A stretch of 64,000 nt of DNA from a virus (IMGVR_UViG_3300022188_000007:1-64000), one strand, 5' to 3'; shown: positions 1 to 64,000, counted from the first letter of the stretch. Program-made: numbers and translations. The notes: generated by a model from the letters alone, not told the origin.

Positions 1-361
1 GGGGGGGGGAGGGGGAAACAAAAAGTGAAGGGCAACGAGGCGTATACCTAGCAGCCCGCTTGCCACTTGCCAACAGGTAACTTGAGGGACTCCGTCAGTG
101 GCGGCGGGGGGCCCTATAATGTATACTTGTATATGTAAACAACACTCTTCATCGAGGTGGTCCCTAAGGCTATAAATTTGGGTTAAAATAGGGTTCCGAC
201 CATGATTAACTCGGCGCGTGGTCCCTGTCATTTTATTTTTGATCCAGTTATACAGGTAGTGACCATCATAGTAGTATTATCCTATCTAGTATCTAGTATC
301 TAGTATGTAGAGTAGTATTTATATAAGTAGTAGGTCTTACAACCAGTACTATATAAAAAAA

Positions 362-389
362 GGGGAAAAGGGGAAAAGGGGAAAAGGGG
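362..389 (+). repeat. (GGGGAAAA)3GGGG tandem repeat, a perfect four-tract G-quadruplex motif
   Basis: Read directly as GGGGAAAAGGGGAAAAGGGGAAAAGGGG. Confidence 0.85.
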
Positions 390-495
390 CAAACATGCAT
401 AATTATCTTAGTAATTTAAACAACAAACTCAAACACCTTGAAAGGCACGCCCGCCGAAAAAATATTCTGTTCGGATTATCCCAGTATTTATTTAA

Positions 496-522
496 TAAAC
501 AAACCTATGTATAAATTAGAGG
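496..522 (+). promoter_or_regulatory. Phage-specific upstream motif (putative late promoter), copy 1
   Basis: TAAACAAACCT-atg-TATA..TAGAGG; matches the motif found before about 11 other genes or operons. Confidence 0.6.
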
Positions 523-640
523 ACCTGTTTTTATTTCATGATGGTCACCAGCTATATCTTACTCAGAATTGTAAAAGTTAATTATGGTAGTACCCTGTCG
601 GTGTTAGCCCGCCAGAAAAATATAAAAGGAGAAATAAATT

Positions 641-1897
641 ATGACACAAAATTTAGGAAATTTATTTATTGATGGTGAATTAACGATTGAGGATGAAACT
701 GGTACCCACACTATTACCAATAACGGGGTCTCAGTTAATACAAGTATCAAACAGTTTGGTACAGGCTCTTTGTATTTTGATCATTTAAGTGATTTAACTT
801 TACCAGCAACATCAGCCTTTCAATTTAATTTAGAGGATTTTACTATAGATTTTTGGATAAACTTTATAGATGGGGAAAACGGTAATAGTCATTTGATTGA
901 ACAAAATGATGCAACAACAAGGTGGCAATTTTGGAGGGATGGTACAGTTTGGAGATTTTATACTACAGGTATTGACATTACCATCGCAGACACTATTTCC
1001 AGCGGCGTTTGGTATCATATGGCGTTAGTAAGACATAATGGTATTTTTAGAATCTATAGAGATGGTAACTTACTTAAAGAAGAAACTTCTGAAATAACTA
1101 CACCCATGCCTGCATTTTTAGGTACATTATATATAGGATCTTATAAATCAGGTGATCGGTATCTTAATGGGTATCTTGATAATATTCGTATTACTAAAGG
1201 AGAAGCACTTTGGACAGAAGTTTTTGAACTTGATGAATTATCTCTACTTTATAAAGGATACGCTAACCCCAATAGACCTAACAATATGTCAGAACTTTTT
1301 AATATCAAACAAACTACTATGAGAGGTAAGGCTATCGAAGGGTTTGTTCGGCCAACTATTGGTCAATTCTTCACTAGCAAAGATTTTACTGAGATATTAA
1401 ATGTATGGCCCACAGATTTATTAGACAGTCCTTATTTAGATGATCCTGCCGTGGACGGATTTATAAAAGCTAACACTGTTAATCATACATATACGGCGTG
1501 GAATGGGGACCAAAACCTATATAGACTTGCTTGGGAGGATTTTGGTAGATACCTTGAAAATGGCGCTGGATCAATTAACGGTACCCAATGGGCCCAAATT
1601 GATTTTGGGGTGGGTAAACGAATAAGAAAAGTAGGTTTAGCTGGTTGGGATTCAACTAGTTACCCGGCATATTTAATGCCAAAGACTTTTTTAATAACAG
1701 GGTCCAATGATGAGACTAATTGGACCACGTTACTAGATGGTTCTACTTTGGACATTAGACCCCCAATGATGAGTTGGCAATACATGAATTTAGACCCTAC
1801 TGGTACTTATAGGTATTATAGACTGATATTTACAACTACTCAATATGCAGACGGTGTATGGTGTTCTATGGGTAATTGGAAATTATTTGACAGATAA
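641..1897 (+). CDS. LamG/concanavalin-A-like domain + RPT module + discoidin (F5/8 type C)-like domain; probable virion adhesin
   Basis: FGTGSLYFD, DFTIDFW, WYHMALVR, YLNGYLDNIRITKG are typical LamG_3 motifs. WAQIDFG, PKTFLITGSNDETNWTTL, YRYYRL are typical F5/8C motifs. AAGGAG RBS. Confidence 0.8.
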   Translation: MTQNLGNLFIDGELTIEDETGTHTITNNGVSVNTSIKQFGTGSLYFDHLSDLTLPATSAFQFNLEDFTIDFWINFIDGENGNSHLIEQNDATTRWQFWRDGTVWRFYTTGIDITIADTISSGVWYHMALVRHNGIFRIYRDGNLLKEETSEITTPMPAFLGTLYIGSYKSGDRYLNGYLDNIRITKGEALWTEVFELDELSLLYKGYANPNRPNNMSELFNIKQTTMRGKAIEGFVRPTIGQFFTSKDFTEILNVWPTDLLDSPYLDDPAVDGFIKANTVNHTYTAWNGDQNLYRLAWEDFGRYLENGAGSINGTQWAQIDFGVGKRIRKVGLAGWDSTSYPAYLMPKTFLITGSNDETNWTTLLDGSTLDIRPPMMSWQYMNLDPTGTYRYYRLIFTTTQYADGVWCSMGNWKLFDR

Positions 1898-1925
1898 AAA
1901 ATTAAACATATATACATACAAGATT

Positions 1926-1963
1926 AAAGGGTAGTACTATTAAATAGGTATTACCCTTTTTTT
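1926..1963 (+). terminator. Rho-independent terminator
   Basis: AAAGGGTAGTAC..GTATTACCCTTT stem followed by a T-run. Confidence 0.75.
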
Positions 1964-1967
1964 ATAC

Positions 1968-1995
1968 TTGACAAACCAACTTTAGTACATATAAT
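1968..1995 (+). promoter_or_regulatory. Sigma70-type promoter
   Basis: TTGACA-N16-TATAAT upstream of a run of small genes. Confidence 0.8.
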
Positions 1996-2027
1996 ATAGG
2001 TATACAAAAACAGAAAAGGAGAAAATT

Positions 2028-2249
2028 ATGAGTAAATTTAAATGTTATCTTTATCCAAAAAGAAAGTATAGATCAAAAGCCTGTAAAAATAATAGAGGTA
2101 CAAAACGGTGCAATTCCGCTGGATGTAAGTTATTCCATATAACTAAACCCAAACAAGAAGTATTTCGAGGGGACAATAGAGAACGAGAACATGATATTCA
2201 CGGGCGAGGGTATGACAATAAAGATTTACATGGACCTGGTAATGGCTAA
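2028..2249 (+). CDS. Hypothetical basic protein
   Basis: ORF with AAGGAG RBS directly after the promoter. Confidence 0.55.
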   Translation: MSKFKCYLYPKRKYRSKACKNNRGTKRCNSAGCKLFHITKPKQEVFRGDNREREHDIHGRGYDNKDLHGPGNG

Positions 2250-2279
2250 TAGGCATTTATTACAGAAGAGGGAAAAGCA

Positions 2280-2404
2280 ATGGTAACAAGAATTAAAAAC
2301 AACCTATATTCACATGGTTTGAATGGAACGAATGTCATAAGTGCCATAAAGAGTTCAGAGACTCTAAACCTAAGAAACCATCAGCACCTCCAAAGAAACG
2401 ATGA
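2280..2404 (+). pseudogene. Frameshifted, internally deleted paralog of ORF 4378-4650
   Basis: MVTRIK, then in the -1 frame PIFTWFEWNECHKCHKEFRD..PSAPPKKR; compare MVTRMK..RIFTWFTWNTCHKCCKEFRR..PIAPPKKL. Confidence 0.7.
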
Positions 2405-2571
2405 GTAAAAAGAAGAAGCGCTGCCAAAAGTATATCGATTGTATTGGAGTAGATAACTTAAACCATGTATGTGAACCTCATAAGGATGTTACTAAGTGTG
2501 GTATAAAGATTAGAACAAAGAAGATGTTTAACATACACACTAGGTATTCTTGTTATGAGTGTACTTACTAA
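2401..2571 (+). CDS. Small Cys-rich hypothetical protein (56 aa, below the ORF-track cutoff)
   Basis: MSKKKKRCQKYIDC..HVCEPH..KCG..YSCYECTY; its start overlaps the upstream stop (ATGA). Confidence 0.5.
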   Translation: MSKKKKRCQKYIDCIGVDNLNHVCEPHKDVTKCGIKIRTKKMFNIHTRYSCYECTY

Positions 2572-2582
2572 AAGGAAAAGAG

Positions 2583-2876
2583 ATGATAACAAAAAAAAGT
2601 ACAATAGGTTGGATTATGGTATTAATAATAGGTATAGTATCACTAGCAGCATTCCTGGATTGGATTACTAATGATATCACCAATAGTATTGCTATCAATA
2701 TGGAAATTAAACAAAAAGAAGTAATAGAGAATAAAAGCAGTGTCGACACATTAGGGATAAATACTACTATGACTATAGAAACAGGTAGTCACTTTACTGC
2801 TATTACGAGAGTTCCTGGCGGATTAATTTATAGAACAGGCAGAGGGTGTGTCTTTGTACCAATAAAGGAGAAATAA
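2583..2876 (+). CDS. Membrane-anchored hypothetical protein with RVPGG motif
   Basis: N-terminal hydrophobic helix; C-terminal RVPGGLIY..CVFVP shared with 13795-14058. Confidence 0.6.
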   Translation: MITKKSTIGWIMVLIIGIVSLAAFLDWITNDITNSIAINMEIKQKEVIENKSSVDTLGINTTMTIETGSHFTAITRVPGGLIYRTGRGCVFVPIKEK

Positions 2877-3085
2877 TGGAATATATAACTACATGGACAG
2901 GTACTGAACCTCCACCTTTTGTAATAAAAGTATACACAGCAAAGGAACTAGAGGATAAGGCAATTGAAGATATGCTAAAGGAAGAGCTAAAAGAGTTTAA
3001 ACAATCTAATATTAACTTTTGTACTAAATGTGGATGGCCACTAGGTAGTGATGATGGTTGTGAACACTGTATGGAGGCACTATAA
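2876..3085 (+). CDS. Hypothetical zinc-ribbon protein
   Basis: CTKCG..GCEHC; AAGGAG RBS. Confidence 0.6.
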   Translation: MEYITTWTGTEPPPFVIKVYTAKELEDKAIEDMLKEELKEFKQSNINFCTKCGWPLGSDDGCEHCMEAL

Positions 3086-3534
3086 TGACAGAAATGTGCG
3101 GGAAATGTAAAAGTACGAAGATATTTAGTGGTTCATGGACCCCAAGTAGGTGCTTGAACTGTGGAGCTGGTGAAAGCTATAGTGGTAGCTGGTACTATGA
3201 CGCTACAGCACAACCCTCAATAGCTGAAATAAGAAAGAGAAGTGGGTATAAAGCTAAACCTAAACGAAAAAAAAGAAAAACACCGTCTCCTAAAGAGATC
3301 GTAGTCGAACAAGTAGAGCAAATAACTAAGGAACCCTTCGATGAAGGACTGATGCTATTAAAAGGACTTATGTATTTAGTATTGGGACTTGCATCTATGG
3401 GTGTAATAGGAGTATTTGCTGGACTAGGGGACTATTTATTTGAAGGGGTAGGAGCAGTAATAGGAATATGTGTAGGTTGTTGTTTAGTAGTATTTATATG
3501 GAGGAAACTCAATGTTTCCAGTAATCACTGGTAG
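3085..3534 (+). CDS. Zinc-ribbon + two-TM hypothetical protein
   Basis: CGKC..CLNCG, basic linker, two C-terminal hydrophobic helices. Confidence 0.6.
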   Translation: MTEMCGKCKSTKIFSGSWTPSRCLNCGAGESYSGSWYYDATAQPSIAEIRKRSGYKAKPKRKKRKTPSPKEIVVEQVEQITKEPFDEGLMLLKGLMYLVLGLASMGVIGVFAGLGDYLFEGVGAVIGICVGCCLVVFIWRKLNVSSNHW

Positions 3535-3689
3535 TAATCCAATACTAGATATGTTTATAGTAGCTATGTTTGTAGGTAAGCTATTTATTTCATTCTGGTT
3601 AGTAGGTCTAGGGATATATGCGTTAGCAAGTCTGATGCAGGTAGTATTAACATTTTTTATTAATTCAAAAGTAAATGAGGAGAACTAAC

Positions 3690-3935
3690 ATGCCAACCGC
3701 TATATTAAAAGTAATAGGGCCATACGATGAGGAATGTAATGGAGAATTAATTTGTGAGATGTGTGATGAGTACACAGACGAAGAAAGACTAGAGTACGTG
3801 TTACTAGCATTTAAACATCCAGAAGATGAGAAGGCACTTGTTGCTTCCTATATGAATATGTGTTTTAAATGTAAAGATAATATAATTAATAATTCTACTA
3901 TGAATAGAATTAAGGATACATTTGGAGGTGCTTAA
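3690..3935 (+). CDS. Hypothetical protein with CxxC pairs
   Basis: GAGGAG RBS; CEMC..CFKC. Confidence 0.55.
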   Translation: MPTAILKVIGPYDEECNGELICEMCDEYTDEERLEYVLLAFKHPEDEKALVASYMNMCFKCKDNIINNSTMNRIKDTFGGA

Positions 3936-4052
3936 TGATAGGACTTGCCACTGGAGCACATTTACAATCCCCATCAGGTGTTTACTTCGTACTAGGTATA
4001 TTTTGTGTTTTAATAATCCTAGCAATACTAACAAAAAGTAAATAGGAGATAT

Positions 4053-4400
4053 ATGGATACTAATTATTTTATATTTAAAGACGGTAGGAAAGTACATTCA
4101 TCTGTATTTCATGAATTAGCTAAAGATCTTCCAATATTTTATCTACCTATCACTGAAGACATCATAACAAGTAAATTATATTGGAAAAAAGATACTGTTT
4201 GGGATATGATAGTACACATTAAAAAGGTAGAAAACGCTGATTTTTCTCACCCTATAATTTTAAATAGTGAGGGACTTATAGTAGATGGATGGCATAGGGT
4301 TGTTAAAGCAGTAATTAAAGAGTATGAAACTATAGAAGCAGTACAACTAACAAAAGAACTAGAGGAAAGAATTAAATATGGTAACAAGAATGAAGGATAG
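4053..4400 (+). CDS. ParB/Srx-like N-terminal domain protein
   Basis: HPIIL..IVDGWHRV motif. Confidence 0.7.
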   Translation: MDTNYFIFKDGRKVHSSVFHELAKDLPIFYLPITEDIITSKLYWKKDTVWDMIVHIKKVENADFSHPIILNSEGLIVDGWHRVVKAVIKEYETIEAVQLTKELEERIKYGNKNEG

Positions 4401-4650
4401 CAAAGTATCAGAAAGGATCTTCACCTGGTTTACTTGGAACACATGCCATAAATGCTGTAAAGAATTCAGACGTGAATATGGGTATAAAAGTTTTATACTT
4501 CCTAAATCTAATAATCGTATTATTGATGTATATTTATGTAAAGCTTGTGGTGCTAGCAAAGAACACGCGGATCTGTATTTTTTACGGAAAAGAAAAGAGT
4601 TTGTAGATTATAGACCTCCAGCACCAATTGCGCCACCTAAAAAACTATAA
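4378..4650 (+). CDS. Hypothetical zinc-binding protein
   Basis: CHKCCKEFRRE..LCKAC; Pro-rich tail. Confidence 0.6.
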   Translation: MVTRMKDSKVSERIFTWFTWNTCHKCCKEFRREYGYKSFILPKSNNRIIDVYLCKACGASKEHADLYFLRKRKEFVDYRPPAPIAPPKKL

Positions 4651-4660
4651 GGAGACAATA

Positions 4661-5761
4661 ATGTGGAAAATATGTACAAAGTGTAAAAAACATAAAGCAT
4701 TGTGGGAATTTAATAGAGGTTCTTGGACTTTTAGTACAAAATCTCAATGTAGACAATGTGACGCTTTAGAAAGACAGAAAAACCCTAAACAATATGGAGA
4801 AAAAGAAAGAATATATAATAAAAACTATAGAGAAAAACATGTAGAAAAACTTAAAACGAAGGAAAAAAAGTATCGAGAAAACAATCGAGATCTAATTAGA
4901 GAAGGAGCTAGAAAGTTCAGGATAGCAAATAGAGAAAAAATTAGAGAGTCTCAAAGAGTATATCGAGAAAACAATCGAGATCTAATAAGAGAAAAGGCTA
5001 AAAAATATAGACATAGATATGTAGACACTATTAAAAAATGGAGACTAACAAATAAAGAAAAAATTAGAGTAACACAAAAAAAATATAGACATGAACATCA
5101 GGAAGAAATTAAAAATCAAGAAACAAAGTATAACTATGAAAATAGACATAAAATTAGAGCACGAGCTAAGAAGTATAGTAGAGATAATAAAGATAAAATA
5201 GAAAAATATATAAAAGAAAATTATGAATCTATAAGACAAGTAAAAAAGAATTGGGAAAAAGCTATTGCTAAATACAATACCTATAAAGACAAACTCACAA
5301 TAGAAGAATCCCCTAGATTAGCTGATGATAAAATATCTTTAGAGATTAAATGTAGATATTGTGGTAAATATCATATTACTACTAATAAAAAAATAAGTAC
5401 TAGGGTATATGCTTTAAATACTTTGGGAGAAGGTGAGTATGCTATGTATTGTTCAGATATTTGTAAATATACTTGTCCTATATTCAATAGAGAAACTTTA
5501 ATAGGTGGTAACAGTCTAATAGAAGAGGCCCCAGCATACGTAAGACATTTAGTGTTTAAACTAGATGACTATACTTGTCAAAAGTGTCTTAATACAGAAG
5601 GACCACACGAGTGCCATCACATTAAACCAAAATCATGTGATCCCATGTTATCTGCTGATCCAGACAATTGCATAACTTTATGTAAGGAATGTCATAAAAA
5701 AGTACATAAACAACCAGGATGTACATATCACGAACTAGCTAAATCTAGTATAAATAATTAA
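4661..5761 (+). CDS. HNH homing endonuclease with long helical repeat region
   Basis: D.YTCQKC..ECHHIKP..DNCITLCKECHKKVH; N-terminal CTKC; ~15-aa YRENNRDLIRE-type repeats with an exact 26-bp duplication at 4871-4896 and 4961-4986. Confidence 0.85.
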   Translation: MWKICTKCKKHKALWEFNRGSWTFSTKSQCRQCDALERQKNPKQYGEKERIYNKNYREKHVEKLKTKEKKYRENNRDLIREGARKFRIANREKIRESQRVYRENNRDLIREKAKKYRHRYVDTIKKWRLTNKEKIRVTQKKYRHEHQEEIKNQETKYNYENRHKIRARAKKYSRDNKDKIEKYIKENYESIRQVKKNWEKAIAKYNTYKDKLTIEESPRLADDKISLEIKCRYCGKYHITTNKKISTRVYALNTLGEGEYAMYCSDICKYTCPIFNRETLIGGNSLIEEAPAYVRHLVFKLDDYTCQKCLNTEGPHECHHIKPKSCDPMLSADPDNCITLCKECHKKVHKQPGCTYHELAKSSINN

Positions 5762-5781
5762 GATATATATAAGGAGTTATA

Positions 5782-6048
5782 ATGAGTTATTCAAGATGGG
5801 GAAATAGTTATTGGTACACATATTGGCAAGTACAAAGCGAAGACACTGAAAACTGTGATACAGCAGTATTATGTATATGTAGATTTGAAGAAGATATTAC
5901 TTTTACAGCTAAACAACTAAGAGAAAGTTTAGATAAATGTATCAGTACTGTTATAATGAAGGATAAACGAGCTAGTGAAGAAGAAATAGATGAACTAGCC
6001 ACTTATATGATTAAATTTTTAACTGATGTAGAAGAGGAGTACTCGTAA
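5782..6048 (+). CDS. Hypothetical protein
   Basis: AAGGAG RBS; MSYSRW..WYTYW N-terminus. Confidence 0.6.
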   Translation: MSYSRWGNSYWYTYWQVQSEDTENCDTAVLCICRFEEDITFTAKQLRESLDKCISTVIMKDKRASEEEIDELATYMIKFLTDVEEEYS

Positions 6049-6236
6049 TGGATGTAAAAGAAATAAAAGAAAAAAGAGATCAATTAACAAGAGATATTTA
6101 CCGACTAGTTACTACCTTTCATGTAGAAACAGATGTATACGTAGATGACCTAGGATATAGACTACTAGATATAACTGCTATAAGTGAAACTATTAAACAA
6201 TACACAGTAGAGTTGAATATAGAGATAAAACTATAA
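6048..6236 (+). CDS. Hypothetical protein
   Basis: Start overlaps the upstream stop; GAGGAG RBS. Confidence 0.55.
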   Translation: MDVKEIKEKRDQLTRDIYRLVTTFHVETDVYVDDLGYRLLDITAISETIKQYTVELNIEIKL

Positions 6237-6245
6237 GGAGAAAAC

Positions 6246-6593
6246 ATGTATAACTATAAAGCAACAGTTCTAAGAGTAGTAGACGGGGATACTTTCGATG
6301 CTGTAGTTGATTTAGGCTTTGAAACTGCAGTTAAAAAAAGATTCAGACTAAAAGATATAGATACACCTGAAACGTGGAGACCAAAGACTAGAGCAGAAAG
6401 AGTACATGGGGAATTAGCAACAACTTTCGTTAAAGAATTAATAGAAAACAAACAAATAGTATTAACATCGGTAAAATCGGCGGTATATAATAGATATGAA
6501 GCTTATGTAAAACTAGAAGATGGAAATGACCTAGGAAAACTAATAGTAGATAATGGATTTCAAAAACTAGAGGCTTACGAAGATGGATTATGA
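6246..6593 (+). CDS. Thermonuclease (SNase-like) family protein
   Basis: VLRVVDGDTFD..DLGF..RFRL.DIDTPE motif. Confidence 0.85.
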   Translation: MYNYKATVLRVVDGDTFDAVVDLGFETAVKKRFRLKDIDTPETWRPKTRAERVHGELATTFVKELIENKQIVLTSVKSAVYNRYEAYVKLEDGNDLGKLIVDNGFQKLEAYEDGL

Positions 6594-6861
6594 TAAAGAT
6601 TGGAAAATAGTTGAAAGTAGTTTCTGGTGCAGACATAAACTGGGGGCTACATGCATCTACCATGCCAACCCTAATCATTTATGCGTCAGTGAGAAGTGCC
6701 CACTTAATTATCACCACTATCTAGCTAATAAAATGGAAAGACTAAGAAATAAATTCAAAAAGAAACACGCGGCTGATATTAGAGCTTTTAATCCAGAAAA
6801 AGTACAAGAAGCATGGGATAAAGTACCTAAAAAACATAATAAAAAAAGGAAGAACAAATGA
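6583..6861 (+). CDS. Hypothetical protein
   Basis: Overlapping ORF in the operon; Cys/His cluster. Confidence 0.5.
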   Translation: MDYDKDWKIVESSFWCRHKLGATCIYHANPNHLCVSEKCPLNYHHYLANKMERLRNKFKKKHAADIRAFNPEKVQEAWDKVPKKHNKKRKNK

Positions 6862-7175
6862 TGGAATATATATATGTAATAACACTAATAGTAACTATCT
6901 ATTTAATAGGGTGTGGTGTTTCTATATCAAATAGCACTACTAGTTACCATTGTAAGACTGACTTTTCTAGTGTAGATACTAAATATAGGGATGCTAGACC
7001 TAAGGATGCTTGGGTAGCGATCATATGGCCACTCAGAGTGATAATAGGATCTATATGGCTAATACTATCTATAATTAATGATTTGGTATGCTACCCCTTA
7101 TTATTATTAGGTATTACATATAAGGATACTAAACTATATAAAATAATAGACAAAGCAAGCGACGATAAATTCTAA
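6858..7175 (+). CDS. Hypothetical membrane protein
   Basis: Hydrophobic segments; IYLIG..IIWPL pattern. Confidence 0.6.
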   Translation: MMEYIYVITLIVTIYLIGCGVSISNSTTSYHCKTDFSSVDTKYRDARPKDAWVAIIWPLRVIIGSIWLILSIINDLVCYPLLLLGITYKDTKLYKIIDKASDDKF

Positions 7176-7185
7176 GGAGAACAAC

Positions 7186-7404
7186 ATGGAACTAGAACAA
7201 CGATACGTAGTATTAAAAGAAAAAGATATAAAAAAGTATCTATATAACAATCAAAAGGATAATTTAGTAGATATTTGTGGCGGTATTAATATAGAAAGAG
7301 AGGCAGCTGGTAGAGGTACACTTAAATGTATAGTAATTGAAAAAGACTGGCCAGAATATGAAGTAGTATTAAAACTATTAAGTGAGAGAGTAGACAATGA
7401 ATAA
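7186..7404 (+). CDS. Conserved phage hypothetical protein
   Basis: EQRYVVLK.KD..CIVIEKDWPEYE.V pattern seen in small phage proteins. Confidence 0.65.
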   Translation: MELEQRYVVLKEKDIKKYLYNNQKDNLVDICGGINIEREAAGRGTLKCIVIEKDWPEYEVVLKLLSERVDNE

Positions 7405-7611
7405 AAAAGAAATAGAAGAACTGCAAGAAATATTAGTAGATTACACTAATTTAATAATTGAAGCATGGGTAGATGGTGTAGACAAAGATTATGAGATTAA
7501 GAAAGTAGATAGATTACACACTACATTAGAACGTCTTACTTGAACTCAGTATCATTGCGTAAGTATATTTTAAATTCTTATGTGTGCGTGTATCCATTCC
7601 CTCCTAGATTA

Positions 7612-7657
7612 GGTAAAACTAGTGTTAATTACTACACAGATTAGTACTAGTTTTACC
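7612..7657. other. Intergenic inverted repeat / hairpin
   Basis: GGTAAAACTAGT..ACTAGTTTTACC, perfect 12-bp arms. Confidence 0.6.
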
Positions 7658-7791
7658 ATATACTATTACATGTTTTACACCTTATCTTGTTATATAATAC
7701 CTTAAGTACCTCACATCGTGGTCATATAACCATAGTCTAATTTTGTCGTTAAAAAATCCTTCCCATTATCTGTTTAGCCCCAGCGAAATCT

Positions 7792-7816
7792 TAAACTAAC
7801 CTATATATAGGTGTAG
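7792..7816 (+). promoter_or_regulatory. Phage-specific upstream motif, copy 2
   Basis: TAAACTAACCT-ata-TATAGG. Confidence 0.65.
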
Positions 7817-7892
7817 CACTATATTACACAGCCACATATTTTAATTGAAATATGTGAATAGTTTTAAAATAAACAGACAAAAAGGAGAAAGC

Positions 7893-8921
7893 ATGCGGAA
7901 ATTATCAGGTATTTATAATATAATAAATAATGTAAAGGGGTTATCAAAATTAGGTTATTGTAGACCTACATTAGCTGAAATATTTAATCCAAGTGAGGAT
8001 TTTAAACCTTTATGGTGTGCTGGTGGGGCAATACCTGCCTGGTTTCCACCAGATGAAGATTGGGAAGGTTACCCTGTATGGCCAGGAGCACCTGAAGAGG
8101 AGCCTGACCACTTACCGCCGTATCCCCCTAAATTAGGTGTAATACCTTGGCCTAGTCCAGATATGCCTTATGACGGGAGTGAGGGCGAAGGTGAGGGCGA
8201 GGGCGAAGGTGAGGGCGAGGGCGAGAGTTCTTCGACAGTCCCAATTGCTCCGGTTATATCTGACACATCTATAAATGGGACTACAGCAATAATAGTAGTT
8301 ACTCCTGATGTAACAGCTGACCCTGTAGTTACACAATATACAGCAACATCTTCACCTGGAGGACTTACAGGTACAGTAACTAATGTAGATGACCATTTTA
8401 CTAGCGGTACAATTAGTGTGGAAGGACTTACTAGTGGTGTAAATTATACATTTACAGTTACCTCAACTAATGCTATAGGACCTAGTACAAGCAGTATACC
8501 TAGTAATTCCATTTTAGCCGGTGATACTGGCAACAATATAAAGTTTAAAGTCTCTGACAGTAATATGGAAACTTATATGGTTCAAGGAAATGATGGTGTA
8601 GGTAGTTCTGTACTCTTTTATGAGAATCAAAGCCCAACAACATTCCCTTTTGATTATGCTTACGATACAAAACCCGTCAACTTTGAATTTAGTAATGTAT
8701 TAAATACTAATTATAGTAGTTTAGTTTCAAAAATAGAACTACTTGAATCCAATATTTGGGTGGACCGTACCAATTCAATTAATTGGAATGCGTTTGGTGA
8801 TATAAGTTGGACAGGTGCTGCTTGGGATATGTACGGCGATGCTAGATTAGAAATAGCTTTTGGTGATGGTTCTTATAGACCTATGCAAATTAGACTTACT
8901 TATTCTATTTCTTTAATATAA
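7893..8921 (+). CDS. RPT module + Pro-rich/(GE)n linker + fibronectin type III domain protein
   Basis: ATG at 7893 follows an AAGGAG RBS. FN3 motif YTATSSPGG..ISVEGLTSGVNYTFTVTSTNAIGPS..SN; (GE)7-type run. Confidence 0.75.
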   Translation: MRKLSGIYNIINNVKGLSKLGYCRPTLAEIFNPSEDFKPLWCAGGAIPAWFPPDEDWEGYPVWPGAPEEEPDHLPPYPPKLGVIPWPSPDMPYDGSEGEGEGEGEGEGEGESSSTVPIAPVISDTSINGTTAIIVVTPDVTADPVVTQYTATSSPGGLTGTVTNVDDHFTSGTISVEGLTSGVNYTFTVTSTNAIGPSTSSIPSNSILAGDTGNNIKFKVSDSNMETYMVQGNDGVGSSVLFYENQSPTTFPFDYAYDTKPVNFEFSNVLNTNYSSLVSKIELLESNIWVDRTNSINWNAFGDISWTGAAWDMYGDARLEIAFGDGSYRPMQIRLTYSISLI

Positions 8922-8955
8922 ATCACTATTACTCTGTTGAGGTAAAATACTATTT

Positions 8956-9600
8956 ATGGGGATACATCATTTAGTCTCATTCTCGGGAGGTTTTGATAGT
9001 ACCTGCGCTGTTTTTTTGCAACTACAAGAAGGTAGCATGCCGGTACATATACACCATATTAATCTTATTAATAGGGAACGTAGAGATATAGCCGAACGAC
9101 TAGCTATTGTAGATATACTTGATTGGCTACGAGACAGCTATACTTTTACATACTCCGAATCTGTGTGTGATGTGAGGCAGGATTCGAAGAGATTTATGTC
9201 GTATGATTATAGATATTATCTACCTATACTGTGTGGTGTTGCATTGAACATGCCCTGTAAAAGAGTTGTACTCAATCTCGGCATTGTAGGATCAAGTGGT
9301 CCAGCGTACAAACCTGGTGGTATACCTTATGAGTTTATAAAAAATTGTTATTTTTTATATAGGAAAGAACACCTTATAAAATTAACGCCTGATATAATGT
9401 GCCCGACATTAGTAGGAAGCAAAAAAAAATTATTAACGTTAATACCACCCGAGTTAGCACGACTAACACATAGCTGCCGTATGCCTTACTTTAAAAATAC
9501 TAAATGGTTAAATTGTGGAAAATGTCGTACGTGCAAGGAAATGAAATTAACTAGAGGGTCGTTTAGAAATACTGACTTTGTTACTGCATTTTTAGAATAA
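8956..9600 (+). CDS. QueC-like (7-cyano-7-deazaguanine synthase-like) PP-loop ATPase
   Basis: FSGGFDST PP-loop; THSC..CGKCRTC zinc site. Confidence 0.7.
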   Translation: MGIHHLVSFSGGFDSTCAVFLQLQEGSMPVHIHHINLINRERRDIAERLAIVDILDWLRDSYTFTYSESVCDVRQDSKRFMSYDYRYYLPILCGVALNMPCKRVVLNLGIVGSSGPAYKPGGIPYEFIKNCYFLYRKEHLIKLTPDIMCPTLVGSKKKLLTLIPPELARLTHSCRMPYFKNTKWLNCGKCRTCKEMKLTRGSFRNTDFVTAFLE

Positions 9601-9635
9601 TTATTACTTTTAAAAAGTTTTCACACAACATAAAA

Positions 9636-9676
9636 TTGAGGCCTGTCATAAGTATTATTTATTCGACAGGCCTCAA
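9636..9676. terminator. Hairpin between convergent genes (bidirectional terminator)
   Basis: TTGAGGCCTGTC..GACAGGCCTCAA, perfect 12-bp stem. Confidence 0.75.
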
Positions 9677-9694
9677 ATTAGTGATCAAGTTTTA

Positions 9695-10204
9695 TTATCT
9701 AGGAATAGAGCTAGAATATACAGGTTGTTGGGGACGAGCTTTGAAATTAGGAAGTGTTGTACTGGGAGTATAACCTAAGCCCTCCTGCAAGCACTGTGAC
9801 TGTGGTATTTCATCTCGTTGGTCTTTAATACCATTAACAGCTGCTTGTGTTATCAATGACTTACTTATTCCGGCTTCTGTAGCACACATACATAATTGAT
9901 CTATGTCTATTTTTCTGTCTGCGGCGTATAGATTAACTAAAACCTCATACGGGTTGTACTTTAAATCTACTGACGTTTTCATGACCTCACAAGTGGGATA
10001 GTCTTTATTGGTAGCTAACAATGCTTTGTATGCAGTTTTAAGGATGTCTGAATCATCTTGCGTGTACCCTAGTCCATCAGATTTAGAATTAATTTGCTTA
10101 CCTTTAATTAAAGCTTTAATTAAAGCATCTTCGCCATCAAAGGCTAAAGCGGTAGAATAAGTACCTATAAGTAATACAATTAGTAATATTATTAATTTTT
10201 TCAT
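9695..10204 (-). CDS. Secreted hypothetical protein with duplicated GLGYT motif
   Basis: Sec signal peptide (MKKLIILLIVLLIGTYSTALA); GLGYTQ and GLGYTP; four Cys; start overlaps the stop of the upstream peptide gene. Confidence 0.7.
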   Translation of the reverse strand: MKKLIILLIVLLIGTYSTALAFDGEDALIKALIKGKQINSKSDGLGYTQDDSDILKTAYKALLATNKDYPTCEVMKTSVDLKYNPYEVLVNLYAADRKIDIDQLCMCATEAGISKSLITQAAVNGIKDQRDEIPQSQCLQEGLGYTPSTTLPNFKARPQQPVYSSSIPR

Positions 10205-10392
10205 ACTGAATGTGGTCTCCTTCCCAATATAACCTCTTTACATCTAGTAAGAAAACTAATACTTGGTAAATTGGGCCGCTCCCATGGGGGTTTAGGCTTC
10301 CAGTCTCCTGAATTGCATATAAATACTGTTTCTATAGGCCTCATTAGTTCTGATACTGCTTGGCACTTTGGTTTTATCCATGTTTTTTTCAT
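10201..10392 (-). CDS. Small peptide resembling RiPP precursor leaders (two W-x-[KR]-P motifs)
   Basis: MKKTWIKPK.. and ..PWERPNL..; GAGGAGG RBS; ATGA overlaps with both neighbours. Confidence 0.6.
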   Translation of the reverse strand: MKKTWIKPKCQAVSELMRPIETVFICNSGDWKPKPPWERPNLPSISFLTRCKEVILGRRPHSV

Positions 10393-11219
10393 AATAGATC
10401 CTCCTCTATTTTTTTAATAATATTTTTTGATAAATTAAAATATAATTCTCTATGTTTTACGTTTAGTGTATTAAATATCCTATTAGTATATTCTCTAGTT
10501 AACATTAAATAATCTACACTATGTTTATAGAAAGCTAGTTGAGCATTAGTTTTTTTTAATATAAATGGATCAACATGATGATTTAAATAATATACTCTAT
10601 CTACTACTGAGGTCACATTATTAGCTCTATTATAAGAACCATGGCACCAGTGTCCATACATTTTGTTTTTAAGGACTAGTGTTCTATCATCACATAGCAG
10701 AGTCCACCCCTCAACCTCTAGCATCCTTGTTAGTGTCGATTTACCTCTCCCAGAGTCACCTAATAAAATAATTCCTTTATTATTTTTGGTCAGTCCATTA
10801 CCATGCAATAATAGGCCCTCGTTCTTAACTAAATAGGGGTAAAACATTAATTGATCAGAATAAAATAGACATAAATTATTCATTAGGTTTTTATCGTAGT
10901 GTTGTTTCATATGTCTAGGTAACTGTATTATCCAATCAGTATGAGCTTCATTTACTATACCTTTTATTTTATAAGGTTTATAATAATAATGATATAAATT
11001 ATTTTTATCCTTTTGTATAAGCCAATACTTATTTTTAAAAACAATAGTTAACTTTTTAAATGGATTAGTTCGTAATTTAAATACATGTGTAATTTTAATG
11101 TTTGGCTTGGATTTTGCATATTTAAATTTTAATACATTTTCAGTAAACACTAATTCTGCAGGGGTAGGGGTAGTTACTTTGATAACACAATTACAAAATT
11201 TAAAATAGGTCTTATCCAT
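10389..11219 (-). CDS. HprK-related P-loop kinase
   Basis: LLLHGNG..GIILLGDSGRGKSTL..LLCDDR..YGHWCHG. Start probably ATG 11219, about 7 nt after the -10 box (possibly leaderless). Confidence 0.8.
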   Translation of the reverse strand: MDKTYFKFCNCVIKVTTPTPAELVFTENVLKFKYAKSKPNIKITHVFKLRTNPFKKLTIVFKNKYWLIQKDKNNLYHYYYKPYKIKGIVNEAHTDWIIQLPRHMKQHYDKNLMNNLCLFYSDQLMFYPYLVKNEGLLLHGNGLTKNNKGIILLGDSGRGKSTLTRMLEVEGWTLLCDDRTLVLKNKMYGHWCHGSYNRANNVTSVVDRVYYLNHHVDPFILKKTNAQLAFYKHSVDYLMLTREYTNRIFNTLNVKHRELYFNLSKNIIKKIEEDLL

Positions 11220-11226
11220 AACTAAT

Positions 11227-11254
11227 AATATATACATTAATTCATATTTGTCAA
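11227..11254 (-). promoter_or_regulatory. Sigma70-type promoter for the minus-strand cassette
   Basis: TTGACA-N16-TATATT on the minus strand. Confidence 0.7.
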
Positions 11255-11300
11255 TACACTTATTTCATTTACTGGAAATATAGATACTTTTTTATCCATT

Positions 11301-11323
11301 TAACTGACCTATTAACTAATAAG
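11301..11323 (+). promoter_or_regulatory. Phage-specific upstream motif, degenerate copy 3
   Basis: TAACTGACCT-atta..TAAG upstream of the PEP-CTERM gene. Confidence 0.45.
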
Positions 11324-11387
11324 AACTACTAAATACATAATAGAGATACTATGTACTAATAAATTAATATTTAAAAGGAGAATTATC

Positions 11388-12047
11388 ATGAACAAATTAC
11401 TTACATACATTAGCATGTTTTTATTAGTGCTATGTATAAGTACAACTACAAACGCTACGCCGACGTATGTCAACATAGGGGACCGCATTCAAGGAATCGA
11501 TTATAATCCTTTGACCAATGCGGGCGAATTTACTTTGTACGATATAGACACCGGTTATGAGTGGAAGTCTTTCTGTCTAGAAATCAATTCAGCGCTGCCA
11601 CAGCTTACTTATGTAGGAGGATTAAGTGACTCCGCTATACCAGGAGGGGCTGGAGGGGCGGCTTCAACAGGAGACCCTATATCAGATCTTACTGCCTGGT
11701 TATATATCTCATCTCAAACTAATTCGTTATTTGGGTATGATGGTTCTAATAAAGATGCGTATGATTTACAGAATTTAATTTGGTTTGAAGAAGAAGAATT
11801 AACATATGAGGCTACTTATATGGATATGGGTCAGGTTCTACAATGGAGGACTGATTTTGCCTTATCTAATTGGAAAAATGCTGGGGCAGTACAAGTAGTT
11901 AACTTATATACAGATTCGGCTTTTAAAATACATGCACAGGACCAATTAATACTTACACCTACGGTTCCGGAACCAACCACGTTAGTTCTTCTTGGGTGTG
12001 GGTTATTATTTATAGCTTCTTTATATAGAAAGAAAATATTAAATTGA
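11388..12047 (+). CDS. PEP-CTERM sorting domain-containing exported protein
   Basis: Signal peptide; GEF..SFCLE..TAWLY..LQNLIW.EEE..VVNL..AQDQL body; C-terminal VPEPTTLVLLGCGLLFIASLYRKK (VPEP + TM + basic tail). Confidence 0.92.
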   Translation: MNKLLTYISMFLLVLCISTTTNATPTYVNIGDRIQGIDYNPLTNAGEFTLYDIDTGYEWKSFCLEINSALPQLTYVGGLSDSAIPGGAGGAASTGDPISDLTAWLYISSQTNSLFGYDGSNKDAYDLQNLIWFEEEELTYEATYMDMGQVLQWRTDFALSNWKNAGAVQVVNLYTDSAFKIHAQDQLILTPTVPEPTTLVLLGCGLLFIASLYRKKILN

Positions 12048-12054
12048 CAATTTT

Positions 12055-12147
12055 TGTTAACTTAGCTGACAAAATACAGTAGATTTATTTAATATAGCTC
12101 TAAGACCTCCTTTAAACAAAGGCTTTCACGCTTGGCACAGTTATTGA
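12055..12147 (+). promoter_or_regulatory. Sigma54-type promoter with upstream enhancer-like palindrome
   Basis: TTGGCAC-N5-TTGA at 12132-12147 has correct -24/-12 spacing but GA instead of GC. TGT-N11-ACA at 12055-12071 lies within an imperfect palindrome. Confidence 0.55.
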
Positions 12148-12187
12148 ATAGTAAGAAAGCAGAATTTTAATTATAAAGGAGATATCA

Positions 12188-13279
12188 ATGCTTTTTAAAA
12201 AACTCAGTTTAATGGTTGTAGCACTTTTTGTTCTAACTTACGGAACGTCATTTGCATTAGAAATTAACATCACAGAAAATTTTAATGGTTATATTCTCAC
12301 TGGAGAGAATACTGTAGCTACAGAACTTATTCTGGAAGATACAATAATTAACACAACTACTGGAGAAAAAACTTATATAAAAGATCAACTTATAAGTAAT
12401 GACTCTACTGCTAAAGTGATAACCAAAACCTTAAAACTAGACACTTTACCTACAATTATGGAGTACGGTCCTTTGGGCGAAAGACAAGGGGTTTTCTATA
12501 CAGGCAAATCTATTGTTTTAACTAAAGGTATATCAGAGTGGTATCATTTTTCAGGGGTAATGTTCGATCTAGACGTGCCTTGTGATACCTTAGCTATGAC
12601 ATTTAGTTATCTAAATAATAAAAACTCCCAAACAGGTAAAGTTAAGATCATAATTCAAGAAGTGGACCCTAGTAATAATGTCATCTGGGAAAGTGTTTGG
12701 GGAATAACCGGTTATAAGACCTATATTGACGGGTGGGAGGACATGGATCTACCAGCTAGTAGATTCGAACCCAGACTAGCCGGCAGAACCTTTAATAGGG
12801 TATGGTTGATTGAGACTGAACTATACCTAGATATCACTAGCGGACAGAATTCAGGTGGTTATTTTGATAGTGTGTCAATAAAGGCTACTAGTATAATAGA
12901 AGAACTACCTCAAGAAGAGCCTATGGATAAAGACATAACACCTCCTGTAGAAGAACCTGAAATAGATCCTGAGCTTCTAACCGATGATGTAATAGACACT
13001 ATTTTAACTGATGATATAACTGTGTCTAATGAATTATTAGAATTACTAGCTATATCAGAGAATACTTGTCCTGCTAGTAACGGATGGAAGAATCATGGTA
13101 AATATGTTAAATGTGTTACTAAACTTAAAAAAGAACTCAAGGGTGATTTTAGTGCTCAATCTCTGAAAGATATGAAGAAAATAGCAGCTAAATCTAATAT
13201 AGGTAAACGAAGTATTAAAACAAATAAAAAAATTAAAAGATGTAGCAGAAAAAATATAAGGAAACAAATAAAAAATTAA
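12188..13279 (+). CDS. Secreted protein with acidic Pro-rich linker and C-terminal WKNHGKYV.CV domain
   Basis: Signal peptide; beta-rich body; CP..GWKNHGKYVKCV..AAKSNIGK tail of a kind seen in secreted bacterial proteins. Confidence 0.65.
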   Translation: MLFKKLSLMVVALFVLTYGTSFALEINITENFNGYILTGENTVATELILEDTIINTTTGEKTYIKDQLISNDSTAKVITKTLKLDTLPTIMEYGPLGERQGVFYTGKSIVLTKGISEWYHFSGVMFDLDVPCDTLAMTFSYLNNKNSQTGKVKIIIQEVDPSNNVIWESVWGITGYKTYIDGWEDMDLPASRFEPRLAGRTFNRVWLIETELYLDITSGQNSGGYFDSVSIKATSIIEELPQEEPMDKDITPPVEEPEIDPELLTDDVIDTILTDDITVSNELLELLAISENTCPASNGWKNHGKYVKCVTKLKKELKGDFSAQSLKDMKKIAAKSNIGKRSIKTNKKIKRCSRKNIRKQIKN

Positions 13280-13300
13280 TGTAGTATAAATATTAAACAT

Positions 13301-13339
13301 AAAAAATGCTAGTCTTTAATTAGGCTGGCGTTTTTTTTT
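13301..13339 (+). terminator. Rho-independent terminator
   Basis: AAAAAATGCTAGTCT..AGGCTGGCGTTTTTTTTT. Confidence 0.75.
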
Positions 13340-13345
13340 GTATTT

Positions 13346-13370
13346 TAAACTAACCTTATTATAGATGAAG
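13346..13370 (+). promoter_or_regulatory. Phage-specific upstream motif, copy 4
   Basis: TAAACTAACCT-tat-TATAG. Confidence 0.6.
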
Positions 13371-13468
13371 TAGTGTTTCTAACCAGACATGTGACTCAAT
13401 TCCCTACTTTATGAAAACCATTTCGCATTCATTTAGAGCCGTTAGACGCGTTGCTATATAATAATCCC

Positions 13469-13496
13469 TTGACAAATTAATTTTATGTACTATATT
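13469..13496 (+). promoter_or_regulatory. Sigma70-type promoter
   Basis: TTGACA-N16-TATATT. Confidence 0.7.
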
Positions 13497-13794
13497 ATAT
13501 TTATGACTAATTAGTAACGGAGGTATTATTTTGAAAGAAAGACCAAAGAGAAAAAGAATTAATGAAAAAAATGCACCTATTAAATATAACACTGATAGTG
13601 GGCGTGGTCCATGTAAGGAGTGTGGTTATACCATATTTATTAAAGAATACAGCATGGAGGTATGTAATAACTGTGGACAACGATATGATAGCCTCTAAAA
13701 AGAATAGTAGCGATCAATGGTATTGGTGCAAATATTGTTTAAATGTAGTAAAATTGGGACATAAATGTATAACTTTAAGAAAAAGGAAAAACTA

Positions 13795-14058
13795 ATGGAA
13801 AAAAGATCAACTACTGGAGTAACTGGAGTAGACGAAGAGGCAAATATAAAACGGACAGAATTCAATATGAATTTAAACGATACTTTAAGTTTCTCATCAG
13901 GCATTACCAATATGATTGTTATGCGAGTGCCTGGGGGATGGATTTATACCACTATACTAGATGCAGGAGTAGAGGGAGAAAAGTTTCCTCCCATTGCAAG
14001 TAGTGTATTCGTTCCTATGCATAAACCGGACATGGGGGACGGCTCAAAAAATGTATGA
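13795..14058 (+). CDS. Hypothetical protein with RVPGG motif
   Basis: MRVPGGWIY..SVFVP; paralogous motif in 2583-2876. Confidence 0.6.
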   Translation: MEKRSTTGVTGVDEEANIKRTEFNMNLNDTLSFSSGITNMIVMRVPGGWIYTTILDAGVEGEKFPPIASSVFVPMHKPDMGDGSKNV

Positions 14059-14470
14059 TATAATAGGAATAATAACACTAGCATCATTAGTAGTGTTACC
14101 AATAGTAGCACTTTTACTTCCTATCTTTTATTATAAGGACACTTACCACCCAAACAATAAAGGACCTAAGTGTGATATCTGTGGAGAATTTCTAAGTGAA
14201 CATTCTATGTCAGAATGTGAAATGTATTGTTAGGAGGTAAGTATGTCAATAGTATTAGAAATTATACAGTATAGTAGGTGTATTACTTTATATAACATTA
14301 AAATCTAGAAATAGATGTGTTTGGTGGTGGGATATTACCGACGATTGTTGGAAAACCCAATGTAGAAGAGACGCCCGTTTTATAGGCTATTCTAAGAAAG
14401 AAGCGTGGAGGTTACGAAATAAACCTTGCCCTTTCTGTAAGAAAACTACTATAATATAAAAGGAGAATTA

Positions 14471-14662
14471 ATGACAAAAATTATTCAACGTATAAAACAT
14501 GAACTAATGAAAAGAGGAGTAGGTACTGCCATTAGTTTAGAAGTTAAAGATTATTCAGAAGCCGGAGTAAGTATTTTATGTGACTGTTTACTTACACATG
14601 AAAATATAGAGGCAACTTACATAAAATTAAATGATTCGATAAAAATATTTTGTAGATATTAA
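14471..14662 (+). CDS. Hypothetical protein
   Basis: AAGGAG RBS. Confidence 0.55.
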   Translation: MTKIIQRIKHELMKRGVGTAISLEVKDYSEAGVSILCDCLLTHENIEATYIKLNDSIKIFCRY

Positions 14663-14677
14663 AAAAGAGGTACCACA

Positions 14678-14890
14678 ATGAAATATGAAATACTTAGGAA
14701 TAATAGGCAGGGTTCAGGGTATAGGGACTCAACACTAAGGTGCGCTAAATGTGATGGTATAAGTACTAGATATATAAAGATAAATAATAAAGATGAGTTA
14801 ATAGACCATCTACGTCCCATAATACTATGTTCTACGTGTTTATATAGCTTCATAGAAGAACTAAATGCATCAATACTGGAGGAAGTATGA
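14678..14890 (+). CDS. Hypothetical zinc-binding protein
   Basis: CAKC..LCSTC. Confidence 0.55.
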   Translation: MKYEILRNNRQGSGYRDSTLRCAKCDGISTRYIKINNKDELIDHLRPIILCSTCLYSFIEELNASILEEV

Positions 14891-15195
14891 TTAAATTAAT
14901 AATAATTATAAGTCTTCTGTGTAGTCTAACTACTTTAGCCATAGGTAAGAGCCCTTATACTCCTAACAACCAACTTACCATGCCTTCTAACTCATTAGAA
15001 GCCATAGATACTACCACGCTTAAACAAGAATTCAAGAAATTAAGTAAGCAAATGATAAAACTAGGCGAAAGGTTATGTAATAGTAACGATACACGCTCAT
15101 TACAATACACACAGGATTACTATGAGCTTCAAACACTAAAAAAACGACATTCTAAAATATGGGTAGAATTGCTTTTAAGAAATAGTAAAAGCTAG
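14887..15195 (+). CDS. Hypothetical exported protein
   Basis: N-terminal signal-like hydrophobic stretch followed by coiled coil. Confidence 0.5.
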   Translation: MIKLIIIISLLCSLTTLAIGKSPYTPNNQLTMPSNSLEAIDTTTLKQEFKKLSKQMIKLGERLCNSNDTRSLQYTQDYYELQTLKKRHSKIWVELLLRNSKS

Positions 15196-15214
15196 TATAT
15201 ATAAATTACTTTAA

Positions 15215-15268
15215 TAAACAAACCTCTTTATAATTAGATTAGTATTTCTAAATTATACTAGAGGTTTT
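15215..15268 (+). promoter_or_regulatory. Phage-specific upstream motif, copy 5, with downstream inverted half
   Basis: TAAACAAACCT-ctt-TATA..AGAGGTTT. Confidence 0.6.
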
Positions 15269-15296
15269 TTTGTGCTTCATCAAAAGGAAGGTGTGT

Positions 15297-18143
15297 ATGA
15301 AAAACTTATTAAAAATAATTATAATATTGATTCTACTTCTAATTCCCGTTATCATTAATAGCACTCCGCCTGAAAAGGTACTGATTGTAGGCTCATTTAA
15401 CTTCCCTCCTGGAATCTTTTTAAATAAACAAGGAGAGACTGAAGGTTTTTTTGTAGATTTATTAGAAGAGATAGCAAAAGAAGAGGGTTGGAAATTAGAG
15501 TTTAGATTCACTACCTGGAGTAAAGGCCTAGAAATGATGAGCAACTCCGAGTTAGACATATGGACCAGTACAGCCTATACTGAGACAAGAGACGAATATA
15601 TGGATTACACCGAAGAGCCTGTACTGACTACGTGGGTGGAGGTGTTCTCTTCAACAAAATCCAAGATAAATAGTATATTCGATCTTAAGGATAAGTCAGT
15701 AGGCATGATGAGGAGAGATATAAATGGCATTATATTTAGGGAATATGCAGATAAACTAGAGATATCTTGTAATATCAGATACTATGAAGATTATGCTAAA
15801 GTATTTGCTGATCTGGGAGCTAATATAATAGATGCAGCAGTCACTAATAATATGGCAGGCGGCTCATATTCTACTAGCCATAAAATTAGACGAACTAATA
15901 TAGTTTTAAGTCCCTTCCTCATTTATTATACTGTTCCTGAAGGAAAAAATATTTATGTACTAGAGGCAATAGATTATTATCTAAAGAAATGGAAACATGA
16001 CGATGACTCTGTATATTACAAATCCCTAGATACTTGGCTACATAAGAAAGCTAATGTACAAAATGTAATACCAAACTCTGTAAAAATTGCTGGTATAGTC
16101 GCTATGTTTGGTTTATTTGTAATGCTTACAATTACTTTACTTTTTAAGAGAAAAATTAAATTAAAATCTAGAGATATATTAGAGAATGAGGCCGACTATA
16201 AATCTACTTTAGAGCATCTTCTTATAGGCATAGTGGTACATAATAAAGACACTGGAATTATAATGTGTAATGAAGAGGCTGAAAAGATATTAGGACTGAC
16301 TCATGATCAAATGATAGGTAAGGGGGTTACAGCGGAGGAATGGAGTTTTGTAGCTGAGGATTTGTCCATAATAAAACTTAAGGACTACCCAGTAAATAAA
16401 GTAATAAATACAGGTAAGCCCCTAAAAGATAGAGTATTGGGAATAAATAGGCCAGATAAGCCTTATACCACTTGGGTACTAGTTAACGCTGTTCCAATAT
16501 TCACAATGACTGGTAAATTAAAAAAAATAATAGTAAATTTCATAGACATTACTCATATTAAACAAACCGAAGAACAATTAATAAAGAATGAACAATTTTT
16601 ATATACTACTAGTAAACTTGCTAAGGTGGGTGGTTGGGAATTAACTAACAAACACACTATAACCTGGTCAAAAGAACTTTACTATATGCACGAGATTCCT
16701 ATAGGTGAGGAGATATCTCTTGATATACTCATTAATGAATTTTTCTCAGAACAAAAGGAACTTATTGATGAGGCATTTACTGAGTTATTTAATAATAAAC
16801 AAAAAATCTCTATCCAATTAAAGCTTATTACAAGAAAAACTAAGACTTTAAAATGGTTAAGAGTTATAGCTACCCCCTTACTAGGAAGTAATGGGGAGGT
16901 TAAGAAGGCCATTGGAGCTACACAAGATATTACCACTGTACATAATTTTGCTAAAGAAAAAGAACTTATGTCTAAGCAACTACAACAATCTCAAAAAATG
17001 GAAGCTATCGGTACTCTCGCAGGAGGTATAGCCCATGATTTTAATAATATCCTTTCTGGAATATTTGGCTACACTCAATTAGCTGAAATGAGTGTAGAGA
17101 CTCCAGATAAAGCCAGGAAACATTTAAAAATGGTAGTATCTAGTGCTCAGAGAGCAGCAGCTTTAGTACAGCAGATATTAACTTTCAGTCGAACATCTAA
17201 TGCTCCTCCAGCCCCCTTAAAAATATACCTTGTAATAAAAGAAGCCATGAAACTACTAAGAGCTTCTATCCCTTCATCTATAAAACTTACTATAGACATA
17301 CAGTCTAAAGATAGTGTTAAGATTGATCCTACTCAAGTGCATCAAGTTATAATGAATTTAGTAACTAACGCATATCAAGCTATTGGTGACGTAGATCAAG
17401 GGGAAATAACTGTAGTGGTAGAACAAAGTTTTGTCGACAAAAAGGGACTAGTACCAAAACTAGGACTAAAATCAGGTAATTATATTAAATTATCTGTATG
17501 TGATACTGGGCCTGGAATGACTAAAGAGGTACAAGAGCGTTTATTCGATCCGTATTTTACTACTAGAGTAAAAAGTAAAGGGACTGGGCTAGGCCTATCC
17601 ATTGTTCATGGAATAATAACAAATGCTGGCGGAAGAATAGATGTTTATAGTGAATTAAATATAGGTTCTTCTTTTCATGTTTATTTACCTATCAGTAATG
17701 AGCTCAGTGAGGAAGAAAAGGGTAAAATAGTAATTACTGATAAAAAACTACTCAAAGGTACAGAAACCCTAATGATAGTAGATGACGAGCCTATGGTGGT
17801 ATCTGCTTTTCAAACCATATTAGGTAAGTACGGTTATAGTGTAGATATATTTAAGAATGGGGCGTTAGGACTAGCTGCGTTCGAAGAGGCACCAACTAAA
17901 TACAATCTAATAATAACTGACCAAACTATGCCTATCATGACTGGTGCTGAAATGTCTAAACATATACTTGAAATAAATCCTAATATACCAATAGTTCTTT
18001 GTACCGGCCATACTACACAAGTAACTAAAGAGCAATGGAAAACTATAGGAATTAAAGGAGTTCTAAGTAAACCAGTACTAACTAGTGATCTTTTGATGGC
18101 TATTAGAACTATACTAAATGAAGAAAACACAGAATGCACTTGA
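15297..18143 (+). CDS. Hybrid sensor histidine kinase (periplasmic SBP family 3 sensor, TM, two PAS, HisKA, HATPase, receiver)
   Basis: QSQKMEAIGTLAGGIAHDFNNIL H-box; QVIMNLVTNA N-box; DTGPGM, FDPYFTT, GTGLGLS; receiver IVDDE..LIITDQTMP..LCTG..KP. Confidence 0.95.
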   Translation: MKNLLKIIIILILLLIPVIINSTPPEKVLIVGSFNFPPGIFLNKQGETEGFFVDLLEEIAKEEGWKLEFRFTTWSKGLEMMSNSELDIWTSTAYTETRDEYMDYTEEPVLTTWVEVFSSTKSKINSIFDLKDKSVGMMRRDINGIIFREYADKLEISCNIRYYEDYAKVFADLGANIIDAAVTNNMAGGSYSTSHKIRRTNIVLSPFLIYYTVPEGKNIYVLEAIDYYLKKWKHDDDSVYYKSLDTWLHKKANVQNVIPNSVKIAGIVAMFGLFVMLTITLLFKRKIKLKSRDILENEADYKSTLEHLLIGIVVHNKDTGIIMCNEEAEKILGLTHDQMIGKGVTAEEWSFVAEDLSIIKLKDYPVNKVINTGKPLKDRVLGINRPDKPYTTWVLVNAVPIFTMTGKLKKIIVNFIDITHIKQTEEQLIKNEQFLYTTSKLAKVGGWELTNKHTITWSKELYYMHEIPIGEEISLDILINEFFSEQKELIDEAFTELFNNKQKISIQLKLITRKTKTLKWLRVIATPLLGSNGEVKKAIGATQDITTVHNFAKEKELMSKQLQQSQKMEAIGTLAGGIAHDFNNILSGIFGYTQLAEMSVETPDKARKHLKMVVSSAQRAAALVQQILTFSRTSNAPPAPLKIYLVIKEAMKLLRASIPSSIKLTIDIQSKDSVKIDPTQVHQVIMNLVTNAYQAIGDVDQGEITVVVEQSFVDKKGLVPKLGLKSGNYIKLSVCDTGPGMTKEVQERLFDPYFTTRVKSKGTGLGLSIVHGIITNAGGRIDVYSELNIGSSFHVYLPISNELSEEEKGKIVITDKKLLKGTETLMIVDDEPMVVSAFQTILGKYGYSVDIFKNGALGLAAFEEAPTKYNLIITDQTMPIMTGAEMSKHILEINPNIPIVLCTGHTTQVTKEQWKTIGIKGVLSKPVLTSDLLMAIRTILNEENTECT

Positions 18144-18167
18144 CAAATAAAATTTATGTTTTATGTT
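18140..18167 (+). promoter_or_regulatory. Sigma70-type promoter
   Basis: TTGACA-N16-TATGTT. Confidence 0.55.
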
Positions 18168-18186
18168 ATAATAAAGGAGAAATCTA

Positions 18187-18399
18187 ATGGACAAATTTAG
18201 TTATTTTGAAGTAATGGATAGGGCCCATGTGGTAAATGATCATTTCCATGAATATGTAGAGATACATGAGGTAGTACAAAAACACCCAGAGCTAAAAGAG
18301 GCTGCAGAGAACGTAACTAGTGTAATGTATTCGTTTTATTGTTTGACCAGTGCTTATTTAACCAAAGAAGGCAGAGATGAAAGATTAAAAGGAAAATAA
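18187..18399 (+). CDS. Hypothetical protein
   Basis: AAGGAG RBS; EVMDRAHVV..EHE-like pattern. Confidence 0.6.
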   Translation: MDKFSYFEVMDRAHVVNDHFHEYVEIHEVVQKHPELKEAAENVTSVMYSFYCLTSAYLTKEGRDERLKGK

Positions 18400-18837
18400 A
18401 TGATTTATTTAAAATACTTATATCATCTTATTGAGCACAAATGGCGGGTAGGGGTTGAATGTATTAAGATGGGGTTATATTGGCATGCACTTACCCATGA
18501 TTTATCTAAGTTTTACCCATCGGAGTTTATAGCTTATACCAAGCATTTTTACGCAGGCCCTAGACGGAGTTTATTTGAGACAGCATGGTGTCACCACCAA
18601 AATAGGAATAAACATCACTGGCACTACTGGGTGAAGTCTGACGGACATGCAGTTCCAATGCCTGAGAAGTACGTAAGACAATTGGTGGCTGATTGGAGAG
18701 GTTTAGGTAAACAAAAGGGGTTTGATAGTGCTGGAATATTTTTTACTAAAAATAAACACAGGATGGTACTACACAAAAAGACAAGATCGCTTATACTAAC
18801 AACACTATATGAGGATATATTAAAAAACGATGAATAA
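18400..18837 (+). CDS. DUF5662-like HD-related protein
   Basis: HKW.V..HDLSKF.PSEF..W.HHQNRNKHHW.YW..MP..LVADW. Confidence 0.7.
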   Translation: MIYLKYLYHLIEHKWRVGVECIKMGLYWHALTHDLSKFYPSEFIAYTKHFYAGPRRSLFETAWCHHQNRNKHHWHYWVKSDGHAVPMPEKYVRQLVADWRGLGKQKGFDSAGIFFTKNKHRMVLHKKTRSLILTTLYEDILKNDE

Positions 18838-19294
18838 GAAAGATAAATTAATTAAATGGTATAACAGTATAGATAACTTTAGTGAACTAGAAGACTGGTA
18901 TACTGAGTTACCTTTTATAGCAGATACTAAGATAGAAGAGAACTATTGGACATTAAGTAGACTTAAAGACACTATAGTTGAGACGCTATGGTGGCACCCA
19001 CTTAATTTTGTCAGTAATATAATTACATATCGTAAGTTCCTTTGGAATGACAGATGGTTTGATTACACATATTTACTATATATGATACAAATTAAATTAG
19101 AGCAGGATTCTAAACGTTACCGACTACGTGGTATGTGTGTGCCCTCTACCGAATATGCGGAACAAATGGAAAGAGCAGTAGCGTTATTAAAAAAAATAGA
19201 AAAAGATGACTATGAAGATCTTGAACAACAACCAAGAGACATACATAAATTATTTAAATATATAGACAATAATATCTTAGGATGGTGGGATTAG
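18830..19294 (+). CDS. Conserved phage hypothetical protein
   Basis: LWNDRWFDY.YLL and C-terminal I.GWWD pattern. Confidence 0.65.
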   Translation: MNKKDKLIKWYNSIDNFSELEDWYTELPFIADTKIEENYWTLSRLKDTIVETLWWHPLNFVSNIITYRKFLWNDRWFDYTYLLYMIQIKLEQDSKRYRLRGMCVPSTEYAEQMERAVALLKKIEKDDYEDLEQQPRDIHKLFKYIDNNILGWWD

Positions 19295-19310
19295 TGCTAC
19301 TCTTCTTCTT

Positions 19311-19335
19311 TAACTAACCTATAATATGTATAGAG
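19311..19335 (+). promoter_or_regulatory. Phage-specific upstream motif, copy 6
   Basis: TAACTAACCT-ataa-TAT..TAGAG. Confidence 0.6.
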
Positions 19336-19406
19336 TATTGTTTTTCTTTAGTCACATGATTTGACTTTAATTTAGTTAAAAAAACTTTATAAGGAGGTAA
19401 TTTCAT

Positions 19407-19814
19407 ATGCCTATTGATTTCAATATAAATAGAGCTACCAATATAATTACCCATAAATGGGAAGGTGTTATAATAGGTAAATATATGTTTAAGCGTCTAG
19501 AGGAATTGACTCAGTTAACTAGTTGGACATTCGGTATGAGCCATATAATAGATATTAGGGAAGCTAATTTTGAACAAATCGCTCAAGCGGAGCTTTTACA
19601 GATTTTAACCAGAATGTCAGCCAATACCTTAAGAAACGCTAAAGGTAAAATCATAGGCGAAATAGCTTTTTTAACCAATAAAGAAAAGATAAATGCTAGC
19701 TACGAAATAAAATTATTTAATTTATTTAGTACAAAAACTAAAAGAAAAATGGGATTATTTTATGACATTGTTTCGTTACATAAATGGTTAAGAAATGAAG
19801 GAGCGTGTTTATGA
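19407..19814 (+). CDS. STAS/SEC14 (SpoIIAA-like) hypothetical protein
   Basis: W.G.I..IIDIREA..IAFL..F.D...A/L..WL pattern; AAGGAGG RBS. Confidence 0.5.
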   Translation: MPIDFNINRATNIITHKWEGVIIGKYMFKRLEELTQLTSWTFGMSHIIDIREANFEQIAQAELLQILTRMSANTLRNAKGKIIGEIAFLTNKEKINASYEIKLFNLFSTKTKRKMGLFYDIVSLHKWLRNEGACL

Positions 19815-20080
19815 AAAAATATACTTTATTATTCTCAATAGCAATAACTCATGATATACCTATAGACGATATGTTAGACTTAACCTATGAAACAAACGGC
19901 GAAGAACGTGAAGTCCCCACTAATATAATAGCCTCAGATAATCTAGAGGAGATAGAAAATATAATTTTAGAAAAAATTATTACTATATTTAAAGGAGTTA
20001 AAAAATTTGATAAAAAGATTCAGATAGATGAATGGCTTAAGAATTTAGAACTTATTAGGATAAAAAAGGATGAGCAGTAA
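19811..20080 (+). CDS. Hypothetical protein
   Basis: AAGGAG RBS; start overlaps the upstream stop. Confidence 0.55.
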   Translation: MKKYTLLFSIAITHDIPIDDMLDLTYETNGEEREVPTNIIASDNLEEIENIILEKIITIFKGVKKFDKKIQIDEWLKNLELIRIKKDEQ

Positions 20081-20238
20081 TGGAAGATGTAATAAAGGAT
20101 TACATTAAAAATATGTTTGCCACAATTTTACCAGAATGGGACCCTAACTATGAAGGAGTACTCCTTTATGACATTCAGACACATACTTGGGTGGGGGGAG
20201 ATGGTATAGGGTGGATAAAAATAAAAGAGGAAGCTTAA
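20080..20238 (+). CDS. 52-aa stand-alone copy of the N-terminal module of the downstream 1033-aa protein
   Basis: MEDVIKDYIKNMFATILPEWDPNYEGVLLYDIQTHTWVGGDGIGW; compare MEIGLINYIKNMFSMETTPVWNSSYEGVIFYDKNSRKWVSGNNEGF. Confidence 0.75.
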   Translation: MEDVIKDYIKNMFATILPEWDPNYEGVLLYDIQTHTWVGGDGIGWIKIKEEA

Positions 20239-20241
20239 TAT

Positions 20242-23200
20242 ATGGAAATAGGCTTAATAAACTATATCAAAAACATGTTCTCCATGGAGACAACCCCTGT
20301 ATGGAACTCCAGTTATGAGGGTGTAATTTTTTATGATAAAAATTCTAGAAAATGGGTCTCAGGTAATAATGAGGGTTTCCAGGTTTTAGATAGAAGCAGC
20401 ACAATGGTATCAGGAATAGCACCAATTGATTGGATCGACCCCTTTGAATATCCTACCGATGAAATTCTTAGAAATAATTATACAGTAACAGATCTAGGTG
20501 AACAACCCGCAGCAACTCTAACTAAATCAGTGATATTAGATATAACTGATAATTGGGGAGGCGCTAGTGCAGTAATGTGTAGAGAAGTAGATTTTTATTT
20601 TGAAGGTATTAAATTACCACTAATTCCTTCAGATTACATAGTCTATGGGCAGGCTCATTCTACTCCATACGAGGTTGCTAATTTATTCGATACTGATACC
20701 AGCTTAATAGATGCACATATAGATAATGGGTGGCAACAAAATACATCTAGTTCTACAAGGGTAATTATAGTTTTCAACACATCACAATTATTTGATAGTA
20801 TAATAGTTAATAATCATCACACCACTGGTACTGCTACTGAGTGGGGCATCCAAAACGTTAAAATTACTATAACACCTGATATTGAAAGTAATACAACCTA
20901 CGATGCCGTTATTACTAATGGGGTTCTGATATTTGACGGTGTATTTGATAGGCATAGTTCAGTTAATGAAGTGGATGCGCAGACACTGGTATTACAAAAT
21001 TTAGTAGCTGTATCTACATTAGATATCTATGTAGATAACACTAATACTACTTACGGAGATTACTCATTAAAAGGTATAGCTACTCTTTCAGGTTCGATAG
21101 GTTCTAGTATCACCAAAACCATGCTACCAGAAATAAACACGATAGATAAAGAAATATTAGCGTTTGATATTAAATCTTCTAGGGTGGGTACTAACCTTGA
21201 GCTACAATTATTAAAAGAGACGGAAGCTTCAACTTCTATAGTAATAGATATAGCAAATGATTGGGGTGGAGCAGAAACCTATATGTCGATAAGAAGTGTG
21301 GAATTTTTAGACAGTGAAGGGGCCGTAATACCGTTAACAACTAATTTTACGGCTTACTCAACATCAGTATACCCAGGCTATGCTGCAAGTATGGCCTTTA
21401 ATACCGACCTTTTAAAAGTAGGTTCTTGGAGCACAAATGCTTGGATTTCAGTTCAAGGCTCTCAAACTAATCAAAGATTGATATGTGTATTTGACAACCC
21501 TCGTACAGTCTACGGGATAATAATTAATAATGGGCATCATCTTGGGGGCTATGTCACACAAGGAGTTAAAGATATTAAAATCTATGCTTCAACTGACACA
21601 ATTACATCTACTATATATGATGAAATTATTACAAATTCTATACTAGCCTATGATGGCCAAATTGACCAGCATGTACCTAGTGATGTAGTAGATGATCAAC
21701 CATTAGAAATAACTAGTCACGCATTGGAAAGGTATAATATAGACATACCACAAGCTAACACTTTTGTATCTAAAGAATTAGATATAACCACCAGTTCTGG
21801 GGTATTTAATAAACTCAAGTTAGAAATATTAAATGATGATTTAGATAATACTTTTTATATCGATAACATGCGATTTAAGGCACCAGAGCCAATTCATTGG
21901 ATTGATCCTATAGAATACCCCACTAATGATATAATAAGAAATAACTATATATCCACAACTCCAGGTACTGAAAGTTTAACAACCAAATCTATAATATTTG
22001 ATATAACCAATAATTGGGGGGATGGTGATTTTATGGGAGTCAGAGTAATAGAATTTTTATTTGAGGGCTCTGTAATATCAAACATACCCACAACTAATTT
22101 TATATCCTATGCTACTTCAAACCTCACAGACAGTTATCACCATGAGCATGCTTTTGATACTTCTCAACCAAAAGACGGCGGGGCTGCTGATAATGACTGG
22201 TTGAGTACTAACGGACAAACAACTAATCAGAGGTTAATATGTGTTTTTAATACACCCACTACATTTGATTCGATAGTGATAAATAATAGTACAAGTAGCG
22301 CCAATAGAGGAATTAAAGATTTTAAAATTACAATGTCTGATGATGCGATTACATCTACAATATATGATGCAGTAATAGCAAATTCAGTGGTTATTTTTGA
22401 AGGGCAGATAGATACACACGAAGTATCAGTACCGTCTGACGATCAAATATTATTTATACCTCTATTAGGTCCTACTCCTTTACAAGTGTACTCAGAAAAT
22501 AGTATTAATACTTATGGTAATTACTCTCTAAAAGCTATTGCTGAGATATCCGCCTCACAAAACGAGCAACTTGGTAAAATACTTTCCCCGGTTGTAGACA
22601 CTTCTACCATAACTAATATTAAATTCGATGTAAGATCTTCTAGGGTAGGAACAAATATTCAAGTACAATTAAAAAATGAAACTACTTACACTGCCAAGTC
22701 AGTAATTATTGACATCACAGATAACTGGGGATTAAACACTTTAAACCTAAGAGCTATGGATTTCTTTTTAGATGATGTATTAATACCAATAACTATATCT
22801 GATATCACATCTTATGAAACTACAAAGTATGATGCTCAGTATCCTGCCTCTAATGTATTTGTAACTTCTTTATCTAGAATTGGAACCCATGTAAGTACAA
22901 GTTGGAATGGTTCGGCGGATGCTGTTACTTTTCAAAGATTAATATGCGTATTCAATTCACCTATCACCTTTAACAAAATAGAGATGATTAATTGCCATGT
23001 ATCAGGGGCTAACACAGGTAGTGGCCTTAAAAATACTATAGTGACTATTTCTGATGATACCATAACTTCTACGGTGTATGGGGCTGGGATAACTAACTCT
23101 ACTGTATTATTTGATGGTGTTATAGATGAGCATTCTCTAATAGATGAAGCAGATGAACAAGTTATAATAGATAGTTACGACGTAGGAACAACACATAATA

Positions 23201-23343
23201 TAAACATACAGAATATAAATACTTTTCAGACAGAAACCTGGGATTTAACTACAGCTTCCGGTATTTACGATACACTGACTTTTACAGTATTAAATGATGA
23301 TTTAGAAAATACTTTTTATATCGATAACATAATTAAGGTATAA
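20242..23343 (+). CDS. Large repeat-built beta-sandwich protein (two CBM-like frames, each with two nested discoidin-like inserts); probable virion adhesin
   Basis: Four S[VI]I.DI.[DN]NWG..R..[DE]F units; two PI.WIDP.EYPT..I.RNNY ... LNDDL[DE]NTFYIDN frames. Confidence 0.65.
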   Translation: MEIGLINYIKNMFSMETTPVWNSSYEGVIFYDKNSRKWVSGNNEGFQVLDRSSTMVSGIAPIDWIDPFEYPTDEILRNNYTVTDLGEQPAATLTKSVILDITDNWGGASAVMCREVDFYFEGIKLPLIPSDYIVYGQAHSTPYEVANLFDTDTSLIDAHIDNGWQQNTSSSTRVIIVFNTSQLFDSIIVNNHHTTGTATEWGIQNVKITITPDIESNTTYDAVITNGVLIFDGVFDRHSSVNEVDAQTLVLQNLVAVSTLDIYVDNTNTTYGDYSLKGIATLSGSIGSSITKTMLPEINTIDKEILAFDIKSSRVGTNLELQLLKETEASTSIVIDIANDWGGAETYMSIRSVEFLDSEGAVIPLTTNFTAYSTSVYPGYAASMAFNTDLLKVGSWSTNAWISVQGSQTNQRLICVFDNPRTVYGIIINNGHHLGGYVTQGVKDIKIYASTDTITSTIYDEIITNSILAYDGQIDQHVPSDVVDDQPLEITSHALERYNIDIPQANTFVSKELDITTSSGVFNKLKLEILNDDLDNTFYIDNMRFKAPEPIHWIDPIEYPTNDIIRNNYISTTPGTESLTTKSIIFDITNNWGDGDFMGVRVIEFLFEGSVISNIPTTNFISYATSNLTDSYHHEHAFDTSQPKDGGAADNDWLSTNGQTTNQRLICVFNTPTTFDSIVINNSTSSANRGIKDFKITMSDDAITSTIYDAVIANSVVIFEGQIDTHEVSVPSDDQILFIPLLGPTPLQVYSENSINTYGNYSLKAIAEISASQNEQLGKILSPVVDTSTITNIKFDVRSSRVGTNIQVQLKNETTYTAKSVIIDITDNWGLNTLNLRAMDFFLDDVLIPITISDITSYETTKYDAQYPASNVFVTSLSRIGTHVSTSWNGSADAVTFQRLICVFNSPITFNKIEMINCHVSGANTGSGLKNTIVTISDDTITSTVYGAGITNSTVLFDGVIDEHSLIDEADEQVIIDSYDVGTTHNINIQNINTFQTETWDLTTASGIYDTLTFTVLNDDLENTFYIDNIIKV

Positions 23344-23358
23344 AATAAGGATGGAGTT

Positions 23359-24018
23359 ATGCAATTTAAAACTAAAGCATTGAAAGACTTATTACTGGAT
23401 GTAGTAGAATACGGGCACGATATTGTCTGGGCTACAGATATTCACCTAACGGTAGTCTATTTCAATGAGGCTATAAAGAACTATGGATGGAAAAGGAAAG
23501 AACTGATAGGTAAAAGTATATTAAACATGATGGATGCCACCTCGTGTAAATTATTTAAAACAACTGTAGCTGAATATTTACCTACCTGTAGAAAAAGTAA
23601 TTGCGTAAAAATTATAGAAACCACTAATTTTTTTAGTAACATGGCAGATACATTTGTTCTTGAATCAGCTTGTAAATTACTATTTGATGACCTAGGTAAA
23701 ATAGTAGGGTTCTATGGAACCAGTAGAGATATTACAAACAAGAAAAAATTAGAACGTATTAATCTAGAAAATGAGCGTTTAAAAGCAATAGTAGAAGTTG
23801 CAGGTGGGGTCTGTCATGAGGCAAGTCAACCATTACAGATAATGAGTGGTTACATTGATCTGCTAGACACCACCACTCTTAATGACGAAGGTACTAGATA
23901 TTTAATAAATCTTCGTTTAAGTATGGAAAGATTAAGTGCTATAATTAGAAAGATACAAGGCATGGAGACCTATAAAACTAGGACTTATTTAACTACTAAT
24001 ATAATGGATATAAAATAA
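23359..24018 (+). CDS. PAS + HisKA dimerisation protein lacking the ATPase domain
   Basis: PAS (YFNEA..GWKRKELIGKS..G.SRDIT..K) then AGGVCHEASQPLQ; ends without an HATPase domain. Confidence 0.85.
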   Translation: MQFKTKALKDLLLDVVEYGHDIVWATDIHLTVVYFNEAIKNYGWKRKELIGKSILNMMDATSCKLFKTTVAEYLPTCRKSNCVKIIETTNFFSNMADTFVLESACKLLFDDLGKIVGFYGTSRDITNKKKLERINLENERLKAIVEVAGGVCHEASQPLQIMSGYIDLLDTTTLNDEGTRYLINLRLSMERLSAIIRKIQGMETYKTRTYLTTNIMDIK

Positions 24019-24027
24019 GGATTAATT

Positions 24028-24279
24028 ATGGAAAAAGAAAAAAGAAAATATAAACGAGTCAAATTTAAAAATTATGTAAATTTAATAAATAAAGATGAAA
24101 AATTTAAAGTAAAATCGATAGATGTATCCCAAAAAGGTATGTTTATAAGTACACATGTTTTTAATGTAGGAGATAAATTAATCGCTATATTTTCAGTACT
24201 TCTCAATATACCATTTAGAAGAGATGGTATAGTTGTCAGAAAGAATACGGAGGGAATAGGTATTCAATTTTTAAAATAG
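24028..24279 (+). CDS. Stand-alone PilZ domain protein
   Basis: EKRKYKR (RxxxR) and DVSQKGMFI (DxSxxG); G.VVR..GIGIQF. Confidence 0.9.
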   Translation: MEKEKRKYKRVKFKNYVNLINKDEKFKVKSIDVSQKGMFISTHVFNVGDKLIAIFSVLLNIPFRRDGIVVRKNTEGIGIQFLK

Positions 24280-24309
24280 AATTTAAATACATAGAGAGGA
24301 GGAATTATT

Positions 24310-25173
24310 ATGAAGAAAGCATTTCTTGTAGGAATTAATAAGTACTCTAATTCGGCCCTTAGAGGGTGTGTTAATGATGTAATTACAATATTCCAAATAT
24401 TGACATCTAAATTCGGTTTTAAGGCAGAAGAAATTAAAGTAGTATCTGACTATGAGGCTACTAAAGAAAACATCGTAAACGGGCTAAAATGGCTTACTAC
24501 AGGTGTACAATCAGGTGATACTATTGTATTCCATTATTCAGGTCATGGGTCTCAGGTTATGGTAGATGATTTAACTTCCACAAACGAGGCAGATGGTAGA
24601 GATGAAATTCTATGCCCAGTAAATTTAAACTGGAGCGACCCTTTAAGAGATCATGAAGTGGGTGCCTATTTTAAAAGAGTTCCAAAGGATTGTACCACTC
24701 TAGTTATTCTAGATTGTTGTCATTCTGGTACTGGTTTAAGGAATGGCTTTGCCGCTGGTGACAAGTATACCGAAAAGGATTTTATTAATAGATTTATATC
24801 ACCCCCATTATCTAATATATTAACTAACTCTTCAGTTATTATAACAGAAGATTTTTCATTTGATTTTCCAGACCCACAAGTAAATAGGCGAGCTAAAAAG
24901 AATAACTTTTTGATAAATACTATAGATCAAGGAGATGCTATCTTACTAGCGGGTTGTGAAGAGAATCAAACAAGCGCTGACGCTTGGATTAATCACCAAT
25001 ATAGAGGAGCAATGACCTATTCTCTAGCACAGACTTTAAATAAATATAATTATGATATATCGTATAGCAAGTTGATGACAGAGATGAATAAATTCATGGA
25101 CAGTTTTAGGTATACCCAGAATCCACAATTAGAATGTAATAAAAGTTTTTTCAATAAAAAATTCTTAAAATGA
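24310..25173 (+). CDS. Caspase-family (C14, ortho/metacaspase) cysteine protease
   Basis: AFLVGINKY..LRGCVND; FHYSGHG and LDCCHSG catalytic dyad; GC..NQTSADA..GAMT..QNPQL. Confidence 0.95.
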   Translation: MKKAFLVGINKYSNSALRGCVNDVITIFQILTSKFGFKAEEIKVVSDYEATKENIVNGLKWLTTGVQSGDTIVFHYSGHGSQVMVDDLTSTNEADGRDEILCPVNLNWSDPLRDHEVGAYFKRVPKDCTTLVILDCCHSGTGLRNGFAAGDKYTEKDFINRFISPPLSNILTNSSVIITEDFSFDFPDPQVNRRAKKNNFLINTIDQGDAILLAGCEENQTSADAWINHQYRGAMTYSLAQTLNKYNYDISYSKLMTEMNKFMDSFRYTQNPQLECNKSFFNKKFLK

Positions 25174-25193
25174 TCGACTAATAAAGAATTTAC

Positions 25194-25221
25194 TTGACAA
25201 TAGAATTTTAATAGCTATACT
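25194..25221 (+). promoter_or_regulatory. Sigma70-type promoter
   Basis: TTGACA-N16-TATACT. Confidence 0.75.
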
Positions 25222-25335
25222 ATAGATATGAAACTAATAGAACATGAAAAAAAAAATAAGTATGAAGATGTCTGTGGGCCCTTGCCTAGTACTTTTATTG
25301 GTACGGGCCTACCCACATAAAAGGAGAACTAAATT

Positions 25336-25572
25336 TTGAAAAAATTAATAACTTGGGTAGAGCAAGAACCCTCAAGAGCTAGAAGAATTATGCTGTTTAG
25401 TACTATATTCACTTATCTGTTCGTTACGATGGCTACTATGGGGTTAATTGCTTTTGGTAGAAATATGGCAAGTTTTTCACACTACTATTATTCTTTTAGT
25501 ACAGTAGCTGCAGTGTGTATAGGGTTCTACACTGGAACTAAACCTAAAATACCTGCCCCACCTAAAAACTAG
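25336..25572 (+). CDS. Small two-TM membrane protein (holin-like candidate)
   Basis: TTG start after AAGGAG; two hydrophobic helices ending in IGFY.G and a basic tail. Confidence 0.5.
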   Translation: MKKLITWVEQEPSRARRIMLFSTIFTYLFVTMATMGLIAFGRNMASFSHYYYSFSTVAAVCIGFYTGTKPKIPAPPKN

Positions 25573-25575
25573 ATT

Positions 25576-25605
25576 TATCTAACCTATTTATAATTAGGTA
25601 TTAGA
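25576..25605 (+). promoter_or_regulatory. Phage-specific upstream motif, copy 7
   Basis: TATCTAACCT-att-TATAATTAGG. Confidence 0.6.
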
Positions 25606-25637
25606 AAGTATTATTTTTTTATTTAAAGGAGCAGTTA

Positions 25638-26408
25638 ATGGCAAGACTATCTAGAGTTTTTAGTAGAAAAGGACGTAAGAGTAATAGCAATGAGAAGTCG
25701 GCTTTAATGCAGAGAATGGCTTCTAGAACAATTAATAATAACCCCAGCGACGAGCACTTATTGGGGGATCTATTTATTACTGTAGAAAATGAAGAGATAG
25801 TAGATCTTACTAATAAACACACCCCTATCCCTAACAGGCTTAAAGTCGGTACTGAAATCAAACATATGGAAAGCTCTGGTAGTTTAAATTTTGATGGTAG
25901 AGATACTAATTTAAATATTAGAGACAACGGAGATTTTAATTTCGGTATTGATGACTTTTCAATAGATTGGTGGGAATACCAACTTCCTGATCCTGGAGGA
26001 TGGGAATTAGAAATCTCGCCCATTCAATATTCCATGTATAAAAACTCAGTAGATAAAAAACAACCATTCCAAATACTTAATCGGCCAGACAAAGTTATAT
26101 CTATTTCTAGTAATGGGGATAATTGGGGTATAGCTGATGACAAGCATATAGGTACGGTTGAAGTTAATAAATGGATTCATTGGGCAATAACTAGGTCTAA
26201 TAATAATTTCTATACGTTCAAAAATGGGATTATAAAGAATATATGGGAATCTGAAGAACCTATTAATGACTCTGATGGCTATTTAACTTTCGGTAGTAGT
26301 CCTAAAGGTAACAACTTTTATGGTTATATGGACAAGATACGTGTAATAAAAGGTACTACATTATGGACTGATGAATTTAAACCAACTAAAGAAGATTTAT
26401 TTTATTAA
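25638..26408 (+). CDS. LamG/concanavalin-A-like domain protein; paralog of the N-terminal half of 641-1897
   Basis: GSLNFDG..DFSIDWW..WIHWAITR..FYGYMDKIRVIKG..LWT.EF. Confidence 0.8.
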   Translation: MARLSRVFSRKGRKSNSNEKSALMQRMASRTINNNPSDEHLLGDLFITVENEEIVDLTNKHTPIPNRLKVGTEIKHMESSGSLNFDGRDTNLNIRDNGDFNFGIDDFSIDWWEYQLPDPGGWELEISPIQYSMYKNSVDKKQPFQILNRPDKVISISSNGDNWGIADDKHIGTVEVNKWIHWAITRSNNNFYTFKNGIIKNIWESEEPINDSDGYLTFGSSPKGNNFYGYMDKIRVIKGTTLWTDEFKPTKEDLFY

Positions 26409-26413
26409 AAAAC

Positions 26414-26441
26414 TTGACATACATAAAAACATGGTTATAAT
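26414..26441 (+). promoter_or_regulatory. Sigma70-type promoter
   Basis: TTGACA-N16-TATAAT. Confidence 0.8.
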
Positions 26442-26475
26442 TTAGATATAAGTAAATAACAAAAGGAGTAACTAG

Positions 26476-26811
26476 ATGACTAAAAAAATGATGGATTTTG
26501 TAACAACTAATGAAGTACTTGACAATCTTAGCACAACTTTAAAGAATATGTTTTCAGAAGATCCTACCTTTGGGCATGGAGAAGCATTTAATAAATTAAC
26601 TGAAAGAACTTACGACGTAATGTGTCATATGGACGCATCATGTGAAGACCTGGAGAAAGACCCAGGGATACTACAAACTGCTGAAAGATTTGGTATTACC
26701 TCAGAGTCAGTAATAGAGGATATATCTAAAATAATGATGTATTCTACTATAGCAAAGCAAGCTTTAACGATAGAAATTTTAACTGGGCTATTAGAGGAAG
26801 AAGATGAGTGA
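26476..26811 (+). CDS. Hypothetical protein
   Basis: AAGGAG RBS after the promoter. Confidence 0.6.
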   Translation: MTKKMMDFVTTNEVLDNLSTTLKNMFSEDPTFGHGEAFNKLTERTYDVMCHMDASCEDLEKDPGILQTAERFGITSESVIEDISKIMMYSTIAKQALTIEILTGLLEEEDE

Positions 26812-27217
26812 TCCTATTTGTTATGAGTGCCTAAAACCTATGGTTAAGAAACATGGAGTAATTTCTATGAATAGAAAAGACTTTGGAAATTATGAAGTCG
26901 CTGGAGTATTACATTTTTCTTGTGAACATTGTAATAGTAAGATAATACCTCCTCTAGAATCAATTAGAATAATACGAGATGGCTTAAGGCTACATACATT
27001 AAAAGTATTAAACCAGGATGGTTCAGACTCGGTGCTAAACTTAAGTAGAAAATTACATTGTGAGCTAGCTGAGCTAGATTTAATATTAATACAATTAAAA
27101 AAAGAAAAACTTATTATAGTAAGCGATGAAGGTAGATTCCCTACAATAACTTTAAAACTTACCAATTCTGATAAAAAAACTGGTTTTTTAAATAGATTAA
27201 TAACTAAATTTTTCTAG
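26804..27217 (+). CDS. YgiT/MqsA-type zinc finger + winged-helix-like protein
   Basis: CYEC..M....V.GV....CEHCNSKII; then LSRKL..L...L..LKKEKLI. Confidence 0.6.
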   Translation: MSDPICYECLKPMVKKHGVISMNRKDFGNYEVAGVLHFSCEHCNSKIIPPLESIRIIRDGLRLHTLKVLNQDGSDSVLNLSRKLHCELAELDLILIQLKKEKLIIVSDEGRFPTITLKLTNSDKKTGFLNRLITKFF

Positions 27218-27409
27218 GAGATAATTTAATGATATATAAAGACTTCTGTATCCAACCTGAAACTAAAATTGATGAGGAATTCATAGAGCAGGAGATGGAT
27301 TTTTTAATAGAGGTATCGATCAAGAACCAAGAGCTCTATAAGGACACTGCTAGTTATGCAGCAGTAGTTAAACAACGATATTCAACATGGTTTTGCAAAA
27401 ATAAATAAA

Positions 27410-28159
27410 ATGGATGTTATGGTTATATATAAGATAATTAATTTAATAAATAGTAAAATTTATGTAGGAAAAGATAAACATAATAAGCCTAAATATTTAG
27501 GATCAGGTAAATTATTAAAACTAGCTATTACTAAATATGGAAAGCAGAGCTTTAAAAAAGAAATATTACAAGAGTGCGGTAATGAAGCAGAATTAAATAC
27601 TGCTGAAATATATTGGATTAAAAAATTAAAATCAAGGAAAAGAGGTATAGGCTATAATATAGCTGAAGGTGGTAGTGGTGGAAAGACTATGGAAAGTCCT
27701 TGGAATAAAGGATTAAAACTTGGACCACTATCAGAGGAACAAAAGGAAAAGCAATCCAAGGCTACAAAACATGGGTATGAAACTGGAGGGTTAATTAATG
27801 GTATGGTTGGTAAAACTCCCTGGAATAAGGGAATAGAAATGACTGTAGAGGCTAAAGAAAAATCATCTAAGACACATAAAAGTAAAAAACTTTCGAAAGA
27901 AACAAAAGAAAAAATATCTAAAGCTAACAAGGGCAGAAAACCTTATGAAATGACAGACATTATCCGCGAACGCATACAGCGATCCAGCTTGGGAAAGAAG
28001 GCCTCTAAACAAACACGTGAGAATATGAGTAATGCACGCAATGGTGACAAATCATGCGCGGGGCCTATTGTTACATGCCCGCATTGCGGTAAAGTTGGCG
28101 CAAATAATGGAATGAGACGTTGGCACTTTAACAAATGTAGGGAGAAAACTTATGGATGA
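27410..28159 (+). CDS. GIY-YIG homing endonuclease with NUMOD3-like repeats
   Basis: VIYKIINLINSKIYVG..YLGSG..E.YWI..GYNI; PWNKG and SKETKEKIS repeats; CPHCGK tail. Confidence 0.9.
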   Translation: MDVMVIYKIINLINSKIYVGKDKHNKPKYLGSGKLLKLAITKYGKQSFKKEILQECGNEAELNTAEIYWIKKLKSRKRGIGYNIAEGGSGGKTMESPWNKGLKLGPLSEEQKEKQSKATKHGYETGGLINGMVGKTPWNKGIEMTVEAKEKSSKTHKSKKLSKETKEKISKANKGRKPYEMTDIIRERIQRSSLGKKASKQTRENMSNARNGDKSCAGPIVTCPHCGKVGANNGMRRWHFNKCREKTYG

Positions 28160-28580
28160 AGTAAAACAAATTATAGTGATAAGAAAAGATTTAAAAATGC
28201 GTAAGGGAAAATCAGTAGCCTCTGGGGCTCATGCGGCTATGAAAGTTTTATTGGACAAACTGTCTATTACTCCTGTATCTTTGACTGGGGCTCACACAGG
28301 AGTTCCTAGATTTGTAGAGTTATCAGCAGTCATGTCACAGAGTTCTAGTCTGTATAAATGGCTTATAGGTGATTTCACAAAAATAGTTATAAGTGTAGAC
28401 TCATTAGAAGAATTAGAGAAATTAGAAGAAGAAGCTAATAAAGTTAACATACACACAGCTAAAATAACTGACGCAGGTAGGACAGAATTTAATCAAGTTC
28501 CTACTGTTACATCACTAGCTATAGGGCCTGAACTGGCCAGTAAGCTAGACCCCATTACAGGACATTTAAAATTATTATAG
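28152..28580 (+). CDS. pth2: Peptidyl-tRNA hydrolase type 2
   Basis: KQIIVIRKDLKMRKGK..AHA..KIV..ITDAGRTEF..T.LAIGP..DPITGHLKLL. Confidence 0.9.
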   Translation: MDEVKQIIVIRKDLKMRKGKSVASGAHAAMKVLLDKLSITPVSLTGAHTGVPRFVELSAVMSQSSSLYKWLIGDFTKIVISVDSLEELEKLEEEANKVNIHTAKITDAGRTEFNQVPTVTSLAIGPELASKLDPITGHLKLL

Positions 28581-28589
28581 GGAGTATTT

Positions 28590-28847
28590 ATGCCTTACAT
28601 AGATAAAAAAAGAAGAGATGTTATATCAACACCCGAAACAGCAGGAGAACTCAACTTTATGATAACAGAGTTGATGATAGCATATATAAGAAATAATGGT
28701 GTAAGCTACCAAGTATTTAATGATATTATTGGTGCTTGTGAGGGGGCCAAATTAGAATTCTACAGACGGGTAGTAGTGAAGTATGAACAGACAAAAATTG
28801 AAACTAATGGGGACGTATATGACAAAGATTTACTGTCAGCACTGTGA
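28590..28847 (+). CDS. Conserved phage hypothetical protein
   Basis: MPYI..GELNF.IT..Y..N.IIGA.E.AKLEFYRR..YE..KI..NGDV. Confidence 0.75.
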   Translation: MPYIDKKRRDVISTPETAGELNFMITELMIAYIRNNGVSYQVFNDIIGACEGAKLEFYRRVVVKYEQTKIETNGDVYDKDLLSAL

Positions 28848-28938
28848 TAAAGAGTTTATCCCAATAAGAAATGACCCCCGAATTAAATATTGCTCTAAAA
28901 AAGGAGTTATATTTAGATATAATTAATAAAATAAAAAA

Positions 28939-29130
28939 ATGGTGACGTATATGAGGAATGATTTCTTAACGGAAACAGAGGCTATGGAAGAACGATTGTC
29001 AGTGCTAAAGAGTTTAGTAAAACCAGAAGATAGAATGGAAGCGAGGAAGGTAAAAGGCGAAATTAAATATATAGAGGCCATGCTGATGGCAGCGGAATTC
29101 TCTACATTTAATGAGTACCCTTTACTATAA
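28939..29130 (+). CDS. Hypothetical protein
   Basis: ORF in the operon. Confidence 0.4.
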   Translation: MVTYMRNDFLTETEAMEERLSVLKSLVKPEDRMEARKVKGEIKYIEAMLMAAEFSTFNEYPLL

Positions 29131-29157
29131 TATAAACAAGGAAAAGGAAAAAGAATT

Positions 29158-29643
29158 ATGAGAGATAAAATTTACATGATTGGACAGATTAGTGTTAACC
29201 ACAAAGAAACTTATGATTGGCGACAAAGAGTAAAAATTCGTTTTCAGGATGATAGACAATTTTACTTTATTGACCCTTGCAACAATGAGTTTAATAAGTC
29301 TGTGCAGTCTGAATATGGCGACGGATCTGATCCAGATAGAACTAAAGTATATACTACGGAAGGTATTAATCTTCTAGTACCTAAAGATAAAATGTATGTT
29401 ATGAAGTCTACTGGAGCAATAGCTAACATGAACCACTATGATACAGATAAGCCAATGATTGGTACAATGTTTGAACTAGCTTGGTATCATGATAATAATC
29501 ATAAGGCTGTAATAGGAATATTTAATGGTGACTGGACTAAAGATAAGCACTGTAATCACCCATTTGTAAAAAGTGTTGTTAACTGTTGGGTACAAAATGA
29601 AGAGGAAGCAGGTGATGTTCTCTTAAAATATTTTAGTATATAA
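29158..29643 (+). CDS. Nucleoside 2-deoxyribosyltransferase-like protein
   Basis: IYMIG.I..WR..FIDP..D..V..S..IGTMFELAW pattern. Confidence 0.7.
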   Translation: MRDKIYMIGQISVNHKETYDWRQRVKIRFQDDRQFYFIDPCNNEFNKSVQSEYGDGSDPDRTKVYTTEGINLLVPKDKMYVMKSTGAIANMNHYDTDKPMIGTMFELAWYHDNNHKAVIGIFNGDWTKDKHCNHPFVKSVVNCWVQNEEEAGDVLLKYFSI

Positions 29644-29653
29644 GGATAAACAT

Positions 29654-29836
29654 ATGGATAATATTATTGAAGTCGGTAGTAAACATTCGGAGGGCGCTAA
29701 AATTAATTTAACTATTGATCTAGCTCCAGCTGATTGTTACGTTATGTGTAAACAACTATTTGAGAAACTAAATAAAGATGAAAAAATTGAGATAATTAAG
29801 GCCTATTACGATGCTCAAAAAAAGCTAGAACAGTAA
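29654..29836 (+). CDS. Hypothetical protein
   Basis: AAGGA RBS. Confidence 0.5.
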   Translation: MDNIIEVGSKHSEGAKINLTIDLAPADCYVMCKQLFEKLNKDEKIEIIKAYYDAQKKLEQ

Positions 29837-29848
29837 TAAACAAAGGGT

Positions 29849-29885
29849 TTAACTAACCTTCTTATTAATAGAGGAGGTTAGTTAA
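29849..29885 (+). promoter_or_regulatory. Phage-specific upstream motif, copy 8, forming a full inverted repeat
   Basis: TTAACTAACCT-tct-TATTAATAGAGG-AGGTTAGTTAA; 11-bp perfect arms. Confidence 0.7.
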
Positions 29886-30041
29886 TTTTTCTAATCTGCT
29901 AATAAAAGGAGGATTATCTATATGAAAATCATTAACTTTTAAATCCCACGTAATATATTTTAAATAATTAAAAAAAGGGGGGATGATTAGCCATAATCTG
30001 AATTTCAAAAAAAAATCAAAATTAGTAAGGGAGAATATTAA

Positions 30042-31394
30042 ATGGCTGAACTTTTAAAGTGGGATGGTGAATTAGAGGATAAAGTTGTAATAGACACTAA
30101 TTTACTATTAGATGATTCAAAGATTTTATTTAAATTAACAAAAAAATATAAACAAATAGTAATACCTATAACAGTACTACAAGAATTAGACAAGCATAAA
30201 TTTAAACGAGGAACAGCTTATAGTGCTAGACAAGCTATAAGGGCTCTAATCGAATTCAAAGAGGACTATAAAGATAGAATAATATTCGATATTTCAGGCA
30301 TTGATTTAGAAAAATTAGATACTAATGATTTAAAAATAATTAAATGTGCCAAAGATGGTGACGCTACGTTAGCTACTAAAGATATGGCAATGGATATTAT
30401 CGCTGAAGCACTCGAGGTAAAGACAAAACTATATGATGTAGTATTAAATAATATATTCAATCCATACATATACATAGAACAGTACAAGTTATTTGAAATT
30501 AACACTGAAGGTGTTTTTGGATACGGAAGACATTTTATGGGCAAGGAATATGATGAGGTATACAACCTGTTTAATAAAGCTAGTGATCGGCCTCTAATTA
30601 GAGACTCTTGGTTCTTTGTAATTATTAATACACCTACTAGTAACCCTACTGTCTATGCCCATAATCCTACTAGAAAACTTTTTATTAAAATAGACGACAA
30701 TCCTGAATACAGAAGTATTAAGGGTAAGAAGGGTGAACATATTAAAGCTAGAGATATTTATCAAACATGTGCAATATACGCTCTGAAAGAAGCACAGCAT
30801 GTGTTGATAACGGGTAAATGGGGGTCAGGTAAAACCCTACTCTCCACCGCCCAAGCTCTGACTAATGACGATAAAAAAGTATTTATAACTAGAGCCCCTA
30901 TAGGTCTCAACTCTAAGTATGACATAGGTTTCGTTCCAGGTGACAGGGTTGAAAAGATGCAGGACTGGTTGGGAGGATTTATGAGCGCACTATACTTTTT
31001 ATATGGTAACACTAAAGGGCAAGTTGGGGAAGGTAATAAAGGGTATGATTATGTAAAAGAGATTCTTTTCAGAGAAAAATTTGAAGCTATTCCTATAAAC
31101 TCTATCCAAGGGCTTTCTTTACTGGATAATGACACTTTAATAGTTGATGAGGTTCAACTTATTACTGTAGACTATATTAGTATGATTTTAAGCCGTCCAT
31201 CGGAAACTGGTAGATTGATACTACTAGGAGATTTAGGTCAAACCTATGACGTGGTAAAGCCGTCAGAATCAGGATTATTAAAACTGTTAAGAGTGCTTCC
31301 TCATAGATCAATAGCTTATGTGGATTTACAAAATTCATATAGAAGTGATATTCTGGAGGTTGCTGAATTATTACAAGATAAAACTATAGGATAA
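30042..31394 (+). CDS. phoH: PIN-domain PhoH-family ATPase (PhoH2-like)
   Basis: VIDTNLLL..VLQELDKHK PIN domain; GKWGSGKT; IGFVPG..EKM..W; IVDEVQ; LLGDLGQ. Confidence 0.9.
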   Translation: MAELLKWDGELEDKVVIDTNLLLDDSKILFKLTKKYKQIVIPITVLQELDKHKFKRGTAYSARQAIRALIEFKEDYKDRIIFDISGIDLEKLDTNDLKIIKCAKDGDATLATKDMAMDIIAEALEVKTKLYDVVLNNIFNPYIYIEQYKLFEINTEGVFGYGRHFMGKEYDEVYNLFNKASDRPLIRDSWFFVIINTPTSNPTVYAHNPTRKLFIKIDDNPEYRSIKGKKGEHIKARDIYQTCAIYALKEAQHVLITGKWGSGKTLLSTAQALTNDDKKVFITRAPIGLNSKYDIGFVPGDRVEKMQDWLGGFMSALYFLYGNTKGQVGEGNKGYDYVKEILFREKFEAIPINSIQGLSLLDNDTLIVDEVQLITVDYISMILSRPSETGRLILLGDLGQTYDVVKPSESGLLKLLRVLPHRSIAYVDLQNSYRSDILEVAELLQDKTIG

Positions 31395-31398
31395 GATT

Positions 31399-31968
31399 AT
31401 GAGTATTAAAAAACCACTTGTTATAAATTTTCTAGGGGGGCCAGGCAACTTAAAATCTGGCATTGCCTCAGGCGTATTTTCGTTATTAAAACTACATTAT
31501 GTTGATTGTGAATTAGTTACTGAGTTCGCCAAGGATTTAACATGGGAAGAAAATTGGAAGGTATTAGGAATACAAGATTTCGTATTTGGAGAACAAAATA
31601 AACGTTTAGCTAGAATAGGTGATGCAGTAGATGTTATTGTTACAGACACTTCATTACTATTTTCCCTTGTTTATAGAAGAGAGTCTCTAACTGATAAATT
31701 TGAAAAGTATGTTATGAGTATATATAATTCATATGATAATTTAAATATATTTTTAACTAGAAATAAATCAGTTAAGTATGAAGCTTTTGGAAGAGAACAG
31801 ACAGCGTCAGAAGCTGTAGATGTGGATAATATTGTCAAGTCTGTTTTAGGACAACACAATATCAAACATATAAGCCTAGAGCCTGGTAATGAGACTATTA
31901 ATGAGATAACCTCATTGATACTAAATAAGTTTAATAAACAAAGTAAGTATAAACTAGAGGAGATATAA
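31399..31968 (+). CDS. NadR/Ttd14-type (AAA_28) P-loop protein
   Basis: VINFLGGPGNLKS (variant Walker A); EFAKDLTWE..Q..VFGEQ..IVTD.SL..GR.Q. Confidence 0.75.
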   Translation: MSIKKPLVINFLGGPGNLKSGIASGVFSLLKLHYVDCELVTEFAKDLTWEENWKVLGIQDFVFGEQNKRLARIGDAVDVIVTDTSLLFSLVYRRESLTDKFEKYVMSIYNSYDNLNIFLTRNKSVKYEAFGREQTASEAVDVDNIVKSVLGQHNIKHISLEPGNETINEITSLILNKFNKQSKYKLEEI

Positions 31969-31997
31969 TGAAATAGGTTATAGGAAAGGAGAAACTA

Positions 31998-32357
31998 ATG
32001 TTAGATAATATTCCAGGAGCATTAACTAGTAATGTTAATAATTTTATTAATGCATTAAGCCTTAGAAATGAGACATGTTGTTTAAAACATGGACCCAAAG
32101 AAATGAAGATTAGGGCACCAAAAGCGGTAGATTTTTTATGTCAGTGTTTAGGTCTTAAAGAGGAAAATAAAACCACCGAGTTATTAAGAATCCCCATTTG
32201 TAGTGAATGTGTGGAAGGCTTGTTTAATTCTGAGTGGTTATTGGTGTACTGTGTGAACTGTAACAGCTCACAATGGATATTTAAACCTGAATCATCTATT
32301 AAAACTACTGAGGATATGATTTGGTTAGATGAATGTCCTGAGTGTAAGGAGGTGTAG
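31998..32357 (+). CDS. Cys-rich hypothetical protein
   Basis: Multiple CxxC motifs (CSEC, CVNC, CPEC). Confidence 0.6.
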   Translation: MLDNIPGALTSNVNNFINALSLRNETCCLKHGPKEMKIRAPKAVDFLCQCLGLKEENKTTELLRIPICSECVEGLFNSEWLLVYCVNCNSSQWIFKPESSIKTTEDMIWLDECPECKEV

Positions 32358-32358
32358 T

Positions 32359-32580
32359 ATGCCAAAAACAAAAGGTTGGGGCTATTCAGAAAAAAAGCTT
32401 CTCAAAAAGAACTATGGTAAACTAACCATTAAAGAGTTAGAACAGTTATTTCCAAATAGATCAAGAGAGTCGATAAATAATAAAATAAAAAGACTTAAAA
32501 AATCAGGAGAAATAACAGAAGGTAAAGACGAGGATACTATAAAAAGATCCTATGACCAACGTGGTACAGAAATAGAATAA
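32359..32580 (+). CDS. Myb/SANT-like HTH protein
   Basis: W..SE..LL..NY..TI.EL..FP.RS..SI..K..RL; AAGGAGG RBS. Confidence 0.7.
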   Translation: MPKTKGWGYSEKKLLKKNYGKLTIKELEQLFPNRSRESINNKIKRLKKSGEITEGKDEDTIKRSYDQRGTEIE

Positions 32581-32599
32581 TTTTAGTAGAGGAGCTTGT

Positions 32600-32872
32600 A
32601 TGGAAAATATTGTTAATCCTTTGGAGGCTATATACAAATCAAAGTGTTTCACTTGTAGACATAGATTAAGTAGAGTAGTAGAACCTATTACACAAGAAGA
32701 CAAAGAATACTATCTAGAATTCATGGACGTAGAAGACTCAGAGAATTATGATTTATATATAGAACAGCATAAGTGCTTGATGACTGATGAAGATTTAGAC
32801 GGTATAATTCTTGAGTGTAACCAATATGAAATGATCAATGATTTTAAATTGATACGGGAGTATAAGTTTTGA
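32600..32872 (+). CDS. Hypothetical protein
   Basis: GAGGAG RBS; CFTC..C..C. Confidence 0.6.
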   Translation: MENIVNPLEAIYKSKCFTCRHRLSRVVEPITQEDKEYYLEFMDVEDSENYDLYIEQHKCLMTDEDLDGIILECNQYEMINDFKLIREYKF

Positions 32873-33072
32873 AAAAGAATAAAAAAAATAAAAAAAATAA
32901 ATTTCCAACAATGTTTCAATTTGTAGCTGAACAAAATAGACTAGAACGGACAGGTGGATTACCTGCAGAGCACCCAGAGGGCGCACTAGAGCCATATGAT
33001 GTCCCGTTAACCCCTAGGGAAAGGGATTTCTTTAAACGGCAACTAGAAGAAGCATTAAAAGGATTAGAATAA
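32869..33072 (+). CDS. Hypothetical protein
   Basis: Overlapping ORF. Confidence 0.45.
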   Translation: MKKNKKNKKNKFPTMFQFVAEQNRLERTGGLPAEHPEGALEPYDVPLTPRERDFFKRQLEEALKGLE

Positions 33073-33088
33073 GGATTAGGAAAGACTT

Positions 33089-33661
33089 ATGGGAATTAAA
33101 AATGAAGGGTTCTATATGGACCTTAATAGGCATGTTGTGGACTTAACTAAAGATAATACAATAGAACGAATAAAAAGTAATAAGATATACGGATGTAGTG
33201 CAAACAGTTTATTTAGAACACTAAGAGATAATGTAGTAAGGGGTGGATGGCAAGACCATGAAGGGTACCCTCTAAGAAGTAAATTTTTTGAGAAGGGTAA
33301 ACTCGCATGTAGTATATCTACTAGAAGATTAGCTAAGATGGTAGGACAGGTAGATAAAACCATCCAAAAAAATGTAAAGAAATTAAAAGGAGTCAGATGG
33401 ATAGAGACATCTAATCAGTACATGGCTAAGAAACAAACTACTTTCATACTAGGTTATTGGGTAGAATATACTGACGCAAAAGGAATAAAAAGGTACAAAG
33501 AAACTTGGTACAGAGATGAAGTTATGGATGGAATTAGACTACTGGATGCTCCTAAAAAAGAGACGTCTATAGAAGAAGATAAGGCCATTTTTGAAGAAGA
33601 AACCCTATCTTTTGGTGATATTTATTTCTACGATACGGCAACTTATTTTGCTCAACCGTAG
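33089..33661 (+). CDS. Winged-HTH protein resembling the N-terminus of phage replication initiators
   Basis: CSISTRRLAKMVG...KTIQKNVKKL..V.WIE; followed at once by iteron-like repeats. Confidence 0.55.
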   Translation: MGIKNEGFYMDLNRHVVDLTKDNTIERIKSNKIYGCSANSLFRTLRDNVVRGGWQDHEGYPLRSKFFEKGKLACSISTRRLAKMVGQVDKTIQKNVKKLKGVRWIETSNQYMAKKQTTFILGYWVEYTDAKGIKRYKETWYRDEVMDGIRLLDAPKKETSIEEDKAIFEEETLSFGDIYFYDTATYFAQP

Positions 33662-33698
33662 TAAAAAGTACTACAGTACCGTAGTAAAAAGTACTACA
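33655..33698. repeat. Two exact 21-bp direct repeats, each internally palindromic (iteron-like)
   Basis: ACCGTAGTAAAAAGTACTACA at 33655-33675 and 33678-33698; GTAGTA-N5-TACTAC inside each; AT-rich tract downstream. Confidence 0.85.
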
Positions 33699-33814
33699 TA
33701 TAATATATAAGAATAAAATACTAGATTAACTATTACTACTAGTGTTAATTAAGGTAGTGTTAATAAAAAACTTTTTTAAATTAATTTTAAAAACAAACTG
33801 GATCAAAGATAATA

Positions 33815-34030
33815 ATGGAAACTTTAACAATACACATAGCAAAAAGAACTATGCAATTAAGAGATGTGAATTCTTGCGTAAGTTTTGTAAGTACAATTTG
33901 GAGAGATCAACCGACTATGATCATGTTTAATAATTTAAACAATAAAATCATGAATACTTACTTTTATCCTGCTTATCAAGAAGGTGATATTGAAACGCTA
34001 GAGTATTTAATTTTAGGTTTTTTGAATTAA
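33815..34030 (+). CDS. Hypothetical protein
   Basis: ORF between the repeats and the next gene. Confidence 0.45.
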   Translation: METLTIHIAKRTMQLRDVNSCVSFVSTIWRDQPTMIMFNNLNNKIMNTYFYPAYQEGDIETLEYLILGFLN

Positions 34031-34055
34031 AATTTATTAGTTATTTGGAGGGTTT

Positions 34056-34856
34056 ATGGTGAACTTAAAAGAAATATACGAAGTATCTAAAAATCTAAGA
34101 GGTAAGGCGTCCCAAGGTTGGATTCGTCCTACAATAGCTGAATTTTTTACAAGCAAAGATTTTGAAGAAATAGAAAGAATAGATAACATAACAGAAAATG
34201 CAGTTAATGTAGATAGGATGTTTTCTACGCCAGGTGTCGCCTCTAGGGGTATTGCTATTCTAGACAACGGAGACATGGTTACTACTGATCATGAAGCAGA
34301 TCTAATCTACGTACACACAGGGGTAAATGAAGTTATAAGAAATTCTTTTGCTTCTACATATGATTATCCTTGGAGTGCAGTGTATGATTCATCTAGTGAT
34401 AAAGTATTATTATATTCTAACGGTGCCGGTGGTGGAATTGAAACTTATGATTACACGACGGGAGCTGCTGTACACCTTTTTAGTGGAGGTGGTCCAATTA
34501 CAATTGCTAATGGTAATTTAATAGGAGCTACAGGCAATGCTCAGATAACAGAGTATATAGGAATTAACACATCTAATATTAATAATGTAATTGACCTGTC
34601 ATTAGTTTTTGCTGTTGATGGTAGTACCAAAATAGGCGATATTACATTTGACGGAACTAATTTAATTGTTGTAACTAGACTGGCTACTGCTATAATATAT
34701 GTATTTGATGGTATTAGTAATAATTTATTATTTAAATTTAATTCTCCTGGTGTCGGAACTAGTCTTGAATCTAACGGTATTTGTTGGGATCATAGAAGAG
34801 CTAATTTAATAAGTTCTAATACTGGGACTGGTCAGGTATATGTGCACCAAAATTAA
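34056..34856 (+). CDS. RPT module + beta-propeller-like repeat protein
   Basis: N-terminal LRGKASQGWIRPTIAEFFTSKDF; repeats F.[ST]PG..GI.[WF]D..NLI..IYVH/F. Confidence 0.65.
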   Translation: MVNLKEIYEVSKNLRGKASQGWIRPTIAEFFTSKDFEEIERIDNITENAVNVDRMFSTPGVASRGIAILDNGDMVTTDHEADLIYVHTGVNEVIRNSFASTYDYPWSAVYDSSSDKVLLYSNGAGGGIETYDYTTGAAVHLFSGGGPITIANGNLIGATGNAQITEYIGINTSNINNVIDLSLVFAVDGSTKIGDITFDGTNLIVVTRLATAIIYVFDGISNNLLFKFNSPGVGTSLESNGICWDHRRANLISSNTGTGQVYVHQN

Positions 34857-34874
34857 AATAATTAATTAAATAAC

Positions 34875-34902
34875 TTGACAAAGACATAAACATGCATATA
34901 TT
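34875..34902 (+). promoter_or_regulatory. Sigma70-type promoter
   Basis: TTGACA-N16-TATATT. Confidence 0.7.
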
Positions 34903-34962
34903 ATATACATGTGGGGGAGAACTCCCGAGATATTAATTAAGAAAAAAAAGGATTTAAGAATT

Positions 34963-35544
34963 ATGGTACCATACGTTATTGAAGCAGGTAAGAATGATCA
35001 GGAAAAAGTATATGACATTTATTCAAGACTTTTGAAAGATAGAATTATTTTTATTAGGGGAGAGTTCGACCATGACCTAGCCGACGCTGTAACTGCACAA
35101 CTCTTATTCCTAGAGTCAGCTGATCCAGATAAAGACATCTTCATGTACATAAACAGTCCTGGAGGAGTGATAGATTCCATGTATAGTATTTATGATACGA
35201 TGAATTACATCAAACCCGATGTATGCACACTTGCTTATGGGCAGGCTTGTTCAGCCGGCTCTTTTATTTTAGCAGCAGGTGCTAAAGGAAAAAGATTTGC
35301 TTTACCTAACTGTAACATTATGATCCATGAGCTATCTGGTGGGAACCAAGGTAAGTTCCACGACATGGAAAATAGTTTTAATAAGACAAAAAATTTATAT
35401 GAAAAAATGGCTAAACATTATGTAGAATTTACTGGGCAGAAACTAGCTAAGGTTAAGAAAGATATGAAAAGAGATCACTACATAAGTTCAGAGGAAGCAG
35501 TAAAATACGGACTGATTGATAAGGTCCAGCATACAAGAGGCTAA
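34963..35544 (+). CDS. clpP: ATP-dependent Clp protease proteolytic subunit
   Basis: MVPYVIE..YDIYSRLLKDRIIF..AQLLFLE..YINSPGG..GQACSAG (Ser), IMIHE (His), RDHY (Asp). Confidence 0.95.
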   Translation: MVPYVIEAGKNDQEKVYDIYSRLLKDRIIFIRGEFDHDLADAVTAQLLFLESADPDKDIFMYINSPGGVIDSMYSIYDTMNYIKPDVCTLAYGQACSAGSFILAAGAKGKRFALPNCNIMIHELSGGNQGKFHDMENSFNKTKNLYEKMAKHYVEFTGQKLAKVKKDMKRDHYISSEEAVKYGLIDKVQHTRG

Positions 35545-35545
35545 A

Positions 35546-36178
35546 ATGATTGCATACAACAAAGTATATGAAAAGAAGGATGGCCGGAAGCTAGTAGCTA
35601 CCGGCCCTAGAAGTAATCAGACTAGACAAAAACAGCAGGAAGAAGTTCCTGTTGTTGTGGGTACTTCAGTTATAGAGGCATTAAAAGATGAGCTCAAAAG
35701 TATCACATCTACCATTACCAATAGGTCTAATTCTGACGGTTACACTAAAGATCAAGTAGATGAAATGGTTAATACTGCTATAGAGGAGGTATCTGTAGAG
35801 CTAGAAAAGAAATATATCTTTGAGATAAATACTTTAAAGCAATCATTAAAAGATAGTACCATAAGGATATCAGAACTTACGGCTGTCAATACAGGTCTAC
35901 AAGAAAGAGTAGATAAGAAAGATGATGTGATACTAGAATTAACTAATAAATTAAGTAATTCACCCTCAGTTATTGTGGCTACAGAGAATATGTCATACAC
36001 TCCCGAAGACTCCGACAGGCCTGCTATAGATAATATAGTCATAGACCCTACTGAACGAGGTGCTGGAGATAAGATGGAGTCACATCTTACCGTTAAAGAG
36101 GTTAAATCTCAAAAACCTAAATTATCATCTAATATAGGTAAATTAAAAGAGTTAATGGGTGGGTTACCTAAACTTTAA
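35546..36178 (+). CDS. Coiled-coil hypothetical protein (candidate partner of the actin-like protein)
   Basis: Central heptad region; EDSDRPAIDNIVID motif resembles the N-terminal extension of the next gene. Confidence 0.6.
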   Translation: MIAYNKVYEKKDGRKLVATGPRSNQTRQKQQEEVPVVVGTSVIEALKDELKSITSTITNRSNSDGYTKDQVDEMVNTAIEEVSVELEKKYIFEINTLKQSLKDSTIRISELTAVNTGLQERVDKKDDVILELTNKLSNSPSVIVATENMSYTPEDSDRPAIDNIVIDPTERGAGDKMESHLTVKEVKSQKPKLSSNIGKLKELMGGLPKL

Positions 36179-36190
36179 TGAGGGGGAGTT

Positions 36191-37363
36191 ATGAATGCAA
36201 AGAATTTTAATAAAACTAAGGGTCCACAAGAGCGTGTACCGAAAATTAAAAATAAGCATGCAAGTGCTGGAGACGAGGAAGTTATGGTAGAAGATACAAC
36301 AAGACCGGCAATAGAAGAGCCCGTAATTGAGCAGGTAATTGAGGAAACGCCTTTAGTGGAGGGAGATCCAGGGCATAAGGGTTTAGATATCGGAACTAAT
36401 ATGTTAGTAGTGGGGAGTATGGATTCAGCAGGGGACGCGTCCTTTAAAATGCAGCGAGATGCTTTTTATAGAATAGAGCCTAAGTCTGAAGTTAATAAAA
36501 ATAGTATTAGAATGTCTTTAGATAAAAGGAAAGCTAGTTATATAATTGATGATGATGAATCGTTTATAGTAGTAGGAGAGGATGCCCTAGAAATAGCAAT
36601 TGAACGACACGACAAAGCTGAACGACCTTTACAGAGAGGGGTAATTTCTCCTCAAAATAAGAAATCATTACCTATGTTGAAATACATTATTAAAGATTTA
36701 CTAGGTCCAGCAAAACCAGGAGCTAAAGTAGTTTATTCAGTACCAGCAGCTCCTACTGATACTAATTTTGATATCGTATATCATACTGAGATTATGGGTA
36801 TGTATTTGAAAGAGTTAGGTTATTCCTCCTCGCCTATAAATGAGTCTTTTGCTATAGCTTTATCAGAACTACTCGATGAAGGACTTACAGGCGTCTGCTT
36901 GTCTTATGGGGCAGGCATGACTAATTGTGTAGTCATCCATCAAGGAGATCCTTTAGTGGAGTTTAGTTTAACTCGGTCCGGAGATTACATTGATCAATCC
37001 GTAGGGAGAGCGCTTGATATTTCACCCAGTCTGGTACAACAGGAGAAGGAAGCTGGTATAGACCTTAATAAACCTGAAGGTGAAATAGCAGAGGCTATAT
37101 CTGTATATTACAGTGCGGTAATTAAATATACATTAGAAAATATAGCATATGAGCTGAGTAAACGAAAGAAAGATTTACCTATTTTTAGGGAAGAAGTCCC
37201 GCTAGTTGTAGCTGGTGGTTTGACTTTAGCTAATGGTTTTGTACCTAAGGTACAGGAGACCATCATTGGTTTAGATTTTCCATTAAAAATTGGGACAGTA
37301 AGAAGAGCCGCTGAACCCATGACAACTGTTGCGCATGGGTGTCTACTAGCTTCTCATTTATAG
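36191..37363 (+). CDS. Actin-fold ATPase, volactin-like
   Basis: KGLDIGT (phosphate 1), SYGAGMTN (phosphate 2), VVAGG (adenosine); QRDAF, VVGEDAL, YSVPAAP.D..YH, PINE and EP..VA.G.L match the volactin-type family as recalled. Confidence 0.8.
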   Translation: MNAKNFNKTKGPQERVPKIKNKHASAGDEEVMVEDTTRPAIEEPVIEQVIEETPLVEGDPGHKGLDIGTNMLVVGSMDSAGDASFKMQRDAFYRIEPKSEVNKNSIRMSLDKRKASYIIDDDESFIVVGEDALEIAIERHDKAERPLQRGVISPQNKKSLPMLKYIIKDLLGPAKPGAKVVYSVPAAPTDTNFDIVYHTEIMGMYLKELGYSSSPINESFAIALSELLDEGLTGVCLSYGAGMTNCVVIHQGDPLVEFSLTRSGDYIDQSVGRALDISPSLVQQEKEAGIDLNKPEGEIAEAISVYYSAVIKYTLENIAYELSKRKKDLPIFREEVPLVVAGGLTLANGFVPKVQETIIGLDFPLKIGTVRRAAEPMTTVAHGCLLASHL

Positions 37364-37372
37364 TGTTGTAAT

Positions 37373-37396
37373 TAAGTAACCTGTTTACGTATAAGG
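37373..37396 (+). promoter_or_regulatory. Phage-specific upstream motif, copy 9, before the endolysin
   Basis: TAAGTAACCT-gtt-TACGTATAAGG. Confidence 0.6.
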
Positions 37397-37410
37397 AGAT
37401 ATATAAAAAA

Positions 37411-37806
37411 ATGCCAGCATTTGGAAGAAGATCGCAAGAGAATTTAAGTACAGCTCACCCAGATCTACAGAGATTATTTATTGAGGTAGTTAAACACTTT
37501 GATTGTAGTGTGCTTTGTGGTCATAGAGGTAAAGAAGCTCAGAATGAAGCTTATCACTCAGGTAGGTCTGGGGTAAAGTGGCCTAATGGTGGACATAACA
37601 GTAAGCCATCTTATGCGGTGGATGTAGCCCCTTATATCATAGACTGGGAAGATATAAAAAGGTTTTACATGTTTGTAGGATTCGTTAGAGGCATCGCAGC
37701 CTCTATGAATATAAATATCAGGTGCGGTGCTGACTGGGATGGCGACACTCAAGTCAAGGATCAGAATTTTCACGATCTACCACACTTTGAATTAATTAAA
37801 AATTAG
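37411..37806 (+). CDS. Endolysin, M15 family L-Ala-D-Glu endopeptidase
   Basis: HPDL..GHR..Q..H....AVD..GADWD..DLPHFEL. Confidence 0.9.
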   Translation: MPAFGRRSQENLSTAHPDLQRLFIEVVKHFDCSVLCGHRGKEAQNEAYHSGRSGVKWPNGGHNSKPSYAVDVAPYIIDWEDIKRFYMFVGFVRGIAASMNINIRCGADWDGDTQVKDQNFHDLPHFELIKN

Positions 37807-37821
37807 GAGGAAGTAAATTTA

Positions 37822-38037
37822 ATGGACAACAGAGTTGAAGGTATTGTAAAGTGGTTTAATGATTCTAGAGGTTACGGATTTGTTTATGAGGGTGAAGATT
37901 CACCTGAGGAATTTTTCGTACATTTTAGTGCAATTGAAATGGATGGCTTTAAGACCCTTAAAGAAGGTCAGAAGGTGTCATACACTTTAGTTAAAACAGC
38001 AAAAGGCGTGCAAGCCGCCGATGTAAAGTTAATCTAA
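37822..38037 (+). CDS. csp: Cold-shock domain protein
   Basis: GIVKWFNDSRGYGF..FVHFSAI..GFKTL.EGQKV..KG.QA..V. Confidence 0.95.
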   Translation: MDNRVEGIVKWFNDSRGYGFVYEGEDSPEEFFVHFSAIEMDGFKTLKEGQKVSYTLVKTAKGVQAADVKLI

Positions 38038-38132
38038 GAGGTTAATCGAACATGATCATCTACCATAATGAAAATCTTACTGGTTTAAATAAAATAGGGG
38101 CTTTAACCAGTAGCCCGTTAAAGGAGAATAAA

Positions 38133-38870
38133 ATGGTATATAATAATCAATTTATAGTAGTAATTAAGCATAAAGGTAAAGTACTAAGGGAGTTTTCAGG
38201 TAACACAGTCAGACTTCCTTTTGGTTCAGACTATTCAATAGCACTGAAGAATAAAGATTCTTCAAGAAAAGCGCTAGTAGAAGTATTTATTGATGGTAAA
38301 GATGCATTAGATGGTAATAGTATTATAGTTGGGTCTAATCAGACTACCGAGCTAAGAGGATTTATGAAAGGGTCAACAGTTAGAAATAAATTTAGGTTTA
38401 TTGAGAAGACTGATGAGATTTCAAAGTATAGAGGAAACTTTATGGAAGATGGCCTAGTGGAGATAAAATATAGCTTTGAGGAACCCCAAACAATACAGTG
38501 GGCTTCTTTAGTTGAAGATAACACTCCAAGAGCGCGCGGTAGTTTTTATAGTGATACTACATTCACTAGTTTTTGTTCTCAGACTAATCAAGTAATTGGT
38601 TGTTCATCAAAGAGCATCAACGATAGTGGCATCACTGTTTCAGGCGCAGAGACTAAGCAAGACTTTCAGATAGGAGTTATAGGTGCAACCGGTTTTAAGT
38701 CATCTATAATTATTCATCTTAAAGGTGAGACTACGGCTACCCCAAAAACTAAAAGGAAAAGGGTAAAGAGACCTATTACTGTCAAGACTAAAATACGTTG
38801 CTCCACATGTGGTCGCCGCTGGAGAAGCAGTATGAAGTATTGTGGTAATTGTTCAACTTATTTGCACTAA
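38133..38870 (+). CDS. Conserved phage hypothetical protein with C-terminal zinc ribbon
   Basis: LPFGSDYSI.LKN..A.V.V.IDG..LRGF..FRF; CSTCG..YCGNC; AAGGAG RBS before ATG 38133. Confidence 0.7.
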   Translation: MVYNNQFIVVIKHKGKVLREFSGNTVRLPFGSDYSIALKNKDSSRKALVEVFIDGKDALDGNSIIVGSNQTTELRGFMKGSTVRNKFRFIEKTDEISKYRGNFMEDGLVEIKYSFEEPQTIQWASLVEDNTPRARGSFYSDTTFTSFCSQTNQVIGCSSKSINDSGITVSGAETKQDFQIGVIGATGFKSSIIIHLKGETTATPKTKRKRVKRPITVKTKIRCSTCGRRWRSSMKYCGNCSTYLH

Positions 38871-38885
38871 AATAAATTACGGTAG

Positions 38886-39281
38886 ATGATTATGTTTTTA
38901 CGACAAAAATTAGATAAAAGAAAAAATATAAAAAATAAAATAAAAGAATTAAAAAGGTGGCTACTAAACTCAGTACCTTCGGACGAATTAATCGCATTGT
39001 TATTAATACAATTAGATGAATTGCAGAATATTAATTTATTAATTGATAAAGTTAATCAACAGACATTAGTTACAATAGGCGGTACTCAGATTAACTTGAC
39101 TACTGCAGTAGAGATAAGAAATACAATTAAATCTAAGGTGGATTTGATAACTGCTTTAATAGCCACTAATACTAGTTTAGATATGACTAATCTTTTAGAA
39201 CAAAGAGATAATTTTATATCTGAATATAGTAGTATAGATGGGGTTATTAGAATAACTGATTGGAATATTAAACTGGATTAA
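38886..39281 (+). CDS. Helical hypothetical protein
   Basis: Coiled-coil pattern ending in W. Confidence 0.55.
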   Translation: MIMFLRQKLDKRKNIKNKIKELKRWLLNSVPSDELIALLLIQLDELQNINLLIDKVNQQTLVTIGGTQINLTTAVEIRNTIKSKVDLITALIATNTSLDMTNLLEQRDNFISEYSSIDGVIRITDWNIKLD

Positions 39282-39293
39282 AGGAAAAGAATT

Positions 39294-39872
39294 ATGGCAC
39301 TAATAGTAATAAGTGGTAAAGCTAGATCTGGTAAAGATACTTTAGGAGAAATTCTAAAAAATAAATTTAAAAATAATTATTTTACTATGGCTTATGCTAA
39401 TGAGTTAAAACGTAGATTACGTGAGGATTTTGATCTTTCAAGAGAACAACTATACGGTGAGTTGAAGGAAGTGCCGGATGAGCGTTATAGGAAAAACACT
39501 GATAGAGATGAAATAGTTTATTGGACTCCTAGGGAGATTATGCAGTTTATGGGCACTGAGGCTTTTAGGGCCATAGATGATAGTTTTTGGGTAAAACAAT
39601 TATTTAAATATATTAATAGAAATAATTTAAAAAATGTAATTATTACCGATGGTAGATTTCCTAGTGAAATTAACGCTGTTAAAGAACGCGGTGGTATCCA
39701 CATAAGAATAGAAAGAACACATGATTTGGAAGTACATGGAACTTCTCACGCTTCAGAGATTTCATTAGATAATTACACTGAGGCAGATTTTAATATACTT
39801 AATCACGGCACTATTGTAGATTTAGAAGCAATGGCCGAAACAATTATAAAGGAGATTGAAAATGGCAGATAG
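39294..39872 (+). CDS. Deoxynucleoside monophosphate kinase
   Basis: ISGKARSGKDT..YA..LK..TPREIMQ.MGTE..WV..IITDGRF.SE..H.SE. Confidence 0.9.
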   Translation: MALIVISGKARSGKDTLGEILKNKFKNNYFTMAYANELKRRLREDFDLSREQLYGELKEVPDERYRKNTDRDEIVYWTPREIMQFMGTEAFRAIDDSFWVKQLFKYINRNNLKNVIITDGRFPSEINAVKERGGIHIRIERTHDLEVHGTSHASEISLDNYTEADFNILNHGTIVDLEAMAETIIKEIENGR

Positions 39873-40269
39873 CGACTTCAACGTCATGATAGACGTTAAG
39901 ACAGTGAAAAATGTTAGTATTAGTAGGTATAGTGATGGATATAACTATGCAAACGTATCCTCTAAATTAGGGGACAACGAGTATATGAGTGTGCATTATG
40001 AATGGAAAGGTAAGCAGATTCCAGAGTTTGCTTTAAATGTAATGGAGATTATGAAATCCCTAGGTAAAGAGGAAGCCTCTAAAGATAATGACTATGCGGC
40101 CTCCCTTGAAAGGGCCGGCAATTTTTTCATTGAGCAGGCAGCAAAAGCTAAGGATGATAAGAAGAAGGACAAAAAGGATAAGAAGAAAGATAAGAAAGAT
40201 GATAAGGACACCGAAGAGAAAGACGATAAAGGATTCCCTTTCAATAAGAAAAAAAATAAAAAAAAATAA
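39862..40269 (+). CDS. Hypothetical protein with Lys/Asp low-complexity tail
   Basis: KDDKKKDKKDKKKDKKDDKD..GFPFNKKK; AAGGAG RBS. Confidence 0.65.
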   Translation: MADSDFNVMIDVKTVKNVSISRYSDGYNYANVSSKLGDNEYMSVHYEWKGKQIPEFALNVMEIMKSLGKEEASKDNDYAASLERAGNFFIEQAAKAKDDKKKDKKDKKKDKKDDKDTEEKDDKGFPFNKKKNKKK

Positions 40270-40289
40270 ATTAACTTAGGAGATATTAT

Positions 40290-40535
40290 ATGCCAATTAG
40301 TGAAGGTGAATTCAGAAACCCTCAGTTGAGTAGATATCAAGAAAGATATCCGATGACTTACAATAAGAATGAGCGTTACACTGCTACTATAGTTAATCCT
40401 AAGATTTTTCAGGGCAGATCTAATAGTATAGATGGTAGTGGTTGGAAGGTTCCAGGGTACAACCCAAACCACAACTCTATAGCTATTGAGCGAGTTAATT
40501 TAACTACGGAAGCCCCCTCATTTAGACCATATTAG
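40290..40535 (+). CDS. Hypothetical protein
   Basis: AGGAG RBS. Confidence 0.6.
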   Translation: MPISEGEFRNPQLSRYQERYPMTYNKNERYTATIVNPKIFQGRSNSIDGSGWKVPGYNPNHNSIAIERVNLTTEAPSFRPY

Positions 40536-40555
40536 AATTAAAGGAATTATGACTT

Positions 40556-41125
40556 ATGAATACAGAACAAAGATTAGAGGTGTTTAAAGCAGAATTAGCA
40601 GCTATTTCAGATAATAGGGTAAGAGAGTTTACTAAATTATGTTTGGCTGAAGGTCCAGACTATTTTTTTACTGATTGTCCTGCTAGTACTACCGGTAAAT
40701 ATCACCCGCTAAATGAGATTAGTTGGGATGGTACTATGATTCATACGAAGAAAGTTTTTAATATTGCTTATACTTTATCTAGAGGTTTGGGTATAGAATA
40801 TAATAGAGACCCAATACTATGTGCTTGTATAGTACATGACTTGGTAAAAAAAGGGTTAAAAGGTTCCCCATGGGCCCAAAAAAATCATCCTCAATTAGCT
40901 GCTGGTCTTGTAGACCAGATACAGAAGGATACCCAGTTATTAACGCAAGAGGAATTTGATATAGTGTATAATAGTATATATTATCATTATGGTCCATGGA
41001 CTACTAGAGCGGTATCAAAGCCCATGAGCGAGTATTCGTTAGAAGAATTGTGCTTATATGTTAGTGATTATGTGGCCTCTAAAAGATTTGTAGAGGTGCA
41101 GTATAAGGATGTAACCCATGAGTAG
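40556..41125 (+). CDS. HD-domain phosphohydrolase
   Basis: PASTTGKYHP..G...HT..ACIVHD..K..HP..HYGPW..SDY. Confidence 0.85.
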   Translation: MNTEQRLEVFKAELAAISDNRVREFTKLCLAEGPDYFFTDCPASTTGKYHPLNEISWDGTMIHTKKVFNIAYTLSRGLGIEYNRDPILCACIVHDLVKKGLKGSPWAQKNHPQLAAGLVDQIQKDTQLLTQEEFDIVYNSIYYHYGPWTTRAVSKPMSEYSLEELCLYVSDYVASKRFVEVQYKDVTHE

Positions 41126-41519
41126 TAGTACTAAATATTTAGATGACTTCTTGTTAGATGGTAAAGGCCAGATAACTAAAGATGTGATGGATACAATTAA
41201 AGATTATTGTGGTTTATTTGCGTTCATAATGACTATATGCAATGATACAGAATTATCGGAGCAAGCTAAGGTAGCATTAATCAGAAACATAATCGAGTCT
41301 TCTTTAAAATTTATGGATAGGCGCTACGCAGCTAATTTAAATTTATATAAAAAACAAGTTACTGAAAATTTAAAGTCTGGTAAGCTTTTTGAAGCCCTAT
41401 CTGAGATTCCTGCTAAAATGCAGGAAGATTATGAGATGGGTATAGAAGGGGCCCGCAATTTTATTTATACAGAAGTACGTGACATTTTAAAAATTTTAAA
41501 GATTGATTTAGAAATATAA
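41118..41519 (+). CDS. Hypothetical protein
   Basis: Overlapping ORF with AAGGA RBS. Confidence 0.6.
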   Translation: MSSSTKYLDDFLLDGKGQITKDVMDTIKDYCGLFAFIMTICNDTELSEQAKVALIRNIIESSLKFMDRRYAANLNLYKKQVTENLKSGKLFEALSEIPAKMQEDYEMGIEGARNFIYTEVRDILKILKIDLEI

Positions 41520-41531
41520 GAGGAGACGTTT

Positions 41532-41831
41532 ATGTCAATAGATAATCATTTTGGAAGTTTAGGTACTGGAGAATTACGACCAGGGGAAACACCTCGTAGA
41601 TGGGAACCTGAAAGTGGGGTAAATAAATTAAATCAAAGAATACACAAGGAGAGTAAGTTTGCCGATACTCATAAGAATTTACCTTTTTCCTTTAGGAAAC
41701 CACCTAAAGCTAAAGGTAGGTCCTCTTTAATTAAGTGCGATAATTGTGGTACAGTGACTTATGGCACTACCCTTACTGTAGGCATTATATGTAAGCAATG
41801 TAATAAATTTTCATCAGTGTCGGAGGTATAG
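41532..41831 (+). CDS. Zinc-ribbon hypothetical protein
   Basis: CDNCG..ICKQC. Confidence 0.65.
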   Translation: MSIDNHFGSLGTGELRPGETPRRWEPESGVNKLNQRIHKESKFADTHKNLPFSFRKPPKAKGRSSLIKCDNCGTVTYGTTLTVGIICKQCNKFSSVSEV

Positions 41832-41832
41832 T

Positions 41833-42270
41833 TTGAAAGTTAACACTGTTAAACAGGGTAGAAAAGGAAGGCCAATTGGTTTTAGGCTTAGTGAGGCCAG
41901 TAAACGTGCAATAAGTGAGGCCAAGAAAGGGCAAAGACATAAGGAAACAACTAAAAATAAAATATCTAGATCATTACAGAATTATTTTAGGAAGAAAAAT
42001 CCACTGTCTGAAGAAATAATTAATACCTATTGTAGAGTATCCGATGATGTTATGTGTGAATGGTTGTGTGAAGTCACCGAGGAGTTGGATAATAGTAGAG
42101 ATGTATTAACCCAGAGGGCTATGTTTAATAAACTCAGGATGGAGATCTCCTATGGGCATAATATAGAGGAGATTTTTAGTCACGCTATTACTCCAGAACT
42201 ACTTTTAATGGCCAAAGAAGCTTTACAATTAAAAGAAGGTAAAGATAATTTTGAGGAGGATTTAGAGTAA
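41833..42270 (+). CDS. NUMOD3-like DNA-binding protein
   Basis: GRP.G..LSEASKRAISEAKKG..H.ETTK.KIS. Confidence 0.6.
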   Translation: MKVNTVKQGRKGRPIGFRLSEASKRAISEAKKGQRHKETTKNKISRSLQNYFRKKNPLSEEIINTYCRVSDDVMCEWLCEVTEELDNSRDVLTQRAMFNKLRMEISYGHNIEEIFSHAITPELLLMAKEALQLKEGKDNFEEDLE

Positions 42271-42797
42271 TGGGTGGAACAGGGAGTGGAAAACCTAAAA
42301 AACCAGTCATCAAAAAATTAATAAAAGAAATTATACCTACAGACAAGATTTTTTCAAAAGATGAGGCTCAGATGTATGAAGACTATATGGAAGCCTACTT
42401 GGCAGATTTCGATGCAGACGAATTAATTTCTAGTGATATGGACGACATTATGAATTTGTCCCTTAATAAGGTATTATCTTTTAGACTGCTGAAGGAAAGT
42501 AAGGATGACACTGATCGTCAAATAGATATAGCAGCTACTTTAGAGAAACTAGATAAACGTAATGAGAAAATAAAGGAAAGTTTATCTACTAGAAGACGGG
42601 ATAGAATAAACCCTAACGAGTTAAAGGGATTTTCTATAGTAGACATAGCAGTAGCTTTTGATCAGGAAGCAAAAAATGTCCAAGCTAAACGTATGCTTAA
42701 GTTGAGAAAGGAAGAAAAAGAAATGTTGAAAAAAAGAGAGTCTTACGAGGGTAATAGAAATGATGTCGAAGAGAATAGAAGAGGTGAAGATGATTAA
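42270..42797 (+). CDS. Putative terminase small subunit
   Basis: Helical protein translationally coupled directly upstream of the large terminase. Confidence 0.5.
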   Translation: MGGTGSGKPKKPVIKKLIKEIIPTDKIFSKDEAQMYEDYMEAYLADFDADELISSDMDDIMNLSLNKVLSFRLLKESKDDTDRQIDIAATLEKLDKRNEKIKESLSTRRRDRINPNELKGFSIVDIAVAFDQEAKNVQAKRMLKLRKEEKEMLKKRESYEGNRNDVEENRRGEDD

Positions 42798-44542
42798 TGG
42801 CTAAACAACGCCACAATTTAGATGAATTAATGACACGAGGTAAAGAACTCATTGAGTTCTATAGAGCCCATCCTTGTGTAGCTGCTTATGAGTTGCTAGG
42901 TGTGGATTTCGCCCCCATACAGCGCTTGGTTTTTAGAGATATGTGGTTTAAAAACTATGTTATAGCAGTAGCTGGTCGTGGGTTTGGTAAAACTTTTATG
43001 CTGGGGTCTTTAGCTACATTAAGTTGTATGCTATATCCTGGCTATAGAGTAGGACTAATAGCACCAGTATTTAGACAGAGTAAGATGATCTTTGCAGAAG
43101 TAGAAAAATTATATGACCAGTCCTCTATCCTTAGAGAAGCCACCGCAAAAAAACCTACGCGTGGTTCAGACACAGCCTATTTAAGATTTAAATCAGTGGG
43201 AGGTAAAACACCTTCCTACCTTGAAGCGTTGCCTCTAGGTGACGGTAATAAGATTCGTGGGTCACGTTTCTATTTAATTCTAGTGGATGAGTTAGCACAA
43301 GTACCAGACCAAACACTTGATATGGTTGTGCGTCCAATGGGGGCTACATCGTTAGCACCTATGGAGCGTGTTCGTCGTTTAGAGGAGCAGACCAGACTTA
43401 TAAACGCTGGGTTAGCTGTGGCTGGAGACTTTGCAGAAGAAAAAGTAAATAAAATGGTAATGACTTCTTCCGGTTATTACAAGTTTAATCATATGTGGCG
43501 TAGAATGCAAGATCATTGGAGAATGATGGCAGAGGCAGAAGCTAAAGGTGAAGAGAGTGAGTATACTGTATGGCAAGTACCTTATTGGGATTTACCAGAA
43601 GGTTTTCTAGATAAAAAGAATATTGCAGAAGCTAAACGTATCATGAGTACCCATGAATATAGTATGGAGTATGAAGCTGCTATGGTATCAGATTCTGAAG
43701 GTTTTTTTAAAGCGTCACTCCTGGAAGAATGCACATTAGATTCTGATTTCACTATACTACATAAAGGTGACTCAAATAAGAGTTATATTATAGGCATTGA
43801 TCCTAATCAAGGTGGAGCGGCCAGCTGTGGTGTGGTAGTGACTGAGATAGGTAAACCTAATAAGATAGTAAGTGTAATAGAATTGATGTCTAAAACCACT
43901 CAAGGATTGACTCAGGCTGTTCAGGCTTTATGTGAACAGTTTAAGGTGCTTAGAATATTCATGGATAGAGGTGGTGGAGGTAAGGCCATAATGGATTTAT
44001 TGGAAGAAGGGTACGGTAATGTAGAGCCTATCATAGATAGGGGGAATCCTGATAACGTACACAAAGACGGTCGTCATATACTGGAAATGGTAAACTTTAA
44101 TCCTTCTTGGATTTCAGATGCTAACTTTACTGCTAAGTCTATGTTCGAAGATAAAAGCCTCAGGTTCCCAGAATTACCTGTTAATGCTAATGATTTAATG
44201 GCTAGAACTTATAATTCAATAATTACGCTGAAATCACAGCTATTAAGTATAGTAGTAACTCAGACTGCTACTGGTATTCTTCACTTCGATACACCAACTA
44301 AAAGTATGAATAAGGATTTATACTCTGCATTAATATTAGCTGCTCATGGTACTAGGATGGTAGAACGTGAATTAGAAGAAGGTGAGGAGCCAATTTTACA
44401 TAACGATAGTGGTCTTTTTAGAAACCGTTCAGGTCGCCAAAGCTTCAATTATTTAGGAGCCTTGGGAAGTACTGGATTAGGTGCTCCTCCTGTAGGAAGA
44501 TTTGGCTTAGGGGATGCTGTACTTCATAAGAAGAAAAAGTAA
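42797..44542 (+). CDS. terL: Terminase large subunit
   Basis: Walker A AGRGFGKT; APVFRQSK; IRG.R..ILVDE Walker B; coupling motif TSS; MEYEA; nuclease IGIDP..D..KDLYSA. Confidence 0.92.
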   Translation: MAKQRHNLDELMTRGKELIEFYRAHPCVAAYELLGVDFAPIQRLVFRDMWFKNYVIAVAGRGFGKTFMLGSLATLSCMLYPGYRVGLIAPVFRQSKMIFAEVEKLYDQSSILREATAKKPTRGSDTAYLRFKSVGGKTPSYLEALPLGDGNKIRGSRFYLILVDELAQVPDQTLDMVVRPMGATSLAPMERVRRLEEQTRLINAGLAVAGDFAEEKVNKMVMTSSGYYKFNHMWRRMQDHWRMMAEAEAKGEESEYTVWQVPYWDLPEGFLDKKNIAEAKRIMSTHEYSMEYEAAMVSDSEGFFKASLLEECTLDSDFTILHKGDSNKSYIIGIDPNQGGAASCGVVVTEIGKPNKIVSVIELMSKTTQGLTQAVQALCEQFKVLRIFMDRGGGGKAIMDLLEEGYGNVEPIIDRGNPDNVHKDGRHILEMVNFNPSWISDANFTAKSMFEDKSLRFPELPVNANDLMARTYNSIITLKSQLLSIVVTQTATGILHFDTPTKSMNKDLYSALILAAHGTRMVERELEEGEEPILHNDSGLFRNRSGRQSFNYLGALGSTGLGAPPVGRFGLGDAVLHKKKK

Positions 44543-44543
44543 T

Positions 44544-44568
44544 TAACTAACCTCTTTATTAAATAGAG
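44544..44568 (+). promoter_or_regulatory. Phage-specific upstream motif, copy 10, before the head operon
   Basis: TAACTAACCT-ctt-TATTAAATAGAG. Confidence 0.7.
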
Positions 44569-44582
44569 CGTTTAGAATAGAA

Positions 44583-44651
44583 TATGGTAGGGTTACAGTT
44601 AGTAGTGATGAAAATTAAGTTAAAGTCTACAAACACTGTTCCCCTACCATA
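44583..44651 (+). other. Long stem-loop in the leader of the head operon
   Basis: TATGGTAGGG..ACAGT..GTAG pairs with CTAC..ACTGT..CCCTACCATA. Confidence 0.55.
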
Positions 44652-44676
44652 ATATATATAAAAGGAGAAATAAACT

Positions 44677-44880
44677 ATGTCCGACGATAGAGTAAGAAAT
44701 GATTTTACTACACCTCCTTGGTGGACAACTCCCCCCTCAAATGATTATACCAAACATAGAACCGGTCCTATTACTTACACAATGGATGATCTTATTGGTA
44801 GAAAAGATACTAATAAATTTACACTGGTTACTTCTGATGTCACTACTGTATCAGGCAACCCAGGGACAGTTCTAATATAA
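44677..44880 (+). CDS. Small hypothetical (likely virion) protein
   Basis: AAGGAG RBS; first gene of the late operon; contains TTVSG. Confidence 0.6.
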   Translation: MSDDRVRNDFTTPPWWTTPPSNDYTKHRTGPITYTMDDLIGRKDTNKFTLVTSDVTTVSGNPGTVLI

Positions 44881-44891
44881 GGGATTAAGTA

Positions 44892-46883
44892 ATGACAAAC
44901 GATACCATAGACACACATAAACTTACAGCTGATTTACAGCAGAAATACCCTAATGCTGGGATAGAGTCTATAGAGATAGATGAAGTCTCAGGTAAGTCAA
45001 CTTTCATGCTCACTCCTAATAAACAGAATTTAGCTTTTCTGGATAAACCTGGGATGGCTATCACACCACACGTTCATTCTGAATCAGCTGCTACCGTTAA
45101 TAGGGATTTTATGTCCCGTCAAACACTCGATTTAGCCGTCAGTAAAAGTGCCTATGATGAAGACCCTAAAGCATTATTTAAGAAGGCAGATGAATTTTAC
45201 TATACTGACCCTTTACTAGGGTCTACTACTAATATTCTAGCATCGTTAGCTATGAAAGGTTTTGAAAATGATATTGATGATCCTAATATAAAACAATTCT
45301 TTGATACTTGGACGTTTGATGTCAATTTTGATGAGTTATTAGAGTGGATATTTTTAGACTTTTTTAAGATAGGGCAAGTTACTACTTATAAGGTATTAGC
45401 TAAATATGAACCAAGGGTTTCTCATCTATCTCCAGTCCCCGGCCAAAAAACAAAAACATCTAAATCACCGAAGGCAAAAGCAGAACAAGAGAGGTTATTT
45501 AAATTACACGCAAAGTTTGAAGACCTAAAAGATGTAGAGGTTAAGGCTATAGTGGCACAAGCAAAAGCTGCTGGAGTATCTCAAGTAGATTTAGCTAAAT
45601 TTGAGCAGGCAGCAAAGAAGAATATATGGTCAAAAGGACATTTACCTGTGGCGTACACAGTATTGAATCCTCAATTAGTTACTATTGAAGGTAATTTATT
45701 ATTTGATAATGTAGCAATTAAGTTAACCCCTCCTCAAGAACTAGGTCAATTACTTAAGAAACCCACATCAGAGTTAACAGAAGATGAAAAAGAATTGATC
45801 AAAGCATTACCTAAAGAAATCAAGTCGGCTGCTGAGAAGGGCGGAGATTTTCAGTTAGACTCAAGATTGGTAGGTTCAGTCACTTATAGAAAGCAACCCT
45901 ATGAGCGTTATGCTAGACCTAGATCAACTAGAGTATTTGATACCATTAATTACAAGCAGCAATTAAAGAATGCAGACATTAGTACATTAGATGGTATATC
46001 TAATTATATATTAAAAATTACTATAGGTAATGATGAGTTCCCAGTAACTAAACAGTCTGAATTAGAAACTGTGGCTAAACTTTTTGACACCCCATCCAAA
46101 TCATTTGATGTAGTATGGAATCATACATTAGATATACAGAAGATAGTTTCTCCTGAGATAGAGTCTATCCTAGGTCAAGATAAGTATAAACAAGTTAATG
46201 AAGATATGACTGCTGGTACTGCAGTATCTAGAGCTATTATAGATGGCTCTGGTGACATAAATACTGCTGAAGTAGGGCTACTTACTAAAGGTATAATGGA
46301 GGAAATTAACTATGCTAGACGTCAAGTAGAGAAGTGGATTTACAAAGAATACCGCCAGATTGCTGAGGCAATGGGTTTTGATCGCTTCCCTAAAATTAGA
46401 TGGGATGAGAGCGTTTTAAAGGACGAAGTGCTCTATATGGCAACTCTGAGTTCATTAGTTGATAGAAGAATGCTTAGTTATAATACAGCTTTGGAGGCAC
46501 TGGGGTTCGATTATGAAACAGAGCTTAAAAATATGCAGACTGAGTTACCACTAGTAGAGGATGGAATTTTTGGAATCATAGGATCGCCGTTTCAAAAGGC
46601 TGCTGAAGGTCCTGGGGTTCAACCTAAACAGAAATCACCTACTGGTACACCTAGTAAGGGTAGACCAGCTGGAGAAACAAAAACAAAGAAGAAACCAAAT
46701 ACCAATCCAAGTAAACAGCCTGGAAGTAAACCAGCAAAACCAAAAAAGACTGCCTCTATTGAGGATGTAAAAGATATGACTAATGAACAATACGCTGCAT
46801 TTCTTAGCGGAGCAAGAGGTGTACTAGATGCCAAAGAATACGCTAATTTTCTAGATTCAATGGGGGAGATTAGGTATGGGTAA
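44892..46883 (+). CDS. Portal protein
   Basis: Lies between the terminase and the protease; 663 aa; YY.DPL..GFEND pattern; basic/Pro-rich tail with GRP. Confidence 0.75.
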   Translation: MTNDTIDTHKLTADLQQKYPNAGIESIEIDEVSGKSTFMLTPNKQNLAFLDKPGMAITPHVHSESAATVNRDFMSRQTLDLAVSKSAYDEDPKALFKKADEFYYTDPLLGSTTNILASLAMKGFENDIDDPNIKQFFDTWTFDVNFDELLEWIFLDFFKIGQVTTYKVLAKYEPRVSHLSPVPGQKTKTSKSPKAKAEQERLFKLHAKFEDLKDVEVKAIVAQAKAAGVSQVDLAKFEQAAKKNIWSKGHLPVAYTVLNPQLVTIEGNLLFDNVAIKLTPPQELGQLLKKPTSELTEDEKELIKALPKEIKSAAEKGGDFQLDSRLVGSVTYRKQPYERYARPRSTRVFDTINYKQQLKNADISTLDGISNYILKITIGNDEFPVTKQSELETVAKLFDTPSKSFDVVWNHTLDIQKIVSPEIESILGQDKYKQVNEDMTAGTAVSRAIIDGSGDINTAEVGLLTKGIMEEINYARRQVEKWIYKEYRQIAEAMGFDRFPKIRWDESVLKDEVLYMATLSSLVDRRMLSYNTALEALGFDYETELKNMQTELPLVEDGIFGIIGSPFQKAAEGPGVQPKQKSPTGTPSKGRPAGETKTKKKPNTNPSKQPGSKPAKPKKTASIEDVKDMTNEQYAAFLSGARGVLDAKEYANFLDSMGEIRYG

Positions 46884-47577
46884 AAAACTTTCATATGAAT
46901 TTGTCAAATCACGGTTCGAGATTGAAGGTTACACACTTATTAGTACAGAGTACATAAATTCTACTACTAAATTGGAATTTATTTGTCCTAATGAGCATAA
47001 ACATTTTATTAAGTGGAATGATTTTAAATCAGGATATAGATGCGGTAAATGTTATGGTAATGTAAAATTGAGTATAAACGATATACGAAGTTCATTTAAA
47101 AAAGAAGGTTATACTCTTTTAAGTACTGTTTATACTAATGCTAGGTTTTATCTTGAATATAAATGTCCTAATGGGCACAAGGGAAAAATGATTTGGATAA
47201 ATTGGTATCAAGGGAATAGATGTGGTGAGTGTGAGAAGATTAGAAAATCAGAAAGCATGATTGGTAGTATGAATTTTAATTGGAGAGGTGGAATAGCTTA
47301 TGCGCCATATTGTTCCCAGTGGGGAGACAAAGAGTATAAAAAATTTATTAGAGATAGAGATGGTAATAGGTGTTTAAATCCTTGTTGTAATAACAAAGAT
47401 AAAAGATTAGTTATTCATCATATAGATTACAATAAAAAGAATTGTAGACCAAGTAATTTAATAACAGTTTGTAGTTCGTGTAATACTAAAGCTAATTTTA
47501 ATAGAAAGTGGCATGTTGCCTGGTACCAATCTATTATTAAAAAAAGATATAATATAGGAGCAATAAATGGATATTAA
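46876..47577 (+). CDS. HNH homing endonuclease with two N-terminal zinc-ribbon repeats
   Basis: EGY.L.S..Y..L.[FY].CP.[EG]H..W..G.RC..C x2; RDG..C..IHHIDYNKKNC..NLITVC.SCN. Confidence 0.85.
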   Translation: MGKKLSYEFVKSRFEIEGYTLISTEYINSTTKLEFICPNEHKHFIKWNDFKSGYRCGKCYGNVKLSINDIRSSFKKEGYTLLSTVYTNARFYLEYKCPNGHKGKMIWINWYQGNRCGECEKIRKSESMIGSMNFNWRGGIAYAPYCSQWGDKEYKKFIRDRDGNRCLNPCCNNKDKRLVIHHIDYNKKNCRPSNLITVCSSCNTKANFNRKWHVAWYQSIIKKRYNIGAINGY

Positions 47578-48682
47578 AAATAAATTTTATTTAACAGCCA
47601 GTATTAAAATGGCAGAAGAAACGGAAGCTTTAAAAAAAGAGGTAGCATCTGTAATAAATCTTCCAGAGGGTAGCGAAAAACAACCTGATTTAAGTTATTT
47701 TTCTGCTATCTTAGTATCCACCGGCACTAATTTAAATAATGCCTGCTTTTTAGGTAGTGAGTTGGTAGCTGCTAAGGATACTATAATTAGTAAAGCTATG
47801 GATGTAGAACATATTGAACATGAAATTATAGGACATATTTATTCTAGTGCTTTTACTGATGATGGTGGGGAAGCTTTAAGTACCATAGAATTAGCTTCTA
47901 CAGAGACAGCTACTTTGGATACAAAAGATATGCATATTCAGATAGGCTCTATTATATATAAAAGTAGATTTCCTGAATTATCCAAAGAAATAGCTAATGA
48001 TGAGTGGAGTGTAAGTATGGAGTGTTTTTTTAAGGACTTCGATGTTAAGATAGGTGACATGATCATCCCTAAAGAAGCAGCAACGGTTTTAGGAATAGAG
48101 ATAGCAGACGAAGCATCATACGGTAAATTTGCAAAAGTAATTAAAGACGGGAAAGAAGTAGCAGAAGGTACTATAGCTAGAGTATTAAGAGGGATATGTT
48201 TTTCAGGTTGCGGTATTGTAAAGAATCCAGCTAACCCTCCATCAGTTATTCTAGAAACAGCTACAGAGACTGTTAAGGACGACACAGTCATCTTTAATTT
48301 AGACTTACTAGAACCTACTACCACTGAGGAAGATACAGCTGAAAGTATTAATGTAACCTCTAAAGAGATAGAAGCACAACAAAAAGAAGAATCAGATTTA
48401 GAATATAATGACTCAGTAGGAATATGTGTGAGTTATAAAAAACGTCTTGAAGATAAAGATGGTACTTTATTGAATGAGGAATGGTGTGCAGAGTTTTCAC
48501 AAAGCTGCACTTCAACATTTCTAGGTGACGCTTCTGACCAAAGTTGTCTCAGAAATAAGGTAATGAAAACTGCAGCTTCATACGTTGAAAAACTTTTTAA
48601 AAGTAAACATTCAGAAAATACTACGGTAGCTTATCTGGAACGTTTACAGTCCGCTTTAGATAAAGCAGACAAAGTAATTTAA
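47567..48682 (+). CDS. Prohead maturation protease
   Basis: N.N.ACF..EL..DVEH..IIGH; VSMEC; F.G.GIV.NPANP.S.I; position after the portal. Confidence 0.7.
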   Translation: MDIKNKFYLTASIKMAEETEALKKEVASVINLPEGSEKQPDLSYFSAILVSTGTNLNNACFLGSELVAAKDTIISKAMDVEHIEHEIIGHIYSSAFTDDGGEALSTIELASTETATLDTKDMHIQIGSIIYKSRFPELSKEIANDEWSVSMECFFKDFDVKIGDMIIPKEAATVLGIEIADEASYGKFAKVIKDGKEVAEGTIARVLRGICFSGCGIVKNPANPPSVILETATETVKDDTVIFNLDLLEPTTTEEDTAESINVTSKEIEAQQKEESDLEYNDSVGICVSYKKRLEDKDGTLLNEEWCAEFSQSCTSTFLGDASDQSCLRNKVMKTAASYVEKLFKSKHSENTTVAYLERLQSALDKADKVI

Positions 48683-48706
48683 TTATTAGAATAAGGAGGA
48701 GTTAAT

Positions 48707-49132
48707 ATGCCACAATTAGGACAGGCTCAAACAGGGTCTCTTAGAAGTACACCTAAACAGCTAAAGATGACAGCATCTGACAAGGCTGCCGCAGTATACA
48801 AGAATATGGGCAATAACCATAATGTACCATTTATTTGGTCTGCATCGGCTACTGTATCTGGCACAGCCACAGAAGTAGAATTGGCTAATGGGCTTAAATT
48901 CTACGACATGGATCTTGCAAGTTACGCTGTTGTTACGGTGACTCCAACGTCTGACCCAGGTGATACTTATTGGGTAGAACATGATACAGGAGCCAATACT
49001 ATTACATTAGTAGTTGGCTCTGCTGTACCTGCGGATGTTGAATTTAATGTTATGTTTATGCTGGGTGCACCTATTGATGTAAGTACACTAAGCACTAGAG
49101 GATCTGGCGCACCTGCGCAAAGTTATCCTTAA
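48707..49132 (+). CDS. Virion structural protein
   Basis: Beta-rich, in the head operon; strong RBS. Confidence 0.6.
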   Translation: MPQLGQAQTGSLRSTPKQLKMTASDKAAAVYKNMGNNHNVPFIWSASATVSGTATEVELANGLKFYDMDLASYAVVTVTPTSDPGDTYWVEHDTGANTITLVVGSAVPADVEFNVMFMLGAPIDVSTLSTRGSGAPAQSYP

Positions 49133-49251
49133 ATAACGATTTAAAATGAATTAGTTAACGGTAAAGGATTTTAATTTGAATTAACCAGGTTGGTAACCTA
49201 AGAAGAAGAAAAATAACAATATTTTAATTATATAAGGAGGAAAACCTTACT

Positions 49252-49986
49252 ATGGAAGACGCATTAAAGCAAGACATTGAAAATTTAGTCAAAAACATCT
49301 TCTCTAATAAAGAGGAAGCTAGTCAAATGCAGAGAACACAAGATGCTCTTAATGAATCGGCAGAGACTATTGAAAGACTTACTCAGAACCTAGAAGATTC
49401 TAAGACAGAACTATCAGCAGCCAAGGATTCTACGAAAGAAGAAGTGGCTGAAAAAGATTCTAAGATTTCCGAACTTACTACTGAGCTAGAGGCAGCCCAG
49501 GCAAAGTTGGAAGAAACAGAGGCCAGTTTAACTGCTTCTGAAGAATCTTTGGACAATATGAAAAAAGACCAACTAGCAGAAGCTAGAATGGCCGAACTCC
49601 AAGAAGCTAAAGTAGCTATGGGGAGTGACCTGGAATCTCAAACAGCTAAAGTGAGAGAGTTTTCAGATGAAGAGTTCGCTACTTACAAGACTGATCGAAT
49701 TGAACTTCGTGATGCTGTAAAGAAAGAACTAGAGGCTGCAGCAACGGTTGCGGCTACTGAAACAAATACTGAAGGTGAAGAAGGAACAACTACTACTGAA
49801 GAAGCCGGTGAAGGAACCGTTTCTACTGAAGAAGAAGTTACTACAACCCCTGCAGAAGTAGCACCTGGCCAGGCAATGGCCGCTGCTATGAATTTTGAAA
49901 ATAAACCCTCAGATGATATGGTAAGTAAATATGAAGCAATGGGTAAAGCCATGGCTGCTAGTTTGTCACCTAAGTCTGATAATTAA
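49252..49986 (+). CDS. Capsid scaffolding protein
   Basis: Acidic coiled coil located before the decoration and capsid genes. Confidence 0.7.
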   Translation: MEDALKQDIENLVKNIFSNKEEASQMQRTQDALNESAETIERLTQNLEDSKTELSAAKDSTKEEVAEKDSKISELTTELEAAQAKLEETEASLTASEESLDNMKKDQLAEARMAELQEAKVAMGSDLESQTAKVREFSDEEFATYKTDRIELRDAVKKELEAAATVAATETNTEGEEGTTTTEEAGEGTVSTEEEVTTTPAEVAPGQAMAAAMNFENKPSDDMVSKYEAMGKAMAASLSPKSDN

Positions 49987-50004
49987 TAAGGAGGAAGAAA
50001 AGGT

Positions 50005-50634
50005 ATGTTTATTCCTAGACATTCAGTTGTAGAAAACCAATTTTGTAGCTATTCGGAAGATAATGCATTTGGCGGAGCCGGAACCGGCGACGTTGTTGCA
50101 TATGCGGGTTCAGTAATTTATCTAGACCCAACCGCAGCTAACGAGGAACCAATGGTTAAGGCAATGACAGGTGTTGTTACTGAAGCCCCTTTTGGTTTCA
50201 TGATGCAGAAAGTTAAGGTAGGGTACCATAATGTACATCCTACTGGATTTGTTATGCCAGGTGATTTGGGTTCTAGTGATGCTATTGCTCAACCATTATA
50301 TAGCGCTCAGGGTGCTATTGTAGGGCATAAGTCTGTACCAGTTGGCGTTGCTCATCTTGGTATTTTTGACACTGTTCACTATATCTGCGAAGCTACTGGT
50401 GGAACTGCTGATGAGAAAATGGCCCCAGGCCAGTCTCTATATGCAGGAGCTTTTCAGGCTAGAGTTACTAACTCTACTAACTCTACTCCAGCTACAGATG
50501 CTACCGGTCAGACCGGTGATAGAGCATCTAATACTGTTGTAGCTCGCGTTGTTAAAGGCGCAAGTTTGGCAAAATGCCAGGCTAATATGGATAATGTTAC
50601 ACTTTACCCAATTAGGGTAAAATTACTTGTTTGA
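50005..50634 (+). CDS. Head decoration / capsid cement protein
   Basis: Gly/Ala-rich beta protein directly upstream of the capsid gene; strong RBS. Confidence 0.65.
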   Translation: MFIPRHSVVENQFCSYSEDNAFGGAGTGDVVAYAGSVIYLDPTAANEEPMVKAMTGVVTEAPFGFMMQKVKVGYHNVHPTGFVMPGDLGSSDAIAQPLYSAQGAIVGHKSVPVGVAHLGIFDTVHYICEATGGTADEKMAPGQSLYAGAFQARVTNSTNSTPATDATGQTGDRASNTVVARVVKGASLAKCQANMDNVTLYPIRVKLLV

Positions 50635-50707
50635 TAAAAAAAATATTTGGATTAATGTGAATTTTAACACATCCAAAACTAATAAATATTAGGAGGAAAT
50701 ATATATA

Positions 50708-51775
50708 ATGGAAAGACAGGAAATGATGGAACTTTTCAAAGCTACTTCAGAGATAAATACTCCTGAAGGTATGGCAGCTTATCGTGCATTTGCTGCAGCT
50801 TTGACCACTCCAATCTTACAAAAAATTGAGTTGGACTCTATTATGAGAACACTCTTTACTGTGGAAAGACTAGGTCCAGGAGCACAGGCGGTATATCCTG
50901 TAGCAGAAGACTTCGAGATCCCTGTATGGGTTCTCCCAGGTCTTGGTTATGTAGCTCAGAACTTTATAGAAGGTATCGGAGAAGAGGTGTATGTACCTAC
51001 TTTTACGATTGATGCTGCTGCCGACTGGAAGATCACTTATGCGAGAGATTCGAGAATCGATATAGCATCTAGAGCTGCTAATCGTGCCGCAAAAGATCTA
51101 GCAAATTATGAGGAAGAATGTGGTTGGCGTGTAATTATGCCAGCAGCTACATCTGCTTTCTCGGGTAAAGGGCTGTTAGGGTCTAGACCCGCACCTATTT
51201 ATGAAATTAACCCTGCTGCACAGGGTGCCGGCTATCTATCTAAAGAACTTATTAATAAGATGATAGTAGGCTTTAAGAGAATTGGAAGAACTCTTACTGA
51301 TTTGTACGTATCCCCAGAGGATGCTGCAGATATCAGAGAGTGGACCGATACTGATATTGATCCAATCACTCGTAGAGAAATTTTCCAGGCGTCCGGTATG
51401 GGCAGTCTTTGGAATGTATCTCTCCATGAGATTCAGCATTTAGGCGCAACCGGAATGTTTAATATCAATGGTGATGGTTCTGCGTATGGTAAATTTGTGG
51501 CTCCAGGTAATGTCTATAATGGATATTCCATAGATAACCCGAATATTACTTCTGCTGATGGTACTGTAGGTACCCTTGGTGAAACTCAGATCCTTGGGTT
51601 TGATCTTAGTATGAATGATTCTCTCGTTATGCCTATTCGTAAAGAATATGAAGCGCATGACGATCCCACTCTACTCCGTGTACAGAAACAAGGTTTCTTT
51701 GGATGGGCAGAACTTGGTTTTGCTTGTCTCGATAGTAGGATGCTAGGTATGGGTATTATTGATCGTAGTTTATAA
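50708..51775 (+). CDS. Major capsid protein (HK97-like fold)
   Basis: 355 aa; follows protease, scaffold and decoration genes; V.VPTF.I..I..A..EE and GFFGW.E.GFA.LD patterns; hairpin downstream. Confidence 0.8.
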   Translation: MERQEMMELFKATSEINTPEGMAAYRAFAAALTTPILQKIELDSIMRTLFTVERLGPGAQAVYPVAEDFEIPVWVLPGLGYVAQNFIEGIGEEVYVPTFTIDAAADWKITYARDSRIDIASRAANRAAKDLANYEEECGWRVIMPAATSAFSGKGLLGSRPAPIYEINPAAQGAGYLSKELINKMIVGFKRIGRTLTDLYVSPEDAADIREWTDTDIDPITRREIFQASGMGSLWNVSLHEIQHLGATGMFNINGDGSAYGKFVAPGNVYNGYSIDNPNITSADGTVGTLGETQILGFDLSMNDSLVMPIRKEYEAHDDPTLLRVQKQGFFGWAELGFACLDSRMLGMGIIDRSL

Positions 51776-51797
51776 TATAAACTAATTTAATATAATA

Positions 51798-51836
51798 AGG
51801 TGCAAGGGTATGGGGTTTTCCCCATACCTTGTGCCT
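51798..51836 (+). terminator. Strong hairpin after the capsid gene (terminator or mRNA stabiliser)
   Basis: AGGTGCAAGGGTATGGGG-TTTT-CCCCATACCTTGTGCCT; no clear T-tail. Confidence 0.6.
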
Positions 51837-51853
51837 AAAAGGAAAAAGTATTA

Positions 51854-52165
51854 GTGATAGTTATATTGATAGAGATATTAATGACCGTAATATTTACTGA
51901 AGCTTTAACTGAATTGGTTGTTAAGTCTGAATTGTTTGAGCCTCTACGAAAACTACTATTTGAGTCCGACAGTAAAGTGTTAAATTTTATACATCGAATC
52001 TTAGATTGTGGTTACTGTTTCTCAGTTTGGGCTGCTGCATTCTCATCAATACTAATATTTACTTTAGATAATAAAATCATAGATTTTTTTATAATGTGTA
52101 TCATTGTACATCGTTTGTCCAACTTATTCCATTTTATAATGGATAGAGTACGGGGTAACGAATAA
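51854..52165 (+). CDS. DUF1360-like membrane protein
   Basis: S.LF.PLR..L.CGYC.SVW with TM helices. Confidence 0.65.
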   Translation: MIVILIEILMTVIFTEALTELVVKSELFEPLRKLLFESDSKVLNFIHRILDCGYCFSVWAAAFSSILIFTLDNKIIDFFIMCIIVHRLSNLFHFIMDRVRGNE

Positions 52166-52214
52166 AAGATAGAAAAGGACAAGGCTAAACTAAACAGAAA
52201 AGGAGAAGATTATT

Positions 52215-52706
52215 ATGGAAGGATTTGTAAAGAATAAATCATCAGAGTGGGCGTATGCAATGAAACGTTCAATACGACCTGGAGGTGAAGTTCCTCTAAA
52301 GGAATTATACGAACAATACGGCAAAAAATACGACATGGACCCTGGTGATGAGTTTGTAAAATGGTTAAAAGAGGTCAAGTTACAGAATTCAGATAGATGG
52401 GATATAGTATTTGACTTTAAAGATGTTAATAGTAAGACTGAGGCTGTTGTTGTTCAAGAAGCAACTCCAGTTAAAGTTACTAGTAATTCTTCAGATTCAG
52501 ATTTCACTTCCTCTGTAGCTATCAAACAGTTACAGGTAGAGGATGTAGTTAATCTTACGGTAAGAAAAGCTAGAGAGCTTTTACCGAGAGTAATGGATTT
52601 GAATTTATTAAAATATGCTTTGACAGAAGCAAGACAACTGACTGATAAAGACAGTTTATGTAGGTTACTACAGAAGAGAGTAAAAGAATTGCAGATTTCC
52701 AGATAA
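52215..52706 (+). CDS. Hypothetical protein (head-completion region)
   Basis: AAGGAG RBS. Confidence 0.6.
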   Translation: MEGFVKNKSSEWAYAMKRSIRPGGEVPLKELYEQYGKKYDMDPGDEFVKWLKEVKLQNSDRWDIVFDFKDVNSKTEAVVVQEATPVKVTSNSSDSDFTSSVAIKQLQVEDVVNLTVRKARELLPRVMDLNLLKYALTEARQLTDKDSLCRLLQKRVKELQISR

Positions 52707-52738
52707 ATATAATTAAAATAACAGGCGGGATAGTATAA

Positions 52739-53065
52739 ATGATTGTTTTAAGAAAAATCAACTCAAGATTAGTTGAAAAAACTATACAACCTGGACAGAC
52801 GGAAGAATTTTTTACTCTTGATTTGAATAAGTATGAAGCGTTTGATTGGAATGTAAAAATTCTAAGTGGTGGAAACAGCGGAATTACTAAAATTTCAAGC
52901 TTATACAATGATAATGTTATGGAATCTACAGCGTATGCTTTTTTAGGTAAAAGATTTAAAGCGGTCACTGATATTTCAGTGATTAATGGTACTCATTGCC
53001 AGTTGAAGATAACGAATAATGAGACAGAATTAATTAAATGTAGTGTTAAATTAAAAACTTTTTAA
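52739..53065 (+). CDS. Beta-domain structural protein similar to the C-terminal domain of 53080-55203
   Basis: Pattern ..A..W.V....[KE]I.....T.YA..G....D....GT...L.[IV].N. Confidence 0.5.
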   Translation: MIVLRKINSRLVEKTIQPGQTEEFFTLDLNKYEAFDWNVKILSGGNSGITKISSLYNDNVMESTAYAFLGKRFKAVTDISVINGTHCQLKITNNETELIKCSVKLKTF

Positions 53066-53079
53066 GGAGGAATTAAATT

Positions 53080-55203
53080 ATGGCACTTTTTGGTATAAAA
53101 GAAGGTCTAAGGATCTTCGGTAGCGACGCTGAAGCTGATGTACTTAACGGTACGAGTGACCCGTCATCGGCTGCAGGTATTGCGGCCCCTCTAGGTTCTT
53201 TATATTTAAGAGCGGACGGAGTTAGTTATAAGAAAACCGGTGCATCAGATACAGATTGGCAACCATATAGTGAAATTGAGGGTGGGGGACTTCTTTGGTC
53301 CACTATTAGTGGTACTACTACTCTTGAGGCTAGTAAAGGATATATTTTAGATTCAAACAGCGCAGCGTTCACTATAACCATGCCTGCAGCTCCTGAAGAA
53401 GGCGACTCTGTCGGCTTCGCTGGGCTAGGTGATATTGAAACTAACAACGTTACCGTAGATTTGAATGGATTAAACATGAACGGGTCAGGTGATGACCTTG
53501 TTATAGATTTAAATTATTGCTATTTTGAGATGCTTTACACAGGGGATGCTACCACTGGTTGGGTACTTTCTAACACTGATGAGTCTGGTAATGTTGATAA
53601 CATCCAAGCTTTTGTTGGTAATGATGACAATGTAGATCCAGCAGTAACTGAGTTTACTGAGGAAAACTATATTGTAGGTGGAGATTCGTTGGAGGACGCT
53701 ATTGATAAACTGGATATGGCGCTTAATGACACTGATGCCACTATTTCAGGCACGGATGTTGATCTTACTACTTTATCAGGTAGAGTAGACACTAATGAGA
53801 CCAATATCTCTTCTAATGACACAGACATTGCAACCAATGTTACAGACATTGCAACTAATGTTACTAATATTGCGACTAATGCTAGTGGTATTACGGCTCT
53901 TGAATCTTATACTGGCTCTGCCGGTGATTCAGCTCCTGATTATAATCAAGAAAATTATATTACTGATGGAGACTCTCTTGAAGAGGCTATTAGTAAACTT
54001 GACGCCGCTATCCAAGCAGTAGATAATATCGCTGCAACTGGAGTTAATTGGCGTCAATCCATAATGGGTGCTACTGGTGATGTTATTACTACTGGTGTCG
54101 CTGATTATGCTGGTACTGACCATTTCTCTGATGATGATGTTCCTTTCTGGACACATGATCAATGGTCCAATGGCGACCAGATGTTGTCTTTGAATGCTAC
54201 TACTTCTGGTATTATTTATACTTGGGACGATGGGGCCGATCAATGGGTAGAGACTGACGCACTTGGTGCTAATGACGCTGTATCTGTAAGATACGACTTC
54301 CCAGATGATCCAGGCAGCCAGGAAGATGGTGCTTCTTATATGATGAATTCTGCTGAGACAGAGGTTATTAAGATCGCCGACTTTGATATGGAAACTGCTG
54401 CTACTATTGCTCTTTCCTCAGGGTATACTGCTACTTCTGGTACCATTTCTGACACTGACTCTGTAGAGAGTGCAATCGAGAAATTAGACTATAAAGCAGA
54501 TGCTGCTAGTGGTGATATTTCAACTCTTGAAGGCAGAGTAACTGTCAATGAGGGTGATATTTTTAGTAACGACATTGATATAGCCACCAATGCTTCTGGT
54601 ATAGCGGTTAATGGTGCTGATATTGATGATTTAGAAGCCGCTGTTGGTTCCGCTACTGGTCTTGCCGGTATGGACTACTCTACAGAAAATTATGTAGCTG
54701 CTGATACTTCAGCTGTCGCTGCAATTTCTGCTTTGGACGCAGCTCTCGCTTCTACTGATGCTACTGTGTCTGGGCTAGGTGTTACCGCTAATGATAACTA
54801 TACCTACATTACTAATGTAGATACAGCGCATGACAATCTTGCTGCTGCAGTTCTTAAAGAGGCTACTACTGCTGTAGGCGCTTCTTCTACTGATACTGTA
54901 GTTGATACGGTTCCTCAGGCTGGAAATCTAGGCGCTAAGTGGTTTGTAATTGCTTATGACGGTAGTGGTAATAGATACGCTGCTGAAATTTATGCTATGC
55001 ATGATGGTACAACATCTGCAGATCTAACTGAATATGCTATTCTTACAATTGGTACTAAGCTTAAAGTCGATTTTGACGTTGCTGCTAATGGTACCTCTAT
55101 GAGTCTAACTGTCGATAATGCCGATGCGGCAGCTGTTACAGTTAAAACTCAGAGAATAACTGTTCAGACTGCTTCTGTTGATACTGTAGCAGTGCTTAGT
55201 TAA
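53080..55203 (+). CDS. Long acidic fibre/decoration protein with coiled-coil repeats
   Basis: ENY[IV]..[GT]DS[LV]E.AI.KLD-type repeats x4; TDIATNV heptads; T4-fibre-like LDSNSAAFTITMPAAPEEGDSV segment; terminator follows. Confidence 0.7.
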   Translation: MALFGIKEGLRIFGSDAEADVLNGTSDPSSAAGIAAPLGSLYLRADGVSYKKTGASDTDWQPYSEIEGGGLLWSTISGTTTLEASKGYILDSNSAAFTITMPAAPEEGDSVGFAGLGDIETNNVTVDLNGLNMNGSGDDLVIDLNYCYFEMLYTGDATTGWVLSNTDESGNVDNIQAFVGNDDNVDPAVTEFTEENYIVGGDSLEDAIDKLDMALNDTDATISGTDVDLTTLSGRVDTNETNISSNDTDIATNVTDIATNVTNIATNASGITALESYTGSAGDSAPDYNQENYITDGDSLEEAISKLDAAIQAVDNIAATGVNWRQSIMGATGDVITTGVADYAGTDHFSDDDVPFWTHDQWSNGDQMLSLNATTSGIIYTWDDGADQWVETDALGANDAVSVRYDFPDDPGSQEDGASYMMNSAETEVIKIADFDMETAATIALSSGYTATSGTISDTDSVESAIEKLDYKADAASGDISTLEGRVTVNEGDIFSNDIDIATNASGIAVNGADIDDLEAAVGSATGLAGMDYSTENYVAADTSAVAAISALDAALASTDATVSGLGVTANDNYTYITNVDTAHDNLAAAVLKEATTAVGASSTDTVVDTVPQAGNLGAKWFVIAYDGSGNRYAAEIYAMHDGTTSADLTEYAILTIGTKLKVDFDVAANGTSMSLTVDNADAAAVTVKTQRITVQTASVDTVAVLS

Positions 55204-55247
55204 TAGTTATGAAAATTTGAATTAAATTATAATTAGTTAAGACTTAT

Positions 55248-55288
55248 AGAAAGGGCCCGTATTTATAAAATGCGGGCCCTTTCTTTTT
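55248..55288 (+). terminator. Rho-independent terminator
   Basis: AGAAAGGGCCCGTATTT-ATA-AAATGCGGGCCCTTTCTTTTT. Confidence 0.85.
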
Positions 55289-55291
55289 ATT

Positions 55292-55349
55292 TAAGTAACT
55301 TGTTTATAGATAGTAGGTTGTAATTATGTAACTTACCTATAATTAGGGG
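55292..55349 (+). promoter_or_regulatory. Two degenerate copies (11 and 12) of the phage-specific motif
   Basis: TAAGTAACTT-gtt-TATAG at 55292 and TAACTTACCT-ataattagg at 55329. Confidence 0.5.
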
Positions 55350-55381
55350 AAGTTTATTCAAAAGAAAAGGAGAATTATACT

Positions 55382-55540
55382 ATGTTTAAAAAGGTTAAGG
55401 ATTTTATTTTAAGATTTACACTCTGTACGTTCACAATACATAAAAAAGGTGGTAAAATTCAATCACACAGGGAATATGATATTTACTCTTGTGAGCGGTG
55501 TGGTAATTTATTTGGTTCAAAGAAAGACAAATATAAATAA
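55382..55540 (+). CDS. Small zinc-binding protein (52 aa, below the ORF-track cutoff)
   Basis: AAGGAG RBS; LC.F.IHK..YSCERCG. Confidence 0.55.
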   Translation: MFKKVKDFILRFTLCTFTIHKKGGKIQSHREYDIYSCERCGNLFGSKKDKYK

Positions 55541-55553
55541 TTAATAGGAGAAT

Positions 55554-56087
55554 TTGATGGTTAGAACCAGTTACTTAAATGCTAAACATGGTATAGAAAT
55601 ATTACATGAAGACAGGTTAACTCAAATTCTGGCTGGTACAGGCGATCCTAGTCTAGCTGGATTAGTAGCTGATTTAGGTTCTATATTTCTACGTAATGAT
55701 AACGGCGGTGGTATCTATAGTAAGGTAGGACTATTAAATACTGATTGGGCGCCAGTAGGCTCTTCTGGTACTGGGTACGTTACAAGTAGTGGGATTGATC
55801 CATCACAGCATATAGCACTACATAATGGTAGCAAGTTTGTAGAGTACACAAGGACTGGACATAAAATATCTTCAGTAGATGAGTGGATTGATAATACCAA
55901 AACATACCACATAAGTTCTACAGTTTTAAATAGAACTGGAGGAAGAGTAACTTCCTTCGTTAAATATATATATGATTATGAGACAGGGGCACATGTGGTA
56001 GCTACTATTTCTGGAGCGATTCATAGGGTAGCTGGTAAAGTAACCTCTGTCGAATACTCCAGAGATAATCTTATAGGAGGGTATTAA
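55554..56087 (+). CDS. Structural protein sharing its N-terminal module with 53080-55203
   Basis: G..I..[IV]L.GT.DPS..G..A.LGS[IL][FY]LR..Y.K.G..TDW. Confidence 0.65.
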   Translation: MMVRTSYLNAKHGIEILHEDRLTQILAGTGDPSLAGLVADLGSIFLRNDNGGGIYSKVGLLNTDWAPVGSSGTGYVTSSGIDPSQHIALHNGSKFVEYTRTGHKISSVDEWIDNTKTYHISSTVLNRTGGRVTSFVKYIYDYETGAHVVATISGAIHRVAGKVTSVEYSRDNLIGGY

Positions 56088-56089
56088 TT

Positions 56090-56515
56090 ATGGAGTATGT
56101 AATAATAGAAGGTGAAGTAACATTAGTAGATAATTTAGGTAATACTTTGTCAACTATAAGTGGTATAAATGGTCCAAAACTAGAAGTAGTTACTGAATTG
56201 GCTACTACCGTAAGTGGAGGGGTCATAAAAGTAAGGGAGCAAAATATTGATCCAGAAGGTTATATTAAAAACTCCTCACATAATATGGCACATAAGGAAG
56301 GAAATTGGGCCCCTTTAAATCTGGATACTGAAGGGAGATTACGTGTAGTTACTGAGGTAGTAGCCCAGCCACATACGTTAAGTGGCACTGGTCATATAGG
56401 GTATTTATCAGATACTCAAATTCCAGAAAATATTGTAAGAGATTACGAATTATTAACAACTTCAGGCACCTTGAGATATGATATAGAACATATTGATGGC
56501 GGAGCCTTCATTTAA
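56090..56515 (+). CDS. Structural protein
   Basis: Four TxSG motifs; C-terminal IDGGAF. Confidence 0.6.
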   Translation: MEYVIIEGEVTLVDNLGNTLSTISGINGPKLEVVTELATTVSGGVIKVREQNIDPEGYIKNSSHNMAHKEGNWAPLNLDTEGRLRVVTEVVAQPHTLSGTGHIGYLSDTQIPENIVRDYELLTTSGTLRYDIEHIDGGAFI

Positions 56516-56529
56516 AAAGGAGAAATATT

Positions 56530-57573
56530 ATGGCAATAGAGATTAGAATTAGACGAGGTACTAAGGTTCAATTAGATACTGTTATGGGAGGCGGCACCCC
56601 TCTTCAAAGTGGAGAGATGGGGTATACCACTGATACTAAAGAAGTATTTATATCTGATGGGGCAGTGGCACATAAAGTGGGTAGAGTATTAGTAGGCTTA
56701 CTAGCTGTACGCCCTACAGCAGGAGTATCAGGAAGAATGTATCATGCTACTGATGATTTATCTACTTGGGTAGATAATGGAGTTGCATGGAGAGATGTTT
56801 CTGGAGGAATTTCTAGTTTAGATGATGTATCAGACGGTCTCACTTATGGTAAGGTATTAAATACTTATTTAGATACTAATAGACCTGATGGTTTATGGGA
56901 TGGTAGTGGTAAACTAACTGGCAGTGCTCTAAGAACACATTTAGACGCCATAGCATTGCATAGAACTATTAATGACTCCGGTAATTTAGTAACAGATCTA
57001 TGGTCTGCTAACAAAATCAGTATAGCAATTGATCAAGCAATGACAGGTTTGGATTTTCAAGCGGATGTTTTAGGTATACAAGAAGATGCTTCGTTAGTTC
57101 CAACTACGTCTAATGGCGATAGGTATATTATAACTAATGCTGCTACACTTAATGCCGGTTTTGGTACCATAACTGGCCTGCAAAATAACGATATAGTGGC
57201 GTATGATGGCACCTCTTTTGTTGTAGTTTATGATGTGTCTACTGAAGGTGAGGGCGCTCTTGTATGGGATCGTGCTACTGATACATACCAGAAATGGGAT
57301 GGGGTTATTTGGTCTGAGTTTGGAGGGCTAGCAGGAATAACAGCCGGAGCAGGGTTAACTAAATCAGGTAATACTCTGAATGTAGGAGGAGGTAATGGAT
57401 TAACAGTGGGGGCAGATAATATAACAGTAAACCCAGATGTTTCTACAGGTCCTGGTATAGCACCTGTAGCCGTAACATCTAACGGTGTAGGAGTAATAGT
57501 TGATAATGACTCTATTGGGCACTCCGGAGGTTCAATAGAAGTGAGAAAGGTAGATGGTGGGACATTTGTATAA
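56530..57573 (+). CDS. Fibre protein with Mtd_N/hyaluronidase-like N-terminal domain
   Basis: IRIRRGT..L..GEMGYTTDTKEVFI.DG; GDRYII; AGAGLTKSGNTLNV; C-terminal VDGGTF. Confidence 0.7.
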   Translation: MAIEIRIRRGTKVQLDTVMGGGTPLQSGEMGYTTDTKEVFISDGAVAHKVGRVLVGLLAVRPTAGVSGRMYHATDDLSTWVDNGVAWRDVSGGISSLDDVSDGLTYGKVLNTYLDTNRPDGLWDGSGKLTGSALRTHLDAIALHRTINDSGNLVTDLWSANKISIAIDQAMTGLDFQADVLGIQEDASLVPTTSNGDRYIITNAATLNAGFGTITGLQNNDIVAYDGTSFVVVYDVSTEGEGALVWDRATDTYQKWDGVIWSEFGGLAGITAGAGLTKSGNTLNVGGGNGLTVGADNITVNPDVSTGPGIAPVAVTSNGVGVIVDNDSIGHSGGSIEVRKVDGGTFV

Positions 57574-57583
57574 GGAGTAAACT

Positions 57584-58723
57584 ATGACTACTGAGATAAA
57601 AATAAGAAAGGGTACAGAAGCTCAGCTCCCTACATTAGGACTGGCTGAGCCAGGATTTACTACAGATACTAAATGTTTATATATTGGTGATGGTGTAGGT
57701 AATATACTTATAGGCCCAAGCGGTAATAATACTACTCTTAGTGGTTTGCCATTAGCTGCTGTTCAGGCACGTGGGACATCTAATATTACATTAACTACTA
57801 CTTTTCAGTATATATCTTTTGACACTTTAGATGTATCTACTGATACTTCAGTATTAGAACTTGATAATCTTGTGGATTCTAGGATAAATATTAAAGAAAC
57901 TGGAGTGTACTTAATAAATTATTCTTCTAGTGTCAGGTCTTCTGGTAATAGCAGAGATGTGATAAGTAAAGTGGTGGCTAATGGTACTAATGATTTAAAT
58001 GGAAGCTATGTATTACAGAATTTATATCAGGATGAAACGCATAGTCAAGCAAGTATGTTTATAGTTAGTTTAACTACTGGAGATTTTATTGAGCTAGCTA
58101 TTTCTTGTGGGTCTACGCCGGTAGATTGTTTATCAGATCAATTCTTAAGTATAGTAAAACTTACTGGAGCGCAAGGCCCTCCTGGAGCAGATGGCACGAA
58201 TGGTTCAGGATCTACTTTAATTATAAAGGAAGAGGGCACTAATTTAGTTAATACCCCTCATTCAGCCATAAATTTTATAGGGGAAAATGTAACTGCCCAG
58301 GATGTAGGCGGAGGAGTAGTAGATATAACTATTAACATTCCAACTTCTTTATCTTTTGGAACCTGGTACGCTTGGGGTGGAGATGCCTCTTTATCTAGTA
58401 CTAATAGTACTAGTTATATAGAAAAAGCAAGTCTATCAGTAGTTGGTATACCTACTGGATACTATAGATTAGGATGGTACTTTGAGTGGCGTAGAAAGGA
58501 TACTAGGTCTGATTTTGAGGCAAGAGTAACTATAGACGACACAGATACAGTGATGGAGATTAATCAAGAGTCTAAAGATAATAATTCATACCATGCAATT
58601 AATGGATTTGTAATTACTCAATTATTAGCAGGTGATCATTTCTTTGATATAGACTATGGTGGGGAAACAAATAAAACATCATATATTAGAAGAGCACGAT
58701 TAGAAATATGGAGGGTAGCATAA
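57584..58723 (+). CDS. Fibre protein: Mtd_N-like N-terminus, C1q/BclA-like domain, short collagen stretch
   Basis: IKIRKGT..AEPGFTTDTK.LYIGDG; I.ETGVYLI.Y..L..GD.IEL; GAQGPPGADG. Confidence 0.7.
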   Translation: MTTEIKIRKGTEAQLPTLGLAEPGFTTDTKCLYIGDGVGNILIGPSGNNTTLSGLPLAAVQARGTSNITLTTTFQYISFDTLDVSTDTSVLELDNLVDSRINIKETGVYLINYSSSVRSSGNSRDVISKVVANGTNDLNGSYVLQNLYQDETHSQASMFIVSLTTGDFIELAISCGSTPVDCLSDQFLSIVKLTGAQGPPGADGTNGSGSTLIIKEEGTNLVNTPHSAINFIGENVTAQDVGGGVVDITINIPTSLSFGTWYAWGGDASLSSTNSTSYIEKASLSVVGIPTGYYRLGWYFEWRRKDTRSDFEARVTIDDTDTVMEINQESKDNNSYHAINGFVITQLLAGDHFFDIDYGGETNKTSYIRRARLEIWRVA

Positions 58724-59757
58724 TGACAGATATAAAATATACTTATTTAATTACAGATTTCTTAAATGATGAAGTAGATATAACTAAATTCGATAATGAA
58801 ATAAGAGGATCATCAATAACTACATCATTAGCTTTTTTAGCTACAGGGGGCATTGAATGTGACTGTTGGTTTAGAGATACTTTGCAACCTAAAGATATTA
58901 CTACATTAAGTGGATTAGTATCTTCACATGACGGTATTTCAGATGACATAGATGATGCCCAATATGTGGTAATTAAAAGTTCTGAACAGAATTTAAATGT
59001 AGATATTTCAGATGAGTTAAGAGATAGATCCGGTAAATTAAGATTTCATCAAACGTCTAGAAAAACTGGTACGGTTATTTGTTGGACAGGTGAAGGCGAT
59101 GATCCTGCTGATCCATCAGTAGTGGGTGGTGGTGAGCCATTCTCATTTAATTATCTTGTTGGGCAACCGGACCCTTTGGTGAAATATATTGATTTTAATA
59201 TGGTAGAGAATGAGACTTGGCTTCATGAAGGTTATGTTACTTGGAGCAACTGTTACTTAGACACTTTAGATTTAGCAATGGTGACTAGAGCAACTTCTTT
59301 TACTGTAACTAGTGGGACCAGTTATAATTTGTATGGCGGATATCTAATAATTCCAACTATCCCAGGAACAGGCACTATAAATATTACGTCAAATATAGCG
59401 GAACATGATGGAGGGTTGGTATACATACCTAAAAATGATTTAGGCATCAGACCTACCGCATTCTGGGATGCTATTTGGGATACCGCAACAAAGAAATTTA
59501 TAAATATAACCCCTAATATCACCGGAGCAGGCGAATATAACCTATTTGCTGCTGAAATACCGATAGCACACTTTGTAAGAAAAATGCCCTTGTTAGATTC
59601 AGGGTTTATAGCACTTAATTCATCCGATACAGACCAGTTAGGGCATGGTATGCGTTTGAAGATGGTAGCTGATACTAATACTACCATTAGTGGTATAGGT
59701 GATCATGACTGGTCAATAGCTTGTACTATGTGTTTACATAGAGCTAAAACTGTATAA
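58723..59757 (+). CDS. Virion structural protein
   Basis: Start overlaps the upstream stop; beta-rich; TTLSG and TTISG. Confidence 0.6.
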   Translation: MTDIKYTYLITDFLNDEVDITKFDNEIRGSSITTSLAFLATGGIECDCWFRDTLQPKDITTLSGLVSSHDGISDDIDDAQYVVIKSSEQNLNVDISDELRDRSGKLRFHQTSRKTGTVICWTGEGDDPADPSVVGGGEPFSFNYLVGQPDPLVKYIDFNMVENETWLHEGYVTWSNCYLDTLDLAMVTRATSFTVTSGTSYNLYGGYLIIPTIPGTGTINITSNIAEHDGGLVYIPKNDLGIRPTAFWDAIWDTATKKFINITPNITGAGEYNLFAAEIPIAHFVRKMPLLDSGFIALNSSDTDQLGHGMRLKMVADTNTTISGIGDHDWSIACTMCLHRAKTV

Positions 59758-59778
59758 ATTCATATAGGAGGAGAATAA

Positions 59779-60354
59779 ATGAAAAATAAAAAAAGCCTTA
59801 TTAGAGTTATTAAAGAAGCAATAGTGGATTTTTTTGGGAACATTAGACTTTATGCTGGGGGGATAATTTTATTTGGAGATTCTAAATATAAATTAAAAGG
59901 GCCTGATTGGCGAAGTATTATAAATATATTACAGCCAGGAGATATAGTAGGTAGTGCCCATGATCATTATATAAGTTCTTGGTTCATAAAAGGGGATTTT
60001 GGGCACGTGGGTATTTATGTAGGGGATAATCAAGTCATACATGTACGTACAGATGGTATAGTTAGAGAGGATATTCTTACATTTTTAAGGGCGGATAAGG
60101 CTTTTGTAGTAAGGCGTACCGACCAAAGTCTAGTGGATATTGCTATTCAAAAGGCTTATGAACAACTAGCAAAAGATGTAGAATACGACTATGATTTTGA
60201 TAAACAGGACACAGAGCAATTTTATTGTTCGGAATTTACTGATTTTTGTTATGATTATCCGTTAAGGGGAGGGGTCTCTAAAGATAAGAGTTTTATCTAT
60301 CCTGACGACTATTTAGTACCTTCCGATTTATTTGACATTATCTGGAAAAAATAA
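59779..60354 (+). CDS. Permuted papain-like amidase (YiiX/YebB-type NlpC/P60)
   Basis: LQPGDI..GHVGIYVG..YDYDF..FYCSE..IYPDD (His before Cys). Confidence 0.85.
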   Translation: MKNKKSLIRVIKEAIVDFFGNIRLYAGGIILFGDSKYKLKGPDWRSIINILQPGDIVGSAHDHYISSWFIKGDFGHVGIYVGDNQVIHVRTDGIVREDILTFLRADKAFVVRRTDQSLVDIAIQKAYEQLAKDVEYDYDFDKQDTEQFYCSEFTDFCYDYPLRGGVSKDKSFIYPDDYLVPSDLFDIIWKK

Positions 60355-60369
60355 TAAAGAGGGTATTAT

Positions 60370-60906
60370 ATGATAGAGGCCAACAAAAACGAGTCGTTCC
60401 CAATAACAGTATCACTTATCGATGATGTTACTGCTGAACTTGTAGCCGATCAAACTGTCACCTATGATGTGAGGACAATTGATGATGCATTACTATCTCC
60501 TCCAGTAAGTGGTAGTTTAAGTGAGTCTACAGTTGAAGGCGGGATATATAAAACTCAGCTTAGTTTACCTGATTCTGGTGCTTATATATGTTACGCTACT
60601 TGCTCTGGTTTTTTGGCTGGCACTGAAGAGATAATAATTAATAATGAAAATATTTATGAAGTAACAAAGGCCAACAGACCTCATAACTTTTCAATAATAG
60701 ATATACCTAGAATTACTGCTTCGGGCACTCCTAATCCTTCACAAATTTATCGTAAAGTGCCTCCCGGCAGAACTGATTATATCGTAACACTTATAAAGAA
60801 CGATAGTGATTTGAATTGGGATAACCCAGTAAGCTCTGGTATCTCATATGCCCATTATGAATCAGTGAGCTCAGAGCTTCCTTATATGATGGGAGGGGAA
60901 TTCTAA
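60370..60906 (+). CDS. Virion structural protein (Ig-like)
   Basis: Beta-rich; GIY..L...G.Y pattern. Confidence 0.55.
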   Translation: MIEANKNESFPITVSLIDDVTAELVADQTVTYDVRTIDDALLSPPVSGSLSESTVEGGIYKTQLSLPDSGAYICYATCSGFLAGTEEIIINNENIYEVTKANRPHNFSIIDIPRITASGTPNPSQIYRKVPPGRTDYIVTLIKNDSDLNWDNPVSSGISYAHYESVSSELPYMMGGEF

Positions 60907-61347
60907 ATGGACATACGCCCACTAGCAGCAAGGGGCTTTGACATGTGGAGTCCTCAAATAATAACAACTACCGTTTCTGGAGGAGCTTCCTTTGGCAGCG
61001 GTACTATTGAGTTAGAAAAAGGTTGGCAGCTGGCGGCAATTCCAGTAGAGCTGGGATATTGGAGCACTAATTTACATAAGCATGTACATGATGAGGCCAC
61101 TGTTGCCAAATTTGAAAATTATGTGTATGATCAAATACTGGATTTGTATGGTGATATTGTAGAAGTAAGTAATACTTATATTGGAAACCAACAGGCTTTT
61201 TTTAGCTACGTTTGTGGATCAACCCCTACATCCAGCCCACATAACTTTAATTTAGTATATAATGATAATAGTCATATGGAAATATCTGGGTTTTGGATCA
61301 AAATTACAGGTGATTTGGGACCTTATATAGTAAGTTGGGGTAATTAA
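60907..61347 (+). CDS. Virion structural protein
   Basis: IELEKGWQL..IP..GFWIK pattern; TTVSG. Confidence 0.55.
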   Translation: MDIRPLAARGFDMWSPQIITTTVSGGASFGSGTIELEKGWQLAAIPVELGYWSTNLHKHVHDEATVAKFENYVYDQILDLYGDIVEVSNTYIGNQQAFFSYVCGSTPTSSPHNFNLVYNDNSHMEISGFWIKITGDLGPYIVSWGN

Positions 61348-61348
61348 T

Positions 61349-62215
61349 ATGTCAAAAAAATTAACGTATAGTTTTGTAAAAAACTCTTTTGAAGAAGAGG
61401 GGTATACTCTTTTAAGTAGGGGGTATAAAGATGCACATACTAAACTTAATTTTATTTGTAATAATGGACATAAACATAGTATAAATTGGAGTTCATGGTA
61501 CAATGGGCGACGATGTTTTCATTGCACAGGTTACAGAAAATATATGATCACTGAAGTAAAAGATGCTTTTACGTTAGAAGGTTATAATTTAATTAGTACC
61601 AGTTATAACGGGAACAAAGGCAAGTTAAAATATATTTGTCCAGAAGGCCATACAGGTACCATAACTTTTAATGCCTGGTTACTAGGGAGCAGATGTGCGA
61701 AGTGCGCAAGAATAAAGATTGCCAATAATAGTAGACTATCTGTAGATTTTGTTAGGTCAACTTTTGAGGATGAAGGATATAAACTGTTAAGTGGTTACAA
61801 TGGAGTCAATTCGCCTATAGATTATGAATGTAATTTTGGACATAGAGGTACTACTAGATGGGCTAATTGGCAGCAGGGAGCTAGATGTCTTACTTGTTCC
61901 CATATAAAGATATCTGGTCAAGGAAGCCCACATTGGAAAGGCGGTATATCCTTTGAACCCTATTGTGAAGCTTGGAAAGATAAAGAGTACAAACAAGACA
62001 TAAAAGATCGTGATGGTAATAAATGTTTAAATCCTTATTGTGATTCACCTAATAAGAATGATTTAACTATTCATCATATTGATTATAATAAGAAAAATTG
62101 TAAACCTAGTAACTTAATTACTGTTTGTAGGTCTTGTAATAGTAAGGCTAATACTGACAGTGATTGGAATAAGTCTTGGTATAACAGTATATTGTGTAAA
62201 AGAGGTGCCGTTTAA
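61349..62215 (+). CDS. HNH homing endonuclease with three zinc-ribbon repeats; paralog of 46876-47577
   Basis: PYC..W.DKEYK..I.DRDGN.CLNP.C..IHHIDYNKKNC.PSNLITVC.SCN.KAN is shared with 46876-47577. Confidence 0.85.
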   Translation: MSKKLTYSFVKNSFEEEGYTLLSRGYKDAHTKLNFICNNGHKHSINWSSWYNGRRCFHCTGYRKYMITEVKDAFTLEGYNLISTSYNGNKGKLKYICPEGHTGTITFNAWLLGSRCAKCARIKIANNSRLSVDFVRSTFEDEGYKLLSGYNGVNSPIDYECNFGHRGTTRWANWQQGARCLTCSHIKISGQGSPHWKGGISFEPYCEAWKDKEYKQDIKDRDGNKCLNPYCDSPNKNDLTIHHIDYNKKNCKPSNLITVCRSCNSKANTDSDWNKSWYNSILCKRGAV

Positions 62216-64000
62216 ATGTCACTTAATATTACCCTAGATGGCTATGCTTATGATACAGATGTATCACTAGGCAATAGTGATATATACTATCAGGCTTATT
62301 TTTATAATAATAGTACCTCTTCTAGTTCGTCTAAATGGAATGATGTAAGGGTAATAGAAAGTTCTGGGTATTGGAACTGTAATTTAGGTGATAGTGATTT
62401 TTTAGGTCAAACCGGTGTCGTCTTAGCAGGTTCAAAAGTAGTACTGGTGTTTTGGAAAGGTGACCCAGATAGGACAGCTGACTGTGGAGTATTGACTGAG
62501 TGGGGAGCATTTGAATTGGATATAACATCAGCATCCTTTTATACTAATGATATCCAAACTAAGGTTAATATAGCGCCTAATTTAGTATGGGCTAATAATA
62601 TCCCAGCTCACGGCTACGTGAATACTACTTATACTATATCTAATAGTAGTACTGATGTACATGAATGGAATTTTACTGGTATATTGTCGCCTGGAAGCGT
62701 TACTATGAATCATTGGTACACACGCTATGGCCAGGATATAAACAGCGTTAATAGGATAGAATATACCGATTATGTGTGGGGGGATAGTGAGTCCTCTTTA
62801 GGATTAACTGGCACTACTAATGGTACCCATTCTTATGATACTGCTGGTACGTATACTATAGATATAGAAGTATTTGACTACTGCGGAGGCTCAATAACTG
62901 ATTCAGTAGAGGTTGATATGTATTGGCATATACCAGCTCCAAATATAACTAGATGTACTGAGGTTGGAGCAACACAAGGTAATACTATATATCCCCCAGA
63001 TACAGAGGTTTTCTTTAAGTATGTAGGTACAGATGTAGATGATACTATAACGTCCATAGACTGGATAATACACGACAGTGGGGCCTATGGAAATACAGAC
63101 ACTATAGTTACTGTTAGTAGGGATGATATAATAGCTCATACTGCGGGCGAGGGTACCTCATGGGATGGGCATGTTGCTACACCAGGGGCGTTTACAAATC
63201 CAGGCACTCGTAATGTATCGATGGTGGTCCATTGGTATGACGGCTATCAGTCTCAGACAGTGACTTATAATGAGAATTTTACTCAGTCTACATTCAGCGG
63301 CCCTCCAGTAGCCAATTTAATATGTAATGAAGCTACTGGTAATAATGTTCCAATACCAAGTACTCTAGTGTCTTTTGACTACACAGGTACTAATCCGGAT
63401 TCTAGGATAACCGGTATTGATTGGAATATTAATGATGATGCCACAGATACTGTTATAACTAATGTACCTTATAATACTACAGTACATCATACGGAAGGTC
63501 TGGGGGGAAGTTGGTATGGAAGTTTATCTACTCCAGGGGCATTTTCTAACTCTGGTAGCCACTCTATAGCTATCAAGGTACACTGGAACGATGGGTGGGC
63601 TGATAGAGAAGTTAATTACAGTGAGAATATCACACAAGGGCTGTTCTCAGGACCGGTGCTTAGTATGGATCAAGTACCACCTAAGGCAGTAGTAGCTAGT
63701 GGAGTAACATTTGTTAATACATCTACTAACATTGATAGGGTAGGATTAAGTCTACCAGACCATGAGGAGTATAAGTGGGTTTGGGCTGATAAATTCTTAG
63801 TAGAGTCTGAATTAGACAAACCTTATGAGTACGAGTTTACAAAGGTGCCCACCTCAGCACAATGTATAGTTTATTTATATGCTGATTGGTCAGATGGGTG
63901 GTCGCATAAAACATCTTGGATAGATGAGACTGTAGTCTTTGATACTACTGTGACCGTTACGCCTGAAGACTGCTATTATAGTATTAATATAATAGGTACT
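62216..64000 (+). CDS. PKD/Ig-like repeat virion protein, truncated by the window end (not in the ORF track)
   Basis: ATG directly after the HNH stop, apparently open to 64000. PKD motif YVWGD..THSYDTAGTYTI; two repeats F.Y.GT..D..IT.IDW.I.D..HT.G.G.SW.G..TPGAF.N.G..VHW.DG. Confidence 0.75.
   Translation, partial: MSLNITLDGYAYDTDVSLGNSDIYYQAYFYNNSTSSSSSKWNDVRVIESSGYWNCNLGDSDFLGQTGVVLAGSKVVLVFWKGDPDRTADCGVLTEWGAFELDITSASFYTNDIQTKVNIAPNLVWANNIPAHGYVNTTYTISNSSTDVHEWNFTGILSPGSVTMNHWYTRYGQDINSVNRIEYTDYVWGDSESSLGLTGTTNGTHSYDTAGTYTIDIEVFDYCGGSITDSVEVDMYWHIPAPNITRCTEVGATQGNTIYPPDTEVFFKYVGTDVDDTITSIDWIIHDSGAYGNTDTIVTVSRDDIIAHTAGEGTSWDGHVATPGAFTNPGTRNVSMVVHWYDGYQSQTVTYNENFTQSTFSGPPVANLICNEATGNNVPIPSTLVSFDYTGTNPDSRITGIDWNINDDATDTVITNVPYNTTVHHTEGLGGSWYGSLSTPGAFSNSGSHSIAIKVHWNDGWADREVNYSENITQGLFSGPVLSMDQVPPKAVVASGVTFVNTSTNIDRVGLSLPDHEEYKWVWADKFLVESELDKPYEYEFTKVPTSAQCIVYLYADWSDGWSHKTSWIDETVVFDTTVTVTPEDCYYSINIIGT

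What the first reader, a model, noticed from the sequence alone, without database searches (positions are those of the whole stretch)
9695..11254. Inverted three-gene cassette: HprK-like kinase, double-leader RiPP-like peptide and secreted protein
Seen: these are the only credible minus-strand genes in 64 kb. They have their own TTGACA-N16-TATATT promoter, ATGA-coupled reading frames and a 12-bp terminator hairpin. The 63-aa peptide has two tandem segments of similar layout: WIKPKCQAVSELMRPIETVFIC and WERPNLPSISFLTRCKEVILG. Established: W/Y-x-x-P-x-L is the leader motif bound by RRE/PqqD domains in lasso and radical-SAM RiPPs, and HprK-related kinases occur in such clusters. From memory, this kinase subtype (DQ..LH..G..GKST..LCDDR..G.W.HG) sits next to radical SAM and PqqD genes in deltaproteobacteria. 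Inference: no RRE, radical SAM or leader peptidase is in this window, so the phage may carry a minimal module that either borrows host RiPP enzymes or uses the double leader as a decoy for them.
Basis: partly seen in the sequence, partly recalled or inferred. Interest (0 to 1): 0.78.

Follow-up and report, generated by a model that had tools for sequence, protein, structure and literature searches.

The report
Phage copy of peptide-phosphorylation cassette
A large uncultured phage carries a cut-down copy (kinase-like enzyme, small precursor peptide, secreted helper protein) of a peptide-modifying gene set that sulfate-reducing Desulfobacteraceae keep inside their slime (exopolysaccharide) loci; it lacks the peptide-binding chaperone, leader peptidase and exporter, so it probably depends on, or interferes with, the host's own pathway.

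Summary
The three minus-strand genes are real, translationally coupled and framed by a strong promoter-like site and a hairpin. All three have homologues in one conserved locus of Desulfobacteraceae, embedded in PEP-CTERM/exopolysaccharide gene clusters. [quoted passage not shown] This is the gene set of the linear polyphosphorylated peptide (LPP) pathway characterised in Bacillota in 2026.

The phage keeps only the kinase, the precursor and a periplasmic helical protein, next to a Desulfobacula-like PEP-CTERM protein. No RRE, peptidase, exporter, radical SAM or lasso cyclase was found in the 144-kb record or in two related phage records.

Kinase and peptide co-occur in all three phage records long enough to judge. 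The "double leader" is marginal (p = 0.02) and not conserved.

Best reading: a host-derived minimal module whose kinase phosphorylates a conserved Ser just after the leader; maturation would need host enzymes. Function is untested.

Earlier scan notes described bacterial versions of this cassette on other DNA; none described a phage copy.

The parts
11227..11254 (-). sigma-70-like promoter TTGACA-16-TATATT
   Evidence: 11 of 12 matches, the best in the region. It would place the transcription start within a few bases of ATG 11219.
10389..11237 (-). HprK/PEPCK-fold P-loop kinase-like protein (LppK-like); probable true start is ATG 11219
   Evidence: Weak hits to HprK_rel_A, ScmC and HprK_rel_B. 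AF2 model pLDDT 92.6. Foldseek matches ATP-PEPCK and HprK/P at probability 1.0. His145, the GxSGxGKST P-loop and Asp183-Asp184 align with HprK catalytic motifs. 883 distant relatives.
10201..10392 (-). 63-aa precursor peptide: leader W5-x-K-P8, I-E21-T22 junction motif, invariant S28-G29, conserved C-terminal half
   Evidence: Homologous peptides at L002:10854-11039 and L001:875-1060. Shares its leader with precursors in 20 of 33 bacterial loci. Strong SD and ATGA coupling.
9695..10204 (-). 169-aa secreted (signal-peptide) all-helical protein with four conserved Cys and two GLGYT(P) motifs
   Evidence: 47% identity to L001:1057-1557, which is likewise coupled to the peptide gene. Homologues in the same Desulfobacteraceae loci. 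AF2 model all-helical, pLDDT 75. No structural match.
9636..9676 (-). terminator-like hairpin between convergent genes, followed by a U-rich tail
   Evidence: dG -21.6 kcal/mol, z = -4.7 against shuffles.
11388..12047 (+). divergently transcribed PEP-CTERM protein (neighbour, same host-locus theme, not part of the operon)
   Evidence: PF07589 and TIGR02595 above cut-off. Full-length 44%-identical homologue in a Desulfobacula genome. PEP-CTERM proteins sit in 19 of 33 bacterial kinase loci.

Best explanation
The cassette is a reduced, host-derived copy of an LPP-like (linear polyphosphorylated peptide) RiPP pathway that Desulfobacteraceae encode inside PEP-CTERM/exopolysaccharide loci. Shown: homology of all three genes to parts of that locus, one origin of the phage kinases, an intact ATP-binding and catalytic motif set, and repeated co-occurrence of kinase and peptide in phages. 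Inferred: the kinase uses ATP to phosphorylate the co-encoded peptide, most likely at the invariant Ser28, six residues after the E-T junction (the counterpart of Ser3 of LppA). Leader removal and export would then need the host's PqqD-type RRE, signal-peptidase-I-like peptidase and MsbA-like exporter, which the phage does not encode. The co-translated periplasmic helical protein would act on or with the exported product near the host's polysaccharide export machinery. The net effect would be remodelling of the infected cell's surface or slime pathway.
For: (1) The kinase has the HprK/PEPCK fold with conserved His, P-loop and Asp-Asp. (2) In 33 bacterial loci holding a kinase homologue, the neighbours were PqqD in 31, S26/SpI-like peptidase in 29, ABC exporter in 22, the sec169 homologue in 20, PEP-CTERM protein in 19, NTP_transf_5 in 18 and rSAM in 17. 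(3) These loci encode precursors with a K-K-x-W-x-K-P-x-L ... E-x-V-L leader, and the phage peptides share it. (4) All 12 type-A bacterial precursors and all 3 phage peptides have a Ser 3-7 residues after the E-[T/N/S/D/H] dipeptide (read). (5) Kinase and sec169 families co-occur in Desulfobacteraceae genomes: 35 of 44 sec169 genomes also hold the kinase, Fisher p = 5e-14 without correction for relatedness, and 27 of 29 same-contig pairs lie within 8 kb. (6) The eight phage kinases form one clade (SH-aLRT 100) nested in a 99-supported clade with Desulfobacteraceae. (7) Kinase and peptide are present in all three phage records of 29-189 kb. They are adjacent in two and 9 kb apart in the third, where the peptide is still coupled to the sec169 homologue. 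(8) In the characterised LPP system, LppK polyphosphorylates Ser3 of the core, the RRE LppB presents the F-E-T junction to the SpI-like LppS, and the cluster sits in capsule loci (PMC13381572). HprK-like lasso kinases phosphorylate linear precursors in vitro (PMC8498205).
Against: No biochemical data exist for this family. The kinase scores far below the cut-offs of every named HprK-related family, and orthology to LppK was not tested. The LPP leader consensus uses Y-x-x-P with Ser at +3; here it is W-x-K-P with Ser at +6. The phage records are 12-72% complete, so a missing RRE or peptidase could lie in unseen DNA. The host is inferred, not shown. One related phage (G001) has no sec169 homologue, so the third gene is not obligatory. 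The role of LPPs is unknown even in bacteria.
Confidence: 0.5

Rival explanations
1. Interference or decoy. The phage peptide, alone or after phosphorylation by the phage kinase, binds the host's PqqD-type RRE or peptidase through its W-x-x-P leader(s). It would titrate them and shut down or redirect the host peptide pathway linked to slime production.
For: The phage lacks RRE, peptidase and exporter. The window peptide carries a second exact W-x-x-P-x-L (W37-E-R-P-N-L). RRE-leader cross-binding between pathways is real and governed by the Y/W-x-x-P motif (PMC13381572). The phage peptides have a long phage-specific C-terminal half absent from the bacterial precursors.
Against: The second motif is not conserved in L002 and only partly in L001. 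A pure decoy would not need the kinase, yet kinase and peptide are always kept together. The junction motif and the Ser-Gly expected of a real substrate are conserved.
Confidence: 0.18
2. Radical-SAM RiPP. The peptide is a substrate for host radical SAM/SPASM maturases (for example a thioether at Cys26), and the kinase-like protein serves as their accessory subunit.
For: About 650-aa natural fusions of radical SAM/SPASM with this kinase domain exist. 17 of 33 bacterial loci hold radical SAM genes. The window and L002 peptides keep a Cys at the position of the conserved V-L-x-x-C of the Cys-rich precursor subtype.
Against: L001's peptide has no Cys there. The phage peptides lack the Cys-rich core and the terminal Ser of that subtype and resemble the type-A precursors. 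Radical SAM genes are missing from 16 of the 33 bacterial loci. No radical SAM or SPASM domain is in any of the three phage records.
Confidence: 0.12
3. The kinase targets something other than the peptide, such as the secreted helical protein, the neighbouring PEP-CTERM protein or a host protein like HPr. The small ORF would be an adaptor or regulator.
For: In five related phage contigs the kinase gene is followed directly by a secreted nuclease-like gene rather than by a peptide. Earlier scan notes on bacterial cassettes proposed exported proteins as substrates (untested here).
Against: In bacteria the kinase is consistently linked to an RRE and a leader-bearing peptide. Secreted proteins carry Sec signal peptides and would leave the cytoplasm unfolded. 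The sequence similarity to true HprK/P is confined to about 50 residues around the P-loop.
Confidence: 0.12
4. Decaying passenger DNA with no function in the phage.
For: The module is incomplete relative to the bacterial locus.
Against: The reading frames are intact, with strong ribosome sites and coupling. Catalytic motifs are invariant across eight phage kinases at 41-76% identity. The peptide and the secreted protein are conserved across phages at 47-51% identity. Base composition matches that of the surrounding phage DNA.
Confidence: 0.05

Closest known systems
Linear polyphosphorylated peptide (LPP) clusters, lppA-K-B-S-D-N of Paenibacillus alginolyticus (Popov et al., Nat Commun 2026, PMC13381572)
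   Same: Both have an HprK-like kinase and a precursor with a [Y/W]-x-x-P leader, an E-T leader end and a Ser a few residues later. [quoted passage not shown]
   Different: The phage has only the kinase and the precursor, plus a periplasmic protein that is not part of the described LPP core. The leader is W-x-K-P rather than Y-x-x-P, and the Ser is at +6 rather than +3. The source lineage is Gram-negative Thermodesulfobacteriota, whereas the paper describes LPPs as restricted to Bacillota. Half of the bacterial relatives add radical SAM/SPASM enzymes. Orthology to LppK and LppA was not tested by sequence.
Phosphorylated and phosphoglycosylated lasso peptides (paeninodin PadeK, pseudomycoidin PsmK/PsmN; reviewed in PMC8498205)
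   Same: An HprK-homologous kinase phosphorylates a Ser of a linear precursor that bears a W/Y-x-x-P leader, with a nucleotidyltransferase partner in the bacterial loci.
   Different: No lasso cyclase (Asn-synthase-like) is present in the phage records, and none appeared among the conserved neighbours in the bacterial loci. The target there is the C-terminal Ser; the phage peptides do not end in Ser.
SynChlorMet (SCM) cassette ScmC/ScmD/ScmE/ScmF and the 'HPr-rel-A system' (NCBIfam TIGR04249, TIGR04352, TIGR04355)
   Same: An HprK-related protein occurs together with a PqqD-family protein and radical SAM/SPASM enzymes. These are the best NCBIfam hits of the kinase.
   Different: Scores of 34-38 bits lie far below the family cut-offs of 125-200 bits. 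The phage has neither PqqD nor radical SAM.
HPr kinase/phosphorylase (HprK/P) and ATP-dependent PEP carboxykinase
   Same: Same fold. The P-loop, the preceding His and the Asp-Asp motif align.
   Different: No sequence similarity was found outside about 50 residues around the P-loop. The N-terminal domain superposes on PEPCK rather than on the HprK N-domain. Pfam and NCBIfam scores are below threshold.

Membership tests
LPP-type RiPP cluster (PMC13381572) | HprK-like kinase | tested here: met
   Fold and catalytic motifs are present. Met at superfamily level only; direct comparison with LppK was not possible.
LPP-type RiPP cluster (PMC13381572) | Precursor with an N-terminal [Y/W]xxP RRE-binding motif, an (F)ET leader end and a phospho-acceptor Ser just after it | tested here: met
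   W5-I-K-P8, I20-E21-T22 and S28 are conserved in the three phage peptides and in the type-A bacterial precursors. This is a motif-level match, not an alignment to LppA.
LPP-type RiPP cluster (PMC13381572) | Discrete PqqD-type RRE (LppB) | tested here: not met
   No PF05402 hit and no hit with an HMM of the bacterial loci's PqqD proteins in G000, G001 or G002. Present in 31 of 33 bacterial loci.
LPP-type RiPP cluster (PMC13381572) | Archaeal-type signal-peptidase-I-like leader peptidase (LppS) | tested here: not met
   No TIGR02228 hit and no locus-HMM hit in the phage records. Present in 29 of 33 bacterial loci.
LPP-type RiPP cluster (PMC13381572) | MsbA-like exporter and NTP transferase | tested here: not met
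   No significant locus-HMM hits in the 144-kb record or in the fetched parts of L001, L002, L004 and L005. Present in 22 and 18 of 33 bacterial loci.
LPP-type RiPP cluster (PMC13381572) | (Poly)phosphorylation of the precursor | not testable with these tools
   Needs mass spectrometry.
HPr kinase/phosphorylase (PF07475, TIGR00679) | Score above the curated cut-off | tested here: not met
   18 bits against 33.3, and 16.7 against 240.
HprK-related kinase A / B, ScmC (TIGR04352, TIGR04355, TIGR04249) | Score above the curated cut-off | tested here: not met
   38.1 against 200, 33.7 against 200, and 35.2 against 125.
Lasso peptide cluster | Asn-synthase-like macrolactam cyclase | tested here: not met
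   No PF00733 hit in G000, G001 or G002.
Radical SAM/SPASM RiPP cluster | Radical SAM and SPASM domains in the element | tested here: not met
   No PF04055 or PF13186 hit in G000, and no PF04055 hit in G001 or G002. Present in 17 of 33 bacterial loci and fused to the kinase in L016-L019.

The most novel reading that the evidence does not exclude
A jumbo phage of sulfate reducers uses a leader-peptide mimic plus its own kinase to plug into, or block, the host's RRE-dependent peptide pathway that is wired to PEP-CTERM/exopolysaccharide production. This would be a virus manipulating a RiPP pathway through leader-RRE recognition to change the infected cell's surface, for example for superinfection exclusion or for escape from the slime matrix.
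Probability: 0.2. Interest if true: 0.8.

Novelty: new variant of a known kind. Interest (0 to 1): 0.6.

Why it matters
The biological role of phosphorylated linear and lasso peptides is unknown; the 2026 paper can only suggest a link to biofilm. A phage that keeps just the kinase and the precursor, next to a PEP-CTERM protein and a periplasmic partner from the same host locus, gives a compact two-gene system to test. The test is whether kinase plus peptide suffices for modification, and what the product does to the host surface. The finding also shows that the LPP-type gene set reaches well beyond Bacillota, into Thermodesulfobacteriota, Planctomycetota, Omnitrophota and Lentisphaerota, where it is often joined or fused to radical SAM/SPASM enzymes. 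No homologue of the kinase was found in 50,697 deposited phage genomes or among BFVD phage structures, so this appears to be an undescribed kind of phage accessory module.

Tried and rejected
The 318-kb contig carrying the identical kinase and the 4.7-kb contig of the 76%-identical relative could not be read.
- A viral-contig scan with the single kinase found nothing. The alignment-based scan found two loci.
A single protein (P0017) worked.
- The word-index search for peptide homologues found only a 98%-identical copy. The homologues came from six-frame motif searches instead.
- NCBIfam has no model for any of the precursor peptides.
- The 169-aa protein has no match in Pfam, NCBIfam, PHROGs or PADLOC. 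Foldseek gave no match at E <= 0.001, and the ESM Atlas returned only hypothetical proteins.
- The metagenome contigs L003-L007 are not held as records, so the rest of them could not be searched.
- The SynChlorMet literature search returned only unrelated papers.
- Rejected: membership in true HprK/P; a lasso cluster; a known defence system; a recent transfer, because the cassette's GC content matches that of the phage.

Full report
**What is in the sequence**

The window is the first 64 kb of a 144,485-bp IMG/VR virus record that CheckV rates 55% complete. Three minus-strand ORFs lie at 10389-11237 (282 aa), 10201-10392 (63 aa) and 9695-10204 (169 aa).

- Both junctions are ATGA overlaps. The peptide and the third gene have strong Shine-Dalgarno sequences.
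- TTGACA-16-TATATT at 11254..11227 is the best promoter-like site in the region, with 11 of 12 matches.
- The -10 hexamer lies after the first ATG, and all homologues begin at residue 7. I therefore place the start at ATG 11219; the transcript would be almost leaderless.
- A hairpin at 9636-9676 (dG -21.6 kcal/mol, z = -4.7) closes the unit.
- All other minus-strand ORFs of 100 aa or more overlap longer plus-strand ORFs.
- GC content (28-35%) is the same as in the flanks.

**The kinase-like protein**

Named families hit only weakly. HprK_rel_A scores 38 bits, ScmC 35, HprK_rel_B 34 and Pfam Hpr_kinase_C 18, all far below their cut-offs.

- The close family is tiny: seven 90% clusters, all without names.
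- An exhaustive search finds 883 distant relatives. Most are about 300 aa; some are about 650-aa fusions with an N-terminal radical SAM/SPASM enzyme.
- An AlphaFold model built on 28 relatives is confident (pLDDT 92.6).
- Foldseek matches ATP-dependent PEP carboxykinases over both domains and HprK/P over the P-loop domain, all at probability 1.0.
- The profile aligns His145, the GxSGxGKST loop and Asp183-Asp184 with the corresponding HprK motifs. These residues are invariant in the eight phage proteins.
- No homologue exists in 50,697 deposited phage genomes. The only similar BFVD structures are giant-virus PEPCKs.

**Related phages**

- Locus L002 (189-kb record, 72% complete) has the kinase (47% identity) followed by a 61-aa peptide that shares the N-terminal block MK..W.KP....PIE.VFICNSG.W..PPW.
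- Locus L001 (29-kb record) has the kinase (49% identity). About 9 kb away lies a 61-aa homologous peptide with its own strong ribosome site. It overlaps the start of a 166-aa homologue (47% identity) of the window's secreted protein.
- In L001 and in four short metagenome contigs the kinase gene is instead followed by a secreted SNase-like gene.
- Kinase plus peptide is therefore the invariant pair in the three records long enough to judge. The secreted protein is present in two of them.

**Bacterial source locus**

The relative P0017 is HRM2_25490 of Desulforapulum autotrophicum. Thirteen genome loci and twenty more from Desulfobacteraceae were mapped.

A typical locus (L012) reads, in order: glycosyltransferases, NTP_transf_5, priming glycosyltransferase, VanZ, kinase homologue, PqqD-like protein, signal-peptidase-I-like protein (best hit archaeal-type TIGR02228), small peptide, PEP-CTERM protein, MsbA-like ABC exporter, a homologue of the phage's secreted protein, BBP2_2 porin, and Wza-like exporter. 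A radical SAM/SPASM gene lies 5 kb upstream. In other loci, such as L009, a PilZ gene lies between the ABC exporter and the secreted-protein homologue.

| Neighbour | Loci with it (of 33) |
|---|---|
| PqqD | 31 |
| S26-like peptidase | 29 |
| ABC exporter | 22 |
| Secreted-protein homologue | 20 |
| PEP-CTERM protein | 19 |
| NTP_transf_5 | 18 |
| Radical SAM | 17 |
| PilZ | 16 |

Among 151 sampled Desulfobacteraceae genomes, 51 have the kinase family and 44 the secreted-protein family, and 35 have both. Fisher p = 5e-14, not corrected for relatedness. Of 29 same-contig pairs, 27 lie within 8 kb.

The eight phage kinases form one clade (support 100). It is nested in a 99-supported clade with the Desulfobacteraceae sequences. 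The neighbouring phage PEP-CTERM protein (11388-12047) has a full-length homologue at 44% identity in a Desulfobacula genome.

**The peptide**

Twenty of the 33 bacterial loci yielded small ORFs with the leader K-K-x-W-x-(K/R)-P-x-L-x-x-I ... E-x-V-L. Two precursor types appear.

- Type A has a short Gly/Ser/Pro-rich core.
- Type B has a Cys-rich core that almost always ends in Ser. It accompanies radical SAM genes and the radical SAM-kinase fusions.

The phage peptides align with the leader and resemble type A. Compare ...ETVF-ICNSG... in the window with ...ENVL-EWNSG... in L038. All twelve type-A precursors and all three phage peptides have a Ser 3-7 residues after the E-[T/N/S/D/H] dipeptide.

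The C-terminal half is nevertheless conserved between the window and L001 (PW..P....SF.T..KE.I.G). It is under constraint, but not demonstrably as a second leader.

**What the phage lacks**

No PqqD, radical SAM, SPASM, signal-peptidase-I-like or Asn-synthase-like domain was found in the 144-kb record or in the two related records. HMMs built from the bacterial loci's own PqqD, S26, radical SAM, ABC, NTP_transf_5 and PilZ proteins also found nothing. The records are incomplete, so absence from the whole phage genome is not proven.

**Comparison with known systems**

Earlier notes of this scan on other genomes pointed to Popov et al. 2026 (PMC13381572), which I read.

- Their LPP clusters comprise lppA (precursor), lppK (HprK-like kinase), lppB (discrete RRE), lppS (archaeal-type signal peptidase I), lppD (MsbA-like pump) and lppN (NTP transferase). 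The clusters are embedded in capsule loci.
- The leader motif is YxxPxVLxHQxIxFETxxS, cleavage follows T-1, and LppK adds one to four phosphates to Ser3.
- LppS needs LppB to cleave, and unphosphorylated precursor is processed poorly.
- The Y or W of the motif decides which RRE binds.
- The paper calls LPPs restricted to Bacillota and states that their role is unknown.

The Desulfobacteraceae loci have the same enzyme set, a W-x-K-P leader, an E-T junction and a nearby Ser, so they are LPP-like. The phage cassette is a two-gene core of that system plus one accessory periplasmic protein. Lasso-type HprK homologues phosphorylate linear precursors in vitro (PMC8498205). A kinase-peptide pair could therefore plausibly work on its own.

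**Mechanism and its status**

- Shown: homology, linkage, intact motifs, and a single origin from a Desulfobacteraceae-like lineage.
- Inferred: ATP-dependent phosphorylation of Ser28, dependence on host RRE, peptidase and exporter for maturation, and a periplasmic role for the 169-aa protein. That protein is all-helical with four conserved Cys and two GLGYT motifs and has no structural relative.
- Rivals: interference with the host RRE (decoy); a host radical-SAM-modified product; another kinase substrate; passenger DNA.

I rate the main reading at 0.5. The finding is a new variant of a known kind, and to my searches the first phage-borne one.

Noticed in passing
window 20242-23343 (+): In this 1033-aa ORF, residues 1-41 (78% identity) and 1006-1033 (64%) match the two ends of a single 67-aa ORF in the related phage record G001 (13329-13529). 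The middle carries F5/8-type-C, DUF4457 and weak S41-peptidase hits. This suggests a ~960-aa insertion into, or growth of, a small gene.
   Followed up: partly
window 11388-12047 (+): The phage-encoded PEP-CTERM protein has a full-length homologue at 44% identity in a Desulfobacula genome (G006:C20:21014-21685). No exosortase was looked for. It is a hint to the host lineage.
   Followed up: partly
L001:10573-12463; L003-L006: In five related phage contigs the kinase gene is followed directly by a signal-peptide SNase-like nuclease (PF00565). In L001 an RlaP-type nucleotidyltransferase follows two genes later.
   Followed up: partly
L002:11050-11961 (-): A PilZ-domain protein (31.9 bits) and a PAS-HisKA protein converge on the peptide gene in the related 189-kb phage. 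PilZ genes also sit in 16 of 33 bacterial loci, but the phage PilZ did not match the HMM built from the loci's PilZ proteins.
   Followed up: partly
L016-L019 (Victivallales, Planctomycetota, Omnitrophota): These loci have natural fusions of a radical SAM/SPASM enzyme to the kinase domain. They hold several paralogous Cys-rich precursors, all but one of which end in Ser, an apparently undescribed hybrid of radical-SAM and kinase tailoring.
   Followed up: partly
window 7845-8921 (+) and 12188-13279 (+): The cassette sits in a small island of surface or secreted proteins. On one side is an fn3-containing protein with a (GE)n linker. On the other is a 363-aa signal-peptide protein without family hits.
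   Followed up: no
window 8956-9600 (+): A divergent QueC-like protein (phrog_1550 E = 7e-15; Pfam QueC only over residues 6-52) converges on the cassette.
   Followed up: no
P0001-P0007: All close kinase homologues carry a precomputed Pfam accession PF27840.1. It is absent from the Pfam copy available here, so its name could not be read.
   Followed up: no
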